A stretch of DNA of 64,000 nt from assembly GCF_009914755.1 (NCBI RefSeq), contig NC_060942.1; one strand, 5' to 3'. Under the pieces are notes generated by a model. That model did no database searches, was not told the origin of the DNA, and worked only from the letters and a program-made list of their open reading frames with translations. The position numbers were made by a program, and so were the translations under genes. Positions 1 through 64,000 of this stretch are shown one piece after another; the stretch's first letter is position 1; the number at the start of each line of letters is the position of its first letter. This DNA comes from the human T2T-CHM13v2.0 reference genome, Homo sapiens.

Positions 1-319
1 CTTAAGTAATATGATTATCGAGAATGTCAGGATAGCAGGAAAAATTATGTATTTTCAAAAACTCGTTTTCAAATATTAAACTTTTTTCATTCTCTCCCTT
101 TCAACTTATAAGAGTAATGCATGTACAGTAGGAAACATGAGAAATTTCAAAAGGCCAGAAGAATATAGAAAGAAATTAAAAATACTTGGAATCTTACTTC
201 TCAGAAATATACCCTGCAAGGTATTTTGAATTGTAGTTCATTTTTTTTTCCTGTGCAAATAAATAAATAAACTTTTAAAAATTCAACACAAGAGATCACA
301 TTAAAGATTTCCTCTAAAC

Positions 320-531
320 CAGTGGTCTTTCAACCAGAAGCAATTTTGTCCCCTTCATCCTGGAGATATTCAGCAATATCCAGAAGCACTTTTGGTTGTC
401 ACATCTTGGGGTGGGAGGGTTGCCTCTGGCATCTAGCGGGTAGAAACCAGGGATGCTGCTATATATCCTGTTCCAATAATTAAGAATTATCTGACCCAAA
501 ATGTCTATAGCATTGAGATAGAGATATCCTG
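320..531. mobile_element. MER20 (hAT-Charlie non-autonomous DNA transposon)
   Basis: cagtggtctttcaacc start; ggcatctagcgggtagaaaccagggatgctgcta and aagaattatctgacccaaaatgtc are MER20 hallmarks. Confidence 0.85.
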
Positions 532-1798
532 CACCAATCCATTACAGAACCAAAAACTTTACTAATTACAGTCTACTCCATACTGCAAACAATTACTGAG
601 TACCTGCCGTGGGTCTGTATATACAAAGATAAATATAATTCAGTCCCATCTCTGTTGAGTGTGGGTGATAGACAAGTACATAAACCTAAATGAGTAAACT
701 TTTTACTCACATCTCTTTTGAGACAAGGAGTCCTTTGAGTGGCTTAAGTCACTCAGTGCTTGAAACCTTCATTTCAAGGTTTATGAAAAGAACCTACATT
801 AGTCCTAGTCTGAGAAAGAGAGACACCTGAAGGTGGCAAGCCCCTAAACCATCCTATTCTTGGCTCCACTCGACCCTTATCCTGCCATTCCCATGGCTGG
901 CCTTCTGCTCTCCACTCTCAGTTGTAGGGTCACAGGGGAGGAGATTAAGTCAACATAATAATATATTTACAAATCACATAATTTCTATAAAATTTGAGTT
1001 GTTTTTTGCCTTGATTCCTAGAATTTAAAAAAGTAAAACAAGAACAACAGCAAAACTTGTGATCTGTTCAGAAAATGTGTCACAACAAAGAAATAGCAGT
1101 GGCTGACACTTTTGACAGATTCCCAATCAGGAGTCAGGGGTTGTGCTGTTTCACCTCTATCACATTATTCAATCCTCCCAACCTGAAAAGATGGCATAGC
1201 TGGCCCCAAATCTCAGCAAGGACACTAAGGTCTGGAGATGGGGGCGGACTGCCCAGTACATGCAGTCTATCAGTGGTGGAACCAGGAGATCACTGCCATT
1301 GGGCCTGCAGCTGTGGAGCCAGCCGCTTCTGGATCTACCTTACTGCCCAGGTGAGCATGCTGCAGAGTGAATCTCAGGCCATGCCCACCACATCTGCCAT
1401 CTCGTCTTCACCAACTTGCTTCCAACAGGTGAGCACCCATTGGGGTCTTCAATGGACTGGCCCCCCCTAATTTCTCCAACCTATTAATCTTCTTTCTTCA
1501 TTGTCCTTTTCTTCAGCTTAGGCTGAAATTGACTTTTTTTTTTTTTTTTTGTCTTGCAAATGCTCCACATCCCCTTATTTCTCTGTCTTTTCTTTGTGAT
1601 CATTTGGCAAAAATGGCAGTCGGGAAGAGCCTCACTACCTGCTCTTCCTGTGCGTGCATAGGCTGTCATGAAGGCAGAACGTGTCCACAAATGGTTCCTG
1701 CTTACCAAGCACAGAGAGGTCCAGCACTCGCAGCCACACTATATACCCTTGCTTTGGTTTACCTGCTTTTCTATGCGCCCAGTGGACTGTTTCATTCT

Positions 1799-3857
<2,059 letters not shown>

Positions 3858-5455
3858 GCTCCAATACTTGTGCTCTTAACCACAATGCAAATACAGATCT
3901 ATGTTTTTGAGTTAAATTATAGGAAAATGACTTTTTAAATCTCACTTCTCATGACCAGGATTTTCCAAAGCTTTTCCCCTAAAAAATCATGCACTTCTGT
4001 ATTTCTTTCCTTTGACCTCACTACAGTTTGGTTGACTGTCTGAAATTCAGTTTTGCACACAGGGTACTTGCTCCATAAAATATATGTTGAATGGCTGAGC
4101 AAAAGACTTGAGTAAAAGGATCCTTTAGCAGGTTCATTATTTTATAATGTATATTCATTGAATCAAAGTTTAAATATGAATGTCTTCTCAAGAGCATTAG
4201 TAAGGGATAGCTACTTTTGTTTTTAGGGGACCTTGGGAGTAGGCAAGATTCGGAATTGTGTTTGGAATATAAGTGCTCAGATGACTGCTTTAAGAATAAT
4301 CTGTATAAAAATGTGCTAAAAGAACATTAATATTGATATACAGCACTAGTTCTCTGAAGCAAAGTGAAAACACGTCGATGATTCCTTACCCTCTGATGAA
4401 AATACACATCTTTCATTTGAGTCTGTGTTCATGCCATGGTCACAAATGGATGTGGTGGGGAACTGCCCTATCTATCTCTTTTTTTGTCTCAAACTGGCAT
4501 GTAAGAAGGTGTTTCTCAAGTGGAGTTAACTAACGTTGGAGACTCCAGCCTCTGCTGCCAAACAGGACACTAGCCAACATGCTGGCTTCCATGGTGAATA
4601 AGAAGTAGAGGTGTTGGTGCCAGTAGCCAGCCATGAGTTGTGTGGGACTATGAAGGTTATCTACACTCTCTGCACTGCAGTTTCTCCATGGTTAAAAGAA
4701 AAGAAAAAGAAAGGGGAAAACAGGGAGGGAACAAGGAAGAAAAAGAGGAAGAAGAGGAGGGGAAGAAAAAAATATGAGTCATCTTGGAGAGCTGTGGGAA
4801 TAAGCACCATGAAGCCTAGCACAGAAGAGGTCTGCCCTGCCTTCACCATGTCTTCTTCCCATCCTTAAGTGGTTTATTAGAAGAGTAACTTTTGTACCTA
4901 AAGACCATAGAATTTTGCTTTCAAATAACTAAGCTATTTTTTCCAGTTCAACTCTCCACAATCTATTTTCCTGTGCATTTACTTTACATCTCCCCAGAAG
5001 ACTTACTAAGTGTCTTAATAAGCCCTCAGGCCACCTGCTGGTGGACAACAGTTCTAGCTGACAACCACCACTATAGCTCATAAGCCTTGCATCCTTTTTT
5101 CCTTCCTTTCTCCATTTTTCTGACTAGTGCTTGGAAAAGAAGAAAGCAAAAACAATAGTGGCTTTGCAGTTTGTATTATTAAAGTACAGTTTCAGAAAAG
5201 TAACTTTGCACCAGATCATATACAGAGGGAACCCCATCAGGCTAACAGCAGACCGTTCAGCAGAAACCTTATGAGCCAAAAGGGATTGGGGGCCTACTTT
5301 CAGCACTCTTAAGTAAAAGATATTTCAACCAAGAATTTCGTATCTCACCAAATTAAACTTCAAAGGCAAAGAAGAAATAAAATCTTTTCCATATAAGCAA
5401 CTGCTAAGGAATTTGTTGCATCTAGACCAGCCTTACAAGAGATCCTTAAGGAAGG

Positions 5456-5803
5456 TGTATTAATCTGTTTTCACGTGGCTGATAAGGACATACCTGAGAC
5501 TGGGCAATTTACAAAAGAAAGAAGTTTATTGGACTTACAGTTCCACGTGGCTGGGGAGGCCTCATAATTACGGTGGAAGGCAAGGAGGAGCAAGTCACAT
5601 CTTATGTGGATGGCAGCAGGCAAAGACGGTTTGTGCAGGGAATCTCCCATTTTTAAAATCATCAGACCTCATGAGACTCACCATCATGAGAACAGCATAG
5701 GAAAGACCTGCCTCCATGACTCAGTCACCTCCCACTGGGTCCCTCCCACAACATGTGGGAATTCAAGATGAGATTTGGGTAAGGACACAGCCAAACTACA
5801 TCA
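5456..5803 (-). mobile_element. THE1 solo LTR (ERVL-MaLR) inserted into L1
   Basis: tgtattaatctgttttcac...cagccaaactacatca termini; 5-bp TSD gaagg/gaagc. Confidence 0.9.
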
Positions 5804-6797
5804 GAAGCCTACACATGGAAATTAAAGAACAATATCTTCTACCACAAAAACACAGTTATGTACATAGCCCATAGACCCTAAAAAGCAACCACACAATAGG
5901 AACTACAAAGCAACCAGCTAACAACTTCGCAGTAGGATCAAAATCTCATATATCAACATTAACCCTGAATGCAAATAGTCTAAAACTCTCCACTTAGAAG
6001 GCACAGAGTTGCAAATTGGACAAAGAAACATGATAATTCCATCTGCTCTCTTCAAGAGGCCCATCTGACACATAATGACACCCACAGAATCAAAGTAAAG
6101 AGGTGGAGAAAGATCTATCATGCAAGCAGAAAACAAAAATAATATAAGAATAGCAGAGGTTGTTATTCCCATATTAGATAAAACAGACTTTAAACCAACA
6201 ACAGTTAAAAAAAAAGTGGATGGCAAAGTAGGGTATTACATAATGATAAAGAGTTCAAGTCAACTAGAAGACTTAGCTATCCTAAACACATATGCACCCA
6301 ACACTGGGGCACCCAGATTCATGAAACAACTACTTCTAGACCTACAGAAAGACTTACACCATCCCACAATAGTACTGGAGGACTTTAACATGCCACTGAC
6401 AGTGTTAGACAGATCATCAAGGCAGAAAACTAACAAATAAATTCTGGACTTGAATTTGATAGTTGACCAAGTAGACCTAATAGGCATCTACAGAATACTC
6501 CACCAATCAAAACAGAATATGCATTATTCTCATTTGCACACAGAACACATTCCAAGATAAACTACATGATTGGCCATAAAGCAAGTCTCAATAAATTAAA
6601 AAAAATTAGTAATCATACCAACAGTACTCTCAGACCACGGTGGAATTAAAATAGAAATCAATACCAAGATCTCCCAAAACCACACATTACATGGAAATTA
6701 GAAAACTTGCACCTGAATGACTTTTAGGTAAATAACAAAACTAAGGCAGAAGTAAAAAAAAGTCTTTGAAATAAATGAAAACAGAGATACAACTTAC

Positions 6798-6824
6798 CCA
6801 AACCTCTGGGATGCAGCACAAGCA
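6798..6824 (-). CDS. L3MBTL4: Alternative 27-nt L3MBTL4 micro-exon from antisense L1 ORF2, encoding VLVLHPRGL
   Basis: acttttctcttcacag|TGCTTGTGCTGCATCCCAGAGGTTTGG|gtaagt; phase 1-1, in frame after the 71-nt exon; matches a 9-aa insert I recall in one L3MBTL4 isoform. Confidence 0.8.
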
Positions 6825-7867
6825 CTGTGAAGAGAAAAGTTTATGACATAAACACTTACCTCAAAAAGTTAGCAAGATCTCAAACTAACAATCTAATATC
6901 ACATCTAGAGGAACTAGAAAAACAAGTATAAACTAACCCCAAAACTAGCAGAAGAAAAGAATTGACTAAAATCAGAGCAGAACTGAACAAAATTTAGACC
7001 CAAACATACATACAAAGAATCAACAAACCAAAAGTTAGTTATTTGAACAGATAAACAAGATTGATAGACAGCTAGCTAAATTAACAAAGAAACAGAAAAT
7101 CCAAATAAGCACAATCAGAAATGACATAGATGACACTACAACCAATCCCACGGAAATAAAAAAAAATCCTCAGAGACTATTATGAACATCTCTATGCACA
7201 CAATCTGGAAAATCTAGAGGAAACTGATGTATTCCTGGAAACACATAACCTCCCCAGATTGAATCAGGAAGAAATTGAAACCTTGAGCAGACCAACATCT
7301 AGTCCCAAAATTGAACTGGTAATAAAAATCTTACCAACCAAAAAAAGCCCTGGAGCAGATGGATTCACAGCCAAATTCTACCAGATGTACAAAGAAGAGC
7401 TAGTACCAATCCTACAGAAGCAATTCCAAAAAATTGAGGAGGAGAGACTGACTCCTCCCTAACTGATTCTACATAGCCAGCATCACCCTGATACCAAAAT
7501 CTGGCAAAAACACAATGAAAAAAAAGATTTCAGGCCAATATACCTGATAAATATAGACACAAAAATCCTCAGCAAAATACTAGCAAACTGAATCCAGCAA
7601 TACATCAAAAAGTTAATTCACCAGAATCAAGTAGGCTTCATTCCTGGGATGCAAGGTTGGTTCAACAAATGCAAATCAATAAATGTGATTCACAGCATAA
7701 ACAGAATTAAAAACAAAAATCATATGATCACCTCAATAAATGCAGAAAAAGCCTTTGATAAAATCCAACATCCTTTCATGTTAAAAACCCTCAACAGACT
7801 AGTCATCAAAGGAAAATACCTCAAAATAATAAAAGCCATCTGTGACAAACCCACAGCCAACATCTGA

Positions 7868-8023
<156 letters not shown>

Positions 8024-8584
8024 TAAGTCAAATTATCTCTCTTTGCTGACAGTACGATTCTACACCTAGAAAACCCTAAAGACTCTACCAAAAGCCTCCT
8101 AGAACAGGTAAACAACTTCAGTAAAATTTCAGGATGCAAAAACCAATGTAGAAAAATCAGTAGCATTTGTACACACCAATAACATTCAAGCTGAGAGCCA
8201 AATCATTTCAAATAGCTACAATAAAAATAAAATAGCTAGGAGTACCTAGGAGGTGAAAGATCTCTATAAAGAACTACAAAACACTGCTGAAGGAAATCAT
8301 ACATGATATAAACAAATGGAAAAACATTCCATGTTCATGGATTGGAAAAATTAGTATCATTAAAATGGCCATACTGCCCCAGGCAATTTACAGATTCAAT
8401 GCTATCCCTATCAAACTACCAATGTTATTTTTCACAGAATTAAAAAATATAATTCTGAAATGTATTTGGAACCAAAAATAGCCCAAATAGCCAGAGTACC
8501 CTTAAGCAAAAAGAACAAAACTGGAGGCATCACATTACCCAACTTCAAATTATACTGTAAGGCAACAGTAATCAGAATAGCATT

Positions 8585-8966
<382 letters not shown>

Positions 8967-9080
8967 TCAGTAAAGCTGGGATAGCTGACTAGCCATATGC
9001 AGAATGAAACTAGACCACTACATTTCACTATATGCAAAAATTAACTCAAGATGGATTAAAGATTTAAATGTAAAACCTCA

Positions 9081-9224
9081 GCATGGTGGTTCACACATGT
9101 AATTCCAGCACTCAGGGAGGCAGAGGTGAGGGGAGAGCTTGAGCCCAGGCGTTTGAGACTTGCCTGGGCAACAGAGGAAGACCCCGTTCTCCAAACAAAA
9201 GAAAAAAAAAGGCAAAATAGAAAA
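9081..9224 (+). pseudogene. BC200 (BCYRN1)-type retrocopy (monomeric Alu domain plus A-rich domain) nested in L1
   Basis: BC200-like positions that differ from generic FLAM/Alu: ctcagggagg, gagagcttgagccc, gagacttgcctgggc, accccgttctcca, then aacaaaagaaaaaaaaaggcaaaa. Confidence 0.78.
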
Positions 9225-11188
9225 GAATCTTAGAAGAAGACCTAGGAAACACCATTTTCTGAATATTGGCCTTGAATTTGACTAAAAAGCAATTGCAACG
9301 AAAACAAAATCTGACAAGTGGGACCTAATTAAACTAAGAAGTTTCTGCACAGCAAAAGAAATTATCAATAAACAGACAACCTACAAAATGGGAGAAAATA
9401 TTCTCATACTGTGCATCCAACAAAGGTTTAATGTCCAGAATCTATAAGGAACTTAAACAAATCAACAAGCAAAAATCAAATAACCCCATTAAAAAGTAGG
9501 CAAAATGCATGAACAGACATTCCTCAATAGAAAACATACAAGTACCCATCAACAGTGGATTGGATAAAGAATATCTGGTACATATATATCATGGAATACT
9601 ATGCAGCCATAAAAAATGAAATCATATCTTTTGCAACAACGTGGATGCAGCTGGAGGCCATTATCTTAAGTGAATTAACACCAGAACAGAAGATCAAATA
9701 CTGCATGTACGTGGTTATAAGTGGGAGTTAAATATCACGTACTCATGGACATAAAGGTGGCAAAAATAGATACTGGAAACTAATAGAGGGAGGAGGGAGG
9801 AAAGGGGGCAAAGGTTGAAAAACTAACTATTGGGTGTTATGTTCAGTACTTGGGTGATGGGATTATTCACGCCCCAAACCTCAGCATCATGTAATATATC
9901 CGTATAACAAACCTGTACATGTAACCCTTGAATTGAAAATAAAAGTTGAAATTATTTTGAAAAAGGAAAGTAACTGCACACAAAGCTCAATTTGTAATTG
10001 CACAGAGCACACCTCTGCAATTCTCTCATGTTCTTTATTTGTTAATACAAATTTTTAACTGATCAGGATGTGAGCTAGCAAAATTCTATCGCAAAACATA
10101 GGTGAGAGTTCAGGAAGGCAGTAAATACAGGATACTGAGTATTATAAGTAAGAAATTACCCACAATACTCATGCTACTCAATTGGGCATAATAAGAGGCC
10201 AAACTTTTTTTAAAAAAATTATAAAGTGACATAGTGACAATGCGACATGGGAGGGTACTGGGTCAAAAGATGGATGCAAAGTTAATTATCTGTATCCCTT
10301 TCCTCTGGATAAAGAACTTGCGTAATCTGACTTCTCACCAAATCCTGTTCTCCCCTCATACTCTCCCACACGATGTCAGGGAAACGCTTTAGGACCATAT
10401 AAAATCCTGGCTGATTTAGCTTTAGCATTTTCCTTTGAATAGAAACTGTAAAAACTAGTTACATTCACCATTCTGAAAAGCAATTAACCTTGTAGACTTT
10501 ATAATGATAAAAATATTAATAAATTCACTGTGTAATTTTTACAATTTAAGAGCAAAGTTCCATAGTCTTTATAAATGGTTATACCCTCTATTATTACCTG
10601 TGCACAATAATTTCTAAAGTATATAGCTTAGGGCAACTCAACAAAATCAATGCCTAATATTTTCCAAAATGCAAATATAATCTGATGCCAGTGTGCTCTC
10701 ATATTTTCTATTTGAATAAAATTCAGTAGCTCCATGGGCTGCTGCTGTGAAGTGTATGACTTCCGTTTTTTAATGAAATTTTTTCTCTTCTTCTCTTAGG
10801 GAAATAGCATGGGTCTGAAATGAGTTCTGGAGAGAGGGAGACAAAGCTAAGGGGGGGAATTTTTTATTCCTCCCAGCTCATAATGGGAAAAATAGAATAA
10901 GAAGCAAATTTTGTTGTAGAATGTGTATTGATCTGTTCTTAATGTGCTACATATTGAAGAATTCTGGACATGTGATATCAACACAGTTTGTGATCCTGTT
11001 TTTCTCTGGCCTCAGGTCTCTGGGGAAGCCGATGTGAGAGGTGCTGGTGGCAGCTGCCGCCAGGTCAGTGCTAGGCTGCAAGAGCCTGTGATGTTGATGC
11101 ATGGACACCTTCTCAGCCTGAGGGAGGCACATCCCGCAGAACTCCTTTTGCTAGTATTCCACACTGTGTCTTTAGTGTATGCTAGTCA

Positions 11189-11675
<487 letters not shown>

Positions 11676-13432
11676 TCAGTGGATGATTGCGGCCCTTTCT
11701 TCAAAATGTCGGCAGTGGATTGGGCGTGTTCTGTGACTGTGGTGGAGACAATGACTGTGGCCCTGGGTGGAGCCACCACCTTCCTGTATTTGTGGGACTG
11801 TCTGAGGAGGTGGTGCCTGTGCTAAGGGAAGGTTTCCTCCTCGGAGTGGTGAGCTGTGTTCACGGACCCCGGCACCGTAAGAGCCTATTTTTCAGCATGG
11901 CGTTCACTACACTACCTTAAGAATTCTTGGCTTGGCAGGATGAGTGTTAATAGTGGGGGAGAACTGAAAGTGGCCACTGTGGGGCTGGAACAGATATCAC
12001 AGAAAACACCAGAGGAGTCTTGTAGAATTTCCCATCAGTAGAGACTCTGTCTCATTCAACATTGATGGTGCGTCTTTGGCTATTGAGCTCTGAGGTGTTT
12101 CCCTTGCAGTTTCCCTAATACCAATTGTTCAGTGAGAACATTTCTACTTTAGAAATGGGTTTTTTGAAAAGCAACTGGAGGCAGCTCCAAAGGCTTTGTA
12201 AGAACTTAGAGAAATATTTAGTAATGACTAAAAATTTCCTTTAAGTCGACTTCATAAGCATTTTCTCTTTGATGTTTTGATTTTTAAATTATGAATATAC
12301 ATAGCTACTGATAGCATGCTACCAACTGGAAATTCCTATTAACTGGCATGGTCGCATGGATAAATACAATTTAAAGTGATGTTAAAACAATGGCTCTGAA
12401 GTTAAGTCTACAGAGTGCTTTCTGAATCACAAAGCAATACAAATATGTTCAGCATTTTTCAGTATCAAATTAATTACACATTTTCAGAATATGGCAGTTT
12501 ATATATAGCTAACTTTTAATAAAGAAATATATTGGATTGTAATAACTATGAATCAGTACTTACTCCCTGCCAGTTGCTGGCTACAGTGAACAGTGGGGCT
12601 TACTGCACTTCTACGCCTCTTGTGGAATAACAAATATCAGTCTTCAAACATTTAAGCAAATGAAAATAAAGGTCAAATATCCTTGTTTGCCCTTTGCAGC
12701 TGAAAGGGCAAGTTACACAATTCTTATGTATTTTTCCATCTAATCTTCTGAGGAAAGAAAGAGAATCTGAATTTACGTTTTGCAAATGGCTCACTTTTTC
12801 TTACTTTGCCAATAGTGGAGAATTTTCTGTTTCAAGACTCAGTGCGTTAGTAGGCTAATGGACATAAAGAATTCCAACACTGCTAGTTCTCAGGGAAAGA
12901 ACAGGCCAACAAAATGGAAAATGTACTGCAGTGGACGAAATCGTGCTATACAAATGGAGTGCTGTAAATCCCTAAACTACAGTGCACACTTGTTGGCAAG
13001 GCAGAAACATTCACAATTCAGAGGATTCCAGCAGGACGTCCCGTTAATTTGTATTTCCCAGAACAAATTTATCATTCGGAAGAACAAGTCCAATAAACAA
13101 ACGTTGATTATCAACCAGTCCTTGTTCATTGTGTCTTTCTATTTTTAAATGGTAGAAGGAGTGTCATGCATTTCCAGCTAGTGTTGGCTCTTCACAATAC
13201 ACTATGCTAAGACAGTAAAATAATTTCTAATCTAGTTAGGTGTGTTAGTAAAGCATCTGCTTGCATAGCTAAAATACTAATTTGTGATGGCAATAAACAT
13301 AGAGAAAGAGGCAAGGGACTTATTTTCAGAAATGCTACAAAATTCACTCAGTACTGAGTTTCCACTGCAGGACTGGAACTGGGTTAGACTAAGAGGATGC
13401 GAAAATAAGTGAAGATTTCCTGCTTATAAGAA

Positions 13433-13876
13433 TGTGAAAGTTGCTGGTACCAAAATGGAGTCACTTATGTCCAATCCTAACGAAATGGATACAGGAGGCC
13501 ATGAAGGGAAGGCCCTCATGCACATTTGTCTGATAACTGGTACTATCACAAAAGGCTGCCAACACCACAACCTTCACAAAGGCCATCGCAACCTTGCACA
13601 AAGATTACTTCTGTGAGGATGCCTGCTCATTAATGGCCTGTTCACTAATAGACTGACTCACCCTTGTTATTAATACTTGTAGCCAAGGATAGTTGCTTCA
13701 AAACAACGAATGCAACTGCCCTCCTTTCCCCTTTAAAAACCTTGCCTTCCTTTGCTTCTCTGGTTGCGCCTATGGTCCACTGCAGCATGCGTATCCTAAT
13801 GACAATTTCTTGCTATTCCCCAGTAAACTCTTTCTTTGGAGAGCTTGTCTCCCTCTGTTGTTATTTTAAGTTGATG
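13433..13876 (+). mobile_element. MER65-like ERV1 solo LTR
   Basis: Starts tgtgaaagttg...caaaatggagtcac; TATA-like tttaaaaa and agtaaa; ends ...ttgatg; 4-bp TSD agaa/ggaa. Confidence 0.75.
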
Positions 13877-16800
13877 GGAAGTTCACAGTCTAGTGGGCAC
13901 ATAAATGATATGTTCAATAAAGGCAGATGACCTAAATATGTGAAAAGTGACTGAAAAAAATCATGGCGTGCAAATGCTTTTGCAAAGTCTAATTGACATG
14001 CTTAGGTTAAGTTCTATACTTCAGAATGTATAAAAGACATTTTTTGCCTGTTTTTGCCAGGTGCTAGCAAACACAACACCTCTCTTCTGATGTTGCTCTT
14101 CAAGTCCCTCTGCTTCTTTCCTACCTGGGAGATAGAGGCTCTCAATGCTTTTGTGTGTTTGTCCATTCTTAGTGATAACATCTTCCCCACTAAAGACTCT
14201 CTAAACTCCATCTTTACAGCACTGTAGATCTTAGTATGCGAAACTGATGGACTGAGACACCTGACTCAGCCTGCATCGTCACAATTTTTTTTTCTTGGCA
14301 AACAGATTGTCTCATACATTGCTGTCACTTAAGTCCCCCAGAGTGCCCACCGGCTCGCATTAGGAGGCAGTGCAGGATGGCAGTCCAGTACAGGCTCTGT
14401 AGTAAGACCTGGATTCAGTCCCTGGCTCCATCCCTGAGGTGTGGAGTCAGGGGTATGAAAGTCAATTCCTGTACCTTAGTTTCCTCTCTCTGTGAGAATA
14501 TCAAATCAGATACTCCCTCCAGGGGTTTACCACACTCAGTACTCTTACTGCCAGTGAATGGAACCACTTAGCAAACATCCTTCTTTTCCTCCGAGGCCCT
14601 CTGCCCTCGCCCCCGCCCCTTCCCTGACACTTCATTCCCCTCATCCTTTGGATCTGGGCCATGTCACTTTCCCAGAGACAGGCCCTGATCTCCCAGCCCT
14701 GTGCTGCCCTTGCCTGGCACTTATCTCAGCTGTAACCTCAAACAGATTAACGCTTCGCCACAGAGCTCCACAACAGCTCAGACCAGCGCTGCTCTTATTT
14801 ACTGTGGTATGGCCTGTGCCTAGAATAATGCTGGGTATGTAAAGAATATGTCCTGGATGAACCCATGAATGATGCTGGGACCACAGACATGGTTCTGTGG
14901 AAATGCCGCAAGGCCCCTGCATGGCCAGGGAGGTGGCACCACACAACTGGGCTTCGGGCTCTTTTTCCCTTTCCCTGAAGCTCAGCTTCCCTCTGCTTCA
15001 CTTACAGGTTATTCCACATGAATCCACTGGAAGACACTAAAATACAGTTGAAAACACCTGGTTTTAAGCCTCGTTCAGAGGAATTGCACCTTTAACCTCA
15101 GGAATCTGTGAGACAGTATGACTAGATACCTTAGCGCTGTCCATTTGGAGAAGCAAGTCAAATTTCATCTCATGCCTATTTTCAGTGACTAGTTATATCA
15201 TCCTGAGTTACATATGAAAGAGAAACCATTTTAGTCATCCCAACTTCTCTTATGAATTTCCTAGATGTTCATGATGTTTAAAGATATTTTAACCTTTGGC
15301 ACAATGAAGCCCCCCAAAGAAAATTTCTGACATTTTGGACATTCATTCTCTGATTAATTTATATTGTTAATGACATCTGATATTATGACCATGTTCACTT
15401 TGCTCAGACCTCATTATCTTTCAAATCACTAGGCTTAAAAGTTGTCAAGGCTGGGATAGAGGTGTAGGGTTCTATGCCCCAACCGTTAAGAGGAAGAACC
15501 ATTCACCTGACCAGATATATTTGAAAGTAAGTTTTCTTCGATAGTATGTTAAAGGCACAGATTGATTGATTGATTGACTGATTGATTTTTTTGCTGGGGC
15601 AATCTAGACAGCTTGGTCAGCAAAGGTTTTTTATATTAAGGCTAAATAGAAAACAATGCTCAAACAAGAGTTACAACTTTGAAAACTTGTTATTCTCCAA
15701 CCCTCATGTTAACAGAAGTGATTTTAAAAACCATCTTTTGATACAAAATATAATAAGGAAACAATTAAAAACCTCTGCAATTTAGCCAAGCACAAAGCAT
15801 CATCTCACAGTGGTCCGGGGGAGGGGTGCCCAGTGCCAGAGAAACAGTGACTGAGTTGGAACCCAGATTCTCAGACCCCCAGGGAAGGATCCTTCCACTA
15901 TTATACTTCATGATATGTATGTGAATCACAGATGACTAAGCTTTTGTCCTCAGCCTCTTCTCTGTATAAGGGACTTTGTGTTTATTTTTAAAGCATACTA
16001 ATATCAACTGTGAACCATAATCTAATCACTATGCAAGTGGCTATAAGGCGATGACCTCAGAGTTGCACTGGTCAGCCAGGCGGAAAACGCCTCAGTGTTT
16101 CGGGGGGAGTGGTAGTTTCCTCTACTTTGTTTTAAAGCATGGATTTGGGTTGATATGTCCATATTTCATTAAACTAAAAGGAATCTGGGCTGTAAAATTC
16201 ATTAACAGTGAGACAGCGATTCTGTCATTTCCAAGAAGAAATTTCTGGCCAAGCAGAAAGGCATTCTTCTTAAGAAAAAAGAGACTGTCATTAAACAAAC
16301 AAGCATGTCAGAGACACTGAAATGGCTTTTGCCTTCGGACTTCAGCGCCAATCTATTCAGCACAAAGCAAAATTCTCAAAGTTTCAGCAGAAGTTTGCTT
16401 TTGTGTTTGAGCAAGAACTCAGCAGTAGTCAGACAGGAAGCAAAAGTCACTGCATCCTGAGCACACACACCACATGGGCCCCTGCTAGGCAGGAGGCACT
16501 GGGCAGGAGGCTCCCTCTGAAGTGTTATTAGCCTACTTCCAATGAATTTATGGAGAAATGTCTGAGTGCTGGTCAGACCTTTATATATAGTGTGCCTTAT
16601 TTTTAATGCCCTTTCTTATGCACTCAGCTGCTTTGAGAGGTAGAGAAAGGCTCTCTATGCGACAGGCAAGGAGACTCAGGCCCACCCCCAGGGCTCAGCC
16701 ACAAAGCGAGTTTGTGGCTGGGCTTAAAGTCAGGTCTCCAACCCCACTTCTAATGGCACTTTCCGTGAAACCACACAGTCAGTTAACTCCGTGGGTGTCC

Positions 16801-16993
16801 TGATGAAATGGTAGGCCATGGGGGAAAAGCTCTGGATTTGCAGAGGTCACTCTAAGCTGCAACTCTGTCATTATTGAGCTGTGTGACGTTGGGTAAATCA
16901 CCTGCTCTGCAGATCAAGTGCCTCAACAGTAAAACAGAAACCACAATCTTTCAGAGGAAAAATGGGACAGACATGAAAGTAATTTATAAATGA

Positions 16994-17405
<412 letters not shown>

Positions 17406-17875
17406 AAAAGTATGTTTTTCATAATAACAGAATAAAAACTAGGCAAGAGTGTATAACAATCTATCACCACTGGGGAAAATTGGTTTTTATTTTTTAATTA
17501 TCTCTTTCTAAAGGCAAATAAAAGAGAAAAATGTCATCAAAATACCTATATCTAAAAAACTCAGGAAACTTCTCTCTCTGTTTAGTTTCTACTTTCTTTA
17601 AATACTTCTTGTTTACTTTATTAATTTTTTTGTGATTATTTTATAATCTGACTTTTTCTGAACCTCAAAATCACTGAAAACTTGGCAGTCAAAATGTGAA
17701 GAAAAAAATGCATCAACTAAAAAGTATTCAAAAAAAGAAAACAAATCAACAATGAAAAACATTAAAAAATAATGAACGAGGGAGAACCACGTAAATAATA
17801 GAAGAAAGAGTTGTCTGTGCTAATAAATAAAGTCCATGACAAAAATGATACACGGTGTACCCCCACAAGGCAGCA

Positions 17876-17918
17876 GTAACCATAGCAACAAGACAAGCAG
17901 TGTACTCAGAGTGACTCA
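17876..17918. promoter_or_regulatory. RFX X-box (GTAACCATAGCAAC) with a nearby AP-1 site (TGACTCA, 17912-17918)
   Basis: Motif match only, in non-repetitive sequence. Confidence 0.4.
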
Positions 17919-19881
17919 ACCAAATACTTAACATATATCAGGTATAGTTCCTAAGCCTATTTTCATATGGTATTGAAATATTTTATGCCCCTTCCTTATC
18001 TAAAATTGCTCATAATAGCTATTCCTTTAATTTATAAAGAGATAAAAATTTCTTGTGTCTTAACTTTTGTAATAATCAACATGACTTAACTCAAGTATGC
18101 TGGAACCAGCAACAACTCTCATTTTCTAGTTCTCAGTAATGAATTTCAGTTGAACTGAAACAGATTGTCCAATGATACGTGTGGGAATCAAGACATCAAA
18201 TCCTGATTCTTCTCCTTAGACATAAGGTGCTTGGCATTACTATTTATAAGTTTTATCTCTTAGAAATTTAATGAAATGTCAAAATAGCAGTGCTGTCTGG
18301 GTAGAGAATCCCAGGGCAATCTTTGTCTGAAGGTTTTTAAGAAAAGGAATTCCACGGCCTCATTCTCTACATTGCTCCAGTACCCTGAACCTTCTACCTA
18401 ACACTTTTGCTGCATCCTTTAGAACAAGCCTTGAATTGTTCCTCATTGTCTGTGTCTTTATGGAGTATAAATCTCAGGTTTAGAAAACTTTTTCGTACAA
18501 AACAGGCCTGTCTCCCCAAGGAGACTATGAATCAGGGAAGTTTTTGTTTGTTTTTGTTGTTTTTTTTCAAGTCCACGGTACCCATAATCAAGAGAAAAAG
18601 TGTCTCACACTATCAATCTGATGGAGGGATGCAGGGGCTTTCTCTCTTTGATCCAAGGTATATTTGAAGGTAAAGGTTCTTTGCTCTGGCCTGGGGACAT
18701 TTCCCTTTAGCACTGCAATTAGAGACAAAGAAGACAAAGCCTGGCAGTGCTGTGGGAGGAATGATGAATAAAGGAGAGAACTGCTTTACTTTGGGGGGCA
18801 TCCTCTACACCCATAAATAATCCGTACATGTTCATAGACTCTAAGGATGGAAATGCCACATCTTTCAAAGCCAACATGCATGTTAATCTGATACCGGGAA
18901 TAAGGTGAAGTTATTACAATTCCCTATCACCTTGCCTGGAATGGTGAGCCTGGAATCCAAGAATCTTAGAAGCCAGTTTTGGCTCCTGAGAAAAATACTG
19001 TGCAGTGTTGGAACACAAAGGTGCAATTATTCCAGTAATAAGATCTGCTTCTCCGGTTGTCTCTGGGCTGTCCACTCTCCCACAGCTCTGCACAGTCAAT
19101 AGCCAAGGACCCTCAGCTGACGGCAGGTGTCAGATTACTATTCCAGCAGCAGTGTCAGAGGGACTGATTACGCATCTAGTCTGGAGTGATGTGGAAAGGT
19201 GAAGCTGCATTCTATTATAACCAGAGACAGTGTCAGTATGGAGAAGAGGATGTGTCAGAGACAGACTCCAGTTCGAGAGGGTTATTTCTGGAATACTCCA
19301 AGGAAGCCTCTGGCGTGGCTGCCCACATGCACCAGACTTGTTGCTGTGGAATGTGGTGTTCAGAGTTGTCACTCCCTCAAGCCTTGTACCTAAAAATAAG
19401 TATCTACGTATTAAAGCAGGTTTATTTTTACTCAGACTTTCTTATTCTTGCAGTATAACTTTTCTTCACATTTACAATTTCAAAATATTTTGTCAATAAT
19501 GTTTATAATTCTTAAAAATCCATAAATCATAATCCATAAACCTTAAACCAAAGTCTTGTATTCCAGCAAGAAAACTGGCTTTCTCATTTTCATGTATTTC
19601 TGGAATTTGATAAGAAAAAATTTTGTATGAAAAGAAGGGCAAATGGATTTTTTTGAAGGATAATACAGAATATATTAAAAACCAAGCTAAAAAAAAAGCC
19701 TGATATCCTAGAAAGGAGACTAAGAGGGCACCCAGACCCCTCCACTCAGTTCCAAGAATCTTCTTCTCACTTAAAGCCTCATTGGCTGCTGTGATGACGC
19801 TTCTAGCAGAGCTGTGAGTGGAGGTGTTTCAGAAGATCTGTCAGGGAAACAAATTAATCATTTCAATCTTAGCACCTCCAA

Positions 19882-19919
19882 GCCTAGAGGCCATTAGAAT
19901 GCCTAGAGGCCATTAGAAT
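19882..19919. repeat. Perfect 19-bp tandem duplication (gcctagaggccattagaat x2)
   Basis: Directly visible. Confidence 0.95.
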
Positions 19920-20462
19920 GGCAGCTGGTGTCTAACCTGGGATAAAGTTCTCTAGTATTTATTTTTTCTAAGTGAAGTAAGGCTAAAAGCTATCCATTGT
20001 AATGAGAAACTGACTACATTCTATTCTATCTTGTAAGCTTTTGTTATTAATATTTTAATTGACATCTAAAGAAAGTAGTAGAGTGCTGCAGGAGAGTATT
20101 ATCAATAACAGATGCAATATCTGTGTTCCATAAGAACCAGTATCTTGTTTATGTTGTCTTACAACTCTATTGTCATTTATAATAGATATTTAATTTTTTC
20201 TAGGCTAAAATGGAGAATATTCATTACATACTCTCATTATGCCATCAGTTTCTTTTTCTTAATTGTCAGAATAGCATCCTTGAGCTATGTGGTTATCCAG
20301 CTCCTTCCCTTAGAATGATCTTTCAGTCCACTGCAAATAATTCCTTTCCTCTCCCCGCTACTCCAGTTTGTCCTATTCCTCTATGCCTAAAACATTAAAA
20401 CGCATTCAGGTACACCAAATACTGCTGAGTCATTATGAAGATACGAAGTACTCGCAATCAGC

Positions 20463-22899
20463 TTTTTTTTTTTTCTTTTTAAAATTGATCTTTTATTTTT
20501 CAGGGCAGTTTTAGGTTTATAAAAAAAAAATTTAACAGACAGTACAGAGATTTCCCATATGCCCCCTTTACCCCTAATCCCATGTCTTCCCCTATTATTA
20601 TCTTACATTAGTGTGGTACATTTCTCACAATTAATGTACCAATATTGATATATTATTAATATTATCAACTAAAAGTCCTTAGTTTACATTAGGGCTTTAT
20701 ATTGTACATTTCTATGGGTTCTGACAAATGCATAATGACATGTATCCACTATTGTCTTTTTGCTATCTCTGTAGCTTTGTCTTTTACAAAATATCCATAT
20801 TCAAGTATATTGCATAGGCTTGGAATTATGTATGTAGCCCTTTCAGGCTGGCTTCTTTCACTTAGCAATATGCAATTAAGGCTCCTTCATGTCTTTTTGG
20901 TGCTAATTTCTTTTTATCACTGAATAATATTCCTTTGTATGAATATATCCACAGACTCACCTATTATCCATTCACCTATTGAAGGACATCTTGGTTGCTT
21001 CCGGTTTTGACAATTATAAATAAAGCTGCTGTAAACATTCATGTGGAGGTTTTTGTACAAATATAAGTTTTAAATTCATTTGCATAAATGCCTAGAAATG
21101 TGATTGCTGGATCATATGTTAAGTCTGTTTTACTTTCGTAAGAAACTTTGCAAGAAACTACCAAACTATCTTTCAAAGCGGCTGTACCATTTTGCTTCCC
21201 TACCAGCAATGGATGACAGAGTCCCTGTTGCTTCACATTAGTATGTCAGTGTTTTGATTTTAGCCCTTCTAGCAGGTTTTGTAGTGGTATCTCATTTTAA
21301 TTTACAATTCCCAAGTGATATATGATGTTGATCTTTTAATATGCTTATTTATCATTTGTGTCTGCTGATATGTCTGTTCAGATCTTTGGCCTTTGAAAAA
21401 TTGGATTGCTTTCTTACTGTTGAATATTAGCAGTTCTTTGTACATTTTGCGTACAATTCCTTTCTTAGATATATGTTTTGCAAATCTTTTGTTCCATTCT
21501 GGGACTCATTTTTTTCATTTGCTTAATGATTCTTTCATATAACAGAAATGTTTAGTTTTAATAAAGTCCAACTTATCTAGTTTCTTTTTCATGGTTTGTG
21601 CTTTCGGTGTTTATTCTAATAATCACCAAACTGAAGGCCACCTAGATTTTCTCCTTTGTTATCTTCTAGAAATTTTATTGTTTTGCATTTTACATTTAGA
21701 TCCATGATCCATCCTGAGTTTGTTTCATTTTGAATTTGTTGCACTTGTTCTTTCTTTTCTAGTCTTCCTCTCTTTTTCTCCCTTCTCTGATTTTAATTGA
21801 GCACTTTATACGATTCAATTTTCTCTTCTCTCTTATCATATCAATTATACTTCTAAATTAAAAAACGTTTTTAGTGATTGCCCTGAAGTTTGCACTATAC
21901 ACTTACAACTTACCTAAGTCCTCTTTCTACTAGCGCTATACCATGCAAGCACCTTATAGCAGAATATTCCCCAATTCTCCCTCTCATCCCTTATGTTATT
22001 GCCGGCATTCATTTCACCTCTCCATAAGCTATACTCACCTAATTAATTTTTGCTATTGTTATTAAAAAATAGTTGAACAAACTGTTATCAATTAAGACTA
22101 TAAAAAGTAAAATATTTTATGTTACCTTTATTTTTCCTTCTCTAATGCTCTTCCTTTAAGTAGTTCCGGGTTTCTGACCCATATAATTTTCCTTCTCTCT
22201 GGAAAACTTATTTTAAAATTTCTTGCAAGGCAGTTCTACTGGAGACAAATTTCCCCAGTTTTTGTTTGTCTGAGAAAGTCTTTATTCTTCCTTCACTTTT
22301 GAAGAATAGTTTTACCGCATACAGAATTATAGGTTGTGGGAAATTTCAATGCTTTAAACATTTCGCTCTACTCTCTTCTGGCTCACATAGTTTCTGAAGA
22401 GAAGTCCAGTGTAATTCTTATCACTGCTCCTCTATGGGTAAGGTGATTATTTTCCTCTGGCTTCTTTCAAGATTTTCTCTTCATCTTTGATTTTGTATAG
22501 TGTGAATATGACATATGTAGGTTCAGATGTTTTGATATTTATCCTTCTTGGTATTCTTTGTGCTTACTGGATATGTGTTTTAGTGTCTGCCATTAATTTT
22601 GAAAAATTCTCAGCCATTATCATTTCAAATATTTCTTCTGCTCCTTTTCTTCTTTCTTCTCTTTCTGGTATTCCCATTGCACGTTTACCCTTTGTAATTA
22701 TCCCACAGTTCTCACAGTTCACGGATATTCTGTAATGTCTTTTTCATCTTTTTTTCCTCTTTGCTTTTTAGATTGGGAAGTTCTACGGACACAGCTTAAA
22801 GCCCACTGATGCTTTCTTCAGTCATGTTGACTCTGTTAACGAGCCCGTCAAAGGCATTCTTCATTTCTGTTATTTTGTTTTTGAATACTAGCATTTCCA
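20463..22899 (-). mobile_element. Old L1MC-like fragments (3'UTR/ORF2 end fused to an ORF1-region piece)
   Basis: Poly-T, then L1MC-type 3'UTR (cagtacagagatttcccatat, agtgtggtacatt); later ORF1-type sequence (ttgtttgtctgagaaagtctttatt). Confidence 0.75.
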
Positions 22900-22900
22900 A

Positions 22901-23368
22901 TTTTTTTTTTTTTAATTTCAATAGTTTTGGGGATACAGGTGGTTTTTGGTTACATGGATGTTTTTTAGTGGTGATTCCTGAGATTTTAGTGCACCCGTCA
23001 TCTAAGCAGTGTAAACTGTACCTAATATGCAGTCAATCTTTTATCCCTTACTCCCCTCTCAACCTTCCTCCCTGAGTCCCCAGAGTCCATTATATCACTC
23101 TTGTGTCTTTGCATCCTCATAGCTTAGCTCCCTCTTTTAAGTGAGAACATATGATATTTGGTTTTCCATTACTCAGTTAGTTCACTTAGAATAATGGCCT
23201 CCAGCTCTGCACAAGTTGCTACAAAAGGCATTATTTCATTTCTTTCTTTTTATGGCTGAGTAGTATTCCGTGGTGTATATATACCACATTTCCTTTATCC
23301 AGTCATTGGTCAATGGCACTTAGGTTAGTACTATATCTTTGCAACTGAGACTTGCGCTACTATAAATA

Positions 23369-23405
<37 letters not shown>

Positions 23406-26400
23406 CTTTTTAATATAATGACTTATTTGCCTTTGGGTAGATACCCAGTAGTGGAATTGCTGGATCAAATGGTAGTTCTACTTTTAGTTCTTTAAAGAAT
23501 CTCCATACTGTTTTTCCTAGTGGTTGCACTAGTTTACACTCCCACCAGCAGTGTAAAAGTGTTCCCTTTTCACCACATCCATGCCAACATCTATTGTTTT
23601 TTTGACTTTTTAATTAGGGCCATTCTTGCAGGAGTAAGGTGGTATCTCATTGCATTTCCCTGATGATTAGTGATATTGAGCATTTTTTCATATGTCTGTT
23701 GGCAGTTTGTATGTCTTCTTTTGAGAAATGTCTATTCATGTCCTTTGCCCACTTTTTGATGAGATTATTATTTTTTTTTCTTGCTGATTTGTTTGAGTAC
23801 CCTGTAAATTCTGGATACTAGTCCTTTGTTAAATGCATAGTTTGCAAATATTTTCTCCCACTCTGTAGGTTGTCTGTTTACTCTGCTGATTATTTCTTTT
23901 GTTGCACAGACACTTTTTAGTTTAATTAGGTCCCATTTATTTATTTTTGTTTTTGCTGTATTTGCTTCTGGGGTCTTAGTCTTGAATTCTTTGCCTAAGC
24001 TAATGTCCAGAAGAGTTTTTCCAAAGTTATCTTCTATAATTTTTATGGTTTCAGGTCTTAGATTTAAGTTTTTGATCTATCTTGAGTTGATTTTTGTATA
24101 AGGTGAAAGATGGGGATCCAGTTTCATTCTTCTACATGTGGTTTGCCAGTTTTCCCAGCACCGTTTATTGAATAGGGTGCCCTTTCCCCAATTTATGTTT
24201 TTGTATGCTTTGTTGAAGATTACTTGGCTGTAAGTATTTGACTTTATTTCTGGGTTCTCTATTCAGTTCCATTGTTCTACATGCCTATTTTTTATACCAG
24301 TACCATGCCGCTTTGATAATTACAGCCTTGTAGTATAATTTGAAGTTGGGTAATGTGATGCCTCCATATTTGTTCTTTTTGCTTAGTATTGCTTTGGCTA
24401 TGCAGGCTCTCTTTTCATTCCATATGAATTTTAGAATGGGTTTTTCTAGTTCTGTAAAGAATGATGATGGTATTTTGATGGGAATTGCATTGAATCTGTA
24501 GATTGCTTTTGGCAGTATAGTCATTTTCACAATATTGATTCTTCCCATCCATGAGCATGGGATGTGTTTCCACATGTTTGTGCCATCTATGATTTCTCTC
24601 AGCAGTGCTTTGTCATTTTCCTTGCAGAAGTCTTTCACCTCCTTGATTAAGTATATTCCTAGGTTTTTTTTTTTTTTTCAGCAGCAGTTGAAAAGGGATT
24701 GAGTTCTTGATTTTATTTTTGGCTTAGTCATTGTTGGTGCCTACTGATTTGTGTACATTGATTTTGTAGCCTGAGACCTTACTGAATTTGTTTATGAGAT
24801 CTAGGAGCTTTTTGGATGAGTCTTTAGGGTTTTCTAAGCATATTATCATATCATTGATGAATCGTGACAATCTGAGTTATTCTTTTCCACTTCAGATGCT
24901 TTTTATTTCTTTCCCTTGTTTGATTGCTCTGGTTAGGACTTCCAGTATTATGTTGAATAGAAGCGGTAAAAGTGGGCATCCTTGTCTTGTTCCAGTTCTC
25001 AGGGGGAATGCTTTAAACTCTTCGCCATTCAGCGTAATGTTGCCTGTGGGTTTACCTTATATGGCTTTTGTTATTTTGAGGTAAGCCCCTTCTATGTGTA
25101 TTTTTTTGAGGGTTTTAGAATAAAGGGATGTTGAATTTTATAGAATGCTTTTTCTGTGTCTATTGAGATGATCATATGGTTTTTGTTTTTAATTCTATCT
25201 ATATGATGTATCACATCTATTGACTTGCATATGTTAAACCATACCTGCAACCCTGGGATGAAATCTACTTGATCATAATGTATTATTATTATTTTTTGAT
25301 GTGCTGTTGGATTTGGTCAGTTAGTATTTTGTTGAGGATTTTTGCATCTATGTTCATCAAGGATATTGTAGTTTTCTTTTTTTTGTTATGTCCTTTCCTG
25401 GTTTCGGTATTAGGGTGATACTGGCTTCATAGAATGATTTAGGAAGGATTCCTTCTTTATCTTTTGGAACTGTTTCAGTAGAATTGGTACCAATTCTTCT
25501 TCGAATGTTTGGTAGACTTCAGCTGTAAATCCATCTGGTCCTGGACTTTTTTGTTGTTGACGGCAATTTTTGTATTACTGATTAAATCTTGATGCCTGTT
25601 GTTGGTCTGTTCAGGGCTTCTATTTCTTCCTGATTTAATCTAGGATGGTTTTATGTCTCAGGACTTTATCCATTTCCTCTAGGGTTTCTAGTTTGTGTGC
25701 ATAAAAGTGTTCATAGTAGCCTTGAATGATATTTTGTGTTTCTGTGGTATCAATTATAATATATCCAGTTTCATTTCCACTGAATAATTGAGCATATATG
25801 GATATTCTCTTTTTTTCTTGGTTAATCTTACTAATGGTCTATCAAATTTGTTTATCTTTTCAAAGAACCAGCTCTTAGTTTCATTTATCTTTTGTAATGT
25901 TCTTTTTGTTTCAATTTCATTTAGTTCTGCTCTGATCTTTAATATTTCTTTTCTTCTCTTGGGTTTGGGTTTAATTTGTTCTTTTACTCTAGTTTCTTGA
26001 GAAGTGATATTAGGTTGTCATTTTGTGCTGTTTCAGACTTTTTGATGTACACATTTAATACTATGAACTTTCCTGTTTGGGCTGCTTTTGCTGTATCCCA
26101 GAGGCTTTGATAAGTTCTGTCATTATTATCATTCATTTTCAAGAATTTTCTAATTTAGACCTTGATTTCATTGTTAAACCAAAAATTATTCAAGAGCAAA
26201 TTATTTAACTTCCATGTATTCGTATAGTTTTGAGAATTCCTTTTGGAGTTGATTTCCAGTTTTATTCCACAGTGGTTTCAGAAGACCCTTGTTATGATTT
26301 CGATTTTTAAAAATTTATTGAGACTTGTTTTATGGTCTATCATATGGTCTATCTTGGAGAATGCTCCATGTGCTGATGAATAGAATGTATATTCTGTATT

Positions 26401-29400
26401 TGGGAAGACTGTTCTGTAAACACCTGTTAAGTCCATTTGTTCTAGGGTATAGTTTAAGTCTGGTGTTTCTTTGTTGAGTTTCTGTCTTGATGATCTTCTA
26501 GTACTGTTGGTGAAGTATTAAAGTGCCCCACTATTAGTGTGTTGCTGTCTACCTTATTTCTTGGGTCTAGTAGTAATTATTTTATAAATCTGAGAGCTCT
26601 AGGGTTAGGTGCATATAAATTTAGGATTGTAATATCTTCTTGTTGGACTAATCCTCTTATCATTACATAATGTCATTCTTTAACTGTCTTTTTTTAACTG
26701 TTGTTGCTTTAAAGTCTGTTTTGTGTGATATAAGAATAGCTACTTCTGCTCACTTTTGTTTCCAGTTGCATAGCATATTTTTTTCCACCCCTTTACCTTA
26801 AGTTTATGTGACTCCTTATGTGTTAGGTGGGTCTCTTGAACATAGCAGATATTTGGTTGATTTTTTTATGCATTCTGCCATTCTGTATCTTTTAAGTAGA
26901 ACACTTAGGCCGTTTACGTTCAGCATTATTATTGAGATGTGAGGTACTGTTCTAGTGATCATATTAGATGTTGCCTAGATACTTTGTTTTTTTTTTTTTC
27001 ATTGTGTTATTGTTTTATAGGACTTGTGAGATTTGTGCTTTAAGGAAGTTCTGTTTTGGTGCATATTTGTTTGTCAGCATTTGTTTGTCTGAGAAAGACT
27101 TTATCTCTCCTTCATTTATGAAGCTTAGTTTTTCTGGATACAAAATTCTTGGCTTACAATTATTTTGCTTAAGGAAGCCAAAGATAGGACCCCAGTCCCT
27201 TCTGGCTTGTAGGGTTTCTGCTGAGAAATCTGCTGTTAGTTGGATAGGTTTTCCTTTATAGGTCACCTTATGCTTTTGTCTCACAGCTCTTAAAACTCAT
27301 TCCTTCATGTAGACTTTAGATAGCCTGATGACTATGTGCCTTGGTGATGATCTTTTTGCAATGAATTTCCCAGGAGTTCCTTGAGTTTTCTGTATTTGGA
27401 TATATAGAGCTCTACCAAGGCCAAGGAAGTTTTCCTCAATTATTCCCTCAAATAAGTTGTCTAAACATTTAGACTTCTCTTTTCCCTCAGGAACACCAAT
27501 TATTCTTAGATTTGGCCATTTTACATGATCCCATATTTCTTGTACACTTTATTCATTTCTTGAGATTCTTTTTTCTTCATCTTTGACTGGGTTAATTCTA
27601 GAGCCTGATCTTTGAGCTCCAAGATTCTTTCTAGTCTATTGAAGAAACTTTTCCACTGTATTTTGCATTTCCCTAAGTGTGACTTTCATTTCCAGAAGTT
27701 CTGACTGGTTTTACTTCATGACATCAATCTCTCTGGAAAATTTTCATTCATATCCTAAATTTAAAAAAAAAATTTCTTTATGTTGTTTTTTACCTTTCTC
27801 TAGTATCTCCTTGAGTAATTTAATAAGCAACCTTCTGAATTCTTTATCTGGTATTTCAAAGATTTAATCTTGGTTTGGATCCATTGCTGAAAGCTAGTGT
27901 GATTTCTTGCGGATGCTGTAGAACCCCATTTTGTCATATTACCAGAATTACTTTTCTGGTTTCTTCTTATTTTGGGTGGACCATTTCTTCAAATTGTTCT
28001 TAAATTTATTTTTGATTTGACTGTGTTTTTTTCTTTAATTTCTTCTTTTCCCTCTTAAGGATCTGACTTTAATGTTTATCATTTATTATAGCCTAATTTG
28101 ATTCTTAATGCTTTTAGTGGGGAAGACTCTGTAGGAGTTCCTTAAAGAGAGTTTTTGTGCGCTGGCTTTCCCAGACGCTGGTTGCAGTAACCATGCATTT
28201 GGCCTGTGGGTAAGTTCACTGTCTCCTGTAGGGTTGGAATGGCTAGGATCTCTTGAAGCTTATCTCATTCTCCCATGGTGTACACCTTTTTATTTATTTA
28301 ATTTTTTCCCAGTATTTTATTTACTAAGCTGATGATTCAGCCTTCAGGCCAATAGGAGAGGTATCCCTGGGGTAGGTATTGGTGGTAGCTAAAGAGATGC
28401 ATAGATATATCTAATGGTGGGCAGAGGTCCCAGCCTTGATGAAGGTGCCTGGGGGAGCTCTAAATTAAATGTGCTGAGGTTTTATCAGAGTGAAGGGTGG
28501 AAGCCACCTCAGCTCCCCTGCCAGGCAAGCAGGAAAGCTATCCACCTTCCTGTCCCAGTATTCCAGCTATTCAGATCAGACAGGTAACTCTTTGCATCTG
28601 TAGGAATGTTGATGTTCCAAGTAGAGAGGAGTTGTGACTCTGCAAGCCTGAATTTGAGAAGTGCTCCTCCTGTGGGGATGCAATCACCCTAAATTGTTCC
28701 TGGAAGGCCATCTATATGTGCATCTACACTGCATTCCTCTGGGAGAAGCCCCAGCTGTGTGTGCAGTGGTGTACCAGTGGGAAAAGGACCCCCTTTCCAA
28801 GCCCCTTTATGATCAGAGATGCTGCCTGATTGTTGGGGTAGAGGTGTAGACTTTCTTTACTGCACCCAGCACTGCAATTGTGTCTCTGCTATAAGAAACG
28901 TCCCACTAGTGGAAAGATCTGGGACTCAAGGCCTGCCATTCAGATTCTTTTTCCCATGGGATGTTCCCTTGATGTGATGCTCTCCCCCTTCCCCTAGGAA
29001 TGAGACTTCCTGAGACCCAGACCACAGTGATTGTTAGTGCTCTTCTGGGTCTAGATACCCAGTGGGACTACCACACTTTGAGCTGATGCTGGGGAATGTC
29101 TGCAAGGGATCCAGAAATGTGAACTAATTTCAAGTCTCCCAGCAGTGTACACCAGCACCATCTTTGATGGAGATGGCAGGGCAGTTACATACACTCTGTG
29201 AGATTTCTTGGTTGGAGATAAGGCTTAGTGTGCTGGATTTCTCAAATGAGAGTTACAATTGCAGTGAACTTGCCACATGGACAGGCTCAGGACCTCTGGT
29301 TAGTCAGGGTGTTGTACGCAGTGGTGATATCTGAGGTCACATAGTCATTTTCTCCTTCCTGGGCGCATTCTACCTAGAGGTGCTTAATGGACTGTGTTGG

Positions 29401-29832
29401 ATGGCCTCCAGCCACGAGGTGGCATTTGCAAAAGAGCAACCAGCTGCAGTAGTAGCAGTGGGATTTAAGCTTGCCATAAGTTGCTGCAGGAAAGTGTTGT
29501 TTTTTTTTTTCCTCAGGTGACAGGCAGGGCTATAAAGTTCCCCAAAGTTTATGTCCTTTGTGTTAAGCTACCAGGGTGGGTGAAGGGGCACAACCAAGTG
29601 AGGGCAGGGTTAGGCGGGTCTGTGCTCTGACTCTTCTTGAGCTGGGCTAGCTGCGGCCACTGTGAGGATTGGGAGGTGGTTCTCAGGCCACTGGGCTAAT
29701 GTTCCAGAAGGGAGTATAACTGCCTCTTCTGCACAGAAGAGTTCACAAAGGTAGTGGGGAGGAGCAGGCAGCAGTAAGCCTCACCCAGCTCCCATGCAGT
29801 TGGCGAGGCTGATATCACTCACTCAGTGCTCC
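22901..29832 (-). mobile_element. Near full-length L1PB-like element (3'UTR, ORF2, ORF1, GC-richer 5'UTR), inactivated, sense to L3MBTL4
   Basis: Poly-T plus tttcaatagttttggggatacaggtgg 3' end; ORF2 remnant 24285-24638; ORF1 remnant 27015-27284 (VTYKGKPIQLTADFSAETLQARRDW). Confidence 0.9.
23371..23403. repeat. (TG)n microsatellite
   Basis: Directly visible. Confidence 0.95.
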
Positions 29833-30601
29833 AATAACAAAGGCAAAAGATGACTCAGATAAATAACGGTGACTAATGTGTTTACAAAATTAGATGGCAA
29901 GATAGAGAATTTTACTCAAGAACTAAGGTCTATTAAAATCATACATAGGTAAATTGCTAAACTAAGAAATAAACAATAATTTAATTAAAAATTAATTACA
30001 TGAGTGTAATAGCAGTTTGGAGACAGCTGAAGAGAGAATCACTGATCTTGAAAATAGGCCACTAGAAAAATATCCAGGCTGAAGCATGTACTAAAAACGG
30101 AGGGGAAATAATGAAAAGAGCTCTTAAGACATAACTAAGAAAGTCTAATATATTCGCAGATGGAGTCTCAATAGGGGAAATGAGAGAGAATGGAGCATAA
30201 ACAATATTTGAGGAGATAATGGTCAAATTTTTCAAAGTGGTAAAAAGCCATACACCCACAGATTTAAGCACTATGAATCCTAAAGAGACAAATATAAGGC
30301 ACTTCATAGTAAAACTGCTAAAAATGAAAGACAACAGAAAAATCTTATAAGTAATCAGATAAAATGTGACACACTCCAAGACATACTCCTTTCAAACAGA
30401 CACAATAAAGCTACAGCTGACTTCTTGAGAGAAACAATAGAAGTCAGAAGCCAACGGATTACCATATTTAAAGCCTGAAAAAAAATTAACTGCCAATCTA
30501 GAATTCTATAACCTGTAAAAATATTCTTCAAAAGTTTGGGTGAAAAAAGGATATTTCTGGACAAAGAAAAACTTACTCAAAAAAAAAAAAAAAATCAGCT
30601 A

Positions 30602-30956
<355 letters not shown>

Positions 30957-31134
30957 TCAGATAGAGGAAAAATGATTCTATATAAAGATAAAGATGCATT
31001 TTGTAGTAGCTGGGATATCTACTAACAGAATATTAAAAATAAATAAACAACAAGCTAATAGAGGGAGAATGGTATACTCACATGAATTTTGGTTTAAAAA
31101 GATACAGCAAAAATATAAAATTGAATACAAACTA

Positions 31135-31473
<339 letters not shown>

Positions 31474-31554
31474 AGATAGTAGCCCTAAGTCCAACTTAAC
31501 ACTAATAACATTAGATAGAAATGTATTAAATCCTTCAATTAAGAGACTCCTGTT

Positions 31555-31700
31555 GACTGGGTGCAGTGACTCACACCTGTAATCCCAGCACTTTGAGAGG
31601 CTGAGGTAAGAGGATTGCTTGAGTCTGGGAGGCCAAGGTTGCAGTAAGCCATAATCACGCCACTGCTCTCCAGTCTGGGGTGACAGAGATAGATCCCATA
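31555..31700 (+). mobile_element. Monomeric Alu (FRAM-like)
   Basis: Single right-arm-type monomer. Confidence 0.8.
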
Positions 31701-31824
31701 AAAAAGAAAGAAAGAAAAAGAAGAAAGAAAGAAGGAAAAAAAGAAAGAGAGAAAGAAAGAAAGAAAGAAAGAAAGAAGGAAAGAAAGAAGGAAAGAAAGA
31801 AGGAAGGAAAGAAAGAAAGAAAAA

Positions 31825-31864
<40 letters not shown>

Positions 31865-31951
31865 AAAAGAAAGAAAGGAAAGAAAGAAAGAAAGAAAGAG
31901 AAAGAGAGAGAGGGAGGGAGGGAGGAAGGAAGAAAGGAAGGAAGGAAGAAA
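31700..31951. repeat. Compound (GAAA)n/(GGAA)n purine tract grown from the Alu tail
   Basis: About 250 nt of only A and G. Confidence 0.97.
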
Positions 31952-32620
31952 GATTGTTATTAGATTGGATTTACACATAAAAATCACACGCCACTTGGAA
32001 GTGTCACATTAAATATAAGGACAATGATGGAGCATATAAAAGGACGGAAATAAATATAACAAACAAATACTAATCAAAATAATACTGCTAATATCAGACA
32101 AAGGAAACAAAGGTAAGAAGCAATTGGAGAAATAAAATACATATTTCAAAATGTTGAAGGGTCAATTGATTACTAATATTCTAATGTTCTAATTTTCATG
32201 AGCCTAGTAATATAGCCTAAAAATGTGTATAATAAAAGGAAAACCAGGTAATATCACAACCATAGTAGAGGACTTTAACACATTTTTTCAGGAATCAAAT
32301 GAATAAGCAGGAAGAAATGTATCAGTAAAGATAATAAAGATCTAACGGTATGATTAACAATTGCTCAGAGTATACTCTCTGACCACAGTGGAATAAAATT
32401 CAAAATCAATAACAAAAAGTTAATAAAATCCCCAAATATCTGGAAATGAATCAGTATATTTCTTCATACCACATATAAAAGAAAAACAATGTAAATGAGA
32501 AAATATTTTGAATTAAATTATTATGAAATCTGACAAATCAAAACTCATGGAATGCAGGAAAAGCCATGCTTAAATTAACGCTAATATAGTTTTAGGTGCA
32601 TATATTAAAATATATTTAAA

Positions 32621-32958
<338 letters not shown>

Positions 32959-33000
<42 letters not shown>
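32959..33000. repeat. (TA)n in the AluY tail
   Basis: Directly visible. Confidence 0.95.
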
Positions 33001-33009
<9 letters not shown>

Positions 33010-33703
33010 ATATTTAAAAACAAAATATCTAAGTAATAATTTAAAGAAGTTAGAAAAATGACGGTAAATTAAAGCCAAAGAGAGTGGAAGGCAGGAAGGC
33101 AGAAATATAATAGCAGAAATTAATAACAGAGAAAACAAATGCACACTAGAGAAAATCAACACAGCCAAAAATTGGTCCATTGTAAAGATAAGTAAACCTT
33201 TAGCAGGATTAATTGAAACAGACAGAGGCAAAAACAGAGAGAGAGAGAGTGAGAGAGACAGAGGGGGAGAGAAAACGCACAAGCACATAAACATCAATTT
33301 CAGGAATGAAAAAGGAACATAACTATAGAATCTGCAGACACTGAAAAGCTAATCAGAGGGTATTATAAACAACTCAATAGCAACAGACTTGAAAATTTAA
33401 ATGAAATATACAAATTCCTAGAAAAACTAATACAAGAAGAAATTTTAAAAATCTAAAGTCCTCAATCTATTAAAGAAATTGAATCTACAATTAAAATTCT
33501 TTCAATAAAAAAAACTTCAGTTTTTTTCCTGTCTGTGAATTCATCTAAACAGTTAAAAAAGAAATGTTGTGAATCTTACATAAACTCTTGGTGATAATGG
33601 AGAAAGAGGGAATATCAAAACGAGATGAAGAAGACATTACAAGAAGGAAAACTACAGATCAGCTTCTCCTGTGAACATATTTGAAACAGTCCTTAATAAA
33701 ACA

Positions 33704-34788
33704 CAGGGAGTTCTCACTTAGCATGGTAGTCAGGGGGTATAAAATTGACGATGCAAGCTGAAGCCATGCAAACTGAGCTTAATAATCAATGGGGAAAATT
33801 GTAATTCTTTTTTCACGAACTTCACAAATTTTGGTCAAAATATTAACAACTCTTTTAACTAGTAAAAGTAATATTTAATTAGTATGCTGTGGTTTATAAC
33901 ATTTAATACATTGAGATAAGGTGTTTTGTTTCTTTGTTAAAAAAAAACTTATCACGAGTTTTCTGAGGAGTGTTTGCTTTCTTTTTGTCATATAGCTGTG
34001 AATGAAGACAGCATCTTTTCCATTCCTTGGTAAACTGTCATATTCCTAAGTTAGATTCACTTCTAACATTTTATCCTTTGCACTTACAATGTTGTGAAAT
34101 ATCTCTGAGAGTTCCTTTAATGTGAAGTGTTTTTTTGTTTGTTTGTTTTGTTTTTTTGTTTGTTTTTTGCCAGCATCACTTTCTGTGGGACATCTTCATG
34201 CTGTTCGTCATAACCCCTTTCTTCATTTATGTCAATGAGCTTACCGTCACTAAGTTCCCTGGCCGCACGTCTAGAATCTTGAATGGAGGTAGGGTCAGCA
34301 TTTCTATGGTTGGCTATTTTTCCTTTGAATATGTTTACATTCGATTAGAATTTCACTTCCAGTGTTATCCCTTCCTTTCTTCTTTACTGTACTTTCATAT
34401 TTGTTGGCCAATGCCCTCTCTGGAGTGTCCAGTTTTGTAAAATGTTATGTGGGTTTATCACTGGGTGACAAGCAGGCTACACAACTATATACTTGGCTGT
34501 CATGTTGTCCGTGTGTGAACTGAACAACACTGATTGGTCAATGCTGTGACCAATCACCAACAGACTTTGAAAGAGGTAATGTTATTGGTCACTGATGATG
34601 ATGAGAGCTGTTATTTATGTAATGATTTGTAAACTAAAGAGCCAGTGCTTTGTGCAATCAATCACTCGCAGTTAACATATCTTGGTAAATGAAGCCTGAC
34701 TATGTTGTTGGGGGACTGGTGTTATTTAACTAAATGGTGGTAACTGAAATTCATTCATATTAGAAGCATGCAAAGTGAGGTCTACCTA
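33704..34788. mobile_element. TcMar-Tigger DNA transposon (Tigger6-like, ~1.1 kb) nested in old L1
   Basis: Imperfect terminal inverted repeats cagggagttctcacttagcatg and catgcaaagtgaggtctaccta, with TA after the right end. Confidence 0.7.
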
Positions 34789-37700
34789 TACAAGTAAAGA
34801 CATTGGTTCTTTCTTGATCTGGGTGCTGGTACATAGATGTTTGTTTTGTTCAGATTCATTCAGCAATACAGTATCATTTTTACATTTTCCCAACTTATGA
34901 CATATTCCAGCTAAAAATTTCCTTGGAAATTATTTTAATATAATTCAGCACATTAAAAGAATAAAGGAGAAAATTCACATGATCATCTCTATACAAGCAG
35001 AAAAAGCATTTGATAAAATTCAGGAACATATATAAAAAGAAAAACTAGAAATGGAGGCAATTTCCTCAATCCACTATGCAGCATTATAAAAAACTACATC
35101 AAGCATCAATTAGGTATTAAAGAATACCTAATCAAACAGAAGGATGATCATGTTCATGAATTGGAAGATGCCAATTCACCTGAAATAAAACTATACATTC
35201 AATGCAATTCTAATTAAAATCAGAGTAGTTTGTATGATGTGTGTGTGTAAGTGAACAAGCTGATAAGAAATGTAAAGGAACAAGAATAGTTAGGGCAATC
35301 TCAAAGAAAAAGAACAAAAATGGAGGAGCGGCATTCTTAGCTATCAGAATTTATCATATAAAGTTATGTAATCAAGACACCATAGTATTGGCACAAGAAT
35401 AGCCAAGTAAACCAATGGAATAGAACGGAGTCCAGAAACAGACCCACACATAAATGGTTACTCGATTTATGACAAGTATGAACTACTTGTGTTACTACTG
35501 AGCAATAGGGAAATGACTTTTTAATAAATGGTGCTGGGTCAACTGAATATTCAAAGAAAAAGTAAATCTTCGCCTCTATGTTACACCATGCATAAAATCA
35601 CTTATAGGTACACTGTAGATCTAAATGTGAAAGATAAAAAAATAAAGATTCTAGAATAAAAATCAGCAAAATGAACATGTGGTTGACAAAAACTATAAAT
35701 GGCACACTAAAAGCATTAATCAAAATAGAACTGATAGACTATATTAAAATCTGGAATTTGCATTCATCACAAGGCATCATTAAGAGTGTGAAAAGGCAAA
35801 TGGTAGACTGGAGAAGATATCTGTAATACAATTATAAAACAATGAACTCATATATTGATCCAAAGAACTCCTACATATCAATAAAAAAAGACAATGTAAA
35901 AGACAAATGAGAAAGATACTTCATAAAAGAAGATATTCAAATAGCCAATAAACATGAAAATATGTTCAAGCTCATTAGGCCTCAGAAGGAAACCAAAATT
36001 AAAGCAAAATTAAATACCACTGTAAGCCCAAAAGAATGGCTACAATGAAAGAGACTGACAAATAGTAACTACTGGGAAAGATGCAGAGTACCTGCAATTT
36101 CCATACTGTGCTGGTAGGAACATCCTGGTACAACCACTTTGTAAAAATATTTGACACTAACTGCTGAAATTGAATTTCTGCAAACCCAATTGCCCAGAAA
36201 TTCCACTCATAGATATTTATCCTACAAAAATGCATACACATATCTACCAAATCACATACTAGAATGTTCCTAGTGGAAACAGTGCAAAACTGAAAACAAT
36301 CAACCTAAAAATGGATAAATTGTGGTATCTTCACAAAACTGAATAATATGTAGCAATGAGAATAAGCAAACTATGATTTGAATGGATCTTATAAACAATG
36401 TTAGCAAAAGAAGTCAGACATAAAAGTGTACATAACATCTGATTCCATTTATAAAATTTTGCAAACAGGGCAAAAGTAACTGAGAGTGAGCAAAATCAGA
36501 ATAGTTACCCTGGCAGGAGGAATGATAGGGGTCAGAAGCTTGAGGTGAGCTTCTGGTCATATGTTTCTTGATCTTAGTGATGATTAAATGGGTATGATCT
36601 CTGTGCACTTGGCTAAAATTTTTACTTATAACAGAAATAACCCGGAAGATGTATATGTACTGACTTAGAAAGGTAACCACAATATATCAATAAGTGAGGG
36701 AGGAAAAGCTGATTGTAGATCACCAAATATAATATGATTCTGCACTGGTAAAAAAAAATGTGAATTATTATATCCAAAATAAATCCATTAAGGATTTATC
36801 AACAATGCTTATCTCTTTCAATTTTTATTTTTCATTTTATGAAATTTGGGGATTTTTAGAAAATGAGCATTAATTAAAGGTTTGGGACCAAAAGAATAAA
36901 TATTAAAAAGAAACAACTTTCTAGCTGAACTTTCCACAATTCCAAAGGTATCTCACAGGTGGTGCAATGCAGTGGCCGTGAGAGTGACATCTCTTTGAGG
37001 GACCAAGGAGCGTCTAACGGCGACAGGACAGAGCACCTGGATGAGCAGATCCTTCCTCATGAATGCAAATGCACTTTAATTCACCTCCCTCAGCTTGTGC
37101 TCAGGGAGCAGGTTCTGTCCCATTCTCTGTGGAACACTCATTGAGCAAAGGAACAACTCAAAAGGCACAGAGGCCCAGCTCCGTCCTGGAGAAGGGGCTC
37201 GCGGTGTTGCCAAACACATAAACTCTATGTTCATGCATTATTTTACTTCGCAAAAGGCCCAAAGAATAATTATCACTTGTCATGTCTTAGGAGTAACACT
37301 CAATAAGCTTACCTGTAAACCTTGGATTAGTAAGACAAATTTCAACTTGCCCCTGTTATGCACAACCAACATCCTTTTAACATAATCATGGTTTCCTCTA
37401 CAGACTTTTATCATTACAAAGTAATTAAAATTTTTATCATCCAATCTTATGTTTATATATTGTTGTTGTTATATATGTTTATCCAATCTTACGTTTATAT
37501 ATTATTGCGATATATGTTTACGTATTGAAAAAAGTGTGTTCAGTAGCTAAGAATTACACTTGAAAATGATGGGTAGTCTTTAAAATATTTTTATTATATA
37601 TGCCAAGCATACATATGGTGAATAAAATGATTTTTAAAAGAAGTTTTCCAGTGAAAATGGAAAACATGCCCAAGATATAAAAAACAGAATCTGCGTGTGC

Positions 37701-37822
37701 ATCTATACATGTGTGTATACAATTTCCAAAAATCCAGTGTATATAACCTCCCCTCATAGAAGAAATAGAGCACAAATTTTAGCCCATTTTCCTTAAAAAA
37801 AAAAAAAAAATGGAAGACTCCT

Positions 37823-38136
37823 GGCTGGGCGCAGTGGCTCACGCCTGTAATCCCAGCACTTTGGGAGGCCGAGGTCAGTGGATCACGAGGTCAGGAGTTC
37901 GAGACCAGCCTGGCCAACATAGTGAAACCCCGTCTCTACTAAAAATACAAAAATTAGCTGGGCATGGTGGCGTGCACCTGTAGTTCCAGCTACTCGGGAG
38001 GCTGAGGCAGAAGAATTGCTTGAACCCTGAAGCAGAGGTTACAGTGAGCCAAGATCGCGCCACTGCACTCCAGCTTGTGTGACAGAGCAAGACTTCGTCT
38101 CAATAAATAAATGAACAATAAATAAATAATAAATAA
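37823..38136 (+). mobile_element. AluS, TSD aagactcct
   Basis: Full dimer, (TAAA)n tail, TSD. Confidence 0.95.
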
Positions 38137-38166
38137 AAGACTCCTGATGAATGAAGAAGGCACTCA

Positions 38167-38562
<396 letters not shown>

Positions 38563-38718
38563 TTATGATCAGATTTGCAGGCTTAAGAAAAATGAAATAA
38601 AATATTAAATAATCGTTTAATATCACCATAAGAACATATTTATTTTCATTATTTTGTCTCAGCCACGTTAGAACGAAAGCAAATATGCTTTATAATAATG
38701 GGGATTAGTCCCAAAGTA

Positions 38719-39244
38719 CAGCGGTCCCCAACCTTTAGTGGCACCAGGAACTGGTTTCATGGAAGACAATTTTTCCACAGACCAGGGGTGGGGGGATGGT
38801 TTCAGGATGATTCAAGTGCATTACATTTATTGTGCACTTTATTTCTATTATTATTACATTGTAATAGATAATGAAATAATTATGTAACTCACCATAATGT
38901 AGAATCAGTGGGAGCCCTGAGCTTGTTTTTCTGCAACTAGACAGTCCCATCTGGGGGTGATGGGAGACAGTGACAGATCGTCAGGTATTAGATTCTCATA
39001 AGGAACACGCAATCTAGATCCCTCACATGTGCAGGTCGCAATACTGTTCGTGCTCCTATGAGGATCTAATGCTGCAGCTGATCTGACAGGAGGCCGAGCT
39101 CAGGTGGTAATGTGAGCAATGGAGAGCAGCTGTGAATGCAGATAAAGCTTTGCTCCCTCGCCTGCCCTCTGCTCACCTCCTGCTATGCAGCCCAGTTCCT
39201 AACAGGCTACAGACCGGTCTGTAGCCTAGGTGTTGGGGACTCCG
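38719..39244. mobile_element. MER1A (hAT-Charlie)
   Basis: TIRs cagcggtccccaac...gttggggactccg; characteristic interior (ggaagacaatttttccacagac, ttagattctcataagga). Confidence 0.9.
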
Positions 39245-40954
39245 GACATACAAGGAAGAGCCACTTTGATTGACAAAAGGCTAGACTAGAAAGCAGGCGT
39301 TAACCACAGCCTGCCAATTTTCATGGGATGGAATGAACCCCACCTGCACTTCCCCAACACACAGTGGTCTGGGTCCACAGGCAGCCGTGTGCTCCACCTA
39401 AGGCCGACTGCTCCTCCCACCTCACACTCTTCTGACATAAATGCCATATCTGATAGCACAGACCTCTGCTGTGAGGAAACGGATATGTTTAAATTAAAGA
39501 GCACAGTAAATGCATGAATAAATAAAAGCATATGGGTGTAAACTCCTTATACATGATGCAGAAAAGAACAAGTGCATTCTGAGCATCTTGGAAGAGATTT
39601 CATCTTTCACAGTATGCAAATGCATTTTGCTATGACATTTTCTATTTTTGTAAGGATGATCCTCATTACTACATTTATGATATGAACTACAAAATTGTGT
39701 ATCTGTTTGAACAAGAACATATACATAATTACTCTGTGGAGATATTTTCAAAAGTGTCAAACTATGAATTACAACACTGGCACTTTTTTTTTAAGGCTTC
39801 TTACATGGTTCCAAAACATGTCGTTTACAGAATGAAGGCTTGGTAAGATGGATGAGAACATTTGTATGGAACAGTTTCTAAAATATCAGTGATTTATTTT
39901 ATTTAAAGCAGACTTGAGCTCTGGTTATATTACATAGAAATTCTTCTTATGAGGGAGAAACATGTAGCTGCACAATGAATCCAAAGTAATTCAACTGCCC
40001 TCTCTTTTCTGAGGAAAAGGCCTCGTGTGGCTGAGATGAAATCCACAATTCCTCCAACACAAGCAAGAGCTCCATCTCTGCCTGAAGTGAGCAGTTCAGC
40101 ACTGCTCCCTGGCCTCCCGGCCCTTTTGTTCAATGACTGCCAAGCACCCTCTCCTTCTCTTAAGAAAAGTCCAATGGGTAACGAGATGGCACAGTCCAGC
40201 ACAGTGTGCTAATTCACTGGACTTCTACCAGGTCAGTAGAAAGCTCAGCAATGTTCCTTCCCTCTAGAAGGCAGACAGATCTCCTACATCTTCCGGGAGA
40301 CACAAATGTACAGAGCTGCCAAGGCTGCAGGTGGGCTAATAGAAATTATCAATGTTTGCATCTGACTAAATCAAAACGGAACCTGGAGAAAACTGATTCC
40401 TTAGCTTGGTACAATATAATCCAACCTCAAAATTCTGTCTATATGGAGCCTTCATTGGAAAGAAACGTAACTAAAAGAACACATGCAATTCTTCTTCCTA
40501 GACTCCAACAGATTCCTCAGCTCTGATGGTTTAATTTTTTGCCTAATACTCTTCTAGCCTTTCTTACTAATGAGGTGCATCTCACAGTCTCCCACCTTCA
40601 CAAGTTCAGTGAGACACTCCTGGTTTCCCTCCATGGCCTCTGCAGATGGCAGAGTGGGATTCAACCATTGAACCTCTAACTTCTGTTGGTTTACACTTTT
40701 CCTATCATGAGTGGGGACCATAGAGATCATAGAGTCCAGTCCTTTTACTTTTAAAATGAGAAAATGAAGGTTTGAGTAGTGAAGTGAAGGGACTCATTCA
40801 CAGGGCGGGAACTAGAACACAAGTCTCTTTTGACTTCTAGTTAGGCTCTTTCTACCATTCCCTGTTGGAATGATAAAACCAAACAGTCAAACAAATAAGA
40901 CATTCTGCACAACAAAAAGTATATTCTGTGTTTTGCTAGTGTTTTTGTTTTTAC

Positions 40955-41025
40955 CTCTGAAGAGATTATCCAAGTCAATATCTTCTTTTCCTTTGATTTT
41001 CAAACACTTTGCCTGCTGTACAAGT
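40955..41025 (-). CDS. L3MBTL4: L3MBTL4 internal coding exon (71 nt, phase 2-1): (R)LVQQAKCLKIKGKEDIDLDNLFR
   Basis: Acceptor ttttatttctgttctttgcccag|A, donor GAG|gtaaaa; joins in frame to the 174-nt exon (AG|A = Arg). Confidence 0.95.
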
Positions 41026-42999
41026 CTGGGCAAAGAACAGAAATAAAATCTAGATTCATTATCCTGTGAGGTAGGAAGAAATCATGATAGCAGCACAAAT
41101 TTAAATAGAAACTGCAGGGTAAACAATAGTGAATTGGCAGGTATTTTGCTGCACAGAGCCTTGTTAGAATTTTAAGTTTAAGATTTTAAAAACACACTTC
41201 TGTTCAGAAACTCTGACTTTGAACCCTGAAATTTAAAAGGCCTTTCCCCCCTCATTCTATTACAGTAAAAAGTTTCCAAAACTCTCTGGAGAATAATCTC
41301 TTCAGATTCTAAGGAGGAGCTAGCAGGATGGTGGGTGATGGGATGGTAGGTAAGTAAATAATAATTGCTACTGATGATTTTAAGGCTCATTATTTTAATC
41401 AGAAGATTATAGACACTGTGCTCAAACAACTGTATAAAGTAATTTAGTTACATTGCTGAATGTCAGGGAATTAATTAACTTTTAAAATGCTGCAGTATGT
41501 AGTACGGCCTAATTCTGTTATTCTTTTATCATGGAACTTCATTAAAACTTGAGGCTCATACTTTATAATGAATATGGAAGTTTCTACAATAAAACTTTTC
41601 CAGGATTGCTAATTAGTCAGTAATTAATTTTAGGTAGATAGGCCTGTGAGATAATCAAGTAATTTATTTGTATATATTTTAATGAAATTTATATCTTGCT
41701 TTGCACATGTATTTTCTTACTGTATTTGAACAGCAAGTCTCTCATTTCATTTTCACTAACAAGCCTTTGAGTTGGTCATGGAAGTACTGTTTTAATTTCT
41801 GTGCTAGATGAGGAAACCGATTCAGTTACCAAAATCCTACATAGAAACCTAAATGACTTACAGAATTTGAGATAATTGTATCTATATGTTTATTTGTATG
41901 TTTACACAAGTATATCATGGCAGAAATGTTCTATCAGTTAGAGATCTCTTAATCATCAAGACTTTTTATCAAAAAAGCAAGAAACCGAGAAAATTTCTAT
42001 TGAACTCCAACTTTGGACTTTACCATAGGTCCTACAAGGCTACTGTGGAGCATACTAACCACATGTACTTAATCACCTGGGGGGCAATGCAGAGACAGTA
42101 CATTCAGTGTGCGAAAACTTGAGTTCACGCCTAGGATGCAGCCCCTAGGTTTGTGATCCAGAGTGAATATTTAAATGCTCAATCTTAGCTTCCAATCTGT
42201 TAAATGGACACAGTACCTGCCTCACTGGGTTGTTCAGAGCAACTAGTGAAATAGTATGTTAAAAACCAGTGTAAAAACGCTTATGCATCATGGACGTGCA
42301 TAAGAATATGTGTAATATTCTCATCGATTCAATATATATAATTTTAATTATATTCAACATATGTATCATCAGGATTTGTTTACATTCTTTTTTTTTGCTT
42401 ATATCATGCTTTGATATTTACATTCTTGTAGGAGAAAATATAAACTATAGAAAAGTGGCTTAAATGTAAGCAGTGAGTATCTGGTAGAGAGCATGGGTCA
42501 AACAGGATGCTGGGACACAGCACATAAGGTAAGTAGTGCAGCCTAGCCATTTTCCAAAGAATAATTTGGGGCGGGGGAAAGAACAATTTTAGCTGTGTTT
42601 ACATGATTTTTGGCAAATCTTTAGGTATTTCCCCCTCAATTTTACAAATTTTATGAAACTTCAAGTTGATTTTCAAGCCATCTTAAAGCCCCCTTCTGCA
42701 ATATATGCTAATCAAGATCTTGCTTCTGTCTTACAAAGTTAAAAAATAGAAGCCAGTCTGCCACATATAAAACTTTTATGGGTATTTTAAAAAACATTTT
42801 AAAATAAATCAAATAAATTTGTTGGGTGCTTTTTAAAAATAATGCGGAGTTCTTCAATTGATCATGGGTATATTTCAGTATAGTCTTGCTTTCAAATGAT
42901 TACATCAGTAGAGAGATATGCCAAGCCAAATCCTGTGAGTAGTTCAGATTCAGGTAGCATTTCCTGGGAACTCCCAGGAGGTAGGTACATACTAAGGAC

Positions 43000-43230
43000 T
43001 CCTAGCCTTTTCATTTCCCATTTCATTCTCACAAAAACTCTACAAGGTTGGGATAGTACTCTTGTTTTACACATTGAGAGACTGGGCTCAGAGACATTCA
43101 ACAACCTGCCCCATCTTGGGCACAAAGTGGGTCGATAATGGAGCCAAAATCAGGTCTTAATGGAGCCAAAATGAAGTCCAATCTCAAGTCTTTGGACTCC
43201 AAATCCAGGTTTCTTTCTGCTTTACACATC
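43000..43230. mobile_element. MIR fragment (others near 1170, 14400, 16850, 40730, 42150, 44100, 60150, 61680)
   Basis: MIR core-like ttttacacattgagagactgggctcagaga...acctgccc; boundaries approximate. Confidence 0.6.
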
Positions 43231-44257
43231 ACCTTCCAATAGCGTACAGTTTACTGATTATTTATGGAAGGCACGGATAAAGGGAAGTCACAGGCAGAGA
43301 CTTGACTGTTGCTGGGCCAGTGGGGTCTTCAGAGAATGGAGATGGGTTTCCAAAAGTCTCGAGAATTAGGGTGGAACAGAACGAGCATAAGTAACGTGGG
43401 ACGGGGAAGTGTTTTGAGGACCTGAATAAGCTAATCGACTTGTTTGGCTGAAGCACCATGCAACGAAAGGCAGCTTGACAGAACAAACTGAAGCCAGCCA
43501 TGGAGGGCCTTGCATGGGTTCTCGAGGATGTGGACTTCATCTTGTGGGCAGTGGGAAAAGTCACAGAGGAATTTGTATTTCAAAAGAATCCACTGCATAC
43601 AGCCAGTAGACATGTTTGGAAATGACTAGGCCAGTCATGAGCCAAAGATTAATATTTCATTTGTGTTTTAGCTAAAATAGTCTCAATCTCTGTCTAAATC
43701 TCCAGGGATGTACTACTGTTGCACCAATTATTCCTCCTGAAGCCTGGCCCATAGCTTTTATATAGTCATAATAGCTCCGGGCATCCTAAACAATCTTCAG
43801 TGTATTTTATTAATAGCGTTGCTGTTGCTGTCGCAAGTGTCAAGAGACCTGTGTATCTGTTTATACCTGATTTATTCCATAAAGAGGTGCATATGACCTA
43901 AAGGCAAAAGCTGTAGCTGTCACTGTCACCCAAGAGTCTCTGCTATCCATTGTTTTTCAATGTGTTCTTTCCCTAGGATTTCCTACTTCCAGTTGGAAGA
44001 AAGGGCCTGCATCCTCTCTGACCCTCTTTCTAGGCTTCCATTCCCCTTCACAAGACAATACTAGTGGCTATCATTTCTGTGCTCATTAAGTGCTAGGCCC
44101 TGAACTGGATGCTTAACATGAAGTAGGAAATATTAATCTTCTATTTATGTGTTCAAAAGGCAAGTTAAGGAGTCTTAAAAAGTCACATAATAAGTAGAAG
44201 AACTAGGATTTGAATTTAATTCAGGTTAGTCTAACTGTACCTAGACACCTTCTAGAA

Positions 44258-44482
44258 CAAGAGTTAGCAAACTATGCCCCGTAAGTCGAATCCTGCCCAT
44301 TGCTTGTTTTTGTAAACAAAGTTTCACTAGAACACAGCCACGGTCACTTCTCTACTTACTGTCTAGGGCTGCTTTCACTACGATGGCTGAACTGAGTAGT
44401 TGTAGCAGAGACCTTTATAGCTGGCCACACCTAAAATATTTACCATCCGGCTCTTTACAAAAAATAAGCTATCTGACCCTTG
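44258..44482. mobile_element. MER58A (hAT-Charlie) with perfect 8-bp TSD ttctagaa
   Basis: TSD at 44250-44257 and 44483-44490; interior gtttttgtaaacaaagtttcactagaacacagcca. Confidence 0.9.
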
Positions 44483-45504
44483 TTCTAGAAGTTAAAAAAA
44501 AAATGGTCCATAAGTTCAAAAAACACACGGAATGTGATTGTCTTATCTGGGAAGCTGCTCCCCAAACTGCCACAATAACTGTGTTTAGTTATAACTTAAG
44601 GCTTAACAGGCAGACACTGGGCTCTGACTCTTCTATTTTTAGGCAAATTCTCCAAACTCAATCAACATTTCTCTGAGATTTTCCTGCCTGCAGCTGTTGC
44701 ATTCTGCAGAGATGGTTTCTGCCACCAAAAGACTCATGATCTATTAGGGGATGCAGACTTGTGCAAGGGCAGATTCTACACAAAGCAGACCAAGAAAGGG
44801 CTACATCAGAGAGACAGAGGATGTGCTATTGGATCATACAACAGGAGGACATTTTCTGCATACAAGGTGAGAGATGGTAGAAAAAGCCTTCAGGAGATGA
44901 GTTTGAACTGGGCCTCAATACAAATTTTATCACAGGAAACACAGAGAGGGCCACTGCAGGTGGAGGGCGAGTGTGGGTGAGGAGAATTAGCAATGGGGTG
45001 TGGTGTGCAATGAGGTAAGACGTGGAGCTAGGACAAATTATGGGGCCTGCACAAGCTTTCTATGTTCCCACGCATGTGTGTAGGTTTGGATATGCGAATT
45101 TATTTATTCTCAGTCAAGCAAAATGGACCAATGACCTGTGAGATTCTATCAATTTGAGGATTCATACAGTATGTTTAGTTTGCAAATAAAAAGTAATGAA
45201 CCCTTTTAAAATATAGCAGTAAAAAGCATCAGCAAATAATAAGTTCCATAATATTCATATGAAAATGTTTACTGCAGCATTATTTACAAGAGGAGAAATA
45301 CTGGAAACCATGGTCATTAGGGGAATGGTTGAATGAGTTCGGTATGCCTACACCATGGAATACAATGCAGTTGTTAAAAATAATGCATTGGGTCTGTTTG
45401 TGTTGATATGACAATTTACCCATGACATATTGTTAAATGAAATAAAACACATTGCAGATTAACAAAATGTTAATATAAATTATTTTAAAAGAGTGAATGT
45501 ACAT

Positions 45505-45878
45505 TGATATGGTTAGGCTGTGGTTTCCCACCCAAATCTCATTTTGAATTGTAATCCTTATAATCCCCATGTGTCAAGGTAGAGACGAGGTGCAGGTAAC
45601 TAAATCATGGGGGCAGTTTCCCCATGCTGTTCTCATGATAGTGAGTACTCATAAGATCTGATGGTTTTATTAGTGTTTGGTAGTTCCTCCTGTGTTCATT
45701 CTCCTTCCTGACACCCTGTGAAGAAGGTGCCTTGCTTCCCCTTTGCCTTCCACCATGATTGTAAGTTTCCTGAGGCCTCTCCAGCCATGCTGGACTGTAA
45801 GTCAGTTAAACCTCTTTCCTTTATAAAGCACCCAGTCTCAGGCAGTTTTTTATAACAACATGAAAATGGACTAATACA
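45505..45878 (+). mobile_element. THE1D/MST-like MaLR solo LTR in an old L1ME 3' remnant
   Basis: tgatatggtt...ggactaataca termini; perfect 5-bp TSD tacat. Confidence 0.9.
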
Positions 45879-48255
45879 TACATCTACATACACATGTGCA
45901 TACATGAACATCAAAAAGGTACAGAGAACAGGTGGCAATCTGTTAACCCTAGTGACCTAAGCATGCAGCATCAGAGTTAGGAGTGGAGAATGAGAAATTC
46001 TTAATTTCTTAAAACTTCTACATTACTGGAATTATTAAGGTGGACATTTTCTTATATTTTTCCAAACATCTATATGTTATGCTGTTTGATAGAAAAAGGT
46101 GTGGATATTGTTAATGTTTTTAGTTTTTATTTTCTTCTTTCTACTCAACTGTATTTTTTCTTTTCCCATAATAAGCAAGTACTGCTGTAATAATGAGAAA
46201 AAGATCATGTTAAAGTCCCACTTTACTCTTTACAATGAGTAAGAAATAATTATTTTCAAACCAGGTTAAGTATACAGATGATAAAATGCTTGCTGGTGCT
46301 CAGGCTGCAAGGTTTTATTTTTCTGGGGTGCGGGAACACTAATATTTCCTCTACACAAGTTGCTGTGGACATTGTAGGACACACTGTTCTGTGGCATTTA
46401 GTCACTGAAAGCCTGAGCCAAGGCAGGATTCCAGAAATCCAGAGATTAAGAATAAATTTTAAAATTCTTTACGAGAATCAGCTCGGAAAAATATTTTGAA
46501 GACATGGCATGGCATCCATGGGTTATTTCATAACGTTTCAGCATAACTGTACATTCATTTAGGAAATACAAGACTCTAGAGACTCCAGTGAGGTGCCTAA
46601 AAAGTGAGGCAGGTGGAGACTGGCAAGAGCTGGGCCCTTCCATCTCATCCCAGATCCTCTCCATGCCCCTGAGCTGATCCGGGCACAACTCATTTCGTTT
46701 TCCATATGCACAATATTCAACAGAACCTTTTTTCCCTTAGTGGCTGGGCCCTTTATGATAGGTGATTACTGAAAACATTTTGAGCATCACCCTTTCTACT
46801 CCGCATTACTTCCCTATGGCACCTGTCAACCAACTGTGATTTTCTCTTCATTTATGGTTTGCTTTCTTTATTCCTCTTCCATCTCCCCTACCTGAAAATT
46901 GGCTCCACACAAAGATGGAACTGGTTTGCTCACCTCCACATCCCTAGCACCTAACACACCACTTGGCAACAGCAGCAGCTCCACACATACTTGTGGAGTG
47001 AATGAATATCGATGTCATGAGCGAATCAGCATGCCTACTGCCAAGTCTGCACAGACAGGAGCCATCCCACCTAAGTTCAAATCCTTGTCCTGACACTTAC
47101 TAGTTTGGGTGATTTTCTTATCACCAAGGAAAAGCTTGATAAGAACAAGGATTTTTGTCTGTTTTGTTCCCTGCTCTATCACTAGAGTTTGGAACAGTAT
47201 TTTCTAAATATTTATTCAACAGACAAAGGTTGAATGAATGAATATGTCTAATTTCGGGACCTGGCTATGGTCACGGTGCTGAATTCAGCAAGATAAGTGT
47301 TAGTCAGCTAACTACATACCAAAACCAAATTCCATTCTGACTGCATCTTAATTCTAGGGCAGGTGGTGGTATGGAACAGTGAGGAGAGCAATGAGCTGGG
47401 AGTCAGAGGGCTCAAAGGGGCCACCATCAACAGTGCTGATGAAATAGCAAAATTCTTTGGCATTGGTGTCCTTGTCTCCACATTGCAGAAGTTGAATTAA
47501 TCTCTTGAGTCCTTTCCCTCCGTAGAGCTCCTAGGTTGTCATGCCTGGCTAGTGGCTCCTCAGAGTCTGAGTGGAGGTGGGGAGCTGGAGGGGGGCTGCT
47601 CTGAAAGGCCTTGGGATTTCCTGTCCAGCCAAAACCCCCTATAGGGCAAGAAGAACTCTGGTTTGTCATGGTGTTTTGATCACTACTTTCTTGATTAAGG
47701 GGCTTAATTTAGTTATAGATACTGAGTATTATCTTAGACCAAATAAATAAAGGTCTAAATTCCTGTGGTTGGTGTTGAGGTGTGTGATATACACACCGCT
47801 AGAACTGGTCCAACTGCAAGACTTTAAAATCAATGGTTTTCATAAAAATGGAGAAAAGACATGGAACTATTATTTCAATAGTCTCTTCTATGTGCCAGGC
47901 CCATTCATATATCTATAGCAATATCAATGTCTATATCTACCTACATCTATATTCCTATACTCTAAATCTTATATAAGCCTCACATTTATGACCATTTTAC
48001 AGGTGAAGGAATGGAGACTCTAAGAGAAAAACAGATGTATATGATGAAATCAATCAACTTAGGTACACTAAAGATCTATAATGTGAAACATAAAGAAGAA
48101 AAAGCAAAAGCATAAATTGTTTCTTCCCTTTAGCAGCCTATAGTCTTTTTGAGAAGACATGGCATATGCACAACAAACTATTAAAAAGGTACATGCAGAC
48201 ACACAAATAAGCTGCTGATATGTGGTGTGGACCAAAAGGAGAGAGGGATGCTGAG

Positions 48256-48343
48256 AGCAAGGATAGGACTGGCTCTGAGAAAGGATAGGACTGGCCTTAG
48301 CAAGGATAGGACTGGACTGGACTTAGCAAGGATAGGACTGGCC
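48256..48343. repeat. Short minisatellite, 4 copies of the core aaggataggactgg
   Basis: Directly visible; unit about 21-26 nt. Confidence 0.9.
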
Positions 48344-49450
48344 TCTCAGGGCTGGCCACCATCCTTGGCACCTAGTAGGTTGCTCAAAATCTATTTAACT
48401 TGTTGAGTGTCTAGTATGTGTCAGGTATTGCAATAAGTGTTAGAAATAGAGAGACACATAAAACACAAACTCCAACTTCAAGAAGCTCTTACAGATTGGA
48501 ACTGCCACAGAACTCCAAGAGAGAGGTGAGCCGTGGGAAAGGGAGGAGATGCAGGCAGGAGTAAATGAGGTACCAAGAAAGGAAACAAAGGCACAGTGCA
48601 GGAATGAAAACAACACTGCAGGCGATGATGGGGAGTGAGTGGGGCCAGTAAGTAGACTCTACCTCCCAAAGCAGAGAATTGAGAGAAAGTGAAATTGAGG
48701 AGTGAGAAAGTGAAAGTAAGAAGTGAGAAAAAGGCTGGTGGATTAAAGAACCTATTTACTCACTTGGAAGGTGAATGTGTGGGACAACCAACTAACATTG
48801 TTATAATTCTGAGGGTGGAGATCATAGAAGGTACTTATGTTGCAGCCAAAATAAACTAGTTGGCTCATGGCAGTGCAGTTTATCACCAAGATCATTAAGG
48901 AACTATTCCACTACATGCCATCCTTTCTGATTACCACAATTTTCCCCAGGCATTTTTATTACTAATATTAGCTTTCAAAAAGTGCGTGAAATTTATAATA
49001 TGGCAGGCATCAGGAAAAACAAAGTGAGCTTTATTAGGCATTTTCTTAGATTTTCTTAATAGCAATGATAGAATATGACAGGTATTTTAACGAATGGTGG
49101 TGCTATCAATTGTGTGAATTAGAATATATTAAACAATGCTTCTGGGAGGCAAAGGAAGTTATTAAAGAACACTTAGGCAGGTAAAAAAATGCCTGAAAAA
49201 AAAGTCCCCCTCAGGCCTGGGGAAACCAGCTAATAGACAATATGGGGAGTAGAGGGGAGCTGCATTCCAAAGTAATTTTCTTTATGATGAAAATGTTTTA
49301 ATGACTCATTATATTCTCTTGTTGCAGGTAGAAGCCTTTAGTATACTATAATAAAACGTGCTCAAGACGGACATTTTGTATTATATATAGTATAAATAAG
49401 AAACATCAGTTTGGGGAAAACATGGTAAGATTCTTCCCTTCAGTAGTTCT

Positions 49451-49503
49451 ATTATTATTATTAAACTTTAAGTTCTGGAGTATATGTGCAGAACGTGCAG
49501 GTT
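49451..49503 (-). mobile_element. Extremely 5'-truncated L1PA 3' end (~50 nt)
   Basis: attattattattaaactttaagttctggagtatatgtgcagaacgtgcaggtt, flanked by repeated gttctatt. Confidence 0.8.
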
Positions 49504-50632
49504 CTATTTTCACAAAATAAGAAACAGACGCATCATAAGGTGACTCTGAGAATCCTAGACATCAGTAGAAAGTAAGACTAAATATGAACCTAGCTGGGCT
49601 TTTTCAAAGCCTTAAGCTGTCATTCTTTCACTAGTCTAACGTAGTTGAATTGCACGTGGGATTTTTTTCTACTTATCATCTGCATGACCTCAGACACTAC
49701 CTAACCTCTCTGAACTTTTAGATGCCTATGTTATAAAATCTGAATAAGAAAACTTACCACATACAGGGTTGTTGGGAGGATGAAATAAAATTAACACTAT
49801 GATGTACACAAATTGTTTAGCATAACGCTTTGCAGCCCCAAGTAAGTATGTGCTATTAATAGTAGATAGTTATTATCATTGATATTTCTGGCAATATGAT
49901 TGCTAATGTACTGTACTGAAAATATGCTGTATTTAATCAGACGACCTATGTTTCAGTCCCAGATAAGCTTACCAGCTTACTATTTCCTCACCTATAAATG
50001 GCAATATTATGATGAGAATAATGTCTGCTTTGCCTAAATTACAAAATTATGGGAAGCTCCAAAGGTTATGTATGTGCAAACTATAAATGGTTAAATGGAT
50101 TAAGGTATTTTCTACTCTACTATATGTACCCAAATGAAAGAAACTCAAGTGTAAGCTATTCACCTCCATTTAATGCACCACGAATGTAATACTACCCACT
50201 CTATTAGCACAAATAAAAAAGGAATATATATGGGTTTTCAGTAAATGGTGACTTACTGTGATATTGTGAGTATGACTCTTTACAGTTAATATAACATCTG
50301 TATCTTACTGTTATAAAGATAACTCTTGCAAACGTCTAGCAGTACATATATAAATCTCTCAAAATAAAAACATGACTCTCTACTAAAAAATGTGAACATA
50401 AATAGACTATTTCTACCACTAAATCATGCAGTGGAGTCATATATTTACTAATTATAACCCTGATACAAAGATTAATATAAGAGCAAACATGTTTTTTAAA
50501 AATAATCAAAAAATTGGGTTGCAGTTAAGGAAAAGAAAAAATTATCCAAATTGTTGGGCAATATCTAACCAAATTTGGAAGCTTATCAAAGTTAATTTTA
50601 TATTTTTCACTTGAATTACAAGAAGTCTGGAT

Positions 50633-50658
50633 ATATATAAATATATGTGTATATATAT

Positions 50659-50701
<43 letters not shown>
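50633..50701. repeat. (TA)n(CA)n compound microsatellite
   Basis: Directly visible. Confidence 0.93.
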
Positions 50702-50703
<2 letters not shown>

Positions 50704-50930
50704 TTCTTTTTTTTTTTTTGAGACAGGGTCTCACTCTGTCACCTAAGCTAGAATGCAATGGTGTGATAGCTCACTGCAGCCTCTGCTTCCCAGGCTCAAG
50801 TGATCCTCCCACCTCAGCCTCCTGAGTAGCTGGGACTACAGGCACATGCCACCACACCCACCTATTTTTTTTTTTTTTTTGTATTTTTTGTAGAGATGGG
50901 GTTTCATGATGTTGCCCAGACTGGAACTCT
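50702..50930 (-). mobile_element. 5'-truncated AluJ
   Basis: Right arm and part of left arm, reverse orientation. Confidence 0.9.
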
Positions 50931-53428
50931 GGATATTCTAATGTGACAAATGTTGCTTGTATAAAAAAATTACAGAAGGCCTGTCCAGAGCTCAATGGTG
51001 GATGGCTTGACTGGAGGCCAGTGGAAATTATAGCTCTGATTTTCACCAATTTAACCCCCATCACTATTTTTGGACAGCAGCCAAGTAAAAGTTATTTCTG
51101 CTCAACATGCAAAAGAGGAAAGATAGAATTTAAATATTCTCCATCACCTGTATCTAATAGCTAGTGATTTCAAGAGCAAAGATTTGGGTTAGAGAAAAGG
51201 CAGCCTCGGGACAGTACTACAAGTAAGCTGTGGAGAGAGTTAAAATATGTTTTATCTGTACATAATTAACCTACATATCATTCCTTGTCGATTCCTTTGT
51301 TCTCTTTTGTTCCCTTGCCCTGGAATTTAAGACTATGAACAGGATGCCATGGAGATGAGGGTAGACTCGAAAAGGGAATGACTGCTAATACGATTTATCC
51401 AAACATTATTAGGATGATTGGTTAGGAAAAAAAGTGGACAGATATTGGAATGCAAGGATGGCTTTGGTCTTGAGATGTAAAAGCAAAAGTAGGCTTGAGG
51501 ATTCATGATGTGTAACATACACCTCCTGCCCCCACAGCTAATTACAGGCAACATAGGATTTGGCAGAACAGGACAACCGGTGATTTGTCTGCTTGATTAT
51601 CAACTAACATTCTCGACTCCTTCTATCTGTAGTAATTATTCCTATTTGGCATATTTCAGTGCAAAGCTCCTTCATAAATAATAAAGCACGTAACAATTAG
51701 TTTAAAAGGCTAAACTCCTAAGAGGAGTTCAAGATAGGGAGGCAACATATCTGTGTTTGCTAGAAAGAAAAGCTTAGCTAACCTCTGAGAGCAATCATTT
51801 TTTTTAAGGCAGTTCAAAGATCTGTTTCATTTCTGTGATTTTTGACATTGAGGATGAATGTCTAAAATATTTACAAGTGAAACTGACTAGGTTTTTATTT
51901 GAAAAAATACAACAGATTATAGCAAAAAGATTAAGGGCGAACGGATGTACTGGTCTCTATGATTCTGGAATAAATAAGCACTGTTCCTTGGAAATAGTTA
52001 AAAAAGAAAAAATTCTCTCTCAATTAGGAAATGGAAAGACATTCAAGCTCTCAACTACGTAAAGTTGTAAACAGTGTGGGTGTGAAACAGCAGTAAAGAA
52101 CAACGAGACCCTGTGAAGTTGCAACAACAGGAGTAGGTGTATAGCAAATAATAAAAATGCAAGATACAGCTATAAAAATAGAGAAGCATGTGTATCCATA
52201 GGAAATAGATCATGCAATAGAGAGAAGCACTAATCTACAGTCATGTGCGCAGAGATCAAGTCAAAATATTCAAAATTTAACAAAAAATGAAATGTCACCC
52301 AAATGCTCTAAAATAACATGTGCATGAATAAAAATAAAAATCCACAGTCCAGGATGTAAAACCCATGTGAAAAGTGTATCCTATGAGCCAAATTCTCCGA
52401 ATAAACTGGCGCCCCCTTGAAGAGAAGGAGCACCTCCCCACCTGGGATGGAGGTGCAAATGCTGGCAGTGATTTCAGTGGAAACTCTGCACACACAGAGA
52501 GGCCTATGTGTCTTTATTTTACACCTGCTGAATGCAAAGAGCAAGGCTCTGAGGCTTAGGAGAAGCAGTCGTCCCTTCAAATCTTGCACAGTCAGGGTCT
52601 AGGGTGCTCAAGGTCTTGAACATGATTGCCTTTTGCCTGTGGCAGGGTCAGGAAAACACCCATTTCTCATCTCTCTGTCTAGCCTTTCTTGGCTCAGTCT
52701 CTGTCTGGTCTCCAGTTATTTACTTAGTGTTAGACTTTTCTGTATTTATAATTCCCAGCATGGAGAATAGAGCTTTTTGGAGAAAAGATGTTATTTAAAT
52801 TATTTTACTCATTTAGGTTAAAAAATATCACACAAGGCTGTACTTGCAGCTCCTTAGAATATAGTTATATATAAACAAAAATGAGAACTGGTATTTAGAA
52901 TCACGAGTTTACATTTAGGAACAGAGGGAAGATGTGTTGTCAATAAATTAAAATGGAAACTATTCTGTGTAAGAAGAAATCATATCTGAGGTACATTTGT
53001 ATTAAAGATGACAAAGACAAGTAAGAGATAAGAGACGAAATCTTGATATGACTAAGAAGATACAGATACTTGTCCATGTGCCAAAAGAGGTAATATCTAT
53101 GAAACGATTCAAAAGAATAAAGACTTTTTAAGATAAAAGGGAATCTTTTGGAATGGTACAAATGAGATATACTTTCTACTGCTTACATACAATATGTACA
53201 TTTAGAAAAAGGTAAATTCAAATATTTAAGGATGAAGCAAAATAAAATATTTTTTAAATGAAGATCAAGGCTTAGATGAATTTTATCAGCCCAGCGAACC
53301 TAATAATATCCAGAAATAAAAATAATTCTTTTGAAGAAAGAAATAGAAACTATTACTATTAACAAAATTGTTCTTTTACTATTCTACATGGTTTACTTTC
53401 TGGCTCACATTTTTAAGAAGTTTCTTAC

Positions 53429-53602
53429 CTGGGCTGACTGTTCACCTTTTCATGTTTTCCATTGAAGTTCAAACTACAGAGGCTTTTTGATTTTGAATGT
53501 GAAGAGTCTGATTCCAAATTTGCCTGTGTTTGTTCTCTCAAACGATCGTGAAGTGTTGCCTCCTTTTTCAAGTTCATGTCTGAATACGGGCAGCCAAAAG
53601 CA
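53429..53602 (-). CDS. L3MBTL4: L3MBTL4 internal coding exon (174 nt, phase 2-2): (S)AFGCPYSDMNLKKEATLHDRLREQTQANLESDSSHSKSKSLCSLNFNGKHEKVNSQP(R)
   Basis: Acceptor ctctcatttttatacaaaccag|T, donor CAG|gtaaga, open frame of 57 codons; GCPY is the end of a CCHHC (C2HC) zinc finger. Confidence 0.95.
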
Positions 53603-55383
53603 CTGGTTTGTATAAAAATGAGAGCACAGTCATCAGTATACAGTGATAAATCAGGGATCCATTGTCATTAGAGCAGACTTACACCTAATATTTAAAAATT
53701 GCATAGAAACATTCTTCTTTCCCTGAGCACACTCAAATAATAGTTTCTTTTCATATTGCCTTTTGAGAAAATCTCAGGTTCTAGAACCACAGACACTGGT
53801 CAACAAAGAATTATAGATAGATTCATCAACACATACGGCATTTATAATTTTAGAAACTTAAAAATCTAAGAATAGCATACAGATGTACTTCCAATGGAAC
53901 AATGCAAATGTCACATAACACTTAACTCAGTTTGTATCCTCAATATGCATTCCCTGGTTTGACTGTATCAGAAAAGACTATGGGTAACTAAGCATATTTA
54001 CTGGTATCAGAGAATATTGCGTTTTCATTTCTTAATATTCATGTATGCAGAAACACTCTATCTGCAGATCTGCTTAATCCTCCAGAGCTTTGCTGGGAAG
54101 TTTTGGGCTGGGGTGTGAAAGGATACATTGTAGGTGAGAGAGGAGAGGCCCAAGCCCAGGTCTGCTGAGTCTATTATCTCCCCTCACAAGTCAAAGCTGA
54201 GTCCTGAGTCCTGGATGTTATCAGAACCCAATAGCAGGCTATGGGCAGAAGGATCTGCCAGGGCCAATGACCTGGTTCCTTCTGCAGGCTGATGGGCTGT
54301 CTCCATTAGATCCCTGTGCCCACGTCCCTGTCTCCAAAGAGGCCCCAAAACTCTGCCGCTGCTAGAAATGAGGTTGCTATACCAGGGAAGACACACCCAA
54401 GACAGGTCACTTGTACATTACCCTGGGGAAGGTACTTCCTGCCAGAGCTTCAGAGATTCTCCCCAGTGAAATGAGCAAAGGAGATCCAACTCATAAGGGT
54501 TAGTGTGACCCTAAGAATTCACAAACACATGCCACACACAAACACACACACATCATGAAATGGTAGCTGTTATTGCCATCATAGTGTTATCACCGGCTAC
54601 ACCTAGAGGAGCACGTGGCCAAATACATCAATATCGAGGCAGTTGATTCTTTTCTGAGCATTCACTTCCTACTCACTATGAATTTGCTGATACATAGTAC
54701 AAAGTAAATCCATTCTGAATACATGAAAGCTTTCTTTTATTTTAAGGTCATGATAAAATTGTGGACTAGAACAGATTTCTGGTCCACAATTTTATCATGA
54801 GTCCAGCGAACATAATAAAAATAAACTGGATCTTCTGGAGAAGGCCATATGCATTCTAACCCCAAAAGGACTTTAGTACCAATATCTAGAATGGACTCTG
54901 GAACTGGGGACAGGATGGCTAAGATGATATCAGCCTGGCCCAGCATGATCTATACCTGTATCAGCAACCTTTGCTACAGAGAGAAGGGCGCCTTTACATG
55001 CATGTTCTGTAATTTGTAATAATCAGTATTGATCTATTGGTTTATTAATCTATTCAGGTATTGATTCAACAATCCATAAGCATCTGCTACATGCTAGGTA
55101 CTATAGAGAATATAAATTCAGTGAAGACGTTAAGACATACGTACCAAAAAGTACAATTTATAATAAGAATTAAAAAGCTACCCCTATTGAATGTATGCTA
55201 TAGGCCCACTATTATACAGGGTGTTTTACATGTATTATTTCTAATGAATATATATTTTTGACTGAATACCCAAAGGTATTAGCGTATTTATTTTACTGGT
55301 AAGACAACAGGCTCACACAGTGTAAGCAACTTTACCAAGGCCTTGTGGCACTTTCTTGGGAAGTCCCAAAACAAATCACTTAA

Positions 55384-55723
<340 letters not shown>

Positions 55724-58700
55724 GGGGACATGGTTTTTAACACCATCAAAAAAAGAAAATATGAAGGAAACCATAGCACAGTCCTTGTGCAGAGAGACCC
55801 AGAGGCAAGTATTTACAGGCTAATGCAGGCTTGGTTTGTCCTGGTTGCTGGTGGGGAAGAGCAGGCCAGCATACGCTTGAGTCCTGGGATGAAGCACTAT
55901 TCCCAACAGCAGCAGAGCAAGAGCGATCTGGTTAAGCTGCACCGTATGGGATTTAAGGAAAATTTCAGAAAGAACTTTCTGTAGGCAAAAGTTGGAAGGC
56001 ATTAGGCTAACTTAAGAGAGACTGAGAAATATCTTTTTCAAAGACAGCCGAGTTTTCATTAAGATACTATGACTCAGAAGTTTTGCTATCCATCTAGCAC
56101 ACACTCCCAATTTGAGTTTTTTAAATGATCATTATAACCATGAATTTTTTTTTTTGTAATTTCGTGTCACTACCCCTATGTGGTTCATGCTACATGGCAC
56201 TAATGCTGCCTCTTCCTAAGGCTTACTTATCTGTCCAGCATCTGTAGACAGCTACCACAGACCCCTCCACAGTGAGCTGTTATAGTCATCAGTATTTGCT
56301 GATGTCGAGAGATGTTCTGTTTCCCTCAGTCTTCATTCATGAATCAGTCTCTCTGGTCATTCAATCATTCACCTATTTCTAATTTCCTCCTAGTTCCTTT
56401 TTTGTCTCTCTGGTAGTAAGGAAGGCAAAATCAAATGGAACCCCAGAGCATTGCTAGAATGGAACAATTCCTGATTCTATGAGGCAAATCATGTGACTTA
56501 TCTGCACCATTTTGAACCTTAGAATCTGGGTTCTGAGAATCTACTGTGACCAAGTTGCAACACTGTGCTCACTTGGTTCTTTGCAGAGAAATAGCTACAT
56601 TAAGGAGATGGCATCCCCAACTTTTGCCTGCCTTCTTGCACACTCAGACTCTTACTGGTGCTTATGTGCATGCACGTACGCATGCATGTGTGTGTGTGTT
56701 TAAGAGATGCATGATTCTGTATAAATCTATTCACATTGAAAAAAAGAAGACTGAAGTGGACAGGCTAGGTATGATAAAACCACTTTTGAAAGCTTTGGAT
56801 TTAGCCAAATATTGGGGAAGTACTGTTCTGACATAGTCTCTTCAGAAAGTATTTGAGCTAAGCTGAAGTTTCTATGACTTAAAGTTCTGTTGGTCAAAGT
56901 AAACTGTCAGTGTCTGATTGGTAGGGAGTAATATATTCAAATTCCAGTTGGTTGATTATGCATGGAGACAAGCAAGCTTAGAAACTGCAGGCTGAGAGGG
57001 GAGTGCTGAGCCACAGTGTCTCTGCTGGAGTCCTGGCTCTTTTGATTCAGAAGAGCATTTCTCCATTCCTCCTTAATTCACAGAAGAATCTGTCATTTGC
57101 AGGAAAGGAAGAGACAGCAGCAGCTATTAGCTTGACCCACACAAAATTGCAGTTTTTAAATGTCAAAGACAGTTGAGTATCAGAAATTTTGCATGGTTCT
57201 ACCAAATAATTTACCAAAAATGTCAGCCCCAACCTCATCAACAGTGAAGCAGTTGAAGAGAGGATATACGCTAAATAAACAAAAAGTTGCCAGACCATTG
57301 CAGACAAAGTTTTAAAAGAAAAATGTTTTGACAGATACAAGTAGTCCTCTTTCTTTATAATGGAAGGAAACAGAGTGATTACAATTTAAAAGAATATGGA
57401 AGCATAATTTTTAATATCTGATGACAAATGAAAAAGTAAATTTTATTCATTCTAAGAGCAGCATTCCTGAACATGTTTCTGTCTCTGAGTTTTAATGACG
57501 TTAGGGTTTGCAAAGCAGCAACACTGAGCCCCTGAGGCTGGACCCCTGCATTTTGGGTGTGGTCCAGGAGGCTCCTCAGACTGAATCTTCTCTCCTTCTT
57601 TCCACGGCAGGGGTACCTGATTCCACCAGTTGGGACAGTTTCCCTGTATTCCCAGGACTTATCCTGATGTGAGGTCACAGGTAATCCATTAAGCTCAGTC
57701 CTCCATCTTAAAGTCCAGCAGTTCCAGCTGAAGCAGTGCCCCGGTCTGATGTCTGTGCAAATGCCATGCTCAGAAGCCCTAGTCAGCCTTGTGGGCTCCG
57801 GTTCCTCTAACTCAGCATCCACTTTGATCCCTGTTTCTAAATGTCTTGCCCTCTGCTTTGACTAGACTCAGGTGCCTTCCTGGTATGGACACCCTAAGTT
57901 CCTACTTTGTTTTTGCCATCCCCTTCCCATGACACGACTTCTGCCTCTTACTCTTAAACCTAGGATGTGAGGCTCCACTTCCCAGATGCCACCTGGCCAG
58001 TCTTCTATGTGCTTCTCACCCCGAATTATTCCCTGCCAGGTGCTGTGCCCGCCAATTGGGATCCCTCCCTTCCTCTTGAACTCTTCCTATGTGGCTCTGA
58101 TTCCAAGAGTCTAGATGGTGATTACTGTTGCCAAACCCCTTGGATACCAGATTCTGCTCCTCAGCTATACTCTCCTCTTGCATCAACAATGTTTCATTTT
58201 CTCCTACCCAGGCAGGAGACTTGATTCCCACTTCTCTCTGAGAGCCCTGTTCTGCTAAAAGGGTGGGTGGTGCTCTGTGACATCCTGGAGGTGGACAGTT
58301 CACAGCAGGAGGTTATAACCAAGTTGTCACGACTTACCTAAGGGTAGCTTCCCAGCCTGTGTGCGGCTACACCCTCAGGTGACCAGGGGGCCCTGGGGCA
58401 CCAGAGTCCCAGACCAGTCCTTCCAGCCTCCAGCAACCTCTAGGCTCTAAGCCCCCTCTTGTTCCCAAACGCCAATGGTCATTTTTTCTCTGTGACGTGA
58501 CATTTAAAAAGTTGGGAAGCATGACAAATTTAAGCAAAATGGCAAAGATGTAATAGCCTCTTGAGTGCTGCAGTTCAAAACATAAATAAATAACCCAGAA
58601 GTCAGCAGTATTTCGGGAAGAGTGTCAAGTTGTTGACAACCTTTCTTGTGATCCTGAAAAGTAAAGTCGCCCAAAATAGGCAAGTATCTCCCAAGAGGGG

Positions 58701-59656
58701 CTCAGATGTGGAAACGTGGCTTCCTATAGCCCAGGAATTAGACACACAGACTGTAAAGGGTTCTCTAAATGCAACTAACTCACCCCTCATGAAGCCTAGA
58801 GTATTTTATAGTTTAGTCTCAATTATTTTGCTAACCAATTATATTATTTTCCTTCAAGAGGCAGATAAGACAAGACTGAAGAGTCCTCTCTTAACTGAGA
58901 GGTCAGATTCTAACAGGTACTGTGTCTGGGTGGGCCGGGGGCATCTCCATGTGGAAGCCTTTATGAAGGAGTAGGTAGGAGGCCTCCCAGAACCAAAGGA
59001 CAGGAGGAAGCATGAATAGTCATACCTATCAGATAAGGAGAGAGGGCACTGAGACTTGGCAGAGAAAGGGGCTCAGCGATGGAAATGAGAAGGAAGAGGT
59101 ATATGCTGCCTGCCTCACCATGTGGCCTCAGGTCCTGATGGCAGCAGCAGGCAGCTCTTTCGGAGGATTCTGGGAAGCTGCACGCAGCATGACCACCTCC
59201 CGCCCCGGGAAAGCAATGCCTTCCCCACACGCTGTTTCCCTCCCTGCCCTTTCACTTCATAAAAATAACCCGCCCCATTTCAGAACTGTATTGTCTTTAG
59301 TATGCAGTAGTCTACTCTCACACAGTATAAGGATGTTAAGTGAATATCTTTTATTCTTAGAAAATACTGATTGGCCAAATGGCACCAAAAGACATAATAA
59401 ATACCAAAATGCAGATTATTGAAGTTATTGAACAGTGATAGTACTTTTCATCTGACTGAAATTGTTGCTAATTTTACCTCTATGAAGAGTAACAGCAAGT
59501 ACAGATAATACATGTTGGGATATGGACTGGGAAGTAAGAGCCATCATGAGTTTTTAACATCTGCTGAGGATGTGACATGATTTTTATTACATTGTCCTCA
59601 AACACAGACATAGGCAAAACCTAAATTTTTATATATCTATAGATAGATAGATAATG

Positions 59657-59660
<4 letters not shown>

Positions 59661-59719
<59 letters not shown>

Positions 59720-59730
59720 AGAGAGAGAGA
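59661..59730. repeat. Pure (TA)~28 followed by (GA)n
   Basis: Directly visible. Confidence 0.97.
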
Positions 59731-60409
59731 GGAGATTTTCAGGTCTCAAGGTCAATTTTCTTCAAATTCCTGTGGCTGTAAAATCAGTTCACCTAAGATA
59801 TTTTTCTCTTATTGCAACTAACTTTTGTCCATAAAATAGCTGACACTGTCACTTAATTGTCACTTTATGTACTCAAAAATTTAGTACACACAGAGTAAGA
59901 AAAAAGTATAAATGCTTTTTAAAGTTTCATAAGAGTCAAAATAAATCTATATATCTATATCTATCTACCTAACTATCTATCTATGACTCAATGAGTTCAA
60001 AGAGTTGGATGAAATGCATTTGATTCTAAAAATACATTTCCCTGGGTTAACACAGCTTGTGAAATCCTGGATATTATAATCTTCTGTATGTGGCCACTTA
60101 GGAAGCTGGAAGATAATTACTACCTAAATTAAGCATTGTAATCCGTTTAGTATAGTGGTGAAAAGTGTGGAGTTGAGAATTAGAGAAAATTGGAAGAAAG
60201 CTACTCGCTCTATAACCTTGGGCAAGTCATTCAACTCCTCTGTTTTTCATTTCCTCATCTATAACATGGTGATAATAATATCTTACAGGGTTTTTTTGTG
60301 AAAACTAAATGAGATAATCCATGCAAGGCCTCACATAGTGACCAGCACAAATTAAATGCTCATAAGTTTTTAATTTTAAAAAGGCCTATTCTGATACAAA
60401 ATACTAATT

Positions 60410-61530
60410 ATCCCATTTATTGTGGTTATTGTATTTTTCAATTCTAAAATTTCCATTTGGTTCTTCTTTTATTTTCCATTTCTTTGGTAAGACTTTCTAT
60501 TCTGTCATTTGTTTCATATTTATTAAAATTGCTTGTTGAATCATCTTTATAAGAGCTGCTTTAATTCTTGTGAGATGATTCTCACATCTGTGTCATCTGT
60601 TCATGGCCTTTTCTCACTCAAGTTGAAATTTTCCTGGTTCTTGGTATAATGAGTGATTTGGGGTTGACACCTGGACATTTTGGGGATTATATTGTGGGAC
60701 TCTAGCTCCTATTCAACTTTCTGATTGGCAGGCCTCCTTTCACACTGCTTCAGTAGGGGAAGGGGGGCACTTCCTCGTAGTTGCCATGTGGAGGTAAACA
60801 TCCTCCCTAGGCACCCCTGGATGCCACCCTGGCTGAGAGGACACAGATCCATGTGGCTTCCATTGGCACCAGGTGGGGAGTGGGGGAGCAGTGGCCCTGT
60901 TAATGTTGGGCTGCAGGGAAAGTCCTGACTCCACTGGCCTCCTGCGACACCACCCTAGCAGAGCTGGGAGGGGACACTGCACTACCACTGGATGAGGGCG
61001 TAGGCCCAGGCTCCCCATGTGATCTCCACTGATGCTGGGGGCAGGCTGTAACCACCCAGCATGGATGAAAGCCCCATTTCCCACTCAGCCTTTGCCTTTC
61101 ATTGGGGGAGATGAGTTGGGGCCCCTTGTTCCGGATCCACACTCAGTCTTCTGTGGGGATGAAGGTGTTTCCTGGGGTGTTTGGTCAGAGAAAGGTGGTT
61201 ATTGTCTAAAGTTTCCATCTTGCTACACTGCCCCTTTGCTGGTCCTTTAACTAGAGAGATAAGCCTCTTCTCGGGGCTATTTTTGCCTGTTCCATTGGCT
61301 TTTCCAGGTTTTCCGCTTCTCCAACAACCAGTCCAGGATATATGAGGAGAAAGAAAACACAGGGATCTCACTACTGTGCTGTTCCCTGGGTCTCCAGGTC
61401 CCCAGCTGGTCTGCGTCCTTCTCTCCACCTTTCAAAGTCTTCCTCTGTTTGCTTGATGTATAATGTCCAGGTTTGCGTGGGAGGAATAGAGAAAAATATG
61501 TCTATTCCCCTTTTCTGGAAGCAGAGGTCC
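60410..61530 (-). mobile_element. Ancient L1M 5'-region fragment (L1M4/L1MD-like)
   Basis: Resembles recalled L1M 5' sequence (ctctccacctttcaaagtctt, tataatgtccaggttt, gaggaatagagaaaaatatgtcta); boundaries approximate. Confidence 0.6.
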
Positions 61531-64000
61531 CCTAATGATCCTTTTAATGTTAAGGATTTTATTGGAGACTCCTCCTAAACAAGCACCCTCTCCCTACTTC
61601 TCTTTCTAAATGAAGAACTTGTTCTACTTAACTAAAGCACCCACGAAGGACTGTGGTAACAAAAGAGGCTTTCAGTACAGGCCAGACTGAGTTTCAATCC
61701 TGCTTCTAAGCCCAATCCTTACCCTCTCCAGCTCACAGTTTCCTCTGCTGCAACCTGCAGACTCGAATCCACTCATGTGTCAGTCTAAGAGGTGCTCTGA
61801 ATGGAGAGGACTAAGTACATTTCATGGCATATGTGCATTCAATAAATGCGATTTCTCTCCAACTCTAATTTATCTTTCTATAATTCATGTTCCTGTTGAT
61901 TACAGGTATTCAATTTTCACATTGCAGAAGCATTCCAGAAGAAGGAGCCATTATTTCTTTCTTCCTTTCCTTCCACTTGTTATAAATATGTGCCCTTAGA
62001 CCGAAGTCGAAATTCTTTTGCATGGCATTGAAAGACCCCTTCCATCTGACCCCAGGCCACCTTTTCAAGACATTCCCATCTTCACTCCCTATAAAACCTA
62101 AGCTCTGGTCACATCAAAATAATCACTGCCCTCCAGTTTTAACGCACACCTCCCAACTTTTATTATAGTTTCCTCATTATAGTATTGTTTGTATATATCC
62201 ATCTTCTCTACTATAACTAAATTTCTTAAAATCAGAGGCTGTAATTGTTTATCAGCTTGAACTGAGTAAAATTGGGCTATTTCATGCTTCAGCAGCTCAG
62301 CAGCACATCAGTGTCTAAAGAAATACCAGTCATGTATCTGGTATATGGCAAGTTATCTATTTATTGATGTCACTCAAATTGATGCCAAGCAAGATTTTAA
62401 GCTTAGACATCTAGCGAAAAGCTTTCCCATATCTCAATCAGTGCAGAACTTGTTCTCAGTCTCTCATCTCACTCCCTTAATCAGTGTCTCCAAACTCAGG
62501 CCATGTTTGTTCCTCTCTTTCCAGTCCCCCTATTTAGCCATCCCAGGTCAACTTCTTCCTCTGAGGAGCTACCTTTGTCCTTCTAGAAAGATTAATCAAG
62601 CCTTTCTCACATTCTGACTCCTGTATCCATTTTCTAGAAGAAACAACAAAAGCCCAACTGCAAAACTGGAGAACTATCCCCATCCTGGAGCACATTTATC
62701 TTCTATCACAATTTAGCCCACTGGGCTCCTGGTATGGTTGTGAAAATATTCACAAATTTGAAAGTGTAAAGACTAGAGCACATGGCAAGAAGATGAACTC
62801 TGCAGCTGGTGCACACAGAAATAGATGAACATGAAGGGCAACCTCCACTGGAGCTATGAGCTTAATCATTTCATTAATGTCTGCTCAAGTACCAAAAAGT
62901 CAAACCCAAGATGTGATATTTAATTGGTATGCATTAAGAGATACCCTTTAATTGGGCTGGCACATTATCTATGCTGTTTGTTATAGGTAATAGTTTCAGC
63001 AAACTAGACAGGAAGGAAAAAATGCATTAAGAGTGAAGGTGAAAGAGAGAGCGAGAGTGTGTGTGTGTATACTACCCTTCCTCTAGAATATCTTAGTGTA
63101 TGATTACTAGAAACTTCCAAGGTATAAAGTACACTCAAGGAATGTAATAGCGTGCTATGTAGCAACACTAATGGCCTTTACAAAATTTATGCTGAAACCA
63201 GTTTAATGTACTGTAAGTAATTTGTCTAATTTATGCATGGAGAAGATCTGATGAATAGAATCTGCAGTTTAAAATTTTTTACCAAAACTCTAACTACACA
63301 GTTAACATTAAGCACTAAATTAAACAAATGAAGTTATTAAAATGCTACATTACTAACTCAATTGAAACAATTATAGTGATAAGTTTGTGTCTGTTATTAA
63401 AATGAACTTTTTTCTTAGTATATACAAATTGTTTTCACCTTTTTAATTGTAACATTTTGGTTAAGTGGTATGAACATGTCAAGATTAGTTTTAATTGAAA
63501 TATTCTAGTTTTAAAAATATTTTCTGCAAAAACCTTTACAGTATGTTTTTCCTCTTTTTTAAAAAAATGCATTGTTTTTAAACAAAATGTCACAGGAGTG
63601 AAAGCATTTATCTTGGAAGTTGTTCAAAGGACACCTGGAAAATAACTCAAAATGCCTTCAAGCACAATTTCAAAAATTATTCATGAATTAAAAGTATGCA
63701 TTTTGGCAATGAATCATAATTCCATCTTTTGGAAGGCCCTAAGTTCAATATACTGAATTTAAATGAAATTGTTAACAGTTTCCTGAATATGCATGAGAAT
63801 ATGTTTACATAGGTATATATTTATGTATACCCGCAAGCATCTAACCTGTGTGTTAAACATTAATATTGAACCAATGCCAACAGCACCCTGAAATGTTTTG
63901 AAAGTTCTTTCTCAAAGTGATAAATTCACAGTTATCTTGACAAACCTATGCACTGAGATTAGAAGTGCAGTCTGTGTGGCAGAAAAAGAAAAGCCAGACT

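What the first reader, a model, noticed from the sequence alone, without database searches (positions are those of the whole stretch)
6798..6904. Sterically exclusive exon pair in the L1: 45-nt poison exon versus 27-nt in-frame exon
Seen: a second candidate exon, 6904-6860, has acceptor cttgtttttctagttcctctag|A and an ideal GAG|gtaagt donor. After the 71-nt exon it reads DVILDC-stop. Only 35 nt separate it from the 27-nt exon, too short for a normal spliceosomal intron. The best branch-point match for the 27-nt exon (tgctaac) lies inside the 45-nt exon. Inferred: a TE-derived switch with possible outcomes of skip, +9 aa, or NMD/SAM-less truncation; a fused 107-nt exon would also truncate. I am not aware of this being described.
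Basis: partly seen in the sequence, partly recalled or inferred. Interest (0 to 1): 0.7.

Follow-up and report, generated by a model that had tools for sequence, protein, structure and literature searches.

The report
L1-derived microexon beside inherited pseudoexon
An annotated 27-base L3MBTL4 exon inside an old antisense L1 sits 35 bases downstream of an exon-like stretch carried by most copies of that L1, and nothing available here shows that stretch is ever spliced, so the proposed "switch" is physically sensible but unproven and rather ordinary.

Summary

Comparing 56 other genomic copies of this L1 separates the two units:
- **45-nt unit:** its acceptor AG, its GAG|GT donor, the CTAAC and even the in-frame stop are inherited L1-antisense features found in most copies.
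- **27-nt RefSeq exon:** it became spliceable through a local AC-to-AG change (1 of 30 and 0 of 26 other copies have AG). Its donor was also improved, from GTATGT to GTAAGT.

The 45-nt donor is the best U1 match of all 3,226 GT sites on the gene strand of the window. A second AG 9 nt upstream offers a competing 54-nt version with the same stop.

The two units could not be spliced as separate neighbouring exons, because 35 nt is below the roughly 50-nt threshold between 5' splice site and branch point.

Nothing I could reach shows use of the 6904 acceptor or the 6860 donor. None of the 31 RefSeq models contains them, and no paper I found mentions them.

Best reading: a young L1-derived microexon next to a silent or rarely used NMD-prone pseudoexon whose U1 site probably dampens the microexon. 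A regulated switch is not excluded but is unlikely.

The parts
6798..6824 (-). 27-nt alternative exon of L3MBTL4 (RefSeq, other transcripts). It adds VLVLHPRGL in frame after the 71-nt exon.
   Evidence: Hub annotation for the exon. Sequence and frame. Acceptor cacag| and donor TGG|gtaagt.
6825..6826 (-). AG of the 27-nt exon's acceptor, a locus-specific change. Other L1 copies carry AC here.
   Evidence: AG in 1 of 30 copies (sample A) and 0 of 26 (sample B). AC in 25 of 30 and 18 of 26 (alignments).
6792..6800 (-). Donor of the 27-nt exon, TGG|GTAAGT. The GT is inherited (mostly TTG|GTATGT in other copies) and has been strengthened here.
   Evidence: GT in 24 of 30 and 16 of 26 copies. No other copy reaches the window's 7 of 9 consensus match. 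U1 pairing rank 15 of 3,226 GT sites.
6825..6859 (-). 35-nt spacer between the two units. It holds the weak branch candidate TTTAT (A6849, 24 nt from the acceptor), a pyrimidine tract and a CTCTT motif at 6834.
   Evidence: Composition A9 C6 G5 T15.
6860..6904 (-). 45-nt exon-like unit (pseudoexon candidate). It reads D VILDC stop after the 71-nt exon.
   Evidence: The homologous segment is exactly 45 nt in 25 of 30 and 14 of 26 other L1 copies. No RefSeq transcript uses it (hub table).
6885..6887 (-). In-frame stop TAG of the 45-nt unit. Other copies have TAA in the same column.
   Evidence: TAA in 28 of 30 and 20 of 26 copies.
6854..6862 (-). Donor-like site GAG|GTAAGT, the strongest U1 match in the window. 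Other copies mostly carry GAG|GTAGG.
   Evidence: 8 of 9 consensus match, one of 15 such sites among 3,226 GT. Duplex with the U1 5' end is -12.6 kcal/mol, rank 1 of 3,226. GT in 26 of 30 and 19 of 26 copies, and a 9-mer identical to the window's in 2 of 30 and 1 of 26.
6868..6874 (-). tgctaac, the best branch-point consensus match upstream of the 27-nt exon. Its A6869 is 44 nt from the acceptor and lies inside the 45-nt unit.
   Evidence: CTAAC is present in 23 of 30 and 11 of 26 copies. AGs at 6861-6860 and 6856-6855 lie between it and the acceptor.
6905..6935 (-). Acceptor region of the pseudoexon. It has tandem AGs at 6915-6914 (54-nt version) and 6906-6905 (45-nt version), a pyrimidine tract, and the branch candidate TTTAT (A6929).
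   Evidence: The 6906-6905 AG is in 25 of 30 and 20 of 26 copies. The 6915-6914 AG is in 27 of 30 and 20 of 26 copies.
5200..9000 (+). Decayed L1 (ORF2 endonuclease to reverse-transcriptase part), sense on the + strand and so antisense to L3MBTL4. It is interrupted at about 5450-5800 and by an Alu at 8579-8900.
   Evidence: RVT_1 at 7592-7867, E 9e-9. ORF2-like open stretches. Homology coverage map (the upper limit is set by the 1.5-kb flanks fetched). Thousands of genomic matches.
40955..41025 (-). Upstream constitutive 71-nt coding exon. It ends in phase 1 (last base G), with donor GAG|gtaaaa.
   Evidence: Hub annotation. U1 pairing rank 126 of 3,226.

Best explanation
The annotated 27-nt exon is a young exon born inside an old antisense L1. 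The L1's antisense strand already carried a pyrimidine tract and a GT, read as TTG|GTATGT. At this copy an AC-to-AG change created the acceptor, and further changes turned the donor into TGG|GTAAGT.

Thirty-five bases upstream lies an exon-like unit of 45 nt, or 54 nt from the neighbouring AG. Nearly every copy of this L1 family carries this unit: tandem AGs, CTAAC, GAG|GT and an in-frame stop. In this copy a G-to-A change at +4 made its donor a near-perfect U1 site.

I think this upstream unit is mostly a silent pseudoexon.
- When U1 sits on it, it lies 10 nt from one candidate branch point of the microexon and 10 nt from the other. It therefore probably interferes with U2 assembly and keeps the microexon at low inclusion.
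- When the pseudoexon is occasionally spliced in, the transcript carries a premature stop and is lost to NMD.
- The two units cannot be joined as separate exons.

Shown: the sequence anatomy, the frames, the L1 origin, which signals are inherited and which are local, and the U1 ranking.
Inferred: all splicing behaviour.
For: - **Anatomy and frames:**
- **L1 identity and orientation:**
- **Inherited versus local signals:**
  - 45-nt acceptor AG in 25/30 and 20/26 copies.
  - 45-nt donor GT in 26/30 and 19/26.
  - CTAAC in 23/30 and 11/26.
  - Stop column TAA in 28/30 and 20/26.
  - 27-nt acceptor AG in only 1/30 and 0/26.
  - No other copy matches the window's donor strength at the 27-nt site.
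- **Sampling:** sample B was chosen on the neighbouring 7000-7300 segment, so it is not biased towards the window's states. Its 26 rows include 5 truncated or interrupted copies, which count as 'different'.
- **Annotation:** no RefSeq model among 31 uses 6904 or 6860 (hub table).
- **Background:** similar-quality pseudoexons occur elsewhere in the window without annotation (8 at my thresholds, on 5 distinct donors).
- **Steric threshold:** about 50 nt between 5' splice site and branch point (PMC5740500 and PMC7969005, passages).
- **Known repression:** antisense-L1 cryptic exons in long introns are commonly repressed by MATR3/PTBP1 (PMC6108849, passages). One ATCTT (6878) and one CTCTT (6834) lie in the pair.
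Against: - The 6859 donor is the single best U1 match of 3,226 GT sites in the window, and the acceptor tract is good. Appreciable use is therefore quite possible.
- NMD targets are under-represented in annotation, so absence from RefSeq is weak evidence.
- I had no RNA-seq, no SpliceAI or MaxEnt scores and no branch-point data.
- The dampening effect of the U1 site on the microexon is inference only.
- MATR3 motif density in the L1 is 2.94 per kb, against a tile mean of 1.38 with sd 0.98. That is only modestly raised.
Confidence: 0.55

Rival explanations
1. The 45-nt (or 54-nt) unit is a genuinely used poison exon that competes with the 27-nt exon. The gene then chooses between skipping both, +9 aa, or a stop followed by NMD or a SAM-less protein, possibly under control of L1-binding repressors.
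For: - It has the strongest U1 site in the window, good pyrimidine tracts with tandem UAG acceptors, and an in-frame stop.
- Steric exclusivity follows from the 35-nt spacing.
- MATR3 and PTBP1 motifs are present.
- Antisense-L1 exons in long introns are de-repressed on MATR3/PTBP1 loss (PMC6108849).
Against: - None of the 31 RefSeq models uses it (hub table).
- L3MBTL4 is not in the text or the 5 held supplements of PMC6108849.
- The signals are generic to this L1 family, so nothing indicates selection at this locus.
- Both units are below 50 nt, a size that is poorly defined as an exon (recalled general knowledge).
- Four annotated longer alternative exons in this intron each stop the frame soon if joined to the 71-nt exon, so a poison exon may add little. 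Whether they are so joined, or are terminal, was not established.
Confidence: 0.2
2. Larger composite exon. The splicing machinery defines one exon from the 6913 or 6904 acceptor to the 6797 donor (116 or 107 nt), ignoring the internal donor. The 27-nt form and this long form are then alternative-acceptor versions of one exon.
For: - 107-116 nt is a normal exon size, whereas 27 and 45 nt are not.
- Both outer sites are good.
- The long form carries the same stop.
Against: - The internal donor is stronger than the outer one, rank 1 against rank 15, and would be expected to win.
- No such exon is in the hub's RefSeq table.
Confidence: 0.07
3. Recursive splice site. AG|GTAAGT at 6861-6854 acts as a zero-length recursive site in this intron of more than 41 kb, with 6859-6798 as the defining 'RS exon'.
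For: - AG is directly followed by GTAAGT, one of only 3 such sites on the gene strand of the window.
- A second GTAAGT lies 62 nt downstream.
- Joining to the 71-nt exon (...GAG) would rebuild the same donor.
Against: - The acceptor would be GAG, the rarest type by recalled knowledge.
- My count on the sequence gives only about 63% pyrimidines upstream.
- The only branch consensus, CTAAC, is 9 nt from that AG, which is too close. PMC7969005 (passage) gives more than about 8-12 nt as the minimum.
Confidence: 0.03

Closest known systems
LINE-derived (antisense L1) alternative and cryptic exons repressed by MATR3/PTBP1 (Attig et al. 2018, PMC6108849; passages read)
   Same: - Both units lie in an antisense L1 deep in a long intron.
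- One is an annotated low-profile alternative exon and the other is an unannotated exon-like unit.
- MATR3-type (ATCTT) and PTBP1-type (CTCTT) motifs are present.
   Different: - No binding or knock-down data exist for this locus.
- L3MBTL4 is absent from that paper's text and from its 5 held supplements.
- Here two units sit only 35 nt apart.
Sterically enforced mutually exclusive exons: alpha-tropomyosin exons 2/3 (recalled), OGDH exons 4a/4b (PMC7969005, passages), and the 57 clusters of Hatje et al. 2017 (PMC5740500, passages)
   Same: [quoted passage not shown]
   Different: - Classical pairs are both used, are usually similar in length and sequence, and encode alternative versions of one protein segment.
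- Here the units are unrelated (45 versus 27 nt), one carries a stop, and its use is unproven.
- The entire intron, not just the branch distance, is below the threshold.
Poison exons coupled to NMD
   Same: An in-frame stop in a short cassette lies upstream of further exon junctions.
   Different: - Well-studied regulatory poison exons are typically conserved and are detected in NMD-inhibited cells.
- This one is an inherited repeat feature with no expression evidence.
Decoy splice sites and decoy exons that engage the spliceosome non-productively (caspase-2 In100 and decoy exons in retained introns; recalled, not read here)
   Same: A strong splice-site-like element next to a weak alternative exon could bind snRNPs and repress the exon without being spliced itself.
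   Different: No experiment exists here. The known decoys were defined by mutagenesis.
Gradual birth of repeat-derived exons by point mutation (Alu exons; PMC5115870, seen only in a search listing)
   Same: A repeat's antisense strand supplies near-splice sites, and a single base change (AC to AG) completes the 27-nt exon.
   Different: The source is an L1 ORF2 segment rather than an Alu, and the product is a microexon.

Membership tests
Antisense-L1-derived exon | Overlaps an L1 fragment lying antisense to the host gene | tested here: met
   RVT_1 lies on the + strand. L1 homology spans about 5200-9000. The gene is on the minus strand (hub table).
Antisense-L1-derived exon | Is spliced into mature transcripts | not testable with these tools
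   The 27-nt unit is annotated in RefSeq (hub table, not verified here). For the 45-nt unit there is no annotation and no RNA data to hand.
Antisense-L1-derived exon | Repression by MATR3/PTBP1 binding | not testable with these tools
   Only motifs could be counted: ATCTT at 6878, CTCTT at 6834, and an L1-wide ATCTT density of 2.94 per kb against 1.38 +/- 0.98 in window tiles.
Sterically enforced mutually exclusive exon pair | 5' splice site of the upstream exon lies less than about 50 nt from the branch point of the downstream exon | tested here: met
   The whole spacer is 35 nt. The candidate branch points are A6849, 10 nt downstream of the donor, and A6869, 10 nt upstream of it and inside the unit. 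The threshold comes from the papers read.
Sterically enforced mutually exclusive exon pair | Both exons are used, one at a time | not testable with these tools
   No transcript evidence for the 45-nt unit. RefSeq lists only 6798-6824.
Sterically enforced mutually exclusive exon pair | Exons are homologous or interchangeable coding versions | tested here: not met
   The units are 45 and 27 nt with unrelated sequence, and the 45-nt unit has a stop after six codons.
Poison exon (AS-NMD) | In-frame premature stop upstream of later exon junctions | tested here: met
   TAG at 6887-6885 is in the frame set by the 71-nt exon. Later exons of the 19-exon transcript lie beyond the window (hub table).
Poison exon (AS-NMD) | Inclusion detectable and raised when NMD is blocked | not testable with these tools
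   No RNA-seq access.
Recursive splice site | Good 3' splice site (pyrimidine tract, YAG, branch point at least about 18 nt upstream) fused to a 5' splice site | tested here: not met
   The 5' part is perfect (GTAAGT). The 3' part is GAG, and the only YTNAY lies 9 nt upstream.

The most novel reading that the evidence does not exclude
An antisense L1 has supplied a three-way splicing module. It combines an inherited poison pseudoexon, whose donor has drifted to a near-perfect U1 site, with a microexon created 35 nt downstream by a single AC-to-AG change. U1 on the poison donor and U2 on the microexon's branch site exclude each other. L1-binding repressors such as MATR3, PTBP1 or HNRNPM could then set the ratio of full-length, +9-aa and degraded L3MBTL4 mRNA. 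This would be a repeat-born, sterically hard-wired dosage switch for a SAM-domain chromatin reader.
Probability: 0.06. Interest if true: 0.55.

Novelty: new member of a known kind. Interest (0 to 1): 0.25.

Why it matters
If the pseudoexon were shown to be used, this would be a tidy example of how one repeat copy can give a gene both a coding microexon and a competing poison exon that physics keeps apart. It would also suggest that other copies of this L1 family carrying the same inherited unit are latent poison exons.

As it stands, the useful result is narrower. It is a clear case history of exon birth: the acceptor was made by one base change and the donor was improved. It also shows that the exon-like partner is a family-wide L1 feature rather than a locus-specific device.

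Tried and rejected
- **RNA structure hiding or presenting the sites.** The fold of 6950-6770 is no more stable than shuffles (z 0.77; 151 of 200 shuffles fold at least as well). Rejected.
- **Recursive splice site at AG|GTAAGT.** The 3' half fails. Kept only as a 3% rival.
- **Chance clustering of two GTAAGT.** There are 20 on the gene strand against 14.1 +/- 3.7 in 30 shuffles. By my own arithmetic, two within 62 nt is not remarkable, and both positions already held GT in the ancestral L1.
- **Exact-pattern count of CTAAC-N-GAGGTARGT.** There are 21 genomic hits against 1 for the reversed control, and 5 of the 21, including the window's own, have GTAAGT. This shows other copies share the arrangement, but exact matching undercounts old diverged copies.
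- **Pfam on the 57 aa of the 174-nt exon.** No domain at E up to 1, so the position relative to the SAM domain rests on PMC2933619 (passages). In its own build and exon numbering, that paper places SAM-truncating breakpoints in intervals containing or following its exon 16. My placing of these downstream of the pair rests on an approximate coordinate offset, not on a call.
- **Pfam on three other L1 open stretches.** No hit.
- **Literature.** L3MBTL4 was searched with alternative splicing and exon (8 papers), with transposable element (6) and with isoform and splice (11).
  - None of the listed titles or abstracts concerns this exon pair.
  - The two papers I opened mention only an alternative-terminator event (PMC7419053) and positive selection (PMC2287170).
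  - A looser search with cryptic exon, poison exon, NMD and LINE-1 listed 20 of 1,421 papers, none holding L3MBTL4.
  - PMC7951965 gave no L1 exonization hot-spot map.
- **Two look-ups that failed.** Both failed on a term shorter than 3 characters and were not repeated. PMC5435141 was therefore not read.

Full report
**Observation**

cttgtttttctagttcctctag|ATGTGATATTAGATTGTTAGTTTGAGATCTTGCTAACTTTTTGAG|gtaagtgtttatgtcataaacttttctcttcacag|TGCTTGTGCTGCATCCCAGAGGTTTGG|gtaagt

- The 45-nt unit is 6904-6860, the spacer is 6859-6825 (35 nt), and the 27-nt unit is 6824-6798.
- The two coding exons in the window (174 and 71 nt) are open in only one frame. That frame leaves a single G at the end of the 71-nt exon.
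- From that phase the 45-nt unit reads D-V-I-L-D-C-stop, with TAG at 6887-6885.
- The 27-nt exon reads VLVLHPRGL and stays in frame.
- A fused 107-nt block meets the same stop.
- tgctaac sits at 6874-6868, inside the 45-nt unit.

**What the surrounding DNA is**

- The + strand carries decayed L1 ORF2. There are ORF2-like open stretches and an RVT_1 match at 7592-7867 with E 9e-9.
- Homology to other genomic copies runs from about 5200 to at least 9000. It dips at about 5450-5800, and an Alu occupies 8579-8900 (and the hub's mask list).
- The genome holds thousands of matches: 2,923, 2,303 and 5,530 first-look candidates, with 40 scored each time.
- Identity to the window is 82-87% over the 201-nt query. 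The median is 77.5% over 66 HSPs of at least 800 nt.
- The pair therefore lies deep in an old L1 that is antisense to the gene. NCBI's mask list does not cover 6798-6904.

**Inherited versus local signals**

I aligned the region with two samples of other copies.

- Sample A has 30 copies, chosen by similarity to 6760-6960 itself. It leans towards the window's states.
- Sample B has 29 loci chosen on the neighbouring segment 7000-7300, of which 26 hold the region. Five of those 26 are truncated or interrupted there and were kept in the counts.

| Feature | Sample A | Sample B |
|---|---|---|
| 45-nt unit: acceptor AG (6906-6905) | 25/30 | 20/26 |
| 45-nt unit: second AG 9 nt upstream (6915-6914) | 27/30 | 20/26 |
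| 45-nt unit: donor GT, mostly as GAG|GTAGG | 26/30 | 19/26 |
| 45-nt unit: CTAAC | 23/30 | 11/26 |
| 45-nt unit: stop in the same column, as TAA | 28/30 | 20/26 |
| 45-nt unit: homologous segment exactly 45 nt | 25/30 | 14/26 |
| 27-nt exon: acceptor AG | 1/30 | 0/26 |
| 27-nt exon: ancestral AC at that acceptor | 25/30 | 18/26 |
| 27-nt exon: donor GT, mostly TTG|GTATGT | 24/30 | 16/26 |

- No other copy reaches the window's 7-of-9 consensus match at the 27-nt donor.
- The exon-like upstream unit is thus a family-wide property of this L1's antisense strand.
- The annotated exon was completed locally by one AC-to-AG change plus donor improvement.
- The window's upstream donor is also improved, from GTAGG to GTAAGT. 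Only 2/30 and 1/26 copies have the same 9-mer.
- An exact search for CTAAC...GAGGTARGT finds 21 genomic sites against 1 for the reversed control. Five of them have GTAAGT, this one included.

**How strong, and how unusual**

- On the gene strand of the window, 15 of 3,226 GT sites match the donor consensus at 8 of 9 or more positions.
- The upstream donor is one of these. The 27-nt donor matches 7 of 9.
- By pairing energy with the U1 5' end (a recalled short motif), the upstream donor ranks 1st (-12.6 kcal/mol) and the 27-nt donor 15th.
- The constitutive 71-nt exon's donor ranks only 126th of 3,226.
- With simple thresholds the window holds 8 exon-like units on 5 distinct donors. The thresholds were at least 75% pyrimidines, YAG, no nearby AG, a donor matching at least 8 of 9, and 20-300 nt.
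- Three of those units share the 6860 donor, with acceptors at 7075, 6944 and 6913. None is annotated.
That AG defines a competing 54-nt version reading VPLDVILDC-stop.
- The local RNA fold is unremarkable (z 0.77).

**Branch points**

Between 6910 and 6825 the only YTNAY matches are:

- CTAAC (A6869), 44 nt from the acceptor.
- TTTAT (A6849), 24 nt from the acceptor.
- TTCAC (A6828), which is too close to the acceptor.

However, AGs at 6861-6860 and 6856-6855 lie between it and the acceptor. The second of these is 14 nt from A6869, beyond the roughly 8-12 nt below which AGs are bypassed (PMC7969005, passage). The weak TTTAT is therefore equally plausible. Either way, the branch site lies 10 nt from the upstream donor.

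**Sterics**

- Here the whole spacer is 35 nt, so the two units cannot be spliced to each other as neighbours.
- The limit is not absolute. Validated human introns of 30 and 37 bp exist, but they are G-rich (PMC4675715, passages). This spacer has only 5 G in 35 nt.

**Is the 45-nt unit used?**

I could not test this.

- The hub's RefSeq table lists 6798-6824 as the only small alternative exon here. No exon among the 31 transcripts starts at 6904 or 6913 or ends at 6860.
- Attig et al. [quoted passage not shown]
- L3MBTL4 appears neither in that paper's text nor in its 5 held supplements. The gene may simply not be expressed in HeLa.
- Searches pairing L3MBTL4 with splicing, isoform or transposable-element terms listed no title or abstract about this pair. 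The two papers I opened do not mention it either.
- One ATCTT (6878) and one CTCTT (6834) lie in the pair. ATCTT density across the L1 is 2.94 per kb, against 1.38 +/- 0.98 in window tiles.

**Most likely mechanism**

- The 27-nt exon is a young L1-derived microexon.
- The upstream unit is an inherited pseudoexon that is silent or rarely used.
- Its very strong U1 site, 10 nt from either candidate branch point, probably hinders U2 assembly for the microexon and keeps its inclusion low.
- Rare inclusion of the 45/54-nt unit would give a premature stop and NMD.
- Everything about splicing behaviour here is inference. The anatomy, the frames, the repeat origin and the inherited-versus-local split are shown.
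- I put 0.55 on this reading.
- The rivals get 0.2 for a genuinely used competing poison exon, 0.07 for a composite 107/116-nt exon and 0.03 for a recursive site. The recursive site's 3' half is GAG, with the only branch consensus 9 nt away.

**Comparison with known systems**

- It works like the sterically enforced exclusive pairs (alpha-tropomyosin 2/3, recalled; OGDH 4a/4b) in geometry only.
- It fails the membership test on interchangeability, and use of the second exon is untested.
- It fits the class of antisense-L1 exons and cryptic exons in long introns.
- The SAM-less consequence is plausible. PMC2933619 (passages) states that breaks in intervals containing or following its exon 16 would remove the SAM domain.
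- By an approximate coordinate offset of my own, not a call, those intervals lie downstream of the pair.
- Four annotated longer alternative exons in the same intron would each end the frame soon after the 71-nt exon if joined to it.

**Verdict**

Its distinctive half is a generic repeat feature. Interest is low to moderate. The informative by-product is the single-base birth of the annotated microexon.

Noticed in passing
window 9904-19389, 35538-38950, 39043-40335, 39879-40861 (minus strand): The four long alternative exons annotated in this intron would each end the reading frame soon if joined to the 71-nt exon, after 87, 4, 40 and 16 residues. Only 39879-40861 has AATAAA motifs just before its 3' end. 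A TCGA-based paper lists an L3MBTL4 alternative-terminator event (PMC7419053). SAM-less forms may thus already arise by alternative last exons.
   Followed up: partly
L020 (G000:C3:1754183-1754379, minus): This is the only other sampled L1 copy with AG at the column of the 27-nt exon's acceptor (GAACAG|TGC). It also keeps the GT donor, so it could be exonizable in the same way if it lies antisense in an intron.
   Followed up: no
window 58337 and 21913 (minus strand): These are the two other AG|GTAAGT sites on the gene strand of the window, a recursive-splice-like motif. Neither was examined further.
   Followed up: no
window about 5450-5800: Homology to the other L1 copies drops from about 25-35 matching copies to 3-4 here. 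This suggests a different repeat inserted into the L1.
   Followed up: no
window 8579-8900: An Alu is inserted in the same L1. On the gene strand it reads poly-T first, so it is antisense to the gene, the orientation known to be prone to exonization. It lies about 1.7 kb upstream of the exon pair.
   Followed up: no
window 48808-48764, 35259-35180, 31134-31082, 31054/30928-30779 (minus strand): These are other unannotated exon-like units in the window that passed the same simple acceptor and donor thresholds. They illustrate the background of pseudoexons.
   Followed up: no
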